In this document: piece by piece, positions 1 to 64,000 of the stretch | Layout of the letters: every line of letters starts with the position of its first letter | How positions within the stretch are numbered: the stretch's first letter is position 1 | Assembly: GCA_964016885.1 (NCBI GenBank) | Contig: OZ024744.1 | Coordinates: 9,672,001 to 9,736,000, forward strand | DNA from: Eledone cirrhosa | Lineage: Eukaryota | Reading direction: 5' to 3' | DNA length: 64,000 nucleotides | Notes under the pieces: generated by a model | What the model saw: the letters and a program-made list of their open reading frames with translations, nothing else | What the model was told of the DNA's origin: nothing | Databases searched by the model: none | Position numbers and translations under genes: made by a program

Positions 1-3000
1 GCAGTGTAGTGTGGTGTGGTGTAGTGTAGTTTGGTGTAGTGAAGTGTGTTGCAGTGTAGTGTGGTGTGGTGTAGTGTTGTGTGGTGTAGTTTGATGTGGT
101 CTAGTGTGGTGTAGTGTAGGGTTGTGTGGTGTAGTGTAGTGTAGTACAGTGTAGTGTAGTGTGGTGTAGTGTGGTATGGTGTAGCGTGGTGTAGTGTGGT
201 GTGGTGTGGTGTAGTATAGTGTGGTTTCGTGTGGTGTGGTGTAGTGTAGTGTAATGTAGGGTAGTGTGGTGTGCTGTGGTGTAGTGTAGTGTGGTGTGGT
301 GCAGTGTAGTGTAGTGTGGTGTAGTGCAATGTAGTGTGGTGTAATGTGGTGTAGTGTAGTGTGGTGTAGTGCAGTGTGGTGCAGTGTAGTGTAGTGTAGT
401 GTGGAGTGGTGTAGTGTAGTATAGTGTGGTGCAGTGTAGTGTAGTGTGGTGTAGTGTAGTGTAGTGTGGTGTGGTGTAGTGTGGTGTGGTGTGGTGTAGT
501 GTGGTGTGGTGTAGTATGGTGTACTGTGGTGTAGTGTAGTGTGGTGTGGTGTAGTGGGTGTGGTATAGTATGATGTAGTGAGGTTTGGTGCTGTGTAGTG
601 TGGTGTGGTGCAGTGTGCTGTGTTGTAGTGTGGTGTAGTGCAGTGTGTTGTTGTGTGGTGTAGTGCAGTGTGGTCTAGTGTGGTGTAGTGTTGTGTGGTG
701 TGGTGTGGTGTAGTGTAGTGTGGTGTAGTGTAGTGTGGTGTGGTGTAGTGTAGTAGAGTGTGGTGTAGTACAGTGTAGTGTAGTGTGGTATAGTGTAGTG
801 TAGTGTGGTGCAGTGTAGTGCAGTGTGGTGTGGTGTAGTGTAGTGTGGTGTGGTGCAATGTAGTGTAGTGTGGTGTAGTGTGGTGTGGTGTAGTGCAATG
901 TAGTATAGTGTGGTGTTATGTGGTGTAGTGCGGTATGGTCTATTGTGGTGTAGTGTTGTGTGGTGTGGTGTAGTGTAGTGTGGTGTAGTGTGGTGTAGTG
1001 CAGTGTGGTGCAGTATAGTGTGGTGTAGTGTGTTGCAGTGTAGTGTAGTGTGGTGTGGTGTGGTATATAGTGGTGTAGTACAGTGTAGTGTGGTGTAGTA
1101 TAGTGTGGTTTTGTGTGGTGTGGTGTAGTGTGGTTCAGTGTAGTGTGGTGTGGTGTAGTGTGGTGTAGTGTTGTGTAGTGTAGTGTGGTGTAGTGTGCTG
1201 TAGTGTGGTGTGGTGTAGTGTAGTGCAGTGTGGTGTAGTGTGGTGCAGTGTAGTGTAGTGTGGTGCAGTGTAATGTGGTGTGGTGTAGTGTGGTGTAGTG
1301 TAGTGTGGTGTAGTGTAGTGTGGTGTAGTGCAGTGTGGTGTAGTGTAGTGTAGTGTAGTGTGGTGTAGTGTAATGAAGTGTGGTGTAGTGTATTGCAGTG
1401 TAGTGTGGTGTAGTGTGGTGTGGTGTAGTGTGGTGTAGTGTAGTGTGGTGTAATGTGGTGTGGTGTAGTGTGGTGTGGTGTAGTGTGGTGTGGTGTAGTA
1501 TGGGTAGTGGTGTGTGGTGCAGTGTAGTGTAGTGTGGTGTGGTGCAGTGTGGTGTAGTGCAGTGTAGTGTAGTGTGGTGTAGTGTGGTGTAGTGTAGTGT
1601 AGTGTAGTGTAGTGTGGTGTGGTGTTGTGTGGTGTAGTGTAGTATAGTGTGGTGTAGTGTGGTGTGGTGTGGTGTGGTATAGTGTAGTGTAGTGTAGTGT
1701 GGTGCAGTGTAGTGTAGTGTGGTGTGGTGTAGTGTAATGTGGTGCAGTGTAGTGTAGTGTGGTGTAGTGTAGTGTCGTGTGGTGTAGTGTGGTGTAGTAT
1801 CGTGTGGTGTAGTGTGGTGTGGTGTAGTTTAGTATAGTGCAGTGTCGTGTGGTGTGGAGTAGTGAAGTGTGGTGCAGTGTGGTGTGGTGTGGTGTAGTGT
1901 AGTATGGTGTAGTGTGATGTGGTCTAGTGTGGTGTAGTGTAGTGTTGTGTGGTGTGGTGTGGTGTAGTGTGGTGTAGTGTAGTGTAGTACAGTGTAGTCT
2001 GGTGTAGTATGGTGCAGTGTAGTGTGGTGTGGTGTGGTGTAGCGTGGTGTAGTGTGGCGTGGTGTAGTGTGGCGTGGTGTAGTGTGGTGTGGTATGGTGT
2101 AGTGTGGTGTAGTGTAGTGTGGTGTGGTGTAGTATAGTGTGGTTTCGTGTGGTGTGGTGTGGTGTAGTGTGGTGTAGTGTAGTGTAGTGTGGTGCAGTGT
2201 AGTGTAGTGTGGTGTAGTGTGGTGTGGTGTAGTGTAGTGTAGTATAGTGTGGTGTAGTGCAATGTAGTGTGGTGTAATGTGGTGTAGTGTAGTATAGTGT
2301 AGTGTGGTGTAGTGTAGTGTAGTGTGGTGTAGTGTGATGTGGTCTAGTGTGGTGTAGTGTAGGGTTGTGTGGTGTGGTGTAGTGTAGTACAGTGTAGTGT
2401 GGTGTAGTGCGGTGCAGTGTAGTGTGGTGTGGTGTAGCGTGGTGTGGTGCAGTGTGGTGTGGTATGGTGTAGTGTGGTGTGGTGTGGTGCGGTGTGGTGT
2501 AGTATAGTGTGGTGTAGTGTAGTGTAGGGTAGTGTGGTGTAGTGCAGTGTGGTGTAGTGTGGTGTAGTGTGGTGTGGTGTAGTGTAGTGTGGTGTAGTGT
2601 GGTGTGGTGTAGTGTAGTGTAGTGTAGTATAGTGTGGTGTAGTGCAATGTATTGTGGTGTAATGTGTTGTAGTGTGGTGTAGTGCAGTGTGGTGCATTGT
2701 AGTGTGGTGTAGTGTAGTGTAATGTAGGGTAGTGTGGTGTAGTGCACTGTGGTGTGGTGTGGTGTAGTGTGGTGTAGTGTAGTGTGGTGCAGTGTAGTGT
2801 GGTGTGGTGTGGTGTGGTGTAGTGTAGTATAGTGTGGTGTAGTGTAGTATAGTGTGGTGTAGTGTAGTGCAGTGTAGTGTAGTGCAGTGTGGTGTAGTGT
2901 AGTGTGGTGTAGTGTGGTGTAGTGCAGTGTAGTGCAGTGTAGTGTAGTGTGGTGTGGAGTGGTATAGTATAGTGTGGTGCAGTGTAGTGTGGTGTAGTGT

Positions 3001-6000
3001 AATGTGGTGTGGTGTAGTGTGGTGTGGTGTAGTGTAGTGCAGTGTAGTGTAGTGTGGTGTAGTGTGGTGTAGTGTGGTGTAGTGTAGTGTGGTGTGGTGC
3101 AGTGCAGTGCAGTGTAGTGTGGTGTAGTGTGGTGTAGTATAGTGTGGTGTGGTGTAATGTGGTGTGGTGTAGTGTAGTATAGTGTAGTGTGGTGTAGTGT
3201 AGTGTGGTGTAGTGCAGTGTGGTGTAGTGAGGTGTGGTGTAGTGTCGTGTAGTGCAGTGTGGTGCAGTGTAGTGTGGTGTAGTGTAGTATAGTGTGGTGC
3301 AGTGCAGTGTAGTGTGGTGTGGTTTAGTGTAGTGTACTGTGGTTTAGTGTAGTGTAGTGTAGTGCGGTGTGGTGTAGTGTAGTGTGGCGTAGTGTGGTGT
3401 GGTGCAGTGTCGTGTGGTGTGGTGTAGGTGGTGTAGTGCGGTGTAGTGTGGTGTAGTGCAGTGTGGTTTAGTGTAGTGTGGCGTAGTGTGGTGTGGTGTA
3501 GTGTGGTGTAGTGTAGTGTAGTGTAGTGTGGTGTAGTGCAGTGTGGTGCAGTGTAGTGTGGTGTAGGTAGTGTGATGTAGGTAGTGTGGTTTAGTGTGGT
3601 GTGGTGTAGTGTAGTGTGCTGTAGTGCAGTGTGGTGTAGTGTGGTGCAGTGTAGTGTAGTGTGGTGTGGTGTGGTGTAGTGCAGTGTGGTGTGGTGTAGT
3701 GTAGTGTGGTGTGGTGTAGTGTGGTGTAGTGCAATGTAGTATAGTGTGGTGTAGTGCGGTATGGTCTATTGTGGTGTGGTGTGGTGTGGTGTGGTGTAGT
3801 TTGGTGTAGTATAGTGTGGTGTAGTTTAGTGTGGTGTGGTGTGGTGTAGTATATAGTGGTGTAGTACAGTGTAGTGTGGTATAGTGTAGTGTAGTGTGGT
3901 GTGGTGTAGTGTAGTGTGGTGTAGTGTAGTATAGTGTGGTGTGGTGTAGTGTAGTGTTGTGCAGTGTAGTGTAGTGTGGTGTAGTGTAGTGTGGTGTAGT
4001 GTAGTGTGGTGTAGTGTAGTGTAGTATAGTGTGGTGTAATGGAGTGTAGTGTGGTGTGGTGTAGTTTAGTATAGTGCAGTGTAGTGTGGTGTGGTGTAGT
4101 GTAGTTTGGTGTGGTGTAGTGTGACGTGATCTAGTGTGGTGTAGTGTAGGGTTGTGTGGTGTGGTGTAGTGTGGTGTAGTGTAGTACTGTGTAGTGTGGT
4201 GCAGTGTAGTGTGGTGTGGTGTAGCATGGTGTAGTGTGGTGTGGTGTAGTGTGGTGTAGTGTAGTGTGGTGTGGTGTAGTATAGCGTGGTTTCGTGTGGT
4301 GTGGTGTAGTGTAGTGTGGTGTGGTGTAGTGTGGTGCAGTGTAGTGTGGTGTAGTGTGGTGTAGTGTGGTGTGGTGTAGTGTAGTGTAGTGTAATGTATG
4401 GCAGTGTGGTGTAGTGTGGTAGCTGTAGTGTAGTGTAGTGTAATGTAGGGTAGTGTGGTGTAGTGCAGTGTGGTGTAGTGTGGTGTGGTGTAGTGTGGTG
4501 TGGTGTGGTGTAGTGTAGTGTGGTGTGGTGCAGTGTAGTGTAGTGTGGTGCAGTGTGGTGTAGTGTAGTGTAGTGCAATGTAGTGTGGTGTAATGTGGTG
4601 TGGTGTAGTGTAGTGTGGTGTAGTGTAGTGTGGTGTAGTGTAGTGTGGTGTAGTGCAGTGTGGTGTAGTGTCGTGTAGTGTAGTGAGGTGTGGTGTAGTG
4701 CAGTGTGGTGTAGTGTGGTGTGGAGTGGTGGAGTGTAGTATAGTGTGGTGCAGTGTAGTGTAGTCTAGTGCAGTGTAGTTTAGTGTGGTGTGGTGTAGTG
4801 TAGTATAGTGTGGTGTAGTACAGTGTAGTGTGGTGTGGTGTGTTATAGTGTAGTGTGGTGCAGTGTAGTGTAGTGCAGTGTGGTGTGGTGTGGTGCAGTG
4901 TAGTGTGGTGTGGTCTATTGTGGTGTAGTGTTGTGTGGTGTGGTGTAGTGTGGTGTAGTGTAGTGTGGTGTAGTGTGGTGTAGTGCAGTGTGGTGCAGTA
5001 TAGTGTGGTGCAGTGTGGTGTAGTGTGGTGTGGTGTGGTGTAGTATATAGTGGTGTAGTAAAGTGTAGTGTGGTGTAGTGTGGTGTGGTGTAGTGTGGTG
5101 TGGTGTAGTGTAGTGTAGTGTAGTGTAATGTGGTGTGGTGTAGTGTAGTGTAGTGTAGTGTAGTGTGGTGTAATGTAGTGTGGTGTGGTGTAGTGCAGTG
5201 TGGTGCAGTGTAGTGTGGTGTGGTGTAGTGTGGTGTAGTGCAGTGTAGTGAAGTGTAGTGTGGTGTAGTGTAGAGCAGTGTGGTGTAGTGTAGTGTGGTG
5301 TAGTGTGGTTTGGTCTAGTGTGGTGTAGTGTAGTGTTGTGTGGTGTGGTGTAGTGTAGTGTGGGGTAGTGTATTGTGGTGTGGTGTAGTGTAGTGAGGTG
5401 TAGTGTAGTGTGGTGTGGTGTAGTATAGTGTGGTGTGGTGTAGTGTGGTGTAGTGTAGTGTGGTGTGGTGTGGTGTAGTGTGGTGCAGTGTAGTGTAGTG
5501 TGGTGCAGTGTAGTGTGGTGTGGTGTGGTGTAGTGCAATGTAGTGTGGTGTAGTGTAGTGTGGTGTAGTGTCGTGTAGTGTAGTGAGGTGTGGTGTAGTG
5601 TAGTGCAGTGTGGTGCAGTGTAGCGTAGTGTGGTGCAGTGTAGTGAGGTGTGGTGTAGTGTGGTGCAGTGTAGTGTAGTGTGGTGCAGTGTAGTGTAGTG
5701 TGGTGTGGAGTGGTGGAGTGTAGTATATTGTGGTGCAGTGTAGTGTGGTGTGGTGTAGTGTAGTCTAGTGTAGTGCAGTTTAGTGTGGTGTGATGTGGTG
5801 TAGTGTAGTGTAGTGTGGTGTGGTGTAGTGTAGTATAGTGTGGTGTAGTGTGTTACAGTGTAGTGTGGTGCAGTGTAGTGTAGTGCAGTGTGGTGTGGTG
5901 CAATGTAGTGTAGTGTGGTGTGGTCTATTGTGGTGTAGTGTGGTGTGGTGTAGTGTGGTGTAGTGTGGTGTAGTGTGGTGTGGTGTAGTGTGGTGTAGTG

Positions 6001-9000
6001 TAGTGTGGTGTAGTGCAGTGTGGTGCAGTATAGTGTGGTGTAGTGTGGTGCAGTGTAGTGTAGTGTAGTGTGGTGTAGTGTGGTGTGGTGTAGTATATAG
6101 TGGTGTAGTAAAGTGTAGTATGGTGTAGTGTAGTGTGGTGTAGTGTGGTGTGGTGTGGTATAGTGTAGTGTAGTGTGGTGTTGTGTAGTGTAGTGTAATG
6201 TGGTGTGGTGTAGTGTAGTGTGGTGCACTGTAGTGTAGTGTAGTATAGTGCAGTGTAGTGTAGTGTAATGTGGTGTGGTGTAATGTAGTATAGTGCAGTG
6301 TAGTGTGGTGTAGTGTAGCGTCTGGTAGTGCAGTGTAGTGTGGTGTGGCGTAGTGTAGTGCAGTGTGGTGCAGTGTAGTGTAGTGTGGTGTAGTGTGGTG
6401 CTGTGTAGTGTGGTGTAGTGTGGTGTAGTGTAGTGTGGTGTGGTGTAGTATAGTGTGGTGTAGTGCTGTGTAGTGCAGTGTGGTGCAATGTAGTGTAGTG
6501 TGGTGTCGTGTAGTGTGGTTCAGTGTAGTGTGGTGTAGTGCAGTGTAGTGTGGTGTGGTGCAGTGTAGTGTAGTGTGGTGTTGTCTAGTGTGGTGTAGTG
6601 TTGTGTGGTGTAGTGCAGTGTGGTGCAGTGTAGTGTGGTGTAGTGTGGTGCAGTGTAGTGTAGTGTGGTGTAGTGTAGTGTGGTGTAGAGTAGTGTAGTG
6701 TGGTGTAGTGCAGTATGGTGTAGTGCAGTCTGGTGCAATGTAGTGAAGTGTAGTGTTGTGTAGTGTGGTGTGGTGTGGTGTAGTGTAGTGTGGTGTGGTG
6801 TGGTGTAGTGTGGTGTGGTGCAGTGTGGTGCAGTGTAGTGTAGTTTGGTGTGGTTTAGTGTGGTGTAGTGTACTGTGGTGTGGTGTAGTGTGGTGTATTG
6901 TAGTGTTGTGTAGTGTGGTGTAGTGCAGTGTGGTGTGGTGTGGTGCAGTGTAGTGTAGTGTAGTGTGGTGTGGTGTAGTGTGGTCTAGTGTAGTGTGGTA
7001 TGGTGTGGTGTTGTGTAGTGTGGTGTGGTGTGGTGTGGTGTAGTGTGGTGTGGTGTAGTGTGGTGTGGTGCAGTGTAGTGTGGTATGGTGTATTGTAGTG
7101 TGGTATAGTGTAGTGTAATGTAGGGCAGTGTGGTGTAGTGCAGTGTGGTGTAGTGTGGTGTGGTGTAGTGTGGTGTAGTGTAGTGTAGTGTAGTGTGGTG
7201 TAGTGTAGTGTGGTGTAGTGTAGTGTGGTGCAGTATAGTGTAGTGTGGTGTGGTTTAGTGTAGTGTGGTGCAGTGTGGTGTAGTGTAGTGTATTATAGTG
7301 TGGTGTAGTGCAGTGTAGTGTGGTGTAATGTGATGTGGTGTAGTGTAGTATAGTGCAGTGTAGTGTAGTGTGGTGTAGTGTGGTGTGGTGTAGTGTGGTG
7401 TGGTCTAGTGTGGTGTAGTGTTGTGTAGTGTGGTGTAGTGTAGTGCAGTGTGGTGCAGTGTGGTGTGGTGTAGTGTGGTGTAGTGTGGAGTGGTGTAGTG
7501 TGGTGTAGTGTGGTGTGGTGTGGTGTAGTATAGTGTGGTGTGGTGTAGTGTGCTGTAGTGCAGTGTGGTGCATTGTACTGTAGTGTGGTGTGGTGTAGTG
7601 TGGTGTAGTGCAGTGTGGTACAGTGTAGTGTGGTGTGGTGCAGCGTAGTGTAGCGTGGTATGGTGTGGTGTAGTGTAGTGTGGTGTAGTGTGGTGCAGTG
7701 TAGTGTAGTGTGGTGTGGTGTGGTGTAGTGTAGTGTAGTATAGTGTGGTGTAGTATAGTGCAGTGTAGTGGTGTAATGTAGTGTCGTGCAGTGTAGTGCA
7801 GTGTAGTGTGGTGTGGTGTAGTGCAGTGTAGTGTAGTGTAGTGTGGTGTACTGCAGTGTAGTGTGGTGTAGTGTAGTGCAGTGTGGTGCAGTGTAGTGTA
7901 GCGTAGTGTGGCGTAGTGTGGTGTGGTGTGGTGTAGTGTGGTGTAGTGTAGTGTGGTGTGGTGTAGTATAGTGTGGTGTGGTGTAGTATCGTATGGTGTG
8001 GTGTAGTGTAGTGTGGTGTGGTGTAGTGTGGTGTAGTGTAGTGTGGTGTGTTGTAGTGTAGTGTAATGAAGTGTGGTGTATAGTACTGTAGTGTGGTGTG
8101 GTGTGGTGTAGTATAGTGTGGTGTAGTGTAGTGTAGTATGGTGTAGTGTAGTGTAATGAAGTGTGGTGTAGTGTGGTGTAGTGTAGTGTGGTGTAGTGTA
8201 GTGTATACTAATGTGGTGTGGTGTAATGTAGGGTGGTGTGGTGTAGTGTAGTGTAGTGTAGTATGGTGTAGTGTAGTGTAATGAAGTGTGGTGTAGTGAA
8301 GTGTGGTGTAATGAAGTGTAGTGTAGTGTAGTGTAGTGTGGTGTATTGCAGTGTGGTGTAGTGTAGTGTGGTGTGGTGTAGTGTAATGAAGTGTGGTGTA
8401 CTGTGGTGTGGTGTAGTGTGGTGTGGTGTGGTGTAGTGTGGTGTAGTGTAGTATGGTGTAGTGTAGTGTAGTGTGGTGTGGTGTAGTATAGTGTAGTGTG
8501 GTGCAGTGTAGTGTGGTGTGGTGTGGTGTAGTGTAGTGTAGTGTAGTGTAGTGTAGTGTAGTGTAGTGTAGTGTAGTGTAGTGTGGTGTCTTGCAGTGTG
8601 GTGTGGTGTAGTGTAATGAAGTGTGGTGTAGTGTAGTGTGGTGTAGTATAGTCTGGTGTAGAGTAGTGTAGTATGGTGTAGTGTAGTGTAATGAAGTGTG
8701 GTGTAGTGAAGTGTGGTGTAATGAAGTTTAGTGTAGTGTAGTGTAGTGTAGTGTGGTGTATTGCAGTGTGGTGTAGTGTAGTGTGGTGTGGTGTAGTGTA
8801 ATGAAGTGTGGTGTAGTGTAGTGTAGTGTGGTGCAGTGTGGTGTGGTGTAGTGTGGGGTAGTGTAGTGTGGTGTGGTGTAGTGTGGTGTGGTGTAATAAG
8901 GTGTAGTGTGGTGTGGTGTGGTGCAGTGTAGTGTGGTGTAGTGCAGTGTGGTGTAGTGTGGTGTGGTCTAGTGTGGTGTGGTGTAGTGTAGTGTGGTGTA

Positions 9001-12000
9001 GTGCAGTGTGGTACAGTGTAGTGTAGTGTTGTTTGGTTTAGTGTGCTGCAGTGTAGTGTAGTGTGTTGTGGTGTAGTGTGGTGAAGTGTAGTGTAGTGTG
9101 GTGTGGTGTAGTGTAATATAGTGTGGTGTAGTACAGTGTGGTGTGGTGTGGTATAGTGTAGTGTAGTGTAGTGTGGTGCAGTGTAGTGTTATGTGGTGTA
9201 GTGTAGTGTAGTGTGGTGTGGTGCAGTGTAGTGTAGTGTGGTGTAGTGCAGTGTGGTCTAGTGTGGTGTAGTGCAGTGTGGTGTAATGTGGTGTAATGTG
9301 GTGTGGTCTATTGTGGTGTTGTGTTGTGTGGTGTAGTGTAGTGCGGTGTGGTGTGGTGTAGTGCAGTGTGGTGCAGTGTAGTGTAGTGTGGTGTAGTGTT
9401 GTGCAGTGTATCGTAGTGTGGTGTAGTGTGGTGTGGTGTGGTGTAGTGTAGTATATAGTGGTGTAGTACAGTGTAGTGTGGTGTAGTGTGGTGTGGTGTA
9501 GTGTAGTGTAGTGTGGTGCAGTGTAGTGTAGTGTGGTGTGGTGTAATGTGGTGCAGTGTAGTTAGTGTATTGTGGTGCAGTGTAGTGTGGTGTGGTGTAG
9601 TGCAGTGTAGTGTAGTGTGGTGTAGAGCAGTGTGGTGTAGTGTGGTGTGGTCTAGTGTGGTGTAGTGTTGTGTGGTGTGGTGTAGTGTAGTGTAGTGCAG
9701 TGTAGTGTAGTGTGGTGTAGTGTGGTGCAGTGTAGTGTGGTGTGGTGTAGTGTAGTATAGTGTGGTGTGGTGCAGTGTAGTGTAGTGTGGTGTGGTTTAG
9801 TGTGGTGTAGTGTAATGTGGTGTGGTGTAGTGTGGTGTAGTGTAGTGTGGAGTGGTGTGGTGTAGTGTGGTGTAGTGCAGTGTGGTGTAGGGTAGTGTGG
9901 TGTAGTGCAGTGTGGTGTAGTGTAGTGTTGTGTAATGTGGTGTAGTGCAGTGTGGTGCAGTGTAGTGTAGTGTGGTGTCGTGTAGTGTGATGCAGTGTAG
10001 TGTGGTGTGGTGTGGTGTAGTGTGGTGTAGTGCAGTGTGGTGTAGTGTAGTGTGGTGTGGTGTAGTGTAGTGTAGTGTGGTGTAGTGTAGTGTGGTGTAA
10101 GGTGGTGTGGTATAGTGTAGTGTGGTGCAGTGTAGTGTGGTGTGGTGTAGTGTAGTGTGGTGTAGTGTAGTATAGTGTGGTGTAGTGCAGTGTAGTGTGG
10201 TGTGGTGTAGTGTAGTATAATGCAGTGTAGTGTGGTGTAATGTAGTGTCGTGTAGTGTAGTGCAGTGTGGTGCGATGTAGTGTGGTGTGGTGTAGTGTGG
10301 TGTAGTGCAGTGTAGTGTAGTGTAGTGTGGTGTAGTGCAGTGTGGTGTCGTGTAGTGTGGTGTGGTGTAGTATAGTGCAGTGTAGTGTGGTGTAATGTAG
10401 TGTTGTGTGGTGTAGTGCAGTGTGGTGCAATGTAGTGTGGTGTGGTCTAGTGTGGTGTAGTGCAGTGTGGTGTAGTGTAGTGTGGTGTAGTGTAGTGCAG
10501 TGTAGTGTAGTGTGGTGCAGTGTAGTGTGGTGTAGTGTAGTGTGGTGTGGTGTAGCGTGGTGTAGTGTGGTGTGGTGTAGTGTGGTGTAGTGTAGTGTGG
10601 TGTAGTGTAGTGTAGTGTAATGTAGGGTAGTGAGGTTTAGTGCAGTGTGGTGTAGTGTTGTGTAGTGTGGTGTAGTGCAGTGTAGTGCAGTGTAGTGTAG
10701 TGTAGTGTAGTGTAGTGTGGTGTCGTGTAGTGTGGTGCAGTGTAGTGTGGTGTGCTGTGGTGTAGTGTGGTGTAGTGAAGTGTGGTGCAGTGTAGTGTAG
10801 TGTGGTGTGGTGTGGTGTAGTGTAGTATAGTGCAGTGTAGTGTGGTGTAATGTAGTGTCGTATAGTGTAGTGTCGTGTGGTGTGGTGTAGTGTAGTGTGG
10901 TGCAGTATAGTGTAGTGTGGTGTAGTGTAGTATAGTGTGGTGTAGTGCAGTGTAGTGTAGTGTGGTGTGGTGTAGTGTAGTATAGTGCAGTATAGTGCAG
11001 TGTAGTGTGGTGTAATGTAGTGTCGTGTAGTGTAGTGTGGTGTGGTGTAGTGTGGTGCAATGTTGTGTGGTGTGGTGTAGTGCAGTGTAGTGTAGTGTAG
11101 TGTGGTGTTGTGCAGTGTGGTGTGGTGTAGTGTAGTGTAGTGCATTGTAGTGTAGTGTGGTGTACTGTAGTGTGGTCTGGTGTGGTGTAGTATAGTGTGG
11201 TATGGTGTAGTATAGTATGGTGTGGTGTAGTTTAGTGTGGTCTAGTTTAGTGTCGTGTCGTGTAGTATGGTGTGGTGTGTTGTAGTGTAGTGTAATGAAG
11301 TGTGGTGTATAGTATTATGGTGTAGTGTAGTGTAGTGTGGTGTGGTGTAGTACAGTGTGGTGTGGTGTAGTGTGGTGCAGTGTAGTGTAGTGTGCTGTGG
11401 TGTAGTGTGGTGTAGTGTAGTGTGGTGTAGTGTGGTGTAGTGTGGTGTGGTCTAGTGTGGTCTACTGTGGTGTAGTGTTGTGTGGTGTAATGTAGTGTAG
11501 TGTGGTGTAGTGTAGTGTGGTATGGTGTGGTGTTGTGTAGTGTGGTGTGGTGTAGTGTGGTGTAGTGTGGTGTGGTGCAGTGTAGTGTGGTGTAGTGCAG
11601 TGTGGTGTAGTGTAGTGTGGTGTGGTCTAGTGTTGTGTGGTGTAGTGCAGTGTGGTGCAGTGTAGTGTGGTGTAGTGTAGTGTAGTGTGGTGTCGTGTAG
11701 TGTAGTATAGTATGGTGTAGTACAGTGTTGTGTGGTGTGGTGTAGTGCAGTACAGTGTAGTGTGGTGTAGTTTAGTGTAGTGTGGTGCAGTGTAGTGTAG
11801 TGTGGTGTAGTGTGGTGTAGTGTAGTGTAGTATAGTGTGGTGTAGTGCAGTGTAGTGTGGTGTAATGTGGTGTGGTGTAGTGTAGTATAGTGTAGTGTAG
11901 TGTAGTGTAATGTGGTGTGGTGTAGTGTAGTATAGTGCAGTGTAGTGTGGTGTAGTGTAGTGCAGTGTGTTGTAGTGTAGTTGGGTGTGGTCTACTGTGG

Positions 12001-15000
12001 TGTAGTGTGGTGTAGTGTTGTGTGGTGTGGTGTAGTGTATTCTAGTGTAGTGCAGTGTAGTGTGGTGTGGTGTAGTGTGGTGTAGTGTGGTGTAGTGTAG
12101 TGTAGTGTAGTATAGTGCAGTGTAGTGTAGTGTGGTGTAGTGTAGTGTGGTGTAGTGCAGTGTGATGTAGTGTAGTGTGGTGTGGTCTAGTGTGGTGTAG
12201 TGTAGTGTGGTGTGGTGTTGTGTAGTGTGGTGTAGTGCAGTCTGGTGCAGTGTACTGTAGTGTGGTGTGGTGCAGTGTAGTGTGGTGTGGTGTAGTGTGG
12301 TGTAGTGCTGTGTGGTGCAGTTTAGTGTAGTGTAGTGTGGTGTAGTGTAGTGTGGTGTGGTGTAGCGTGGTGTAGTGTGGTGTGGTGTAGTGTGGTGTAG
12401 TGTAGTGTGGTGTAGTGTAGTATGGTGTGGTGTGGTGTAGTATAGTGTGGTGTGGTGTAGTATAGTATGGTGTGGTGTAGTGTGGTGTAGTGTAGTGTGG
12501 TGTAGTGTGGTGTGGTGTGTTGTAGTGTAGTGTGATGAAGTGTGGTGTATAGTATTGTAGTGTGGTGTAGTGTAGTGTGGTGTGGTGTGGTGTCGTATAG
12601 TGTGGTTATGTGTAGTGTAATGAAGTTTGGTGTAGTGTAGTGTGGTGTAGTGTAGTGTAGTCTAATGTGGTGTGGTGTGGTGTGGTGTAATGTAGGGTGG
12701 TGTGGTGTAATGTAGTATGGTGTGGTGTAGTGTAGTGTAGTATGGTGTATTGTATTGTAATGAAGTGTGGTGTAGTGTAGTGTGGTGTAGTATAGTGTGG
12801 TGTAGAGCAGTGTAGTATGGTGTAGTGTAGTGTAATGAAGTGTGGTGTAGTGTAGTGTAGTGTAGTGTAATGTAGTGTAGTGTAGTGTAGTGTGGTGTAT
12901 TGCAGTGTGGTGTAGTGTAGTGTGGTGTGGTGTAGTGTATTGTAGTGTAGTGTGGTGCAGTGTGGTGTGGTGTAGTGTGGTGTAGTGTAGTGTGGTGTAG
13001 TGTAGTGTGGTGTGGTGTAGTGTGGTGTAGTGTAGTGTGGTGTAGTGTAGTGTAATGTAGTGTGGTGTGGTGTAGTATGGTGTAGTGTGGTGCAGTGTAG
13101 TGTAGTGTGGTGTGGTGTGGTGTAATGTAGTATGGTGTGGTGTAGTGTAGTGTAGTGTAGTATGGTGTATTGTATTGTAATGAAGTGTAGTGTAGTGTGG
13201 TGTAGTATAGTGTGGTGTAGAGTAGTGTAGTATGGTGTAGTGTAGTGTAATGAAGTGTGGTGTAGTGAAGTGTGGTGTAATGAAGTGTAGTGTAGTGTAG
13301 TGTGGTGTGTAGTGTAGTGTAGTGTAATGTGGTGTAGTGTAGTGTGGTGTGTAGTGTAGTGTAGTGTAGTGTAGTGTAGTGTGGTGTATTGCAGTGTGGT
13401 GTAGTGTAGTGTCTTGTGGTGTAGTGTAATGAAGTGTGGTGTAGTGTATTGCAGTGTAGTGTGGTGTAGTGTGGTGTAGTGTAGTGTGGTGTAATGTGGT
13501 GTGGTGTAGTGTGGTGTGGTGTAGTGTGGTGTGGTGTAGTATGGGGTAGTGGGGTGTGGTGCAGTTTAGTGTAGTGTGGTGTGGTGCAGTGTGGTGTAGT
13601 GCAGTGTAGTGTAGTGTGGTGTAGTGTGGTGTAGTGTGGTGCAGTGTAGTGTAGTGTGGTGTAGTGTAGTGTGGTGTGGTGTTGTGTGGTGTAGTGTAGT
13701 ATAGTGTGGTGTAGTACAGTGTAGTGTGGTGTGGTGTAGTGTAGTGTAGTGTGGTGCAGTGTCGTGTATTGTGGTGTGGTGTAGTGTGGTGCAGTGTAGT
13801 GTAGTGTGGTGTAGTGTAGTGTCGTGTGGTGTAGTGTAGTGTAGTATCGTGTGGTGTAGTCCAGTGTAGTGTGGTGTGGTGTAGTTTAGTATAGTGCAGT
13901 GTCGTGTGGTGTGGAGTAGTGAAGTGTAGTGTGGTGTGGTGTAGTGTAGTATGGTGTAGTGTGATGTGGTCTAGTGTGGTGTAGTGTTGTGTGGTGTGGT
14001 GTGGTGTAGTGTAGTGTAGTACAGTGTAGTATGGTGCAGTGTAGTGTGGTGTAGTGTGGTGTGGTGTAGCGTGGTGTAGTGTGGCGTGGTGTAGTGTGGT
14101 GTGGTATGGTGTAGTGTAGTGTGGTGTGGTGTAGTATAGTGTGGTTTCGTGTGGTGTGGTGTAGTGTGGTGTGGTGTAGTGTGGTGTAGTGTAGTGTAGT
14201 GTAGTGTAATGTAGGGTAGTGTGGTGTAGTGTGGTGTGCTGTGGTGTGGTGTAGTGTAGTGTGGTGTGGTGCAGTGTAGTGTAGTGTGGTGCAGTGTAGT
14301 GTAGTGTGGTGTGGTGTAGTGTGGTGTAGTGTGGTGTGGTGTAGTGTAGTGTAGTATAGTGTGGTGTAGTGCAATGTAGTGTGGTGTAGTGTAGTATAGT
14401 GTAGTGTGGTGTAGTGCAGTGTGGTGTAGTGTCGTGTGGTGTAGTGTGGTGTGGTGTAGTGTAGTGTGGTGTGGTGTAGTGTGGTGTAGTGTAGTGTAGT
14501 GTAGTGTAATGTAGGATAGTGTGGTGTGCTGTGGTGTAGTGTGGTGTGGTGTAGTGTAGTGTGGTATGGTGCAGTGTAGTGTAGTGTGGTGCAGTGTAGT
14601 GTAGTGTGGTGTGGTGTAGTGTGGTGTTGTGTGGTGTGGTGTAGTGTAGTGTAGTATAGTGTGGTGTAGTGCAATGTAGTGTGGTGTAATGTGGTGTAGT
14701 GTAGTGTGGTGTAGTGTAGTGTGGTGTAGTGCAGTGTGGTGTAGTGTGGTGTGGTGTAGTGTAGTGTGATGTAGTGCAGTGTGGTGCAGTGTAGTGTGGT
14801 GTGGAGTGGTGTAGTGTAGTATCGTGTGGTGCAGTGCAGTGTAGTGTGATGTGGTGTAGTGTAGTGTAGTGTGGTGTGGTGTAGTGTAGTGTGGTGTGGT
14901 GTAATGTGGTGTGGTGTGGTGTAGTGTGGCGTGGTGTAGTATGGTGTAGTGTGGTGTAGTGTAGTGTGGTGTAGTGTGGTGTTGTGTGGTGCAGTGTAGT

Positions 15001-18000
15001 GTGGTGTAGTGTGCTGTGGTGTAGTGCAGTGTGGTGTAGTGTGGTGTAGTGCAGTGTGGTGTAGTGTAGTGAGGTGTGGTCTAGTGTGGTGTAGTGTTGT
15101 GTGGTGTAGTGTGGTGCAGTGTAGTGTAGTGCAGTGTGGTGCAGTGTAGTGTAGTGCAGTGTGGTGTGGTGTAGTGTAGTGTGGTGTGGTGCAATGTAGT
15201 GTAGTGTGGTGTAGTGTGGTGTGGTGTAGTGTGGTGTAGTGCAATGTAGTATAGTGTGGTGTGTGGTGTAGTGCGGTATGGTCTATTGTGGTGTATTGTG
15301 TTGTAGTGTAGTTTGGTGTAGTGTAGTGTGGTGTGGTGTGGTGTGGTGTGGTGTAGTGTAGTGTGGTGTAGTGTAGTATAGTGTGGTGTAATGCAGTATA
15401 GTGTGGTCTGGTGTAGTTTAGTATAGTGCAGTGTAGTGTGGTGTGGTGTAGTGTAGTTTGGTGTAGTGAAGTGTGTTGCAGTGTAGTGTGGTGTGGTGTA
15501 GTGTTGTGTGGTGTAGTTTGATGTGGTCTAGTGTGGTGTAGTGTAGGGTTGTGTGGTGTAGTGTAGTGTAGTACAGTGTAGTGTAGTGTGGTGTAGTGTG
15601 GTATGGTGTAGCGTGGTGTAGTGTGGTGTGGTGTGGTGTAGTATAGTGTGGTTTCGTGTGGTGTGGTGTAGTGTAGTGTAATGTAGGGTAGTGTGGTGTG
15701 CTGTGGTGTAGTGTAGTGTGGTGTGGTGCAGTGTAGTGTAGTGTGGTGTAGTGCAATGTAGTGTGGTGTAATGTGGTGTAGTGTAGTGTGGTGTAGTGCA
15801 GTGTGGTGCAGTGTAGTGTAGTGTAGTGTGGAGTGGTGTAGTGTAGTATAGTGTGGTGCAGTGTAGTGTAGTGTGGTGTAGTGTAGTGTAGTGTGGTGTG
15901 GTGTAGTGTGGTGTGGTGTGGTGTAGTGTGGTGTGGTGTAGTATGGTGTACTGTGGTGTAGTGTAGTGTGGTGTGGTGTAGTGGGTGTGGTATAGTATGA
16001 TGTAGTGAGGTTTGGTGCTGTGTAGTGTGGTGTGGTGCAGTGTGCTGTGTTGTAGTGTGGTGTAGTGCAGTGTGTTGTTGTGTGGTGTAGTGCAGTGTGG
16101 TCTAGTGTGGTGTAGTGTTGTGTGGTGTGGTGTGGTGTAGTGTAGTGTGGTGTAGTGTAGTGTGGTGTGGTGTAGTGTAGTAGAGTGTGGTGTAGTACAG
16201 TGTAGTGTAGTGTGGTATAGTGTAGTGTAGTGTGGTGCAGTGTAGTGCAGTGTGGTGTGGTGTAGTGTAGTGTGGTGTGGTGCAATGTAGTGTAGTGTGG
16301 TGTAGTGTGGTGTGGTGTAGTGCAATGTAGTATAGTGTGGTGTTATGTGGTGTAGTGCGGTATGGTCTATTGTGGTGTAGTGTTGTGTGGTGTGGTGTAG
16401 TGTAGTGTGGTGTAGTGTGGTGTAGTGCAGTGTGGTGCAGTATAGTGTGGTGTAGTGTGTTGCAGTGTAGTGTAGTGTGGTGTGGTGTGGTATATAGTGG
16501 TGTAGTACAGTGTAGTGTGGTGTAGTATAGTGTGGTTTTGTGTGGTGTGGTGTAGTGTGGTGTAGTGTAGTGTAGTGTGGTGTGGTGTGGTGTAGTGTGG
16601 TTCAGTGTAGTGTGGTGTGGTGTAGTGTGGTGTAGTGTTGTGTAGTGTAGTGTGGTGTAGTGTGCTGTAGTGTGGTGTGGTGTAGTGTAGTGCAGTGTGG
16701 TGTAGTGTGGTGCAGTGTAGTGTAGTGTGGTGTAGTGTAATGTGGTGTGGTGTAGTGTGGTGTAGTGTAGTGTGGTGTAGTGTAGTGTGGTGTAGTGCAG
16801 TGTGGTGTAGTGTAGTGTAGTGTAGTGTGGTGTAGTGTAATGAAGTGTGGTGTAGTGTATTGTAGTGTGGTGTAGTGTGGTGTGGTGTAGTGTGGTGTAG
16901 TGTAGTGTGGTGTAATGTGGTGTGGTGTAGTGTGGTGTGGTGTAGTGTGGTGTGGTGTAGTATGGGTAGTGGTGTGTGGTGCAGTGTAGTGTAGTGTGGT
17001 GTGGTGCAGTGTGGTGTAGTGCAGTGTAGTGTAGTGTGGTGTAGTGTGGTGTAGTGTGGTGTAGTGTAGTGTAGTGTAGTGTAGTGTAGTGTGGTGTGGT
17101 GTTGTGTGGTGTAGTGTAGTATAGTGTGGTGTAGTGTGGTGTGGTGTGGTGTGGTATAGTGTAGTGTAGTGTAGTGTGGTGCAGTGTAGTGTAGTGTGGT
17201 GTGGTGTAGTGTAGTGTGGTGCAGTGTAGTGTAGTGTGGTGTAGTGTAGTGTCGTGTGGTGTAGTGTGGTGTAGTATCGTGTGGTGTAGTGTGGTGTGGT
17301 GTAGTTTAGTATAGTGCAGTGTCGTGTGGTGTGGAGTAGTGAAGTGTGGTGCAGTGTGGTGTGGTGTGGTGTAGTGTAGTATGGTGTAGTGTGATGTGGT
17401 CTAGTGTGGTGTAGTGTAGTGTTGTGTGGTGTGGTGTGGTGTAGTGTGGTGTAGTGTAGTGTAGTACAGTGTAGTCTGGTGTAGTATGGTGCAGTGTAGT
17501 GTGGTGTGGTGTGGTGTAGCGTGGTGTAGTGTGGCGTGGTGTAGTGTGGTGTGGTATGGTGTAGTGTGGTGTAGTGTAGTGTGGTGTGGTGTAGTATAGT
17601 GTGGTTTCGTGTGGTGTGGTGTAGTGTGGTGTGGTGTAGTGTGGTGTAGTGTAGTGTAGTGTGGTGCAGTGTAGTGTGGTGTAGTGTGGTGTGGTGTAGT
17701 GTAGTGTAGTATAGTGTGGTGTAGTGCAATGTAGTGTGGTGTAATGTGGTGTAGTGTAGTATAGTGTAGTGTGGTGTAGTGTAGTGTAGTGTGGTGTAGT
17801 GCAGTGTGGTGTAGTGTCGTGTGGTGTAGTGTAGTGTCGTGTGGTGTAGTGTAGTGTGGTGTAGTGCAGTGTGGTGCAGTGTAGTGTAGTGTAGTGTGGT
17901 GTGGAGTGGTGTAGTGTAGTATCGTGTGGTGCAGTGCAGTTTAGTGTGATGTGGTGTAGTGTAGTGTGGTGTGGTGTAGTGTAGTGTGGTGTGGTGTAAT

Positions 18001-21000
18001 GTGGTGTGGTGTGGTGAAGTGTGGTGTGGTGTAGTATGGTGTAGTGTGGTGTAGTGTAGTGTGGTGTGGTGTAGTGTGCTGTGGTGTAGTGTGGTGTAGT
18101 GCAGTGTGGTGTAGTGTAGTGAGGTGTGGTCTAGTGTGGTGTAGTGTTGTGTGGTGTAGTGTGGTGCAGTGTAGTGTAGTGCAGTGTGGTGTGGTGTAGT
18201 GTAGTGTGGTGTGGTGCAATGTAGTGTAGTGTGGTGTGGTGTAGTGTGGTGTAGTGCAATGTAGTATAGTGTGGTGTAGTGTGGTGTAGTGCGGTATGGT
18301 CTATTGTGGTGTATTGTGTTGCAGTGTAGTGTAGTTTGGTCTAGTGTAGTGTGGTGTGGTGTGGTGTAGTGTAGTGTGGTGTAGTGTAGTGTAGTATAGT
18401 GTGGTGTAATGCAGTGTAGTGTGGTCTAGTGTAGTTTAGTATAGTGCAGTGTAGTGTGGTGTGGTGTAGTGTAGTTTGGTGTAGTGCAGTGTGGTGCAGT
18501 GTAGTGTGGTGTGGTGTGGTGTAGTGTTGTGTGGTGTAGTTTGATGTGATCTAGTGTGGTGTAATGTAGGGTAGTGTGGTGTAGTGCAGTGTGGTGTAGT
18601 GTGGTGTAGTGTGGTGTAGTGTAGTGTGGTGTAGTGTATTGTAGTGTGGTGTAGTGTGGTGTAGTGTGGTGTGGTCTAGTGTGGTCTAGTGTTGTGTGGT
18701 GTAGTGTGGTGTAGTGTGGTGTAGTGGAGTGTGGTGCAGTGTAGTGTAGTGTAGTGTGGTGTGGTGCAGTGTAGTGTGGTGTGGTGTAGTGTATTGTGGT
18801 GTGGTGTAGTGTAGTGTAGTGTAGTGTAGTGTGGTGTATTGCAGTGTGGTTTAGTGTAGTGTGGTGTACTGTGGTGTGGTTTAGTGTGGTGTATTGTAGT
18901 GTTGTGTGGTGTGGTGTAGTGTGGTATAGTGTAGTGTAGTGCAGTGTAGTGTAGTGTGGTGTAGTGTGGTATAGTGTAGTGTAGTGCAGTGTAGTGTAGT
19001 GTGGTGTAGTGTGGTGCATTGTAGTGCGGTGTAGTGTAGTGTGGTGTAATGTAGTGTAGTGTAGTGTGGTGTGGTGTAGTGCAGTGTAGTGTAGTGTGGT
19101 GTAGTGCAGTGTGGTGTAGTGTGGTGTAGTGTGGTGTGGTCTAGTGTGGTGTAGTGTAGTGTTGTGTGGTATAGTGTAGTGCAGTGTAGTGTAGTGTGGT
19201 GTAGTGTGGTGCAGTGTAGTGTGGTCTAGTTTAGTGTGGTATGGTGTGGTGTAGTCTAATATAGTGTGGTGTCGTGTAGTGTGGTGTGGTGTAGTGTGGT
19301 GTGTTGCAGTGTGGTGCAGTGTAGTGTGGTGTGGTCTAGTGTGGTGTAGTGTGGTGTAGTGTAATGTGGTGTTGTGTGGTGTATTGTAGTGTGGTGTAGT
19401 GTAGTGTGGTGTAGGTAGTGGGGTGTAGTGTAGTGTAGTGTAATGTAGGTAGTGTGGTGTAGTGCAGTGTGGTGTAGTGTGGTGTAGTGTAGTGTGGTGT
19501 AGTGTAGTGTGGTGTAGTGCAGTGAAGTGTAGTGTAGTGTAGTGTAGTGTGGTGTGGTGTAGTGTAGTGTGGTGTAGTGCAGTGAAGTGTAGTGTAGTGT
19601 AGTGTGGTGTGGTGTGGTGTAGTGTAGTGTAGTGTGGTGTAGTGCAGTGAAGTGTAGTGTAGTGTAGTGTAGTGTGGTGTGGTGTAGTATGGTGTAGTGC
19701 AGTGTAGTGTAGTGTGGTGTGGTGTAGTATAGTGTAGTGTGGTGTAGTGCAGTGCGGTGTAGTGTAGTGTGGTGTGGTGTGGTGTGGTGTGGTGTGGTGT
19801 GGTGTGGTGTGGTGTAGTATAGTGTGGTATGGTGTAGTATAGTATGGTGTGGTGTAGTGTAGTGTGGTGTAGTTTAGTGTAGTGTGGTGTAGTGTGGTGC
19901 GGTATGTTGTAGTGTAGTGTAATGAAGTATGGTGTATAGTATTGTAGTCTGGTGTAGTGTAGTGTGGTGTGGTGTGGTGTGGTGTAGTATAGTGTGGTGT
20001 AGTGTAGTGTAGTATGGTGTAGTGTAGTGTAATGAAGTGTGGTGTAGTGTGGTGTAGTGTAGTGTGGTGTAGTGTAGTGTATACTAATGTGGTGTGGTGT
20101 GGTGTAATGTAGGGTGGTGTGGTGTAATGTAGTATGGTGTGGTGTGGTGTAGTGTAGTGTAGTATGGTATATTGTATTGTAATGAAGTGTGGTGTAGTGT
20201 AGTGTGGTTTAGTATAGTGTGGTGTCGTGTAGTGTGGTGTGGTGTAGTGTGGTGTGTTGCAGTGTGGTGTGGTCTAGTGTGGTGTAGTGTGGTGTAGTGT
20301 AATGTGGTGTGGTGTGGTGTATTGTAGTGTGGTGTAGTGTAGTGTGGTGTGTAGTGTAGTGTAGTGTAATGTAGGTAGTGTGGTGTAGTGCAGTGTGGTG
20401 TAGTGTGGTGTGGTGTAGTGTAGTGTGGTGTAGTGCAGTGAAGTGTAGTGTAGTGTAGTGTAGTGTGGTGTAGTGTAGTGTGGTGTAGTGCAGTGAAGTG
20501 TAGTGTAGTGTAGTGTAGTGTGGTGTGGTGTAGTGTGGTGTAGTGCAGTGTAGTGTAGTGTGGTGTGGTGTAGTATAGTGTAGTGTGGTGTAGTGCAGTG
20601 CGGTGTAGTGTAGTGTGGTGTGGTGTGGTGTGGTGTGGTGTGGTGTGGTGTAGTATAGTGTGGTATGGTGTAGTATAGTATGGTGTGGTGTAGTTTAGTG
20701 TAGTGTGGTGTAGTGTGGTGCGGTATGTTGTAGTGTAGTGTAATGAAGTATGGTGTATAGTATTGTAGTCTGGTGTAGTGTAGTGTGGTGTGGTGTGGTG
20801 TAGTATAGTGTGGTGTAGTGTAGTGTAGTATGGTGTAGTGTAGTGTAATGAAGTGTGGTGTAGTGAAGTGTGGTGTAATGAAGTGTAGTGTAGTGTAGTG
20901 TAGTGTAGTGTGGTGTATTGCAGTGTGGTGTAGTGTAGTGTGGTGTGGTGTAGTGTAATGAAGTGTGGTGTAGTGTAGTGTAGTGTGGTGCAGTGTGGTG

Positions 21001-23376
21001 TGGTGTAGTGTAGTGTAGTGTGGTGTAGTGTAGTGTGGTGGGGTGTAGTGTGGTGTACTGTAGTGTAGTGTAGTGTAGTATAGTGTAGTGTAATGTAGTG
21101 TGGTGTAGTGTATTGTAGTATGGTGTAGTGTAGTGTAGTGTAATGTAGTGTGGTGTGGTGTGGTGTAGTGTGGTGTAGCGTGGTGTAGTGTGGTGTGGTG
21201 TGGTGTGGTCTGGTGTAGTGTAGTGTAGTGTGGTGTATTGTAGTGTGGTGTAGTGTAGTGTAGTGTAGTGTGGTGTAATGTAGGCTGGTGTGGTGTACTG
21301 TAGTATGGTGTGGTGTAGTGTAGTGTAGTGTAGTGTAGTGTAGTGTAGTGTAGTGTAGTGTAGTGTAGTGTGGTGTAGTGCAGTGTGGTGTAGTGTACTG
21401 TAGTGTAGTGTGGTGTAGTGTAGTGTGGTGTATTGTAGTGTGGTGTAATGTAGGCTGGTGTGGTGTAGTGTAGTGTAGTGTAGTGTAGTGTAGTGTAGTG
21501 TAGTGTAGTGTAGTGTAGTGTAGTGTAGTGTAGTATGTTGTATTGTAGTGTAATGAAGTGTGGTGTAGTGTAGTGTAATTAAGTGCGGTATAGTGTAGTG
21601 TGGTGTGGTGTGGTGTGGTGTGTAGTGTAGTGTAGTATGGTATATTGTATTGTAATGAAGTGTGGTGTAGTGTAGTGTGGTTTAGTATAGTGTGGTGTCG
21701 TGTAGTGTGGTGTGGTGTAGTGTGGTGTGTTGCAGTGTGGTGTGGTCTAGTGTGGTGTAGTGTGGTGTAGTGTAATGTGGTGTGGTGTGGTGTATTGTAG
21801 TGTGGTGTAGTGTAGTGTGGTGTAGGTAGTGGTGTGTAGTGTAGTGTAGGTAGTGTGGTGTAGTGCAGTGTGGTGTAGTGTGGTGTGGTGTAGTGTAGTG
21901 TGGTGTAGTGCAGTGAAGTGTAGTGTAGTGTAGTGTAGTGTAGTGTAGTGTAGTGTGGTGTGGTGTAGTGTAGTGTGGTGTAGTGCAGTGAAGTGTAGTG
22001 TAGTGTGGTGTAGTGTGGTGTAGTGCAGTGTAGTGTAGTGTGGTGTGGTGTAGTATAGTGTAGTGTGGTGTAGTGTAGTGTAGTGTGGTGTGGTGTGGTG
22101 TGGTGTGGTGTGGTGTGGTGTGGTGTGGTGTGGTGTGGTGTAGTATAGTGTGGTATGGTGTAGTATAGTATGGTGTGGTGTAGTGTAGTGTGGTGTGGTG
22201 TAGTGTGGTGTAGTTTAGTGTAGTGTGGTGTAGTGTGGTGCGGTATGTTGTAGTGTAGTGTAATGAAGTATGGTGTATAGTATTGTAGTCTGGTGTAGTG
22301 TAGTGTGGTGTGGTGTGGTGTAGTATAGTGTGGTGTAGTGTAGTGTAGTATGGTGTAGTGTAATGAAGTGTGGTGTAGTGAAGTGTGGTGTAATGAAGTG
22401 TAGTGTAGTGTAGTGTAGTGTGGTGTATTGCAGTGTGGTGTAGTGTAGTGTGGTGTGGTGTAGTGTAATGAAGTGTGGTGTAGTGTAGTGTAGTGTGGTG
22501 CAGTGTGGTGTGGTGTAGTGTAGTGTAGTGTGGTGTAGTGTGGTGGGGTGTAGTGTGGTGTAGTGTAGTGTAGTGTAGTGTAGTGTAGTGTAGTGTAGTA
22601 TGGTGTAGTGTGGTGTAGTGTAGTGTGGTCTGGTGTGGTCTGGTGTAGTGTAGTGTAGTGTAATGAAGTGTGGTGTAGTGTATTGTAGTATGGTGTAGTG
22701 TAGTGTAGTGTAGTGTAGTGTAGTGTAGTGTAATGTAGTGTGGTGTGGTGTAGTGTGGTGTAGCGTGGTGTAGTGTAGTGTGTTGTGGTCTGGTGTAGTG
22801 TAGTGTAGTGTAGTGTAGTGTAGTGTAGTGTAGTGTGGTGTATTGTAGTGTGGTGTAGTGTAGTGTAGTGTAGTGTAGTGTGGTGTAATGTAGGCTGGTG
22901 TGGTGTACTGTAGTATGGTGTGGTGTGGTGTAGTGTAGTGTAGTGTATTGTAGTGTGGTGTAATGTAGGCTGGTGTGGTGTACTGTAGTATGGTGTGATG
23001 TGGTGTAGTGTAGTGTAGTGTAGTGTAGTGTAGTGTAGTGTAGTGTAGTGTAGTGTAGTGTAGTGTAGTGTAGTGTAGTATGTTGTATTGTAGTGTAATG
23101 AAGTGTGGTGTAGTGTAGTGTAATTAAGTGCGGTGTAGTGTAGTGTGGTGTGGTGTGGTGTGTAGTGTAGTGTAGTGTAGTGTAGTGTAGTGTGGTGTGG
23201 TGTGGTGTATTGCAGTGTAGTGTGGTGTAGTGTAATGAAGTGTGGTGTGGTGTGGTGTGGTGTGGTGTGGTGTAGTGTCGTGTCGCATGGCGTAGTGTGG
23301 TGTTGTGTAGTGTAGCGTGGTGTAGTGTAATGAAGTGTGGTGTAGTGCAGTGCAGTGCGGTGCGGTGTGGTGTGGT
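1..23376 (+). repeat. Pentanucleotide satellite (TAGTG/TGGTG)n, G/T-rich on + strand, with interspersed variant units and kb-scale internal duplications
   Basis: Continuous 5-bp periodicity with variants CAGTG, TAGTA, TAATG, TCGTG. The His/Thr/Tyr/Leu/Pro ORFs on the - strand are translations of this repeat. The array runs off the left edge of the window. Confidence 0.98.
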
Positions 23377-23759
23377 ACACCTCACTTCATTACACTACAC
23401 TACACCACACTACACTACCTCACACTTCATTACACTACACTACAGTACACCCACCACACCACACTACACTACACTACACTACACTACACTACACTACATC
23501 ACACTACACTACCCTACATCACACTTCATTACACTACATCACACCACACTACACCACACTGCATTACACTACACACGACACCACACCACACCACATTACA
23601 CTACACTACACTTCACTACACTACACCACACCATACTACACCACACTACACCACACCACACTACACCACACCACACCACACCACACTACACCACACCATA
23701 CCACACCACACTACACTACACTACACCACACAACACCACACTATACCACACTACACCAT
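23377..23759 (-). repeat. Same pentamer satellite in inverted orientation (CACTA/CACCA on +)
   Basis: Abrupt switch at ...gtgtggt|acacctcacttcattacactacac; C/A-rich pentamers continue to ~23759. Confidence 0.95.
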
Positions 23760-23799
23760 CGTATGTAGCACGATGGCAGTAAGCAACAAATCTACAGAG

Positions 23800-24140
23800 A
23801 TTGTAGTGGAGGCTGGACATCTAGTGTTACCTCGACCACGTGGACGTTCTGAACTCCACTCAATTTTGTAAACCTCCAGACGATTACAGTGGAAACTGGG
23901 CCTCCAGTTAACCCTCTGCCGTCTGTGAACGTTTTATCGTGGGTCCTCAATTCTGTAGAGGTCCAGATTTGAGGGACGGAGAGACTGGACGGTGACAGTG
24001 GAAACTGGACGTCCAGTCTCCAGACAATATACGCCGATGTGAACGTCTTATCTCGGGTCCTCAATTCCGTAGACGTTCAGAGTTGAGGGACGAATGGACG
24101 TCCAGGAAATGGATGGAAAATTGGACTTCATTCAGACAGT
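23800..24140. repeat. Degenerate ~85-115 bp tandem repeat (about 3 units) with internal hairpins; origin unknown
   Basis: Recurring blocks gtgga(a/g)(a/g)ctgg at ~23806/23889/23998, gtg(a/g)acgt, ctcaatt(t/c)(t/c)gta and tgagggacg at ~23970/24084. Perfect palindrome actggacgtccagt at 24004-24017. Confidence 0.7.
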
Positions 24141-24317
24141 GGGGGTGAAGTTAGCTCAAAGTTACGTAGCCCGCTTCGAGTAGATTGTGATGTTTTGGTG
24201 AATGCACAATTTGGGGTCATGTTGCCAATGCCAATGAAACTGAATATTAGTGACTGAGGCCAAAGTATCTGACAACGAAGATGGCCCGTTGCTGTCCAGT
24301 GTCATCGAAATATCTTT

Positions 24318-24900
24318 ATCATTATTTTACGTTCGCTTTCCCTGCCTGCAAGGGTGGGACGGGTCCTATTCAGCACAGCATTTCTCCACTTGTCACGGTC
24401 CTTTCGTCATCTCCGTGAGCTTCATCAATCTGAGGTCTGCTCTCACCACCTCCGCCCATGTTTTTCGTTGTCTTCCTCTACTGAGTCTTCCTTCCACTGG
24501 GATTTCTTGGCACTTCTTTACCCAGTGGTCATCCTCCATGCACATCACATGTCCATACCATCGCAGTATTCTCTCCTGCACACTACAAATTATCCCTATT
24601 ATACAGTTTCCCTCTCAACTCATCCATGCTTGGTCGTTCACGCACATTGACACTGCACATCCAACGGAGCATGCTGGCTTCATTTCTCTCCAGCCGTCAC
24701 ACACCCTCTGCAGTTGCTGCCCATGTCTCACTACAATGCAGCATCGCGCATCTCACAAAGGCATATAATCGGCCTTTCGTACGCAGGGAGAAACCCTTCT
24801 TTGTCAACAGAGGAAGCAGCTCCCTAAACATTTTCCAACCCGTCCTTATTGTAGATACTATGGCCTCGGAGCACCCTCCTCCCTTGCTAATCTGTTCATC
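24318..24900 (-). mobile_element. RTE-clade LINE, 5'-truncated decayed 3' fragment
   Basis: - strand peptides EQISKGGGCSEAIVSTIRTGWKMFRELLPLLTKKGFSLRTKGRLY...MLHCSETWA and QERILRWYGHVMCMEDDHWVKKCQEIPVEGRLSRGRQRKTWAEVVRADL. The RWYGHV...GR.RKTW signature is typical of the RTE ORF C-terminus. Frameshifted; short atc/att-type tail near 24318. Confidence 0.88.
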
Positions 24901-25099
24901 GAAATAGCCGTTGCATATTTCCTCAGCAGGCATCGAGATCTGTGTGAGAAAAGTAAAGTAATGGAGCCGATCTTGAGATCAGACAAAAACTGTTTTCGGA
25001 CAAAAAACTATTTTCTGTTAGCTGCAATATTTGGCAAAAGGTACAAGCTGAAATGAAATGTTTTGTTCAATAACACAACTGTTTCTACTTTTGGCACAA

Positions 25100-25190
25100 G
25101 GGGTCAGCAATTATCTCAGTACATTACTGGTACTTTATTTTATCGACCCCTTAAGGATGAAAGGCAAAGTTAACCTCGGCGGGATTTGAC
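25100..25190 (-). mobile_element. tRNA-derived SINE fragment (octopus-type), left half of palindrome centre
   Basis: - strand reads tcaaatcccgccgaggttaactttgcctttcatccttaaggggtcgataaaataaagtaccagt. This is a B-box remnant followed by the ...gcctttcatcc...ggtcgataaaat...gtaccagt body that I recognise from octopus SINEs. Confidence 0.7.
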
Positions 25191-25199
25191 CCCTTACAG

Positions 25200-25280
25200 T
25201 CTGAGTTCAAATCCAGCCAAGATTAACTTAAGGAGTCGATAAAACAAAGTACCAGTAATGTACTGAGATAATTGCTGACC
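25200..25280 (+). mobile_element. tRNA-derived SINE fragment, right half of palindrome centre (internally deleted)
   Basis: ctgagttcaaatccagccaagattaact...gtcgataaaacaaagtaccagt, with B-box GTTCAAATCC at ~25205. Confidence 0.65.
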
Positions 25281-25482
25281 CCTTGTGCCAAAAGTAGAAA
25301 CAGTTGTGTTATTGAACAAAACATTTCATTTCAGCTTGTACCTTTTGCCAAATATTGCAGCTAACAGAAAATAGATTTTTGTCCGAAAACAGTTTTTGTC
25401 TGATCTCAAGATCGGCTCCATTACTTTACTTTTCTCACACAGATCTCGATGCCTGCTGAGGAAATATGCAACGGCTATTTCG

Positions 25483-25627
25483 ATGATCAGATTAGCAAGG
25501 GAGGAGGGTGCTCCGAGGCCATAGTATCTACAATAAGGACGGGTTGGAAAATGTTTAGGGAGCTGCTTCCTCTGTTGACAAAGAAGGGTTTCTCCCTGCG
25601 TACGAAAGGCCGATTATATGATGCCTT
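25483..25627 (+). mobile_element. RTE LINE fragment duplicated in the right palindrome arm
   Basis: Encodes DQISKGGGCSEAIVSTIRTGWKMFRELLPLLTKKGFSLRTKGRLYDA; reverse complement of ~24757-24900. Confidence 0.85.
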
Positions 25628-25659
25628 GAGGAAATATGCAACGACTATTGCAATAACAT

Positions 25660-25725
25660 AACACATACACTGTCGGTCCAGGAATCGAACCGGTTTGATT
25701 CATGAACGCGAGTTTAATACCAAAC
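25660..25725 (-). mobile_element. Probable tRNA-derived SINE head remnant
   Basis: - strand gtttggtattaaactcgc...ggttcgattcctggacc: an A-box-like segment followed by B-box GGTTCGATTCC. No full cloverleaf. Confidence 0.4.
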
Positions 25726-26056
25726 AGGAAAAATTTGAAAAGAATTTTACAAGAAAAAATGAAAACGGAATCAAATTCGATGTTTAAGAAGCTTCTTTTA
25801 ATAGATCTTTCAAGAGAGACAAAAATATTTTAAAATACAAATAAAACGATTCAGCGTTTATCTCTCAATATATATTCGTTCTAATTCTAAATAAATAGCA
25901 ATAATTTCGGTAAATATACTTTCCGTGTCTCTAAATTACATTTCAAAAGAAATAAAATGTTATTTTGACTTTAGGAAAATATCATACAGCTGAGCGAAAC
26001 TTTTTTTTTTTTGAAAAAAAAGGAAGATTTTTCCAGTACGACATTTTTCCACGGCT

Positions 26057-26062
26057 TTTATT
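26057..26062 (-). terminator. Candidate polyadenylation signal AATAAA of the protamine gene
   Basis: tttatt on +, about 14 nt past the stop codon, followed on - by a T-rich tract near 26014-26021. An alternative ATTAAA lies at 25797-25802. Confidence 0.5.
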
Positions 26063-26075
26063 TCGTGTTAGCGTT

Positions 26076-26438
26076 TCAACATTTCCTCCTGCATCGTTTC
26101 TTTTTCCTTTTCGGACACCTCCTTTTAGGTCTCCGTTTACAACACCTTAGCTTCTTCCTTGGACATGGGCATGGGCATCTCCTTCGCCTTCTACAACACT
26201 TGCTACGTCTTCTACAACATTTTTTCACTATTCTGCTGCATCTACGTCGACATCTTCGACATCTTTTTTTTGATCTTGATCTACATCGTGGTTTACATCT
26301 TGGTCTACATCGTGGTTTTGAACCACAAAACGAAGTTACAATTTTACATGGAGATGGCAACGCCGCCATTACAGTTGACGGCTCTTGTCTGCCCTTACGC
26401 CCCTGAAGGGTCTCCTTGCGAATTTCATGCGTTCCCAT
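26076..26438 (-). CDS. Cysteine-rich sperm protamine precursor (Eledone-type protein E), 120 aa, intronless
   Basis: ATG at 26438, TGA at 26078-26076. Residues 37-120 (FCGSKPRCRPRC...KKKRCRRKC) are 84 aa with 31 Arg, 16 Lys, 19 Cys (22.6%), 8 Pro and no acidic residues. This fits the length and Cys content I recall for E. cirrhosa cysteine-rich protamine. Synonymous codon variation between peptide repeats (CGA/AGA/AGG, AAA/AAG) indicates real coding rather than simple repeat. Confidence 0.93.
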   Translation of the reverse strand: MGTHEIRKETLQGRKGRQEPSTVMAALPSPCKIVTSFCGSKPRCRPRCKPRCRSRSKKRCRRCRRRCSRIVKKCCRRRSKCCRRRRRCPCPCPRKKLRCCKRRPKRRCPKRKKKRCRRKC

Positions 26439-26550
26439 TCCTTTTTACTAAGTTCATAAGATAAAAAGGGGAAAATAAAAAAATCTTCCTTCTTGTGTGA
26501 GTAACGGTCTCGAAATGTGACAACGCTTTGAAAGTTTGACAATTGTATTA

Positions 26551-26566
26551 TGACGTCACTGACGTA
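26551..26566. promoter_or_regulatory. cAMP-response element TGACGTCA plus adjacent CRE-like TGACGTA
   Basis: Perfect palindromic CRE at 26551-26558 and TGACGTA at 26560-26566, 113 bp upstream of the protamine ATG. Inr-like TCACATT on - at 26520-26514. Confidence 0.65.
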
Positions 26567-26574
26567 TTAGGATA

Positions 26575-27212
26575 TTATTGGTTGTTTGGTTGGTTGACTG
26601 GTTGGCTGGTTGGCTGGTGGCTAATTGGCTGGCTGACTGGTTGGTTGGCTGGCTGATGGTTGGTTGGCTGGTTGGGTAGCTGGTTGGTTGTTTGGTTGGC
26701 TGGCTGGTTGCATGGTTCACTGGGTGACTGGTTGGTTGGCTGGTTGACTGGTTGGGTGGTTGGTAGTTTGGTTGGCTGGCTGGTTACATGATTCACTGGG
26801 TGACTGGCTGGTTGGTTGGTTGGTTGACTGGTTGGGTGGTTGGTTGTTTGGTTGGCTGGCTGGTTGCATGGTTCACTGGGTGACTGGTTGGCTGGCTGGT
26901 TGGTTGGTTGGTTGGCTGGGTTTCTGGTTGGTTGGCTGGTGTGGTGGCTGGTTGGCTGGTTGTTTGGGTGGCTGGCTGGTTGCATGGTTCGCTGGGTGGT
27001 TGGATGGTTAACTGGGTGACTAGTTGGTTGGTTGGTTGGTTGGTTGGTTTGTTGGATGGTTCGCTGGGTGACTGGTTGGCTGGTTAGTTGGTTGGCTGGC
27101 TGACTAGTTGGTTGGCTGGCCGACGGTTGGTTGGCTGGTTGGGTGGCTGGTTGGTTGTTTGGTTGGCTGGCTGGTGGGATTGTTTGCTGGGTGGCTGGTT
27201 GGTTGGCTGGCT
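26575..27212. repeat. Compound tetranucleotide microsatellite (TGGT/TGGC)n with a recurring catggttcactgggtgact block
   Basis: 4-bp periodicity. The block recurs at ~26711, 26787, 26867, 26983 and 27055. The Gln/Pro/Asn/Thr and Trp/Leu/Gly ORFs are artefacts. Confidence 0.95.
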
Positions 27213-27545
27213 GCTCTTTTTAATACAGCTGTCATCCTTCATACGCATCACATGTCCATACCAATGCAACCGCCTCTCCTGCACACAGCATTTGATTCTT
27301 CTTATGCTCAGTCTCTCTCTCAATTCATTTATGCTTTGTCGTTCGCGATTATTACTATTACACATCATCTAATATTGCCGTTTGTATACAAGCATCATAC
27401 AATCTGCCTTTCACTTTTAAAGAAAAACCTCTTGTGGCTAACAGCGGTATTAGTCCACGGGACCTTTTCCATCCCGTTCTATCGCTGGCTTCTGTACTTT
27501 CAGAACACCCTCCTCCACTGCTAATTTTGTCACCCATTCGCAATT
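27213..27545 (-). mobile_element. Second, more diverged RTE LINE fragment
   Basis: Peptides GDKISSGGGCSES...TGWKRSRGLIPLLATRGFSLKVKGRLYDACIQTAIL and INELRERLSIRRIKCCVQERRLHWYGHVMRMKDDSCIKK. Internally deleted and cut off at the microsatellite. Confidence 0.85.
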
Positions 27546-28430
27546 TTCAACTGCCACTTTTATGCAAATTTTTTTTACTTCCGTTGTCACTCTTGTCTTC
27601 ATAAAAACAGTGACTATATTTCCATTATTTATTTTCAGAATAATTGATTATGAATAATTTTGAACCTCCAAATTTGTGGAAGCGACACAGAGTTCTTCTT
27701 GGAATCCGCACCGGGAGGACAAATAAGGAAATTTCAGACTTTCTCAGCGTCAGCAGGAGAATGGTGGAAAAGGTAAAAAAGGAATTGGAAGATTCAGGAT
27801 TCGACTACGAAGCAACATCAGAGAGGAAAACACATGATCGACGATCTGACGCCTTCAGAAAGCCCGGGTTCGTCGCTGTAGTTCAGGATATCATCAACAA
27901 TGAACCTAGCAAGTCGATGTGTGCCATTGCAAGGGAGAAGGGCGTGGATGAAAAGCTCATTAGGCTGGTGGTACATGAAGACATTCACTACGTTTCATAC
28001 AAGATGAGGAAAGAACAATTTATGTAAAAGAAAAGTGACTGAAGCACGCAAAGAAGCTGATCAACAAGTTGAAACACCCACTGGAGCCAGACTTGCTGTG
28101 GTTTTTTCTCCAACGAGAAAAACTTCTGCCAAGACCAGAAGATCAACTCCCAGAACAACAAGTGGTTCGCTGTCTCATCCAAAGACATGCCCAGAGTCAT
28201 GCAGACAAAGTTTCCAGCGACAATATTGGTCTTAGGTGTCGTCAGAGGTAGCCGGTTCCGAGGCCGCCTTGAGGCTGTCATCAAAGCCAATGGCGGGTTT
28301 ATCGAGTGAGATTGAAAGAACAAGTCATGAAGACAAACTTAGCCAAGTTTGATAAATATATCTTTAAAAATAAAACTACTGTTATTTTTTCCTAGACAGT
28401 AATCTTTCGAGCAAATATCGGCCGCACCCT
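27546..28430 (+). mobile_element. Tc1/mariner-superfamily DNA transposon (maT/DD37D-like), defective
   Basis: Transposase remnant plus a right end ...gcaaatatcggccgcaccct resembling a TIR. No matching left TIR is visible, so the left boundary is approximate. Confidence 0.75.
27650..28309 (+). pseudogene. Transposase pseudogene
   Basis: Two HTH-like segments (TNKEISDFLSVSRRMVEKVKK; SMCAIAREKGVDEKLIRLVVHED), then stops and frameshifts at ~28025-28110. Next comes FSNEKNFCQDQKINSQNNKW...KFPATILVLGVV fused directly to the C-terminal RFRGRLEAVIKANGGFIE*. The first catalytic Asp is changed (FSDEK to FSNEK) and the rest of the catalytic core is deleted. Confidence 0.82.
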
Positions 28431-31400
28431 TTCTCTCTCAACACATCACATGTCCATACCATCTCAGTCTTCTCTCCTGTACACTACAACTTATCCCTCT
28501 TATACACAGTTTATCTCTCAACACATCAAATGTCCATACCATCTCAGTCTTCTCTCCTGTAGACCACAGCTTATCCCTTTTATACACAGTTTCCCTCTCA
28601 ACTCATCACATGTCCATACCACCTCAGTCTACTCTCCCACACACCACAACTTATCCCTCTTATACCCAGTTTCTCTCTCAACTAATCACATGTCCATACC
28701 ACCTCAGTCTACTCTCCCACACACCACAACTTATCCCTCTTATACACAGAATCTCTCTAAACTCATCACATGTCCACAACATCTCAATCTTCTGTCCTAC
28801 TCACTACAACTTATCCCTCTTATACCCAGTTTCTCTCTCAACTCATCACATGTCCATACCATCTCAGTTTTCTCTCCCACACACTACAACTTATCCCTCT
28901 TATACACAGTTTATCTCTCAACACATCACATGTGCATACCATCTCAGTCTTCTCTCCTGTTGACCACAGCTTATCCCTTTTATACACAGTTTCTCTCTCA
29001 ACTCATCACATGTCCATACCACTTCAGTCTTCTCTCCCACAAACCACAACTTATCCCTCTTAAACCCAGTGTCTCTCTCAACACATCACATGCCCATACC
29101 ATCTCAGTCTTCTCTCCCACACACCACAACTTATCCCTCTTATACCCAGTGTCTCTCTCAACACATCACATGTCCATACCATCTCTGTCTTCATTCCTAC
29201 ACACTACAACTTATCCTTCTCATACACAGTTTCTCTCTCAACACATCAGATGTCCATACCATCTCAGTCTTCTCTCCCACACACTACAACTTATCCCTCT
29301 TATACACAGTTTCTCTCTCAACTCATCACATGTCCATAGCATCTCAGTCTTCTCTCCCACACACCACAACTAATCCTTTTTATACACCGTTTCTCTCTCA
29401 ACTCATCACATGTCCATACCATCTCAGTGTTCTCTCCCACACACCACAACTTATGCCTCTTATACCCAGTTTCTCACTCAACTCATCACATGTCCATACC
29501 ATCTCAGTCTTCTCTCCCACACACTACAACCTATCCCTCTTATACACAGTTTCTCTCTCAACACCTCACATGTCCATACCATCTCAGTCTTCTCTCCCAC
29601 ACACCACAACTTATCCCTCTTATACACAGTTCCTCTTTCAACACATCACATGTCCATACCATCTCAGTCTTCTGTCCCACACACTACAACTTATCCCTCT
29701 TATACACAGTTTCTCTCTTAACTCATCACATGTCCATAGCATCTCAGCCTTCTCTCCCCCCACACTACAACTTATCCCTCTTATACACAGTTTCTCTCTC
29801 AACTCATCACATGTCCATAGCATCTCAGCCTTCTCTCCCCCACACCACAACTTATCCCTCTGATACACAGTTTCTCTCTTAACGTGTCCATACCATCTCA
29901 GTCTTATCTCCTGTACACCACAATTTATCCCTCTTATGCACAGTTTCTCTCTCAACTCGTCACATGTCCGTACCATCTCAGTCTTCTCTCCCACACACCA
30001 CAACTATTCCTTCTTATACACAGTTTCTCTCTCAACACATCAGATGTCCATACCATCTCAGTCTTTTCTCCCATATCGCCCTTATACACCGTTTCTCTCT
30101 CAACTCATCACATGTCCATACCATCTCAGTGTTCTCTCCCACACACCACAACTTATGCCTCTTATACCCAGTTTCTCACTCAACTCATCACATGTCCATA
30201 CCATCTCAGTCTTCTCTCCCACACACTACAACCTATCCCTCTTATACACAGTTTCTCTCTCAACACCTCACATGTCCATACCATCTCAGTCTTCTCTCCC
30301 ACACACCACAACTTATCCCTCTTATACACAGTTCCTCTTTCAACACATCACATGTCCATACCATCTCAGTCTTCTGTCCCACACACTACAACTTATCCCT
30401 CTTATACACAGTCTCTCTCTCAACTCATCACATGTCCATAGCATCTCAGCCTTCTCTCCCCCCACACTACAACTTATCCCTCTTATACACAGTTTCTCTC
30501 TCAACTCATCACATGTCCATAGCATCTCAGCCTTCTCTCCCCCACACCACAACTTATCCCTCTGATACACAGTTTCTCTCTTAACGTGTCCATACCATCT
30601 CAGTCTTATCTCCTGTACACCACAATTTATCCCTCTTATGCACAGTTTCTCTCTCAACTCGTCACATGTCCGTACCATCTCAGTCTTCTCTCCCACACAC
30701 CACAACTATTCCTTCTTATACACAGTTTCTCTCTCAACACAGCAGATGTCCATACCATCTCAGTCTTTTCTCCCATATCGCCCTTATACACCGTTTCTCT
30801 CTCAACTCATCACATGTCCATACCATCTCAGTCTTCTCTCCCACACATCACAACTTATCCCTCTTATACACAGTTCCTCTTTCAACACATCACATGTCCA
30901 TACCATCTCAGTCTTCTGTCCCACACACTACAACTTATCCCTCTTATACACAGTTTCTCTCTCAACTCATCACATGTCCATAGCATCTCAGCCTTCTCTC
31001 CCCCCACACCACAACTTATCCCTCTTATACACAGTTTCTCTCTCAACTCATCACATGTCCATAGCATCTCAGCCTTCTCTCCCCCCACACCACAACTTAT
31101 CCCTCTAATACACAGTTTCTCTCTTAACGTGTCCATACCATCTCAGTCTTCTCTCCCCCACACTACAACTTATCCCTCTTATACCCAGTGTCTCTCTCAA
31201 CACATCACATGGCCATACCATCTCAGTCTTCTCTCCCACACACTACAACTTATCCCTCTTATACACAGTTTCTCTCTCAACTCATCACATGTCCATACCA
31301 TCTCAGCCTTCTCTCCCCCACACCACAACTTATCCCTCTGATACACAGTTTCTCTCTTAACGTGTCCATACCATCTCAGTCTTATCTCCTGTACACCACA

Positions 31401-34400
31401 ATTTATCCCTCTTATGCACAGTTTCTCTCTCAACTCGTCACATGTCCGTACCATCTCAGTCTTCTCTCCCACACACCACAACTATTCCTTCTTATACGCC
31501 GTTTCTCTCTCAACACATCACATGTCCATACCATGTCAGTCTTCTCTCCCACACACCACAACTATTCCTTCTTATACACCGTTTCTCTCTCAACTCATCA
31601 CATGTCCATACCATCTCAGTCTTCTCTCCCACACACTACAACTTATCCCTCTTATACACAGTTTCCCTCTCAACTCATCACATGTCCATACCATCTCACA
31701 CTTCTCTCTTACACACTACAACTTATCCCTCTTATACACAGTTTCTCTCTCAACACATCACATGTCCATACCATCTCACACTTCTCTCTTACACACTACA
31801 AATTATGCCTCTTATACAGTTTATCTCTCAACACATCACATGTTCTTACCATCTCACACTTCTCTCCTGTAGACCACAGCTTATCCCTCTTATACACAAT
31901 TTCCCTCTCAACTCATCACATATCCTTACCATCTCAGTCTTCTCTACCACACACTACAACTTATCCCTCTTATAGACAGTTTCTCTCTCAACTCATCACA
32001 TGTACATACCATCTCAGTCTTCTCTCCCACACAGCACAACTTATCCCTCTTATACCCAGTGTCTCTCTTAACACATCACATGTCCATACCATCTCAGTCT
32101 ACTCTCCCACACACCACAACTTATCCCTCTTATACACAGTTTCTCTCTCAAATCATCACATGTCCATACCATCTCAGTCTTTTCGCCTGCACACTACAAC
32201 TTATCCCTCTTATACACAGTCTCTCTTTCAACTCATCACATGTCCATAGCATCTCAGTTTTCTCTCCTCTACACCACAATTTATCCCACTTGTACAGAGT
32301 CTCTCTCAACACATCACATGTCCACACCATCTCAGTCTTCTGTCCCACACACTACAACTTATCCCTCTTATACACAGTATCTCTCTAAACTCATCACATG
32401 TCCACAACATCTCAATCTTCTGTCCTACTCACTACAACTTATCCCTCTTATACCCAGTTTCTCTCTCAACTAATCACATGTCCATACCATCTCAGTCTTC
32501 TCTCCCACACACTACAACTTATCCCTCTTATACCCAGTTTCTCTGTCAACTCATCACATGGCCATACCATCTCAGTCTTCTCTCCCACACACCACAACTT
32601 ATCCCTCTTATACACAGTTTCTCTCTCAACTCATCACATGTCCATACCATCTCAGTCTTCTCTCCCACACACCACAACTTATCCCTCTTATACCCAGTGT
32701 CTCTCTCAACACATCACATGTCCATACCATCTCAGTCTTCTCTCCTGTAGACCACAGCTTATCCCTTTTATACACAGTTTCCCTCTCAACTCATCACATG
32801 TCCATACCACCTCAGTCTACTCTCCCACACACCACAACGTATCCCTCTTATACACAGTTTCTCTCTCAACACATCACATGTCCATACCATCTCAGTCTTC
32901 TCTCCCACACACCACAACTTATCCCTCTTATACACCGTTTCTCTCTCAACTCATCACATGTCCATACCATCTCAGTCTTCTCTCCCACATACCACAACTA
33001 TTCCTTCTTATACACCGTTTCTCTCTCAACTCATCACATGTCCATACCATCTCAGTCTTCTCTCCCACACACTACAACTTATCCCTCTTATACACAGTTT
33101 CCCTCTCAACTCATCACATGTCCATACCATCTCACACTTCTCTCTTACACACTACAAATTATGCCTCTTATACAGTTTATCTCTCAACACATCACATGTT
33201 CTTACCATCTCACACTTCTCTCCTGTAGACCACAGCTTATCCCTCTTATACACAATTTCCCTCTCAACTCATCACATATCCTTACCATCTCAGTCTTCTC
33301 TACCACACACTACAACTTATCCCTCTTATACACAGTTTCTCTCTCAACTCATCACATGTCCATACCATCGCAGCCTTCTCTCCCACACACTACAACTTAT
33401 CCCTCTTATACACAGTTTCTCTCTCAACTCATCACATGTACATACCATCTCAGTCTTCTCTCCCACACAGCACAACTTATCCCTCTTATACCCAGTGTCT
33501 CTCTTAACACATCACATGTCCATACCATCTCAGTCTACTCTCCCACACACCACAACTTATCCCTCTTATACACCGTTTCTCTCTCAACTCATCACATGTC
33601 CATACCATCTCAGTCTTCTCTCCCACACACCACAACTATTCCTTCTTATACACCGTTTCTCTCTCAACTCATCACATGTCCATACCATCTCAGTCTTCTC
33701 TCCCACACACTACAACTTATCCCTCTTATACACAGTTTCCCTCTCAACTCATCACATGTCCATACCATCTCACACTTCTCTCTTACACACTACAAATTAT
33801 GCCTCTTATACAGTTTATCTCTCAACACATCACATGTTCTTAGCATCTCACACTTCTCTCCTGTAGACCACAGCTTATCCCTCTTATACACAATTTCCCT
33901 CTCAACTCATCACATATCCTTACCATCTCAGTCTTCTCTACCACACACTACAACTTATCCCTCTTATACACAGTTTCTCTCTCAACTCATCACATGTCCA
34001 TGCCATCGCAGCCTTCTCTCCCACACACTACAACTTATCCCTCTTATACACAGTTTCTCTCTCAACTCATCACATGTACATACCATCTCAGTCTTCTCTC
34101 CCACACAGCACAACTTATCCCTCTTATACCCAGTGTCTCTCTTAACACATCACATGTCCATACCATCTCAGTCTACTCTCCCACACACCACAACTTATCC
34201 CTCTTATACACAGTTTCTCTCTCAACTCATCACATGTCCATACCATCTCAGTGTTCTCTCCCACACACCACAACGTATCCCTCTTATACACAGTTTCTCT
34301 CTCAAATCATCACATGTCCATACCATCTCAGTCTTTTCGCCTGCACACTACAACTTATCCCTCTTATACACAGTCTCTCTTTCAACTCATCACATGTCCA

Positions 34401-37400
34401 TAGCATCTCAGTTTTCTCTCCTCTACACCACAATTTATCCCACTTGTACAGAGTCTCTCTCAACACATCACATGTCCACACCATCTCAGTCTTCTGTCCC
34501 ACACACTACAACTTATCCCTCTTATACACAGTATCTCTCTAAACTCATCACATGTCCACAACATCTCAATCTTCTGTCCTACTCACTACAATTTATCCCT
34601 CTTATACCCAGTTTCTCTCTCAACTAATCACATGTCCATACCATCTCAGTCTTCTCTCCCACACACTACAACTTATCCCTCTTATACCCAGTTTCTCTGT
34701 CAACTCATCACATGGCCATACCATCTCAGTCTTCTCTCCCACACACCACAACTTATCCCTCTTATACCCAGTGTCTCTCTCAACACATCACATGTCCATA
34801 CCATCTCAGTCTTCTCTCCTGTAGACCACAGCTTATCCCTTTTATACACAGTTTCCCTCTCAACTCATCACATGTCCATACCACCTCAGTCTACTCTCCC
34901 ACACACCACAACGTATCCCTCTTATACACAGTTTCTCTCTCAACACATCACATGTCCATACCATCTCAGTCTTCTCTCCCACACACCACAACTTATCCCT
35001 CTTATACACCGTTTCTCTCTCAACTCATCACATGTCCATACCATCTCAGTCTTCTCTCCCACATACCACAACTATTCCTTCTTATACACCGTTTCTCTCT
35101 CAACTCATCACATGTCCATACCATCTCAGTCTTCTCTCCCACACACTACAACTTATCCCTCTTATACACAGTTTCCCTCTCAACTCATCACATGTCCATA
35201 CCATCTCACACTTCTCTCTTACACACTACAAATTATGCCTCTTATACAGTTTATCTCTCAACACATCACATGTTCTTACCATCTCACACTTCTCTCCTGT
35301 AGACCACAGCTTATCCCTCTTATACACAATTTCCCTCTCAACTCATCACATATCCTTACCATCTCAGTCTTCTCTACCACACACTACAACTTATCCCTCT
35401 TATACACAGTTTCTCTCTCAACTCATCACATGTCCATACCATCGCAGTCTTCTCTCCCACACACTACAACTTATCCCTCTTATACACAGTTTCTCTCTCA
35501 ACTCATCACATGTACATACCATCTCAGTCTTCTCTCCCACACAGCACAACTTATCCCTCTTATACCCAGTGTCTCTCTTAACACATCACATGTCCATACC
35601 ATCTCAGTCTACTCTCCCACACACCACAACTTATCCCTCTTATACACCGTTTCTCTCTCAACTCATCACATGTCCATACCATCTCAGTCTACTCTCCCAC
35701 ACACCACAACTTATCCCTCTTATACACAGTTTCTCTCTCAACTCATCACATGTCCATACCATCTCAGTCTTTTCGCCTGCACACTACAACTTATCCCTCT
35801 TATACACAGTCTCTCTTTCAACTCATCACATGTCCATAGCATCTCAGTTTTCTCTCCTCTACACCACAATTTATCCCACTTGTACAGAGTCTCTCTCAAC
35901 ACATCACATGTCCACACCATCTCAGTCTTCTGTCCCACACACTACAACTTATCCCTCTTATACACAGTATCTCTCTAAAATCATCACATGTCCACAACAT
36001 CTCAATCTTCTGTCCTACTCACTACAACTTATCCCTCTTATACCCAGTTTCTCTCTCAACTAATCACATGTCCATACCATCTCAGTCTTCTCTCCCACAC
36101 ACTACAACTTATCCCTCTTATACACAGTTTCTCTCTCAACTCATCACATGTCCATACCATCTCAGTCTTCTCTCCCACACACCACAACTTATCCCTCTTA
36201 TACCCAGTGTCTCTCTCAACACATCACATGTCCATACCATCTCAGTCTTCTCTCCTGTAGACCACAGCTTATCCCTTTTATACACAGTTTCCCTCTCAAC
36301 TCATCACATGTCCATACCACCTCAGTCTACTCTCCCACACACCACAACGTATCCCTCTTATACACAGTTTCTCTCTCAACACATCACATGTCCATACCAT
36401 CTCAGTCTTCTCTCCCACACACCACAAATTATCCCTCTTATACACCGTTTCTCTCTCAACTCATCACATGTCCATACCATCTCAGTGTTCTCTCCCACAC
36501 ACCACAACTTATCCCTCTAATACACAGTTTCTCTCTTAACGTGTCCATACCATCTCAGTCTTCTCTCCCACACACTACAACTTATCCCTCTTATACCCAG
36601 TTTCTCTCTCAACTTATCACATGTCCATACCATCTCAGTTTTCTCTCCCACACACTACAACTTATCCCTCTTATACACAGTTTCTCTCTCAACACATCAC
36701 ATGTCCATACCATCTCAGTCTTCTCTCCCACACACCACAACTTATCCCTCTTATACACAGTTTCTCTCTCAACTCATCACATGTCCATACCATCTCAGTT
36801 TTCTCTCCCACACACTACAACTTATCCCTCTTATACACAGTTTCTCTCTCAACACATCACATGTCCATACCATCTCAGTCTTCTCTCCTGTAGACCACAG
36901 CTTATCCCTTTTATACACAGTTTCCCTCTCAACTCATCACATGTCCATGCCACCTCAGTGTTCTCTCCCACACACCACAACTTATCCCTCTTATACACAG
37001 TTTCTCTCTCAACACATCACATGTGCATACTATCTCAGTCTTCTCTCCCACACACCACAACGTATCCTTCTTATACACAGTTTCTTTCTCAACTCATCAC
37101 ATCTCCATACCATCTAACTCTTCTCTCCCATATCACTCTTATACACCGTTTCTCTCTCAACTCATCACATGTCCATACCATCTCTGTCTGGTCTCCTGTA
37201 AACCACAACGTATCCCTCTTATACAAAGTTTCTCTCTCAACACATCACATGTCCATACCATCTCAGTCTTCTCTCCCACACACCACAACTAATCCTTCTT
37301 ATACACCGTTTCTCTCTCAACTCATCACATGTCCATACCATCTAACTCTTCTCTCCCATACAATACAACTTATACCTCTTATACACAGTTTCTCTCTCAA

Positions 37401-40400
37401 CACATCACATGTCCATACCATCTCTGTCTTCTCTCCGGTACACCACAACTTATCCCTCTAATACACAGTTTCTCTCTTAACGTGTCAATACCATCTCAGT
37501 CTTCTTTCCCACACACTACAACTTATCCCTCTTATACCCAGTTTCTCTCTTAACGCCTAACATATCCATACCATCTCAGTCTTCTGTCCCAATCACTACA
37601 ACTTATCTCTCTTATACCCAGTTTCTTTTTCAACTCATCACATGTCCATACCATCGCAGTTTTCTCTCCCACACACTATAACTTATCCTTCTTATACACA
37701 GTTTCTCTCTCAACTCCTCACATGTCCATACCATCTCAGTCTTCTCTCCCACGCACTACTACTTATCCCTCTTATACACAGTTTTTCTCTCAACTCATCA
37801 CATGTCCTTTCCATCACAGTCTTCTCTCCCACACACCACAACTTATCCGTCTTATACACAGTTTCTCTCTCAACTCATCACATGTCCATACCATCTCAGT
37901 GTTCTCTCCCACACACCACAACGTATCCCTCTTATACACAGTTTCTCTCTCAACACATCACATGTCCATACCAACACAGACTTCTCTCCCACACAGTACA
38001 ACTTATCCCTCTTATGCCCAGTTTCTCTCTCAACACATCACATGTCCATACCATCTCAGTCTTCTCTACCACACACTACAACTTATCCCTCTTATACATA
38101 ATTTCCCTCTCAACTCATTACATGTCCTTACCATCTCAGTCTTCTCTACCACACACTACAACTTATCCCTCTCATACACAATTTCCCTCTCAACTCATCA
38201 CATGTCCATACCATCTCAGTCTTCTCTCCTGCACACTAAAACTTATCCCTCTAATACACAGTTTCTCTCTTAACGTGTCCATACCATCTCAGTCTTCTCT
38301 CCCACACACTACAACTTATCCCTCTTATACACAGTTTCTCTCTCAACTCCTCACATGTCCATACCAACACAGTCTTCTCTCCCACACACTACAACTTATC
38401 CCTCTTATACACAGGGTCTCTCTCAACACATCACATGTCCATACCATCCCAATCTTCTCTCCCACACACCACAACATATCCCTCTTATACACAGTGTCTC
38501 TCTCAACTAATTACATGTCCATACCATCTCGGTTTTCTCTCCCACACACCACAACTTATCCCTCTTATACAATGTGTCTCTCTCAACACATCACATGTCC
38601 ATACCATCTCAGTCTTCTCTCCCACACACCACAACTTATCCCTCTTATACACAGTTTACCTCCCAACACATCACATGTCCATACCATCTCAGTCTTCTCT
38701 CCCACACACCACAACTTATCACTCTTATACACAGTTTCTCTCTTAACACCTCACATGTCCATACCTTCTCAGTCTTCTCTCCCACACACCACAACTTATC
38801 ACTCTTATACACAGTTTCTCTCTCAACTCGTCACATGTCCATACCATCTCATTCTTCTCTACCACACACCACAACTAATCCTTCTTATACACAGTTTCTC
38901 TCTCCACACATCACATGTGCATACCATCACACTCTTCTCTCCCATATCGCCCTTATACACCGTTTCACTCTCAACTCATCAGATGTCCATACCATCGCAG
39001 TTTTCTCTGCCACACACCACAACTTATCCCTCTTATACACAGTTTCTCTCTCAACACATCACATGTCCATACCATCGCAGTTTTCTCTTGCACACACCAC
39101 AACTTATCCCTCTGATACACAGTTTCTCTCTTAACGTTTCCATACCATCGCAGTTTTCTCTCCCACACGCCACAACTTGTCCCTCTTATACACAGTATCT
39201 CTCTAAACTCATCACATGTCCATACCATCTCAGTTTTCTTTCCCACACACTACAACTTATCTCTCTTATACCCAGTTTCTCTCTCAACTCATCACATGTC
39301 CATACCATCTCAGTTTTCTCTCCCACACACTACAACTTATCCCTCTTATACCCAGTTTCTCTCTCAACTCATCACATGTCCATGCCATCTCAGTTTTCTC
39401 TCCCACATACCACAACTTATCCCTCTTATACACAGTTTGCCTCTCAACACATCACATGTCCATACCATCTCAGTCTTCCCTCCGATACACCACAACTTAT
39501 CCCTCTCATACACTGTTTCCCTCTCAACACATCACATATTCATACCATCTCAGTCTTCTCTCCCTCACACTACAACTTATCCCTCTTATACACAGTTTCT
39601 CTCTCAACACATCACATGTCCATACCATCTCTGTCTTCTCTCCTCCACACCACAACTTATCCCTCTTATACACAGTTTCTCTCTCAACACATCACATGAC
39701 CATACCATCTCAGTCTTCTCACCGACACACCACAACTAATCCCTCTTATACACAGTTTCTCTCTCAACTGATCACATATCCATAGCATCTCAGCCTTCTC
39801 TCCCACACACCACAACTTATCCCTCTAATACACAGTTTGTCTCTTAACGTGTCAATACCATCTCAGTCTTCTCTCCCACACACTACAACTTATCCCTCTT
39901 ATACCCAGTTTCTCTCTTAACACCTCACATGTCCATACCATCTCAGTTTTCTCTCCCACACACTACAACTTATCCTTCTTATACACAGTTTCTCTCTCAA
40001 CTCCTCACATGTCCATACCATCTCAGTCTTCTCTCCCACACACTACTACTTATCCCTCTTATACACAGTTTTTCTCTCAACTCATCACATGTCCTTTCCA
40101 TCACAGTCTTCTCTCCCACACACTACAACTTATCTCTCTTATACACAGTTTCTCTCTCAACTCATCACATATCCATACAATCAGTCTTCTCTCCCACACA
40201 CTACAACTTATCCCTCTTATACCCAGTTTCTCTCTTAACACCTGACATGTCCATACCTTCTCAGTCTTCTCTCCCACACACCACAACTTATCCCTCTTAT
40301 ACACAGTTTCCCTCTCAACTCATCACATATCCCTACCATCTCACTCTTCTCTCCCATACACTACAACTTATCCCTCTTATACACAGTTTCTCTCTCAACA

Positions 40401-43400
40401 CATCACATGTCCATACCATCTCAGTCTTCTCTCCCACATACTACAACTTATCCCTCTGATACACAGTTTTTCTCTCAACTCATCTCATGTCCTTTCCATC
40501 ACAGTCTTCTCTCCCACACACTACAAGTTATCCCTCTTATATACAGTTTCACTCTCAACTCATCACCTATCCATACCATCTCAGTCTTCTCTCCCCCACA
40601 CTACAACTTATCCCTCTTATACACAGTTTCCCTCTCAACTCATCACATATTCCTACCATCTCACTCTTCTCTCCCACACACTACAACTTATCCCTCTTAT
40701 ACACAGTTTCTCTCTCAACACGTCACATGTCCATACCATATCTGCCTTCTCTCCCTCACACCACAACTTATCCCTCTTATACACAGTTTCCCTCTCAACA
40801 CATCACATGTCCATACCATCTCATGCATCTCTCCCACACACCACAACTTATCCCTCTTATACCCAGTTTCTCTGAACTCGTCACATGTCCATACCATCTC
40901 AGTCTTCTCTCCCACACACCACAACTAATCCTTCTTATACACCGTTTCTCTCTCAACTCATCACATGTCCATACCATCTAACTCTTCTCTCCCATACAAT
41001 ACAACTTATACCTCTTATACACAGTTTCTCTCTCAACACATCACATGTCCATACCATCTCTGTCTTCTCTCCGGTACACCACAACTTATCCCTCTAATAC
41101 ACAGTTTCTCTCTTAACGTGTCAATACCATCTCAGTCTTCTCTCCCACACACTACAACTTATCCCTCTTATACCCAGTTTCGCTCTTAACGCCTCACATA
41201 TCCATACCATCTCAGTCTTCTGTCCCAATCACTACAACTTATCTCTCTTATACCCAGTTTCTTTTTCAACTCATCACATGTCCATACCATCGCAGTTTTC
41301 TCTCCCACACACTATAACTTATCCTTCTTATACACAGTTTCTCTCTCAACTCCTCACATGTCCATACCATCTCAGTCTTCTCTCCCACACACTACTACTT
41401 ATCCCTCTTATACACAGTTTTTCTCTCAACTCATCACATGTCCTTTCCATCACAGTCTTCTCTCCCACACACCACAACTTATCCGTCTTATACACAGTTT
41501 CTCTCTCAACTCATCACATGTCCATACCATCTCAGTGTTCTCTCCCACACACCACAACTTATCATCTTATACACAGTTTCTCTCTCAACTAATCACATGT
41601 CCATACCATCTCTGTCTTGTCTCCTGTAAACTACAACGTATCCATCTTATTCACAGTTTCTCTCTCAACTCATCACATGTCCATACCATCTCAGTGTTCT
41701 CTCCCACACACCACAACGTATCCCTCTTATACACAGTTTCTCTCTCAACACATCACATGTCCATACCAACACAGACTTCTCTCCCACACAGTACAACTTA
41801 TCCCTCTTATGCCCAGTTTCTCTCTCAACACATCACATGTCCATACCATCTCAGTCTTCTCTACCACACACTACAACTTATCCCTCTTATACACAATTTC
41901 CCTCTCAACTCATTACATGTCCTTACCATCTCAGTCTTCTCTACCACACACTACAACTTATCCCTCTCATACACAATTTCCCTCTCAACTCATCACATGT
42001 CAATACCATCTCAGTCTTCTCTCCTGCACACTAAAACTTATCCCTCTAATACACAGTTTCTCTCTTAACGTGTCCATACCATCTCAGTCTTCTGTCCCAC
42101 ACACTACAACTTATCCCTCTTATACACTGTTTCTCTCTCAACTCCTCACATGTCCATACCAACACAGTCTTCTCTCCCACACACTACAACTTATCCCTCT
42201 TATACACAGTGTCTCTCTCAACTAATTACATGTCCATACCATCTCGGTTTTCTCTCCCACACACCACAACTTATCCCTCTTATACAATGTGTCTCTCTCA
42301 ACACATCACATGTCCATACCATCTCAGTCTTCTCTCCCACACACCACAACTTATCCCTCTTATACACAGTTTACCTCCCAACACATCACATGTCCATACC
42401 ATCTCAGTCTTCTCTCCCACACACCACAACTTATCACTCTTATACACAGTTTCTCTCTCAACTCGTCACATGTCCTTACCATCTCATTCTTCTCTACCAC
42501 ACACCACAACTAATCCTTCTTATACACAGTTTCTCTCTCCACACATCACATGTGCATACCATGACACTCTTCTCTCCCATATCGCCCTTATACACCGTTT
42601 CACTCTCAACTCATCAGATGTCCATACCATCGCAGTTTTCTCTGCCACACACCACAACTTATCCCTCTTATACACAGTTTCTCTCTCAACACATCACATG
42701 TCCATACCATCGCAGTTTTCTCTTGCACACACCACAACTTATCCCTCTGATACACAGTTTCTCTCTTAACGTTTCCATACCATCGCAGTTTTCTCTCCCA
42801 CACGCCACAACTTGTCCCTCTTATACACAGTATCTCTCTAAACTCATCACATGTCCATACCATCTCAGTTTTCTTTCCCACACACTACAACTTATCTCTC
42901 TTATACCCAGTTTCTCTCTCAACTCATCACATGTCCATACCATCTCAGTTTTCTCTCCCACACACTACAACTTATCCCTCTTATACCCAGTTTCTCTCTC
43001 AACTAATCACATGTCCATACCATCTCAGTTTTCTCTCCTCCACACCACAACTTATCCCTCTTATACACAGTTTCTCTCTCAACACATCACATGACCATAC
43101 CATCTCAGTCTTCTCACCGACACACCACAACTAATCCCTCTTATACACAGTTTCTCTCTCAACTGATCACATATCCATAGCATCTCAGCCTTCTCTCCCA
43201 CACACCACAACTTATCCCTCTAATACACAGTTTGTCTCTTAACGTGTCAATACCATCTCAGTCTTCTCTCCCACACACTACAACTTATCCCTCTTATACC
43301 CAGTTTCTCTCTCAACTCCTCACATGTCCATACCATCACAGTCTTCTCTCCCACACACTACAACTTATCTCTCTTATACACAGTTTCTCTCTCAACTCAT

Positions 43401-46400
43401 CACATATCCATACAATCAGTCTTCTCTCCCACACACTACAACTTATCCCTCTTATACCCAGTTTCTCTCTTAACACCTGACATGTCCATACCATCTCAGT
43501 CTTCTCTCCCACATACTACAACTTATCCCTCTTATACACAGTTTCCCTCTCAACTCATCACATATCCCTACCATCTCACTCTTCTCTCCCACACACTACA
43601 ACTTATCCCTCTTATACACAGTTTCTCTCTCAACACATCACATGTCCATACCATCTCAGTCTTCTCACCCACACACCACAACTAATCCTTCTTATACACC
43701 GTTTCTCTCTCAACTCATCACATGTCCATACCATCTAACTCTTCTCTCCCACACACCACAACTTATCCTTCTCATACACAGTTTCTCTCTCAACTCCTCA
43801 CATGTCCATACCATCTAACTCTTCTCTCCCACACACTACTACTTATCCCTCTTATACACAGTTTTTCCCTCAACTCATCACATGTCCTTACCATCACAGT
43901 CTTCTCTCCCACACACTACAACTTATCCCTCTTATACACAGTTTCTCTCTCAACACATCACATGTTCATACCATCTCTGTCTTCTCACCCACACACCACA
44001 ACTAATCCTTCTTATACACAGTATCTCTCTCAACTCGTCACATGTCCATACCATCTAACTCTTCTCTCCCACACACTATAACTTATCCCTCTAATACACA
44101 GTTTCTCTCTTAACGTTTCCATACCATCGCAGTTTTCTCTCCCACACACCACAACTTGCCCCTCTTATACACAGTATCTCTCTCAACACATCACATGTCC
44201 ATAGCATCTAACTCTTCTCTCCCACACACTATAACTTATCCTTCTTATACACAGTTTTTCTCTCAACTCATCACATGTCCTTTCCAGCACAGTCTTCTCT
44301 CCCACACACTACAACTTATCCCTCTTATACACAGTTTCTCTCTCAACTCATCACATATCCATAGCATCTCAGCCTTCTCTCCCACACACCACAACTTATC
44401 CCTCTAATACACAGTTTCTCTCTTAACGTGTCCATACCATCTCAGTCTTCTCTCCCACACACTACAACTTATCCCTCTTATACTCTGTTTCTCTCTTAAC
44501 ACCTCACATGTCCATACCATCTCACTCTTCTCTCCCACGCACTACAACTTATCCCTCTTATACACAGTTTCTCTCTCAACACATCACATGTCCATACCAT
44601 CTCAGTCTTCTGTCCCACACACTACAACTCATCCCTCTTATACACAGTTTCTCTCTTAAAGTGTCCATACCATCTCAGTCTTCTCTCCCACACACTACAA
44701 CTTATCCCTCTTATACCCAGTTTCCCATTCAACACGTCACATGTCCATACCATATCTGTCTACTCTCCCTTGCACCACAACTTATCCCTCTTATACACAG
44801 TATCTCTCTCAACTCGTCACATGTCCATACCATCTCAGCCTTCTCTCCAACACACCACAAGTTATCCCTCTAATACACAGTTTCTCTCTTAACGTGTCAA
44901 TACCATCTCAGTCTTCTCTCCCACACACTACAACTTATCCCTCTTATACACAGTTTCTCTCTTAACACCTCACATGTCCATACCATCTCAGTCTTCTCTC
45001 CCAATCACTACAACTTATCTCTCTTATACCCAGTTTCTCTCTCAACTAATCACATGTCCATACCATCTCAGTTTTCTCTCCCACACACTACAACTTATCC
45101 CTCTTATACCCAGTTTATCTCTCAACTCATCACATGTCCATGCCATCTCAGTTTTCTCTCCCACATACCACAACTTATCCCTCTTATATCAGTTTGCCTC
45201 TCAACACATCACATGTCCATACCATCTCAGTCTTCCCTCCGATACACCACAACTTATCCCTCTCATACACTGTTTCCCTCTCAACACATCACATATTCAT
45301 ACCATCTCAGTCTTCTCTCCCCCACACCACAACTTATCCCTCTTATATACAGTTTCTCTCTCAACACATCACATGACCATACCATCTCAGTCTTCTCACC
45401 GACACACCACAACTAATCCCTCTTATACACAGTTTCTCTCTCAACTGATCACATATCCATAGCATCTCAGTCTTCTGTCCCACACACTACAAATTATCCC
45501 TCTAATACACAGTTTGTCTCTTAACGTGTCAATACCATCTCAGTCTTCTCTCCCACACACTACAACTTATCCCTCTTATACCCAGTTTCTCTCTTAACAC
45601 CTCACATGTCCATACCATCTCACTCTTCTCTCCCAATCACTACAACTTATCTCTCTTATACCCAGTTTCTTTTTCAACTAATCACATGTCCATACCATCG
45701 CAGTTTTCTCTCCCACACACTATAAAATATCCTTCTTATACACAGTTTCTCTCTCAACTCCTCACATGTCCATACCATCTCAGTCTTCTCTCCCACACAC
45801 TACTACTTATCCCTCTTATACACAGTTTTTCTCTCAACTCATCACATGTCCTTTCCATCACAGTCTTCTCTCCCACACACTACAACTTATCTCTCTTATA
45901 CACAGTTTCTCTCTCAACTCATCACATATCCATACAATCTCAGTCTTCTCTCCCACACACTACAACTTATCCCTCTTATACCCAGTTTCTCTCTTAACAC
46001 CTGACATGTCCATACCTTCTCAGTCTTCTCTCCCACACACCACAACTTATCCCTCTTATACACAGTTTCCCTCTCAACTCGTCACATATCCCTACCATCT
46101 CACACTTCTCTCCCACACACTACAACTTATCCCTCTTATACACAGTTTCTCTCTCAACACATCACATGTCCATACCATCTCAGTCTTCTCTCCCACATAC
46201 TACAACTTATCCCTCTTATACACAGTTTCCCTCTCAACTCATCACATATCCCTACCATCTCACTCTTCTCTCCCACACACTACAACTTATCCCTCTTATA
46301 CACAGTTTCTCTCTCAACACATCACATGTCCATACCATCTCAGTCTTCTCTCTCACACACTACAACTTATCCCTCTTATACCCAGTTTCTCTCTTAACAC

Positions 46401-49400
46401 CTCACATGTCCATACCATCTCAGTCTTCTCTCCCACACACCACAACTTATCCCTCTTATACACAGTTTCCCTCTCAACTAAGCACATATCCCTACCATCT
46501 CACTCTTCTCTCCCACACACTACAACTTATCCCTCTCATACACAGTTTTTCTCTCAACACATCACATGTCCATACCATCTCAGTCTTCTCTCCCACATAC
46601 TACAACTTATCCCTCTTATACACAGTTTCCCTCTCAACACATCACATGTCCATACCATCTCACTCTTCTCTCCCACGCACTACAACTTATCCCTCTTATA
46701 CACAGTTTCTCTCTCAACACATCACATGTCCATACCATCTCAGTCTTCTGTCCCACACACTACAACTCATCCCTCTTATACACAGTTTCTCTCTTAAAGT
46801 GTCCATACCATCTCAGTCTTCTCTCCCACACACTACAACTTATCCCTCTTATACCCAGTTTCCCTTTCAACACGTCACATGTCCATATCATATCTGTCTA
46901 CTCTCCCTCGCACCACAATTTATCCCTCTTATACACAGTTTCCTCTCAACACATCACATGTCCATACCATCTCAGCCTTCTCTCCCACACACCACAACTT
47001 ATCCCTCTAATACACAGTTTCTCTCTTAACGTGTCAATACCATCTCAGTCTTCTCTCCCACACACTACAACTTATCCCTCTTATACCCAGTTTCTCACTT
47101 AACACCTCACATGTCCATACCATCTCAGTCTTCTCTCCCAATCACTACAACTTATCTCTCTTATACCCAGTTTCTCTCTCAACTAATCACATGTCCATAC
47201 CATCTCAGTTTTCTCTCCCACACACTACAACTTATCCCTCTTATACCCAGTTTCTCTCTTAACACCTCACATGTCCATACCATCTCAGTCTTCTCTCCCA
47301 CACACCACAACTTATCCCTCTTATACACAGTTTCCCTCTCAACTAATCACATATCCCTACCATCTCACTCTTCTCTCCCACACACTACAACTTATCCCTC
47401 TTATACCCAGTTTCCCTTTCAACACGTCACATGTCCATACCATATCTGTCTACTCTCCCTCGCACCACAATTTATCCCTCTTATACACAGTTTCCTCTCA
47501 ACACATCACATGTCCATACCATCTCAGCCTTCTCTCCCACACACCACAACTTATCCCTCTAATACACAGTTTCTCTCTTAACGTGTCAATACCATCTCAG
47601 TCTTCTCTCCCACACACTACAACTTATCCCTCTTATACCCAGTTTCTCACTTAACACCTCACATGTCCATACCATCTCAGTCTTCTCTCCCAATCACTAC
47701 AACTTATCTCTCTTATACCCAGTTTCTCTCTCAACTAATCACATGTCCATACCATCTCAGTTTTCTCTCCCACACACTACAACTTATCCCTCTTATACCC
47801 AGTTTCTCTCTCAACTCATCACATGTCCATGCCATCTCAGTTTTCTCTCCCACATACCACAACTTATTCCTCTTATACACAGTTTGCCTCTCAACACATC
47901 ACATGTCCATACCATCTCAGTCTTCCCTCCGATACACCACAACTTATCCCTCTCATACACTGTTTCCCTCTCAACACATCACATATTCATACCATCTCAG
48001 TCTTCTCTCCCTCACACTACAACTTATCCCTCTTATACACAGTTTCTCTCTCAACACATCACATGTCCATACCATCTCTGTCTTCTGTCCCACACACTAC
48101 AACTCATCCCTCTTATACACAGTTTCTCTCTTAAAGTGTCCATACCATCTCAGTCTTCTCTCCCACACACTACAACTTATCCCTCTTATACCCAGTTTCC
48201 CATTCAACACGTCACATGTCCATACCATATCTGTCTACTCTCCCTTGCACCACAATTTATCCCTCTGATACACAGTTTCCTCTCAACACATCACATGTCC
48301 ATACCATCTCAGCCTTCTCTCCCACACACCACAACTTATCCCTCTAATACACAGTTTCTCTCTTAACATGTCAATACCATCTCAGTCTTCTCTCCCACAC
48401 ACTACAACTTATCCCTCTTATACCCAGTTTCTCTCTTAACACCTCACATTTCCATACCATCTCAGTCTTCTCTCCCAATCACTATAACTTATCCTTCTCA
48501 TACACAGTTTCTCTCTCAACTCCTCACATGTCCATACCATCTCAGTCTTCTCTCCCACACACTACTACTTATCCCTCTTATACACAGTTTTTCTCTCAAC
48601 ACATCACATATTCATACCATCTCAGTCTTCTCTCCCTCACACTACAACTTATCCCTCTTATACACAGTTTCTCTCTCAACACATCACATGTCCATACCAT
48701 CTCTGTCTTCTCTCCTCCACACCACAACTTATCCCTCTTATACACAGTTTCTCTCTCAACACTTCACATGACCATACCATCTCAGTCTTCTCACCGACAC
48801 ACCACAACTAATCCCTCTTATACACAGTTTCTCTCTCAACTGATCACATATCCATAGCATCTCAGCCTTCTCTCCCACACACCACAACTTATCCCTCTAA
48901 TACACAGTTTGTCTCTTAACGTGTCAATACCATCTCAGTCTTCTCTCCCACACACTACAACTTATCCCTCTTATACCCAGTTTCTCTCTTAACACCACAC
49001 ATGTCCATACCATCTCAGTTTTCTCTCCCACACACTACAACTTATCCTTCTTATACACAGTTTCTCTCTCAACTCCTCACATGTCCATACCATCTCAGTC
49101 TTCTCTCCCACACACTACTACTTATCCCTCTTATACACAGTTTTTCTCCCAACTCATCACATGTCCTTTCCATCACAGTCTTCTCTCCCACACACTACAA
49201 CTTATCTCTCTTATACACAGTTTCTCTCTCAAATCATCACATATCCATACAATCTCAGTCTTCTCTCCCACACACCACAACTTATCCCTCTTATACACAG
49301 TTTCCCTCTCAACTCATCACATATCCCTACCATCTCACACTTCTCTCCCACACACTACAACTTATCCCTCTTATACACAGTTTCTCTCTCAACACATCAC

Positions 49401-52400
49401 ATGTCCATACCATCTCAGTCTTCTCACCCACACACCACAACTAATCCTTCTTATACACCGTTTCTCTCTCAACTCATCACATGTCCATACCATCTAACTC
49501 TTCTCTCCCACACACCACAACTTATCCTTCTCATACACAGTTTCTCTCTCAACTCCTCACATGTCCATACCATCTAACTCTTCTCTCCCACACACTACTA
49601 CTTATCCCTCTTATACACAGTTTTTCCCTCAACTCATCACATGTCCTTACCATCACAGTCTTCTCTCCCACACACTACAACTTATCCCTCTTATACACAG
49701 TTTCTCTCTCAACACATCACATGTTCATACCATCTCTGTCTTCTCACCCACACACCACAACTAATCCTTCTTATACACAGTATCTCTCTCAACTCGTCAC
49801 ATGTCCATACCATCTAACTCTTCTCTCCCACACACTATAACTTATCCCTCTAATACACAGTTTCTCTCTTAACGTTTCCATACCATCGCAGTTTTCTCTC
49901 CCACACACCACAACTTGCCCCTCTTATACACAGTATCTCTCTCAACACATCACATGTCCATACCATCTAACTCTTCTCTCCCACACACTATAACTTATCC
50001 TTCTTATACACAGTTTCTCTCTCAACTCCTCAGATGTCCATATCATCTCAGTCTTCTCTCCCACGCACTACTACTTATCCCTCTAATACACAGTTTCTCT
50101 CTCAACTCATCACATGTCCTTTCCAGCACAGTCTTCTCTCCCACACACTACAACTTATCCCTCTTATACACAGTTTCTCTCTCAACTCATCACATATCCA
50201 TAGCATCTCAGCCTTCTCTCCCACACACCACAACTTATCCCTCTAATACACAGTTTCTCTCTTAACGTGTCCATACCATCTCAGTCTTCTCTCCCACACA
50301 CTACAACTTATCCCTCTTATACTCTGTTTCTCTCTTTACACCTCACATGTCCATACCATCTCAGTCTTCTCTCCCACACACTACAACTTATCCCTCTTAT
50401 ACACAGTTTCTCTCTCAACACATCACATGTCCATACCATCTCAGTCTTCTCTCTCACACACTACAACTTATCCCTCTTATACCCAGTTTCTCTCTTAACA
50501 CCTCACATGTCCATACCTTCTCACTCTTCTCTCCCACGCACTACAACTTATCCCTCTTATACACAGTTTCTCTCTCAACACATCACATGTCCATACCATC
50601 TCAGTCTTCTGTCCCACACACTACAACTCATCCCTCTTATACACAGTTTCTCTCTTAAAGTGTCCATACCATCTCAGTCTTCTCTCCCACACACTACAAC
50701 TTATCCCTCTTATACCCAGTTTCCCTTTCAAAACGTCACATGTCCATACCATATCTGTCTACTCTCCCTCGCACCACAATTTATCCCTCTTATACACAGT
50801 TTCCTCTCAACACATCACATGTCCATACCATCTCAGCCTTCTCTCCCACACACCACAACTTATCCCTCTAATAAACAGTTTCTCTCTTAACGTGTCAATA
50901 CCATCTCAGTCTTCTCTCCCACACACTACAACTTATCCCTCTTACACCCAGTTTCTCTCTTAACACCTCACATGTCCATACCATCTCAGTCTTCTCTCCC
51001 AATCACTACAACTTATCTCTCTTATACCCAGTTTCTCTCTCAACTAATCACATGTCCATACCATCTCAGTTTTCTCTCCCACACACTACAACTTATCCCT
51101 CTTATACCCAGTTTCTCTCTCAACTCATCACATGTCCATGCCATCTCAATTTTTTTCTCTCCCACATACCACAACTTATCCCTCTTATACACAGTTTGCC
51201 TCTCAACACATCACATGTCCATACCATCTCAGTCTTCCCTCCGATACACCACAACTTATCCCTCTCATACACTGTTTCCCTCTCAACACATCACATATTC
51301 ATACCATCTCAGTCTTCTCTCCCCCACACCACAACTTATCCCTCTTATATACAGTTTCTCTCTCAACACATCACATGACCATACCATCTCAGTCTTCTCA
51401 CCGACACACCACAACTAATCCCTCTTATACACAGTTTCTCTCTCAACTGATCACATATCCATAGCATCTCAGTCTTCTGTCCCACACACTACAAATTATC
51501 CCTCTAATACACAGTTTGTCTCTTAACGTGTCAATACCATCTCAGTCTTCTCTCCCACACACTACAACTTATCCCTCTTATACCCAGTTTCTCTCTTAAC
51601 ACCTCACATGTCCATACCATCTCAGTCTTCTCTCCCAATCACTACAACTTATCTCTCTTATACCCTGTTTCTTTTTCAACTCATCACATGTCCATACCAT
51701 CGCAGTTTTCTCTCCCACACACTATAACTTATCCTTCTTATACACAGTTTCTCTCTCAACTCCTCACATATCCATACTATCTCAGTCTTCTCTCCCACAC
51801 ACTACTACTTATCCCTCTTATACACAGTTTTTCTCTCAACTCATCACATGTCCTTTCCATCACAGTCTTCTCTCCCACACACTACAACTTATCTCTCTTA
51901 TACACAGTTTCTCTCTCAACTCATCACATATCCATACAATCTCAGTCTTCTCTCCCACACACTACAACTTATCCCTCTTATACACAGTTTCTCTCTCAAC
52001 ACATCACATGTCCATACCATCTCAGTCTTCTCTCCCACATACTACAACTTATCCCTCTTATACACAGTTTCCCTCTCAACTCATCACATATCCCTACCAT
52101 CTCACTCTTCTCTCCCACACACTACAACTTATCCCTCTTATACACAGTTTCTCTCTCAACACATCACATGTCCATACCATCTCAGTCTTCTCACCCACAC
52201 ACCACAACTTATCCTTCTCATACACAGTTTCTCTCTCAACTCCTCACATGTCCATACCATCTCAGTCTTCTCTCCCACACACTACTACTTATCCCTCTTA
52301 TACACAGTTTTTCCCTCAACTCATCACATGTCCTTACCATCACAGTCTTCTCTCCCACACACTACAACTTATCCCTCTTATACACAGTTTCTCTCTCAAC

Positions 52401-55400
52401 ACATCACATGTCTATACCATCTCAGTCTTCTCTCCCACACACCACAACTAATCCTTCTTATACACAGTATCTCTCTCAACTCGTCACATGTCCCTACCAT
52501 CAAACTCTTCTCTCCCACACACTATAACTTATCCTTCTTATACACAGTTTCTCTCTCAACTCATCACATGTCCTTACCATCACAGTCTTCTCTCCCACAC
52601 ACTACAACTTATCCCTCTTATACACAGTTTCTCTCTCAACACATCACATGTCCATACCATCTCAGTCTTCTCTCCCACACACTACTACTTATCCCTCTTA
52701 TACACAGTTTTTCCCTCAACTCATCACATGTCCTTACCATCACAGTCTTCTCTCCCACACACTACAACTTATCCCTCTTATACACAGTATCTCTCTCAAC
52801 ACATCACATGTCTATACCATCTCAGTCTTCTCTCCCACACACCACAACTAATCCTTCTTATACACCATTTCTCTCTCAACTCATCACATGTCCATACCAT
52901 CTAACTCTTCTCTCCCACACACTATAACTTATCCTTCTTATACACAGTTTCTCTCTCAACTCATCACATGTCCTTACCATCACAGTCTTCTCTCCCACAC
53001 ACTACAACTTATCCCTCTTATACACAGTTTCTCTCTCAACACATCACATGTTCATACCATCTCTGTCTTCTCACCCACACACCACAACTAATCCTTCTTA
53101 TACACAGTATCTCTCTCAACTCGTCACGTGTCCATACCATCTAACTCTTCTCTCCCACACACTATAACTTATCCCTCTAATACACAGTTTCTCTCTTAAC
53201 GTTTGCATACCATCGCAGTTTTCTCTCCCACACACCACAACTTGCCCCTCTTATACACAGTATCTCTCTCAACACATCACATGTCCATACCATCTCAGTC
53301 TTCTCTCCCACACACCACAACTAATCCTTCTTATACACCATTTCTCTCTCAACTCATCACATGTCCATACCATCTAACTCTTCTCTCCCACGCACTACTA
53401 CTTATCCCTCTTATAAACAGTTTTTCTCTCAACTCATCACATGTCCTTTCCAGCACAGTCTTCTCTCCCACACACTACAACTTATCCCTCTTATACACAG
53501 TTTCTCTCTCAACTCATCACATATCCATAGCATCTCAGCCTTCTCTTCCACACACCACAACTTATCCCTCTAATACACAGTTTCTCTCTTAACGAGTCCA
53601 TACCATCTCAGTCTTCTCTCCCACACACTACAACTTATCCCTCTTATACTCTGTTTCTCTCTTAACACCTCACATGTCCATACCATCTCAGTCTTCTCTC
53701 CCACACACTACAACTTATCCCTCTTATACCCAGTTTCTCTCTTAACACATCACATGTCCATACCATCTCAGTCTTCTCTCTCACACACTACGACTTATCC
53801 CTCTTATACCCAGTTTCTCTCTTAACACCTCACATGTCCATACCATCTCAGTCTTCTCTCCCACACACCACAACTTATCCCTCTTATACACAGTTTCCCT
53901 CTCAACTCATCACATATCCCTACCATCTCACTTTTCTCTCCCACACACTACAACTTATCCCTCTCATACACAGTTTTTCTCTCAACACATCACATGTCCA
54001 TACCATCTCAGTCTTCTCTCCCACATACTACAACTTATCCCTCTTATACACAGTTTCCCTCTCAACTCATCACATGTCCCTACCATCTCACTCTTCTCTC
54101 CCACGCACTACAACTTATCCCTCTTATACACAGTTTCTCTCTCAACACATCACATGTCCATACCATCTCAGTCTTCTGTCCCACACACTACAACTCATCC
54201 CTCTTATACACAGTTTCTCTCTTAAAGTGTCCATACCATCTCAGTCTTCTCTCCCACACACTACAACTTATCCCTCTTATACCCAGTTTCCCTTTCAACA
54301 CGTCACATGTCCATACCATATCTGTCTACTCTCCCTCGCACCACAATTTATCCCTCTTATACACAGTTTCCTCTCAACACATCACATGTCCATACCATCT
54401 CAGCCTTCTCTCCCACACACCACAACTTATCCCTCTAATACACAGTTTCTCTCTTAACGTGTCAATACCATCTCAGTCTTCTCTCCCACACACTACAACT
54501 TATCCCTCTTATACCCAGTTTCTCTCTTAACACCTCACATGTCCATACCATCTCAGTCTTCTCTCCCAATCACTACAACTTATCTCTCTTATACCCAGTT
54601 TCTCTCTCAACTAATCACATGTCCATACCATCTCAGTTTTCTCTCCCACACACTACAACTTATCCCTCTTATACCCAGTTTCTCTCTCAACTCATCACAT
54701 GTCCATGCCATCTCAGTTTTCTCTCCCACATACCACAACTTATCCCTCTTATACACAGTTTGCCTCTCAACACATCACAAGTCCATACCATCTCAGTCTT
54801 CCCTCCGATACACCACAACTTATCCCTCTCATACACTGTTTCCCTCTCAACACATCACATATTCATACCATCTCAGTCTTCTCTCCCTCACACTACAACT
54901 TATCCCTCTTATACACAGTTTCTCTCTCAACACATCACATGTCCATACCATCTCAGTCTTCTGTCCCACACACTACAACTCATCCCTCTTATACACAGTT
55001 TCTCTCTTAAAGTGTCCATACCATCTCAGTCTTCTCTCCCACACACTACAACTTATCCCTCTTATACCCAGTTTCCCTTTCAACACATCACATGTCCATA
55101 CCATATCTGTCTACTCTCCCTTGCACCACAATTTATCCCTCTTATACACAGTTTCCTCTCAACACATCACATGTCCATACCATCTCAGCCTTCTCTCCCA
55201 CACACCACAACTTATCCCTCTAATACACAGTTTCTCTCTTAACGTGTCAATACCATCTCAGTCTTCTCTCCCACACACTACAACTTATCCCTCTTATACC
55301 CAGTTTCTCTCTTAACACCTCACATGTCCATACCATCTCAGTCTTCTCTCCCAATCACTACAACTTATCTCTCTTATACCCAGTTTCTTTTTCAACTCAT

Positions 55401-58400
55401 CACATGTCCATACCATCGCAGTTTTCTCTCCCACACACTATAACTTATCCTTCTTATACACAGTTTCTCTCTCAACTCCTCACATGTCCATACCATCTCA
55501 GTCTTCTCTCCCACACTCTACTACTTATCCCTCTTATACACAGTTTTTCTCTCAACTCATCACATGTCCTTTCCATCACAGTCTTCTCTCCCACACACTA
55601 CAACTTATCTCTCTTATACACAGTTTCTCTCTCAACTCATCACATATCCATACAATCTCAGTCTTCTCTCCCACACACTACAACTTATCCCTCTTATACC
55701 CAGTTTCTCTCTTAACACCTGACATGTCCATACCTTCTCAGTCTTCTCTCCCACACACCACAACTTATCCCTCTTATACACAGTTTCCCTCTCAACTCGT
55801 CACATATCCCTACCATCTCACACTTCTCTCCCACACACTACAACTTATCCCTCTTATACACAGTTTCTCTCTCAACACATCACATGTCCATACCATCTCA
55901 GTCTTCTCTCCCACATACTACAACTTATCCCTCTTATACACAGTTTCCCTCTCAACTCATCACATATCCCTACCATCTCACTCTTCTCTCCCACACACTA
56001 CAACTTATCCCTCTTATACACAGTTTCTCTCTCAACACATCACATGTCCATACCATCTCAGTCTTCTCACCCACACACCACAACTAATCCTTCTTATACA
56101 CCGTTTCTCTCTCAACTCATCACATGTCCATACCATCTAACTCTTCTCTCCCACACACCACAACTTATCCTTCTCATACACAGTTTCTCTCTCAACTCCT
56201 CACATGTCCATACCATCTCAGTCTTCTCTCCCACACACTACTACTTATCCCTCTTATACACAGTTTTTCCCTCAACTCATCACATGTCCTTACCATCACA
56301 GTCTTCTCTCCCACACACTACAACTTATCCCTCTTATACACAGTTTCTCTCTCAACACATCACATGTTCATACCATCTCTGTCTTCTCACCCACACACCA
56401 CAACTAATCCTTCTTATACACAGTATCTCTCTCAACTCGTCACGTGTCCATACCATCTAACTCTTCTCTCCCACACACTATAACTTATCCCTCTAATACA
56501 CAGTTTCTCTCTTAACGTTTCCATACCATCGCAGTTTTCTCTCCCACACACCACAACTTGCCCCTCTTATACACAGTATCTCTCTCAACACATCACATGT
56601 CCATACCATCTCAGTCTTCTCTCCCACACACCACAACTAATCCTTCTTATACACCATTTCTCTCTCAACTCATCACATGTCCATACCATCTAACTCTTCT
56701 CTCCCACGCACTACTACTTATCCCTCTTATACACAGTTTTTCTCTCAACTCATCACATGTCCTTTCCAGCACAGTCTTCTCTCCCACACACTACAACTTA
56801 TCCCTCTTATACACAGTTTCTCTCTCAACTCATCACATATCCATAGCATCTCAGCCTTCTCTTCCACACACCACAACTTATCCCTCTAATACACAGTTTC
56901 TCTCTTAACGTGTCCATACCATCTCAGTCTTCTCTCCCACACACTACAACTTATCCCTCTTATACTCTGTTTCTCTCTTAACACCTCACATGTCCATACC
57001 ATCTCAGTCTTCTCTCCCACACACTACAACTTATCCCTCTTATACACAGTTTCGCTCTCAACACATCACATGTCCATACCATCTCAGTCTTCTCTCTCAC
57101 ACACTACAACTTATCCCTCTTATACCCAGTTTCTCTCTTAACACCTCACATGTCCATACCATCTCAGTCTTCTCTCCCACACACCACAACTTATCCCTCT
57201 TATACACAGTTTCCCTCTCAACTCATCACATATCCCTACCATCTCACTCTTCTCTCCCACACACTACAACTTATCCCTCTCATACACAGTTTTTCTCTCA
57301 ACACATCACATGTCCATACCATCTCAGTCTTCTCTCCCACATACTACAACTTATCCCTCTTATACACAGTTTCCCTCTCAACTCATCACATGTCCCTACC
57401 ATCTCACTCTTCTCTCCCACGCACTACAACTTATCCCTCTTATACACAGTTTCTCTCTCAACACATCACATGTCCATACCATCTCAGTCTTCTGTCCCAC
57501 ACACTACAACTCATCCCTCTTATACACAGTTTCTCTCTTAAAGTGTCCATACCATCTCAGTCTTCTCTCCCACACACTACAACTTATCCCTCTTATACCC
57601 AGTTTCCCTTTCAACACATCACATGTCCATACCATATCTGTCTACTCTCCCTCGCACCACAATTTATCCCTCTTATACACAGTTTCCTCTCAACACATCA
57701 CATGTCCATACCATCTCAGCCTTCTCTCCCACACACCACAACTTATCCCTCTAATACACAGTTTCTCTCTTAACGTGTCAATACCATCTCAGTCTTCTCT
57801 CCCACACACTACAACTTATCCCTCTTATACCCAGTTTCTCTCTTAACACCTCACATGTCCATACCATCTCAGTCTTCTCTCCCAATCACTACAACTTATC
57901 TCTCTTATACCCAGTTTCTTTTTCAACTCATCACATGTCTATACCATCGCAGTTTTCTCTCCCACACACACTAACTTATCCTTCTTATACACAGTTTCTC
58001 TCTCAACTCCTCACATGTCCATACCATCTCAGTCTTCTCTCCCACACACTACTACTTATCCCTCTTTAACACAGTTTTTCTCTCAACTCATCACATGTCC
58101 TTTCCATCACAGTCTTCTCTCCCACACACTACAACTTATCCCTCTTATACACAGTTTCTCTCTCAACACATCACATATCCATACCATCTCAGTCTTCTCT
58201 CCCACACACTACAACTTATCCCTCTTATACACAGTTTTTCTCTCAACTCATCACATGTCCTTTCCATCACAGTCTTCTCTCCCACACACTACAACTTATC
58301 CCTCTTATACACAGTTTCTCTCTCCTCTCATCACATATCCATACCATCTCAGTCTTCTCTCCCCCACACTACAACTTATCCCTCTTATACACAGTTTCTC

Positions 58401-60878
58401 TCTCAACACATCACATGTCCATACCATCTCAGTCTTCTCTCCCACACACCACAACTTATCCCTCTTATACACAGTTTCTCTCTTAACACCTCACATGTCC
58501 ATACCTTCTCAGTCTTCTCTCCCACACACCACAACTTATCCCTCTTATACACAGTTTCCCTCTCAACTCATCACATATCCCTACCATCTCACTCTTCTCT
58601 CCCACACACTACAACTTATCCCTCTTATACACAGTTTCCCTGTCAACAGGTCACATGTCCATACCAAATCTGTCTTCTCTCCCTCACACAACAACTTATC
58701 CCTCTTATACACAGTTTCCCTCTCAACACATCACATGTCCATACCATCTCAGTCTTCTCTCCCACACACTACAACTTATCCCTCTGATACACAGTTTCCC
58801 TCTCAACTCATCACATATCCCTACCATCTCACTCTTCTCTCCCACACACTACAACTTATCCCTCTTATACACAGTTTCCCTCTCAACAGGTCACATGTCC
58901 ATACCAAATCTGTCTTCTCTCCCTCACACAACAACTTATCACTCTTATACACAGTTTCCCTCTCAACACATCACATGTCCATACCATCTCAGTCTTCTCA
59001 CCCACACACCACAACTAATCCTTCTTATACACCGTTTCTCTCTCAACTCATCACATGTCCATACCATCTAACTCATCTCTCCCACACACCACAACTTATC
59101 CTTCTTATTCACAGTTTCTTTCAACTCGTCACATCTCCATACCCTCTCAGTCTTCTCACCCACACACCACAACTAATCCTTCTTATACACAGTATCTCTC
59201 TCAACACATCACATGTCCATACCATCTAACTCTTCTCTCCCACACACTATAACTTATCCTTCTTATACACAGTTTCTCTCTCAACTCATCACATATCCAT
59301 AGCATCTCAGCCTTCTCTCCCACACACCACAACTTATCCCTCTAATACACAGTTTCTCTCTTAACGTTTCCATACCATCGCAGTTTTCTCTCCCACACAC
59401 CACAACTTATCCCTCTTATACACAGTATCTCTCTCAACACATCACATGTCCATACCATCTAAGTCTTCTCTCCCACACACCACAACTAATCCTTCTTATA
59501 CACCATTTCTCTCTCAACTCATCACATGTCCATGCCATCTAACTCTTCTCTCCCACACACTATAACTTATCCTTCTTATACACAGTTTCTCTCTCAACTC
59601 CTCACATGTCCATATCATCTTAGTCTTCTCTCCCACACACTACTACTTATCCCTCTTATACACAGTTTTTCTCTCAACTCATCACATGTCCTTTCCGTCA
59701 CAGTCTTCTCTCCCACACACTACAACTTATCCCTCTTATACACAATTTCTTTCTCAACACATCACATGACCATACCATCTCAGTCTTGTCTCCTGTACAC
59801 CACAACTTATCCCTCTTATACACAGTTTCCCTCTCAACACATCACATGTCCATTCCATCTCAGTCTTCTCACCCACACACCACAACTAATCCTTCTTATA
59901 CCCAGTTTCTCTCTCAACTCATCACATGTACATACCATCTCAGTCTTCTCTCCCACACACTATAACTTATCCTTCTCATACACAGTTTCTCTCTCAACAC
60001 CTCACATGTCCATACCATCTCAGTCTTCTCTCCCACACACTACTACTTATCCCTCTTATACACAGTTTCACTCTCAACACATCACATGTTCAGACCATCT
60101 CAGTCTTCTCTCCCACACACCACAGCCTATCACTCTTATACACAGTTTCTCTCTCAACACATTACATGTCCATATCATCTCAGTCTTCTCTCCCACACAC
60201 CACAACTAATCCTTCTTATACACAGTTTCTCTCTCAACACATCACATGTCCATACCATCTCAGTCTTCTCTCCCATATCACTCTTATACACCGTTTCTCT
60301 CTCAACTCATCACATGTCCCTACCATCTCACTCTTCTCTCCCACACACAAAACTTACCCCTCTTATACACAGTTTCTCTCTCAACTCATCACATATCCCT
60401 ACCATCCCACTCTTCTCTCCCACACACTACAACTTATCCCTCTTATACACAGTTTCTCTCTCAACACATCACATGTCCATACCATCTCAGTCTTCTCTCT
60501 CACATACTACAACTTATCCCTCTTATACACAGTTTCCCTCTCAACTCATCACATGTCCCTACCATCTCACTCTTCTCTCCCACACACTACAACTTATCCC
60601 TCTTATACACAGTTTCTCTCTCAACACATCACATGTCCATACCATCTCAGTCTTCTCTCCCACATACTACAACTTATCCCTCTTATACACAGTTTCTCTC
60701 TTAACGTGTCCATGCCATCTCAGTCTTCTCTCCCACATACTACAACTTATCCCTCTTATACACAGTTTCCCTCTCAACACATCACATGTCCATACCATCT
60801 CAGGCTTCTCTCCCACACACCACAACTTATCCCTCTTATACACAGTTTTTCTCTCAACACATCACATGACCATACCAT
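28431..60878. repeat. 80-bp tandem satellite (~405 monomers) derived from RTE LINE coding sequence, with higher-order duplications
   Basis: Consensus ctctctcaac(a/t)catcacatgtccataccatctcagtcttctctcccacacac(t/c)acaacttatccctcttatacacagttt. The - strand translates as LREKLCIRGISCSVWERRLRWYGHVM and aligns to the LINE at ~24541-24619 and ~27245-27322. Variants of 73, 68, 78 and 81 bp recur. Confidence 0.97.
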
Positions 60879-61158
60879 TGTGGTTAGAAAAAGCTATCTC
60901 ACTTACCGCTTTTCACAGGCGCCGCTAAATTCCACTGCAGGTACTCCTCTTCCACGTGCGTCCGACCGCTTAACACCGGGAGCTGCCCAAAACGCGTCCT
61001 CACCGTATGCTGGTCACCACTAGAGAGAGGCCCTCTCCTGGCCATTCCGGTCGAGCATCCTTCCGGTCAAAGACCCCTTCCGGTCGAGCACTCAAAAACC
61101 CCTTCCGGTCGAGCACTCCCCCCCGCCCCCGGCCACCGCACGCCACACCATACCCACA
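60879..61158 (-). repeat. 3' LTR, 280 bp, termini TGTGG...CCACA
   Basis: Begins on + immediately after the satellite sequence cataccat with tgtggtta and ends tacccaca at 61158. A purine tract caggggggcg (-) at 61168-61159 directly precedes it. Confidence 0.78.
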
Positions 61159-61168
61159 CGCCCCCCTG
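61159..61168 (-). other. Polypurine tract (plus-strand primer)
   Basis: caggggggcg lies between the integrase stop (61172) and the LTR start TGTGG. Confidence 0.7.
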
Positions 61169-61171
61169 ATC

Positions 61172-63960
61172 TCAAGGATCAATTTCCCCCTCGTCCCTCT
61201 GCATATGAAAGTCTGCCGTCCAGGTCGGTGGTCTACGACTTCGTTGCGATCTTCGTAGTATTGGGGCAGGGCTCTGGGTTTCCACCTCATCTTGGGTTTC
61301 CTCTTCCTCGGAGTCCGTCGACACAGTGATTCTTCTTACATCCAGGACATGACGTGGTACCCCGTCCACGGACACATTGTTCTTTGAATTTACGGCCGTC
61401 ACCGTTCCCCTTCCCCATTGAGATGTGCACCGTGCATCTGTAGGCTTAACCCAGACTTCTTCGCCCCCCTGCACGAATGCACTCTCTCTCCCCACTGGCC
61501 GTTGTGGTGGCGTGCACGGGTGCCGCCACTCGTATTTGAATACTGCTCTGTGTGGCACCGATTCCTCGACCTGTCCAACCCGAGGGGACATATCGTACCA
61601 GAACACTGCCTCCATTGGTGAGATATGACCCCGCTCCGCCATTGCCTTGATCGTTGGGTGGTGTCGCTCCACGATTCCATTCCCGCTCGGCCTGTGCGCT
61701 GCTCTGAAGAAACGGTCCACCTTCCATCCCTCGAGCATCCCCCTCAGTGCCTCCGAGCGGAACGCTGCGCTGTTGTCCATCAGCAGTTCATCCACAGGGC
61801 CCCGCTCCAAGAACACCTCTCTCAACGTCCGCACGATTTCCTCGGCCGTTCCAGTCTTCATCTCCCTCCATATCGCCACTCGACCTGGTCCACAGTCGAC
61901 CATCGAGAGGTACGTTCCCTGCCGGTAGTGCGTCACATCCACCGCTAATCGCTTCCAGTCGCGATCCACCGGGAGGCTTCCCGTTTCGTGTACACCCGGG
62001 GCGGGATCAATGGACTGACATCGGACGCAGCCTCTAACCACCCCCCGAACACTGTGTCTGCTAACGTCCGAGTCGATTCTCCTGGCTAGGAACAGGCTCC
62101 TATCCACCCCCATGTGGTGCATGTCATGCAACCCCTTCAGGTCTAACTCGGTCAGCCGACACACGGCAGCTATCTCATCCTCTACCTCCCCCGGCGCTTC
62201 CATCCAGGCTTTCTTCACTCTAGTTAAGATGTCCGCCCTATTTTTCTCTGAAGGCACGAACACTACGCTCAGGTCGAACTCGGTGGCCAGCTCTCGTAAC
62301 GTTCCCAGGCGGCGCTTTATCAGCATCTCCGCCGCGCCTCTCGTTCGCACTCTCTTCTCATTGGTGAGCACTGATCTTACCCATCCGAGTACGGTAGCCG
62401 AGTCGGTGCGTATCTCGATGGTGCGCAGCCCCCACCGCAGAGCGAGGTTCACCCCTCTCAACACCGCGTCCAGCTCGGCCACATTGATGTGGCTGCAGTC
62501 GTCCTTCTTTCTAAGTCAGGCTGCATCCTCGACCTCAACACCTCCTATCTCCAACGTGACACCCAGCGCTATGCTGCTGGCATCGCACCATACGGTCCCG
62601 CTCCGTGATTTGGGAACGTACCAGCGTCCCCGCACTGGGTCGTCGGCCTTCACCCTCCCCACGATCTCCTGCATCATGGCCACCGTTCTCTCTCCCACTC
62701 TGTCACTCCAAGTCACCCCTCCCGCTCGTCTCTTGACATAGCTGCATGCCGTCCGGAGCCACCCAGCGATCGGGTAGTGACCCACCAGCTTTCCACACAC
62801 CGAGAAAAGCTCCCGCCTATTCATACTTGGGCCCAGTTCCGGAACTTCGTTTCCCCTCTGGAACACCAAAACGCCCGTCTTATCTCGCCGTAGCCTAAGT
62901 CCCAGCGCGGCTCCTCCCTCCAATGCTTCTGATGGCTTCGCAGTCAGTCCATACCTCTGCAAATGGCTCGTGACCTCCGCCGTCGACACCACCGACTCGT
63001 CCACTAGGATGTCGTCAATGTAGGAGTTAGTAGCCCTCTTTATCCTGTCGGCCCTCCCCAGAGCGGTCTTGAGGACCGCCGCCATGATCTTCGGTGCGGA
63101 GCTCAGTCCGAAACCGAGCCTGGTCAGGCAATATGTCCGGCCCTAAAAACCTGACCAGCTGATACCGCCAGAGCTTCTCATCTATATGCAACTGCAAGTA
63201 AGCCGACTTTAGATCCACGATCGCGTCATGCGTCTCCACTCACGCAGGGTTTCCCCACAGACATCCGTGACCTCGCCACCCGTGTGGCATGACACGTGCT
63301 CGTTCAGCTCTCGATAGTCCAGCACCGGCCTCACCTTGCTCTTCGTGGGTTGCACCACCGCCATTAACGGAAATACTCCGCACTTCAGCTCCTCCTTCCA
63401 GGGAAGCAGTATGCCCTCTTCGATCCATCTCTCTACTTCTCGCTCCTAGCATTTCCCTTCAATGTGTGTTGATAGTAGCCCACTTTGGTCTTCAGTGTTG
63501 GTGGTTCTCCCTTCCAGTACCACTCAACAACCCATCGCTGCCCATCAAACACGGCCTTGAAGTCTTTGTCCTGTACAGTGTAAGCGGGGTATTCCTCCTC
63601 GTGAGCCTTCTGGTTCTCATGACGTGCACTCACAGCGCATACCGATGCAGCGGCGCCAAACGACACACCGACATTGTTCACCGTGACGCCCCCTAGACGG
63701 CCAATCGCGTCCATGCCCATAACCACGCCGATCCCATCCACCACACTGTCTACCACGATGGCGGAAAGCCTTATCGTCCTTCCCCGTACCGCTATTTCCA
63801 TCTCGCTGCGACCTCGGCATTCAATTTTCCTGCCGTCGACTGCCCTTACGCTGCTCTTCCCTCCCCACCTCTGCGCCACCCCCGCGGTCATCAGTGTCGT
63901 CGTACAGCCCGTATCCACGAGGGCTCGCTGTGGCTTCCCCCTCACGAAGACTTCCACCAC
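61172..63960 (-). pseudogene. pol: Gypsy pol (PR-RT-RNaseH-IN), disrupted
   Basis: Pieces 63433-63960 (PR), 63027-63239 and 62516-63085 (RT/RH), and 61172-62482 (RH/IN). Frameshifts near 63445, 63225 and 63140, and an in-frame TGA at 62518-62516 (EDAA*LRKKDD, probably from TGG). Confidence 0.9.
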
Positions 63961-64000
63961 GGGCAGCGCCGCTACTCGTAAGGGGCAACTACCGGCGCAG

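Follow-up and report, generated by a model that had tools for sequence, protein, structure and literature searches.

Protamines, which are expected to be disordered proteins, are encoded by genes with a recurrent anatomy of a CRE, a TATA box and a poly(A) signal. The protamines of squid and cuttlefish, including Sepia protein T, contain far more Arg than the octopod protein considered here, lack a Cys network, carry leaders of ~21 aa and are expressed from genes with a TATA box; cuttlefish leaders are hydrophobic and Arg-free. The Loligo opalescens protamine gene, said to have been described by Lewis et al. in 2004, is reportedly intronless and possesses a CRE. For the octopod Eledone cirrhosa, a 2002 abstract is said to give protein E 84 residues, 19 of them Cys, with 36.9% Arg, 19.0% Lys and 22.6 mol% Cys, and the work itself reportedly described one protamine at the protein level, with no precursor reported. 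Among mammalian protamines, PRM2 is His-rich and is encoded by a gene with introns.

A cysteine-rich protamine forming inter-protamine disulfides has been published for E. cirrhosa (Gimenez-Bonafe et al. 2002, PMID 12113475) and is cited in a number of papers (PMC11607694, PMC12216123, PMC3710222, PMC5122968). N-terminal cleavage is common among the protamines of vertebrates and invertebrates alike, squid included, where an N-terminal piece is removed in spermiogenesis (PMC12216123). Likewise, PRM2 is made as a precursor that is trimmed on chromatin (PMC13756071, PMC9273070), and without the leader of the mouse protein histones are not fully exchanged for protamines (PMC9273070). Protamine genes also tend to escape annotation (PMC12216123).

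Here we describe a locus on the reverse strand of a 64-kb stretch of E. cirrhosa DNA (the window, meaning the whole of the stretch analysed) which, with a probability of about 0.82, is a single-copy, precursor-type protamine gene of an octopod, most likely encoding protein E of this species or of a close relative. The open reading frame (ORF), taken at its longest (26438-26076), translates to 120 aa plus a stop codon and represents the long form of the protamine precursor. The Arg/Lys/Cys-rich domain that would form the mature protein, residues 37-120 (26330-26079), has its Phe37 boundary set by the reported length of protein E. Its 84 aa include 31 Arg, 16 Lys, 19 Cys, 8 Pro and 5 Ser, with 47 Arg plus Lys (56.0%), 22.6% Cys, 11 basic clusters and no acidic residue, giving a net charge of +47, a pI of 11.76 and a mass of ~10.6 kDa; the size, charge and Arg clusters place it in the protamine class.

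This frame differs sharply from what shuffled DNA yields: Arg, Lys and Cys account for 66 of the 84 residues, as against a maximum of 38 and a mean of 26.3 in 5000 dinucleotide shuffles, in which, over three frames, the frame was kept open just 24 times. The remaining two frames on the same strand contain 3 and 9 stops; shuffle composition and these stops together exclude a chance frame. Arg alternates between two synonymous codons in the repeated units of the ORF, a pattern of selection at the protein level, and the protamine frame is a real coding frame, not a by-product of repeat DNA. It is present in all three DNA runs of one sample without a differing letter or gap, each run giving one contig path across the ORF at 80% likeness with no paralogue seen; these runs are possibly the window's own source, and test accuracy and copy number, not conservation. 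A single RAD run (X4) gave no coverage of the gene, which was thus seen in one individual only. Assembly error at the ORF is disfavoured as far as testable, and the gene is probably single-copy and intronless.

The original prediction had proposed, from the letters alone, an intronless protamine gene with a second in-frame ATG at 26369, a mixed-charge leader and an 84-aa domain that was 56% basic with 19 Cys. Translation of 26438-26076 reproduces the 120-aa frame and its leader as written, the recount of the domain agrees, the second ATG is present, and residues 1-36 are indeed of mixed charge (3 Glu, 3 Lys, 3 Arg and 1 His). Composition, codon pattern and gene anatomy give good support to the assignment as a protamine gene, and 'intronless' holds for the frame in the DNA only. 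Features beyond those originally listed are the out-of-frame ATGs at 26457 and 26428, a CRE and a flanking inverted repeat.

The counts in residues 37-120 (31/84 Arg, 16/84 Lys and 19/84 Cys) match those reported for protein E. The 84-aa length was picked in the original prediction to fit protein E, whereas the Arg, Lys and Cys counts were not so picked; starts at residues 34 to 38 all yield these same counts, with Phe37 alone giving 84 aa. This comparison with the composition reportedly given for protein E makes it likely that residues 37-120 are that protein. The pI of 11.76 lies marginally under the value in a general description of protamines as being 30-106 aa long with a pI of 12 or more (PMC12216123), which the domain otherwise resembles in being small, very basic and Arg-clustered. 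With 36.9% Arg, and 56% Arg and Lys combined, it falls short of the 60-80% Arg of typical protamines (PMC3073880); such a low value does not exclude it from the class, because human P2 has 32.4% Arg (PMC3710222).

Database searches suggest that the protein is absent from the collections searched. Exact look-up matched none of seven start variants, word-seeded homologue searches gave 207 candidates with none at E 0.001 and, in a second search, 13 candidates with none at E 10, and phmmer found no match among 1.84 billion representatives. Similarly, no Pfam family, Protamine_P1 and Protamine_P2 included, was matched by any of three protein forms at E up to 1; there was no PDB match for the protein, none of 594 pattern matches in a metagenome scan was confirmed, and the protein was not matched in the two supplementary files of PMC11607694. 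Near copies would have scored: in a sensitivity control, which did not cover the word-seeding step behind the 207-candidate search, all 20 substituted copies carrying 4 to 25 changes in 84 residues were recovered at E <1e-5, as against 0/20 shuffles. The protein motif was not found in the open-access papers searched, and neither was a description of the gene in the open-access literature, the relevant cephalopod papers being in subscription journals outside that search.

The domain resembles protein E in length, Cys, Arg and Lys by the reported values and is probably the same protein, to which the gene adds a promoter and a leader of either 13 or 36 residues. The intronless frame and CRE reported for Loligo opalescens are also found here, and the gene shares with squid and cuttlefish precursors a less basic in-frame N-terminal piece before the mature domain, of 13 or 36 residues with a net charge of +1 or +3; by contrast with those genes, the octopod one encodes abundant Lys and Cys and lacks a canonical TATA box. 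Mammalian PRM2 is likewise Cys-containing, Arg-rich and of the precursor type, with a cleaved cP2 domain, but has no sequence match to the octopod protein in Pfam and an Atlas score of 0.75 (a lead only), and convergence best accounts for the likeness. PRM1 similarly has clustered Arg and cross-linking Cys, and of the Atlas clusters that of sperm protamine P1 comes nearest, with scores of 0.82 and 0.83 that lie below 0.9 and serve as a lead only. PRM1 has no precursor, however, and differs from the octopod mature domain, with its 84 aa, 22.6% Cys and 19% Lys, in having 51 aa, 11.8% Cys and no Lys (PMC3710222); translation of its mRNA is delayed (PMC2120489).

Measured against the usual anatomy of protamine genes, the locus has a CRE, an AATAAA that is present but common, and a TATA box matched only with two mismatches. 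The palindromic CRE octamer (26551..26558), the sole copy in the window, sits 113-120 nt upstream of ATG 26438, and shuffled versions of the 211 nt upstream of ATG 26369 contained such an octamer in 58 of 20000 cases. A canonical TATA box is lacking upstream, the best matches being eight sites with two mismatches. An AATAAA poly(A) signal (26062-26057) lies 13 nt past the stop codon, which alone is not rare, as 2618 of 20000 shuffles placed one within the first 40 nt; the first CA beyond it is followed by 12 genomic A (26013-26001).

Whatever the start site, the DNA constrains the protein's N-terminus. Two in-frame stop codons (26450-26445) cap the frame, making any extension of the protein upstream past ATG 26438 impossible, and no AG dinucleotide, hence no splice acceptor, occurs between 26382 and 26305. 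No splice can therefore place another start beside Phe37, and every mRNA has ATG 26369 and residues 24-36. At least 13 residues thus precede Phe37, and a precursor follows if the mature protein begins there. The cut at Ser36|Phe37 in the original prediction consequently follows from the DNA on that same condition, with no acceptor intervening, whereas the 36-aa length it gave the pro-segment is about as likely as one of 13 aa. Given aminopeptidase specificity, Phe37 cannot be exposed by Met removal alone, and another proteolytic step is therefore required. An upstream coding exon was also considered, but the in-frame stop at 26447-26445 rules it out, and splicing from a donor-like site at 26398 inside the leader was rejected because it would permit introns of only 5-17 nt. 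Because cleaved leaders are common in protamines, a leader is expected rather than surprising (PMC12216123).

By analogy with the protamines of mammals and squid, transcription in spermatids would be driven by a CREM/CREB-type factor, and the less basic leader would temper DNA binding and aid orderly histone replacement before being cut at Ser36|Phe37; the 84-aa product would then neutralise the DNA backbone and be locked by inter-protamine disulfides. The leader of mouse PRM2 would be the best functional model for the octopod leader.

The leader has a minimal part, the 13 residues 24-36 that begin at the second ATG (26369-26331; GRAVY +0.85, with no Arg, one Cys and one Ser-Pro), and a possible hydrophilic, mixed-charge extension, residues 1-23 (26438-26370; GRAVY -1.45). 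The choice between the two starts is about even, each ATG having a purine at -3 and G at +4: a leader of 36 aa has an even chance, one of 13 aa is just short of that, and both forms may be made. Two short out-of-frame frames accompany these starts, each in weak start context, one of 10 codons (26457-26425) spanning ATG 26438 and another of 19 codons (26428-26369) ending in a stop that shares the first base of ATG 26369; this layout, occupying 26457-26369 on the reverse strand, could permit reinitiation.

The long leader, of mixed charge and PRM2-like in character, would arise from transcription starting near 26518, or from an upstream non-coding exon spliced to the AG at 26448, with scanning leaking past the weak AUG at 26457 to 26438 to produce the 120-aa precursor; these steps taken together have somewhat less than an even chance. 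Besides the purine at -3 and G at +4 of ATG 26438, they draw on a weak initiator-like heptamer (26520-26514) upstream of all the ATGs, with a candidate start at ~26518, that lies ~33 nt past the CRE, although such heptamers are common (three matches in 280 nt). G+C climbs from 0.23-0.33 to 0.53-0.57 near ATG 26438, an extension this long occurs in 4% of shuffles, the 5' arm of a possible RNA helix described below needs a start upstream of 26494, and a pyrimidine tract and AG ahead of 26447 make the non-coding exon possible. Against this, an unspliced mRNA contains the upstream AUG at 26457 with its frame overlapping ATG 26438, a word-seeded search with residues 1-42 returned no candidate and no relative, and the codon pattern of residues 1-23 is unlike that of the rest of the ORF.

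The short leader, which we hold tentatively, would instead follow from a start at ~26416-26421, between the in-frame ATGs, leaving ATG 26369 as the first AUG of an mRNA for a 97-aa precursor whose 13-aa leader is hydrophobic and Arg-free; residues 1-23 would then be promoter and 5' UTR, open by chance. A weak, A-rich TATA-like stretch (26450-26440) is at a suitable distance to imply this start, but it has two mismatches and is one among eight such sites. The resulting mRNA is free of upstream AUGs, and the hydrophobic, Arg-free piece resembles the cuttlefish leaders. An upstream in-frame ATG ahead of any stop turns up in 13% of shuffles, although an open extension of at least 23 codons does so in only 4%. 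Third-position G+C is 11/22 in codons 1-23 versus 26/96 downstream (p = 0.044, uncorrected for amino-acid make-up or multiple tests), and the Lys codons in 1-23 are both AAG, compared with 13/17 AAA downstream. The helix of 19 bp would, on such an mRNA, have no RNA to form in.

That helix stems from a 16-nt inverted repeat bracketing the ORF. In coding-strand RNA, 19 unbroken pairs (16 Watson-Crick and three G-U) can join 26494-26476 to 26017-26035, the latter arm overlapping a U-rich stretch past the poly(A) signal; RNA of the opposite strand can form only 13 pairs. In the modelled pre-mRNA, 13 of the 19 pairs have a probability of at least 0.95, and helices of at least 19 pairs occurred in 0, 0 and 2 of 1500 shuffles that kept 2-, 3- and 4-letter words, and never among 92 pairings made with other real stretches. 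The helix was nevertheless spotted post hoc, and its arms, at -19.1 kcal/mol alone, are A/T-rich. Folding of the whole RNA is unremarkable (z = -1.54, with 6 of 100 shuffles equally stable), the total duplex energy is equalled by 20 of 500 shuffles, and this energy is slightly lower on the opposite strand (-40.5 versus -37.6). The 3' arm starts 22 nt past the AATAAA, such that the usual cleavage would remove much of it, while the first CA past that signal is four bases beyond the arm. Rfam matched neither the gene region nor the helix.

It is an unlikely model that an mRNA running from ~26518 to at least 26017 is looped by an end-to-end UTR helix serving as a storage device, with late release and synthesis of both 36-aa and 13-aa leaders. 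The short frames would in that case act at both starts, the frame of the weak upstream AUG spanning the first and the stop of the second frame overlapping the second, and both leader forms would be cut at Ser36|Phe37. The delay described for protamine mRNAs depends on proteins binding UTR elements, and a brief, non-exhaustive search of the literature on that delay did not meet an end-to-end helix. The looped mRNA is a reasonable hypothesis because in mice protamine mRNAs undergo storage and late translation (PMC2120489, PMC3798277).

It is improbable that the ORF encodes another basic, Cys-rich protein, such as a cross-linked sperm-tail or structural protein, a metallothionein-like protein or a secreted peptide of antimicrobial or venom type. 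The very high Cys content, the CC and CPCPCP motifs and the lack of homology proof of protamine identity would suit such proteins. A charge of +47 in 11 basic clusters, with no acidic residue in 84 aa, instead fits nucleic-acid binding, the counts equal those reported for protein E, and the hydropathy profile, on which this point is based, reveals no signal-peptide-like hydrophobic core of the kind a secreted Cys-rich peptide would carry (GRAVY of residues 1-36 -0.62, the 13-aa piece being short).

Least probable is a processed or dead copy of a protamine gene located elsewhere, as the missing intron, the 12-A run after CA downstream of the AATAAA and the position amid LINE remnants and satellites might indicate, since the frame is intact and preceded by a CRE, the A run lies 43 nt away from the AATAAA, no target-site repeat of at least 6 nt was found and no second copy was seen at 80% likeness in any of the three runs, whose contigs can reveal that a copy is present but not that it is absent. 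A relocated retrogene that still functions is possible, and the protamine verdict is the same either way.

The protamine gene is genuine, its protein probably already known and its leader of a kind already known, so that the general picture of protamines, in which leaders are expected, is unchanged. The locus probably provides an unusually cysteine-rich protamine of an invertebrate with its gene, promoter and precursor, one case of disulfide-locked sperm chromatin arising separately from mammals. The predicted masses (~11.8 kDa for the short form without Met, 14.4 kDa for the long form and 10.6 kDa for the mature protein) and the cleavage site are exact enough to make processing directly testable, and the leader and CRE offer a non-repetitive handle for finding octopod protamine genes.

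The gene occupies an island of ~5 kb (23750-28430) flanked by a 23-kb pentamer array (3-23357) on one side and by a 32-kb array of an 80-nt unit (28430-60878) on the other; the two arrays together make up 87% of the window. Such a position for a single-copy spermatid gene, between two huge satellite arrays, is possibly heterochromatic. The pentamer array, followed to 23756, flips orientation at ~23360-23383, with 370 nt in the reverse sense, and 23796-24105 holds degenerate repeats of 62-nt and 30-nt families at ~110-nt spacing. The 80-nt unit matches LINE-like remnants at ~24540-24630 (82-88% identity) and 27240-27330 (70-75%), and the array at 28430-60878, which has a higher-order structure and dozens of spurious long ORFs, appears to be a satellite that expanded from a fragment of a retroelement. 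A fold-back (24762-25620) lying ~450 nt downstream of the gene, with 394-nt arms, 99% complementary, 71 nt apart and partly LINE, represents either an inverted duplication of recent date or an artefact of assembly. On the forward strand, 27650-28300 contains a broken transposase-like remnant with weak helix-turn-helix matches, whose motifs are Tc1/mariner-like. On the reverse strand, 60900-64000 is an LTR-retroelement pol remnant of 57-59% G+C, broken by stops and frame changes, with a DUF7047 match and a weak integrase core match (E 4.9e-5, under the Pfam cut-off). These arrays and retroelement remnants fit a repeat-rich animal genome.

Follow-up and report, generated by a model that had tools for sequence, protein, structure and literature searches.

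A doubled cAMP response element upstream of a putative cysteine-rich protamine gene in an octopod

Introduction

The closest described system is the protamine gene of the squid Loligo (Doryteuthis) opalescens, which Lewis et al. reportedly characterised in 2004 as an intronless gene whose promoter carries a cAMP response element (CRE), a TATA box and a CAP site. These elements are said to be like those of vertebrate protamine genes, the choice between homology and convergence having been left open. The DNA analysed here, a stretch of 64 kb that we call the window, resembles the squid locus in holding a putative intronless cephalopod protamine precursor gene with a CRE. The squid protamine is dominated by arginine, however, whereas the octopod product is rich in cysteine, and its gene has two adjacent CRE sites and no credible TATA box. 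Given the squid precedent, a CRE in a cephalopod protamine promoter is probably not new. The literature search found no text on a cephalopod protamine promoter and no account of the gene for the Eledone cysteine-rich protamine; most subscription papers lay outside its coverage, and the result is no evidence of novelty. A term search of PMC6341066, PMC3710222, PMC5122968, PMC13251019, PMC11202624 and PMC11753710 gave nothing on the promoter, and PMC10454534 offers general background on CREM.

Rodent Prm1, which is controlled by CREM-tau and GCNF, is alike in having a CRE-type site near the transcription start, at -64..-57 (PMC2853129 supplement), and in that a short fragment drives spermatid expression. 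It differs in its CRE, a variant without CpG that is accompanied by nuclear-receptor sites and followed 24 nt on by a real TATA box (counted on the printed sequence); here a CpG-containing consensus CRE is doubled and there is no TATA box. More generally, PMC2853129 places the CRE-like sites of mammalian haploid promoters at -50 +/- 20 from the start and reports that fragments of ~100 nt are enough for spermatid expression in mice. It describes the sites of mammalian testis promoters as CpG-free CRE-like variants, often forming composite CRE/nuclear-receptor sites, with the consensus CRE under-represented and CpG-containing CREs typically somatic. The same paper presents the mGPDH promoter as TATA-less with a CAAT box, which is a further likeness. 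In the supplement, the CRE-like sites of t-ACE, mGPDH, Pdha2 and Sp10 lie at -51 to -73, a range to be compared with the candidate positions given below; the sites of rodent haploid promoters are mostly non-consensus, and that of Prm2 is far off, at -201..-194 (PMC2853129 supplement). For mouse spermatids, PMC3091680 reports that CREM occupies the protamine locus at the round stage, that a full CRE is present in only 13% of CREM-bound sites, and that ~1% of CREM-occupied promoters are regulated, with neither CRE nor TATA predicting regulation.

Results

The window is nearly all repeat, with three arrays mapped. The arrays are separated by remnants of LINE-like and SINE-like elements, a transposase-like remnant and ~0.9 kb of AT-rich unique DNA (25660-26577), which carries one gene; the LINE-like and SINE-like labels were assigned from the motifs of these remnants. 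In searches against Pfam, the LINE-like and SINE-like remnants matched no family, and the transposase-like remnant matched a helix-turn-helix only weakly, with a score under the curated cut-off. No second copy of the gene was found in the 64-kb window. A search of 23300-28500 against Rfam gave 18 matches, none of them within 25230-27190, and since all were under their gathering scores a structured RNA family near the gene was rejected. The coordinates of the features discussed below are collected in Table 1.

Table 1. Features of the putative protamine locus and its surroundings, in positions of the window
Feature	Position	Strand	Remarks
5-bp-unit array	3-23357		
AATAAA polyadenylation signal	26057-26062	-	Followed by a U-rich stretch
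ORF of the putative protamine precursor	26076-26438	-	Intronless; 120 codons; rich in Arg, Lys and Cys
Putative mature protamine	26079-26330	-	Residues 37-120; 84 aa, with 31 Arg, 16 Lys and 19 Cys
Upstream ORF	26425-26457	-	10 codons; out of frame; weak start context; overlaps the main ATG
Predicted RNA hairpin	26440-26469	-	Ends 1 base before the main ATG; upstream ATG in the loop
Pyrimidine tract	26458-26483	-	With TTAG at 26451-26448, resembles a splice acceptor
Alternative Inr-like CTCACAC	26495-26501	-	Candidate start A at 26498
Inr-like TCACATT	26514-26520	-	Candidate start A at 26518
TAATACAA	26543-26550	-	AT-rich, TATA-like motif of the earlier note; more likely to be the 3' flank of CRE1
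CRE1, perfect palindromic CRE TGACGTCA	26551-26558	.	With its flanks (26550-26559) fits RTGACGTCAY
CRE2, TGACGTA	26560-26566	+	Half-site plus; centre 9 bp from that of CRE1
CCAAT	26577-26581	-	At the proximal edge of the microsatellite; weak; second copy at 26628-26624
Degenerate (TTGG)n microsatellite	26578-27210	.	Bounds the non-repeat DNA upstream of the gene
Satellite, 80-bp unit	28430-60878		~32 kb
LTR-retrotransposon remnant	61172-64000	-	Broken pol region; protease, DUF7047, RNase H-like and integrase matches

The gene in the unique DNA appears to be that of an Eledone-type cysteine-rich protamine, with its full precursor. Arg and Lys together make up 56% of residues 37-120, and Cys 22.6%; the product is small and basic, with clustered Arg and abundant Cys, like the cephalopod cysteine-rich protamines. 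In length and cysteine count these residues agree with the cysteine-rich protamine of Eledone cirrhosa, which has 84 residues and 19 Cys, and it is from these two figures that the identity of the gene is inferred. The first 36 residues resemble a leader that is cleaved off; it would shorten to 13 residues if translation begins at a second in-frame ATG (26369), the context of which equals that of the first (26438). Cleaved leaders are common among protamine precursors (PMC12216123). The published E. cirrhosa protein is characterised as a cysteine-rich cephalopod protamine (Gimenez-Bonafe et al. 2002, PMID 12113475), to which the gene described here would add the N-terminal leader of 36 (or 13) residues.

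Homologue searches did not extend this assignment. With the whole protein as query none of 54 candidates reached E 0.01, with the leader region (residues 1-48) there was no candidate, and with residues 37-120 none of 207 candidates reached E 10. The protein had no match among 1.84 billion representatives and no Pfam family, and exact sequence look-ups found none of the five sequences sought. The top cluster in the Atlas was 'Sperm protamine P1', at 0.82 and 0.83, values below 0.9 that make it a lead only. Downstream of the gene, the sense strand has a genomic run of 12 A (26001-26012), 45 nt past the AATAAA, with a risk of internal oligo-dT priming. Origin of the gene as a retrocopy ending in this run was rejected, there being no direct repeat immediately past the A run and no target-site duplication; two 8-mers shared around the retrocopy candidate are AT-rich and lie farther from the run.

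The earlier note on this DNA had described a perfect CRE, with a second TGACGTA 1 bp from it, in ~136 bp of non-repeat DNA. Both sites are present. CRE1 matches the consensus cAMP response element octamer as given in PMC2853129 and PMC3091680, is the sole exact consensus CRE in the 64 kb, and lies 113-120 nt upstream of the ORF, immediately upstream of the only apparent host gene in the window. The gap is indeed short, with a true length of 139 bp (26439-26577) up to the microsatellite; the description 'ultra-compact' fits this non-repeat gap but does not correspond to a mapped promoter boundary.

Chance seldom produces such an arrangement. Dinucleotide shuffling of the 136 bp, repeated 100,000 times, produced a full CRE 262 times, the extended form RTGACGTCAY 40 times, and a full CRE accompanied by another half-site 26 times; a separate run of 20,000 shuffles gave 57 with a full CRE and two with a full CRE and a second TGACGT. 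A perfect 8-bp palindrome of any kind, on the other hand, appeared in 44,603 of the 100,000 shuffles, so that the significance of the CRE hinges on its being the motif anticipated for a protamine gene. Shuffling the whole window was uninformative (17.8 one-mismatch CRE matches expected, four observed), as satellite makes up most of its length. Of the motifs considered, the CRE pair stands out as a genuine signal and the core-promoter motifs do not, and on this sequence evidence the pair probably helps to switch on the protamine gene. CRE1 and CRE2 are probably too close to hold two dimers simultaneously. A cruciform at the pair was rejected, since folding it as DNA yields no more than -3.4 kcal/mol.

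The 3' flank of CRE1 invites comparison with Prm1. CRE1 and the six bases that follow it are identical to the rodent Prm1 CRE and its flank at 12 of 14 nt, and this is the sole 14-mer in the window with no more than three mismatches from the Prm1 element. The probability of such a flank match by chance is 0.013, or 0.032 with the bZIP-favoured base held fixed, in both cases uncorrected for the several comparisons that were possible. The TAATACAA bases may thus reflect a binding preference common to the Prm1 flank rather than homology, although this is suggestive only. Both CRE1 and CRE2 have a central CG, and so differ from the CpG-free variants of mammalian testis promoters.

The same bases, listed in the earlier note as an AT-rich motif, were assessed as a TATA-like box. 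They are present, abutting CRE1 with zero gap, but on a TATA matrix (maximum 11.0 bits) they score -5.6 bits, a value equalled or bettered by 527 of 3,892 flanking 8-mers, and the poor score rules them out as a TATA box. The further observation that no canonical TATAAA is present holds throughout 23700-28500. Nor is there a match to TATAWAWR at ~-31, the best nearby 8-mers scoring 1.5 and 0.2 of 11.0 bits, or a TATA box at -30 of the candidate starts at 26518 and 26498. The highest-scoring TATA-like 8-mer of the region is TAAAAAGG (26447), with 2.6 of 11.0 bits.

The Inr-like TCACATT noted earlier likewise exists, but as an initiator signal it is at chance level: it fits YYANWYY, a pattern with three occurrences in the region that also turns up in 95,227 of 100,000 shuffles, but not the fly consensus TCAKTY. 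A start at 26518 would put CRE1 at -40..-33 and CRE2 at -48..-42, and one at 26498 would put them at -60..-53 and -68..-62, the latter arrangement being nearer to the spacing of Prm1 and t-ACE. CRE1 falls inside the -50 +/- 20 zone for these two putative starts and outside it for starts at 26560, 26537 and 26417, and the argument from position is circular because the start is itself derived from chance-level Inr matches. The CCAAT is weak evidence since a single change in the CCAA repeat creates it. Separately, the CRE1/CRE2 junction spells TCAGT on the minus strand (26558-26562), an initiator-like motif of protostomes. Use of TCAGT as the initiator was considered unlikely, as it would place CRE1 inside the transcript and the microsatellite at -30.

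The 5' leader of the putative transcript is predicted to have a local fold of some stability. The hairpin before the start codon is predicted at -6.8 kcal/mol, a value matched by five of 200 shuffles, with stem pair probabilities of 0.97-1.0, whereas the stability of the whole 80-nt leader is ordinary (16 of 200 shuffles). The ATG in the hairpin loop, at 26457, opens the short upstream frame. Part of the leader (26479-26494) also forms a 16-nt inverted repeat with the 3' flank (26017-26032), the duplex energy of which is reached by 10 of 2,000 shuffles. The 3' arm lies 25-40 nt past the AATAAA; it may be cut off from the mRNA, and would be retained only if cleavage occurs beyond ~26017.

Discussion

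Within the window, the DNA upstream of the gene consists of the microsatellite, a transposon remnant, the 32-kb satellite and the LTR-element remnant, and these repeats leave little other unique DNA to hold a promoter. We favour, with moderate confidence, a reading in which a CREB-family factor drives a proximal promoter that lacks a TATA box, transcription starts at ~26518 or 26498, and a hairpin in the leader contains an upstream AUG. The 139 bp would then serve as proximal promoter and 5' leader to an intronless octopod gene, in all likelihood from Eledone, that encodes a cysteine-rich protamine precursor. CRE1 would be occupied by a bZIP dimer of the CREB family, for which the only CREB1 of molluscs is a likelier candidate than CREM; CRE2 would increase occupancy as an accessory or substitute site, a second dimer at the same time being improbable. 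Transcription would begin in spermatids, 33-53 nt past CRE1 and without a TATA box, and the hairpin, whose loop contains the out-of-frame AUG, could make translation weaker or later. Among the points against this reading, an out-of-frame AUG in the leader would be a handicap for an mRNA expressed at a very high level, and the acceptor-like TTAG shares first place among 189 AG sites.

CREM and ATF1 are vertebrate duplicates of one ancestral CREB, and ACT, the CREM coactivator, is a vertebrate gene. Because CREM and ACT are not known from outside the vertebrates, the octopod promoter may function in the manner of CREM targets and yet not belong to them; the literature search gave nothing usable on CREM/CREB paralogues in molluscs. 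The earlier note had seen in this region a likeness to CREM control of vertebrate protamine genes. That comparison gains from the low chance frequency of the CRE, from its optimal flanks and from its position in the -50 +/- 20 zone (for the candidate starts), and it loses from TATA and Inr motifs that are unsupported, from mammalian sites that are CpG-free, and from a CRE being no predictor of CREM regulation. A parallel to the vertebrate protamine promoters is plausible. The likeness would most readily be accounted for if an ancient CREB/CRE module had been put to use independently in the two groups, and not by homology of the promoters.

The alternatives differ in which part of this reading they give up. 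The CRE may be functional through another bZIP factor, such as ATF2/ATF7 or a Jun-ATF heterodimer, or through general activation by CREB, with spermatid specificity supplied elsewhere, by other factors or by chromatin, and with no CREM-like post-meiotic switch. We regard this as unlikely. The TGACGTA of CRE2 and the TA flank 5' of TGACG on the plus strand speak against it, both being in line with the preferences of CREB/CREM/ATF1, as does a spacing that, for the candidate starts, matches the haploid-promoter zone. In its favour are the binding of TGACGTCA by the ATF-2 family, which is found in the germ cells of flies and mice (PMC3444692), the somatic rather than testis character of consensus CpG CREs in mammals (PMC2853129), and the finding that CREM dependence is not predicted by a CRE (PMC3091680). 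At the other extreme, the pair might have no regulatory role and have arisen by chance, perhaps with a short local duplication: CRE1 and CRE2 form a near-repeat of 9-bp period for which one duplication is enough, and some 8-bp palindrome is to be expected in nearly half of the shuffles. This we consider very unlikely, the CRE being the element anticipated for protamine promoters and one that shuffling seldom yields, and more seldom still with optimal flanks.

Two further alternatives move the start of transcription. If the region forms the last part of an intron, with the pyrimidine tract and TTAG (26451-26448) as the acceptor, the promoter and a non-coding first exon would lie far upstream and the CRE pair would be an intronic enhancer or a bystander. 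The AG at 26449-26448 has a pyrimidine fraction of 0.81, joint highest of 189 minus-strand AG sites (28430-25601), and is preceded by 35 AG-free bases; the upstream AUG at 26457 would be spliced out; and donor-like sites at 27711 (8.1 bits) and 28427 (7.3 bits) are the best of 96 upstream GT (to 28430). These donors sit in transposon remnants or at the satellite edge, however, and the 37 kb beyond consist of repeats. The other top acceptor (27744) is antisense to the transposase remnant, which indicates that chance yields such scores, and the predicted hairpin, the 5' arm of which the pyrimidine tract doubles as, supplies a non-splicing reason for part of the tract. We judge the intron decidedly unlikely. 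A short intron within the leader was rejected, as the best splice donor inside the 136 bp scores 1.6 of 12.8 bits. The most improbable proposal, in our view, is a start at ~26417, ~30 nt past TAAAAAGG, with translation from the ATG at 26369 to give a 97-aa precursor and with the CRE pair at -140. It would eliminate all upstream AUGs, the context of the 26369 ATG is as good as that of 26438, the TATA-like 8-mer is the top one of the region, and in germ cell lines of the mouse CREB sites are concentrated around -150 (PMC3091680). That 8-mer is nevertheless weak, 26417 has no Inr match, and codons 1-23 are open and coding-like, with 54% GC compared with 28% just upstream.

An extension of our preferred reading, a CREB-driven TATA-less promoter, is that octopods independently evolved the whole programme of mammalian Prm1, with a CREB1 switch, stored mRNA and a minimal cassette. 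In such a programme a spermatid activator isoform of CREB1 would fire the minimal promoter through an extended element, the CRE with a TAAT flank like that of rodent Prm1, and the mRNA would be silenced by the leader hairpin and upstream AUG until the cysteine-rich precursor is required, possibly aided by pairing between the leader and the 3' end. The 0.9-kb unique island between giant satellite arrays would form a self-sufficient cassette for spermatid expression. We think it unlikely that the parallel goes so far.

If the CREB-driven promoter is confirmed, this octopod case would join the one reported for the squid, and would suggest that coleoid cephalopods in general have their protamine genes under CRE control, and that such control either predates or parallels vertebrate CREM. 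It would bear on whether CREB-family transcription in spermatids is ancestral to bilaterians or convergent. The locus offers a candidate spermatid promoter of ~140 bp, together with what appear to be the gene and the leader peptide for a cysteine-rich protamine of the Eledone type; the CRE pair promoter is no new kind of element.

Finally, the surroundings of the gene have features of their own. Its ~0.9 kb of unique DNA lies inside a 4.7-kb transposon-rich island, with satellite arrays of 23 kb and 32 kb on either side, a location that is possibly heterochromatic and unusual for a spermatid gene. The 80-bp satellite unit matches LINE-like remnants at 24543-24628 and 27243-27328 by 86% and 72%, a resemblance suggesting that the 32-kb array arose by expansion of a fragment of retrotransposon coding region. 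An inverted repeat of SINE-like and LINE-like DNA (24762-25155 and 25227-25620; 394 bp, 99% identity, 71-nt spacer) is either a recent foldback duplication or an assembly artefact. The 5-bp-unit array changes orientation, being of AGTGT type up to 23357 and then of CACTA type at 23383-23756.
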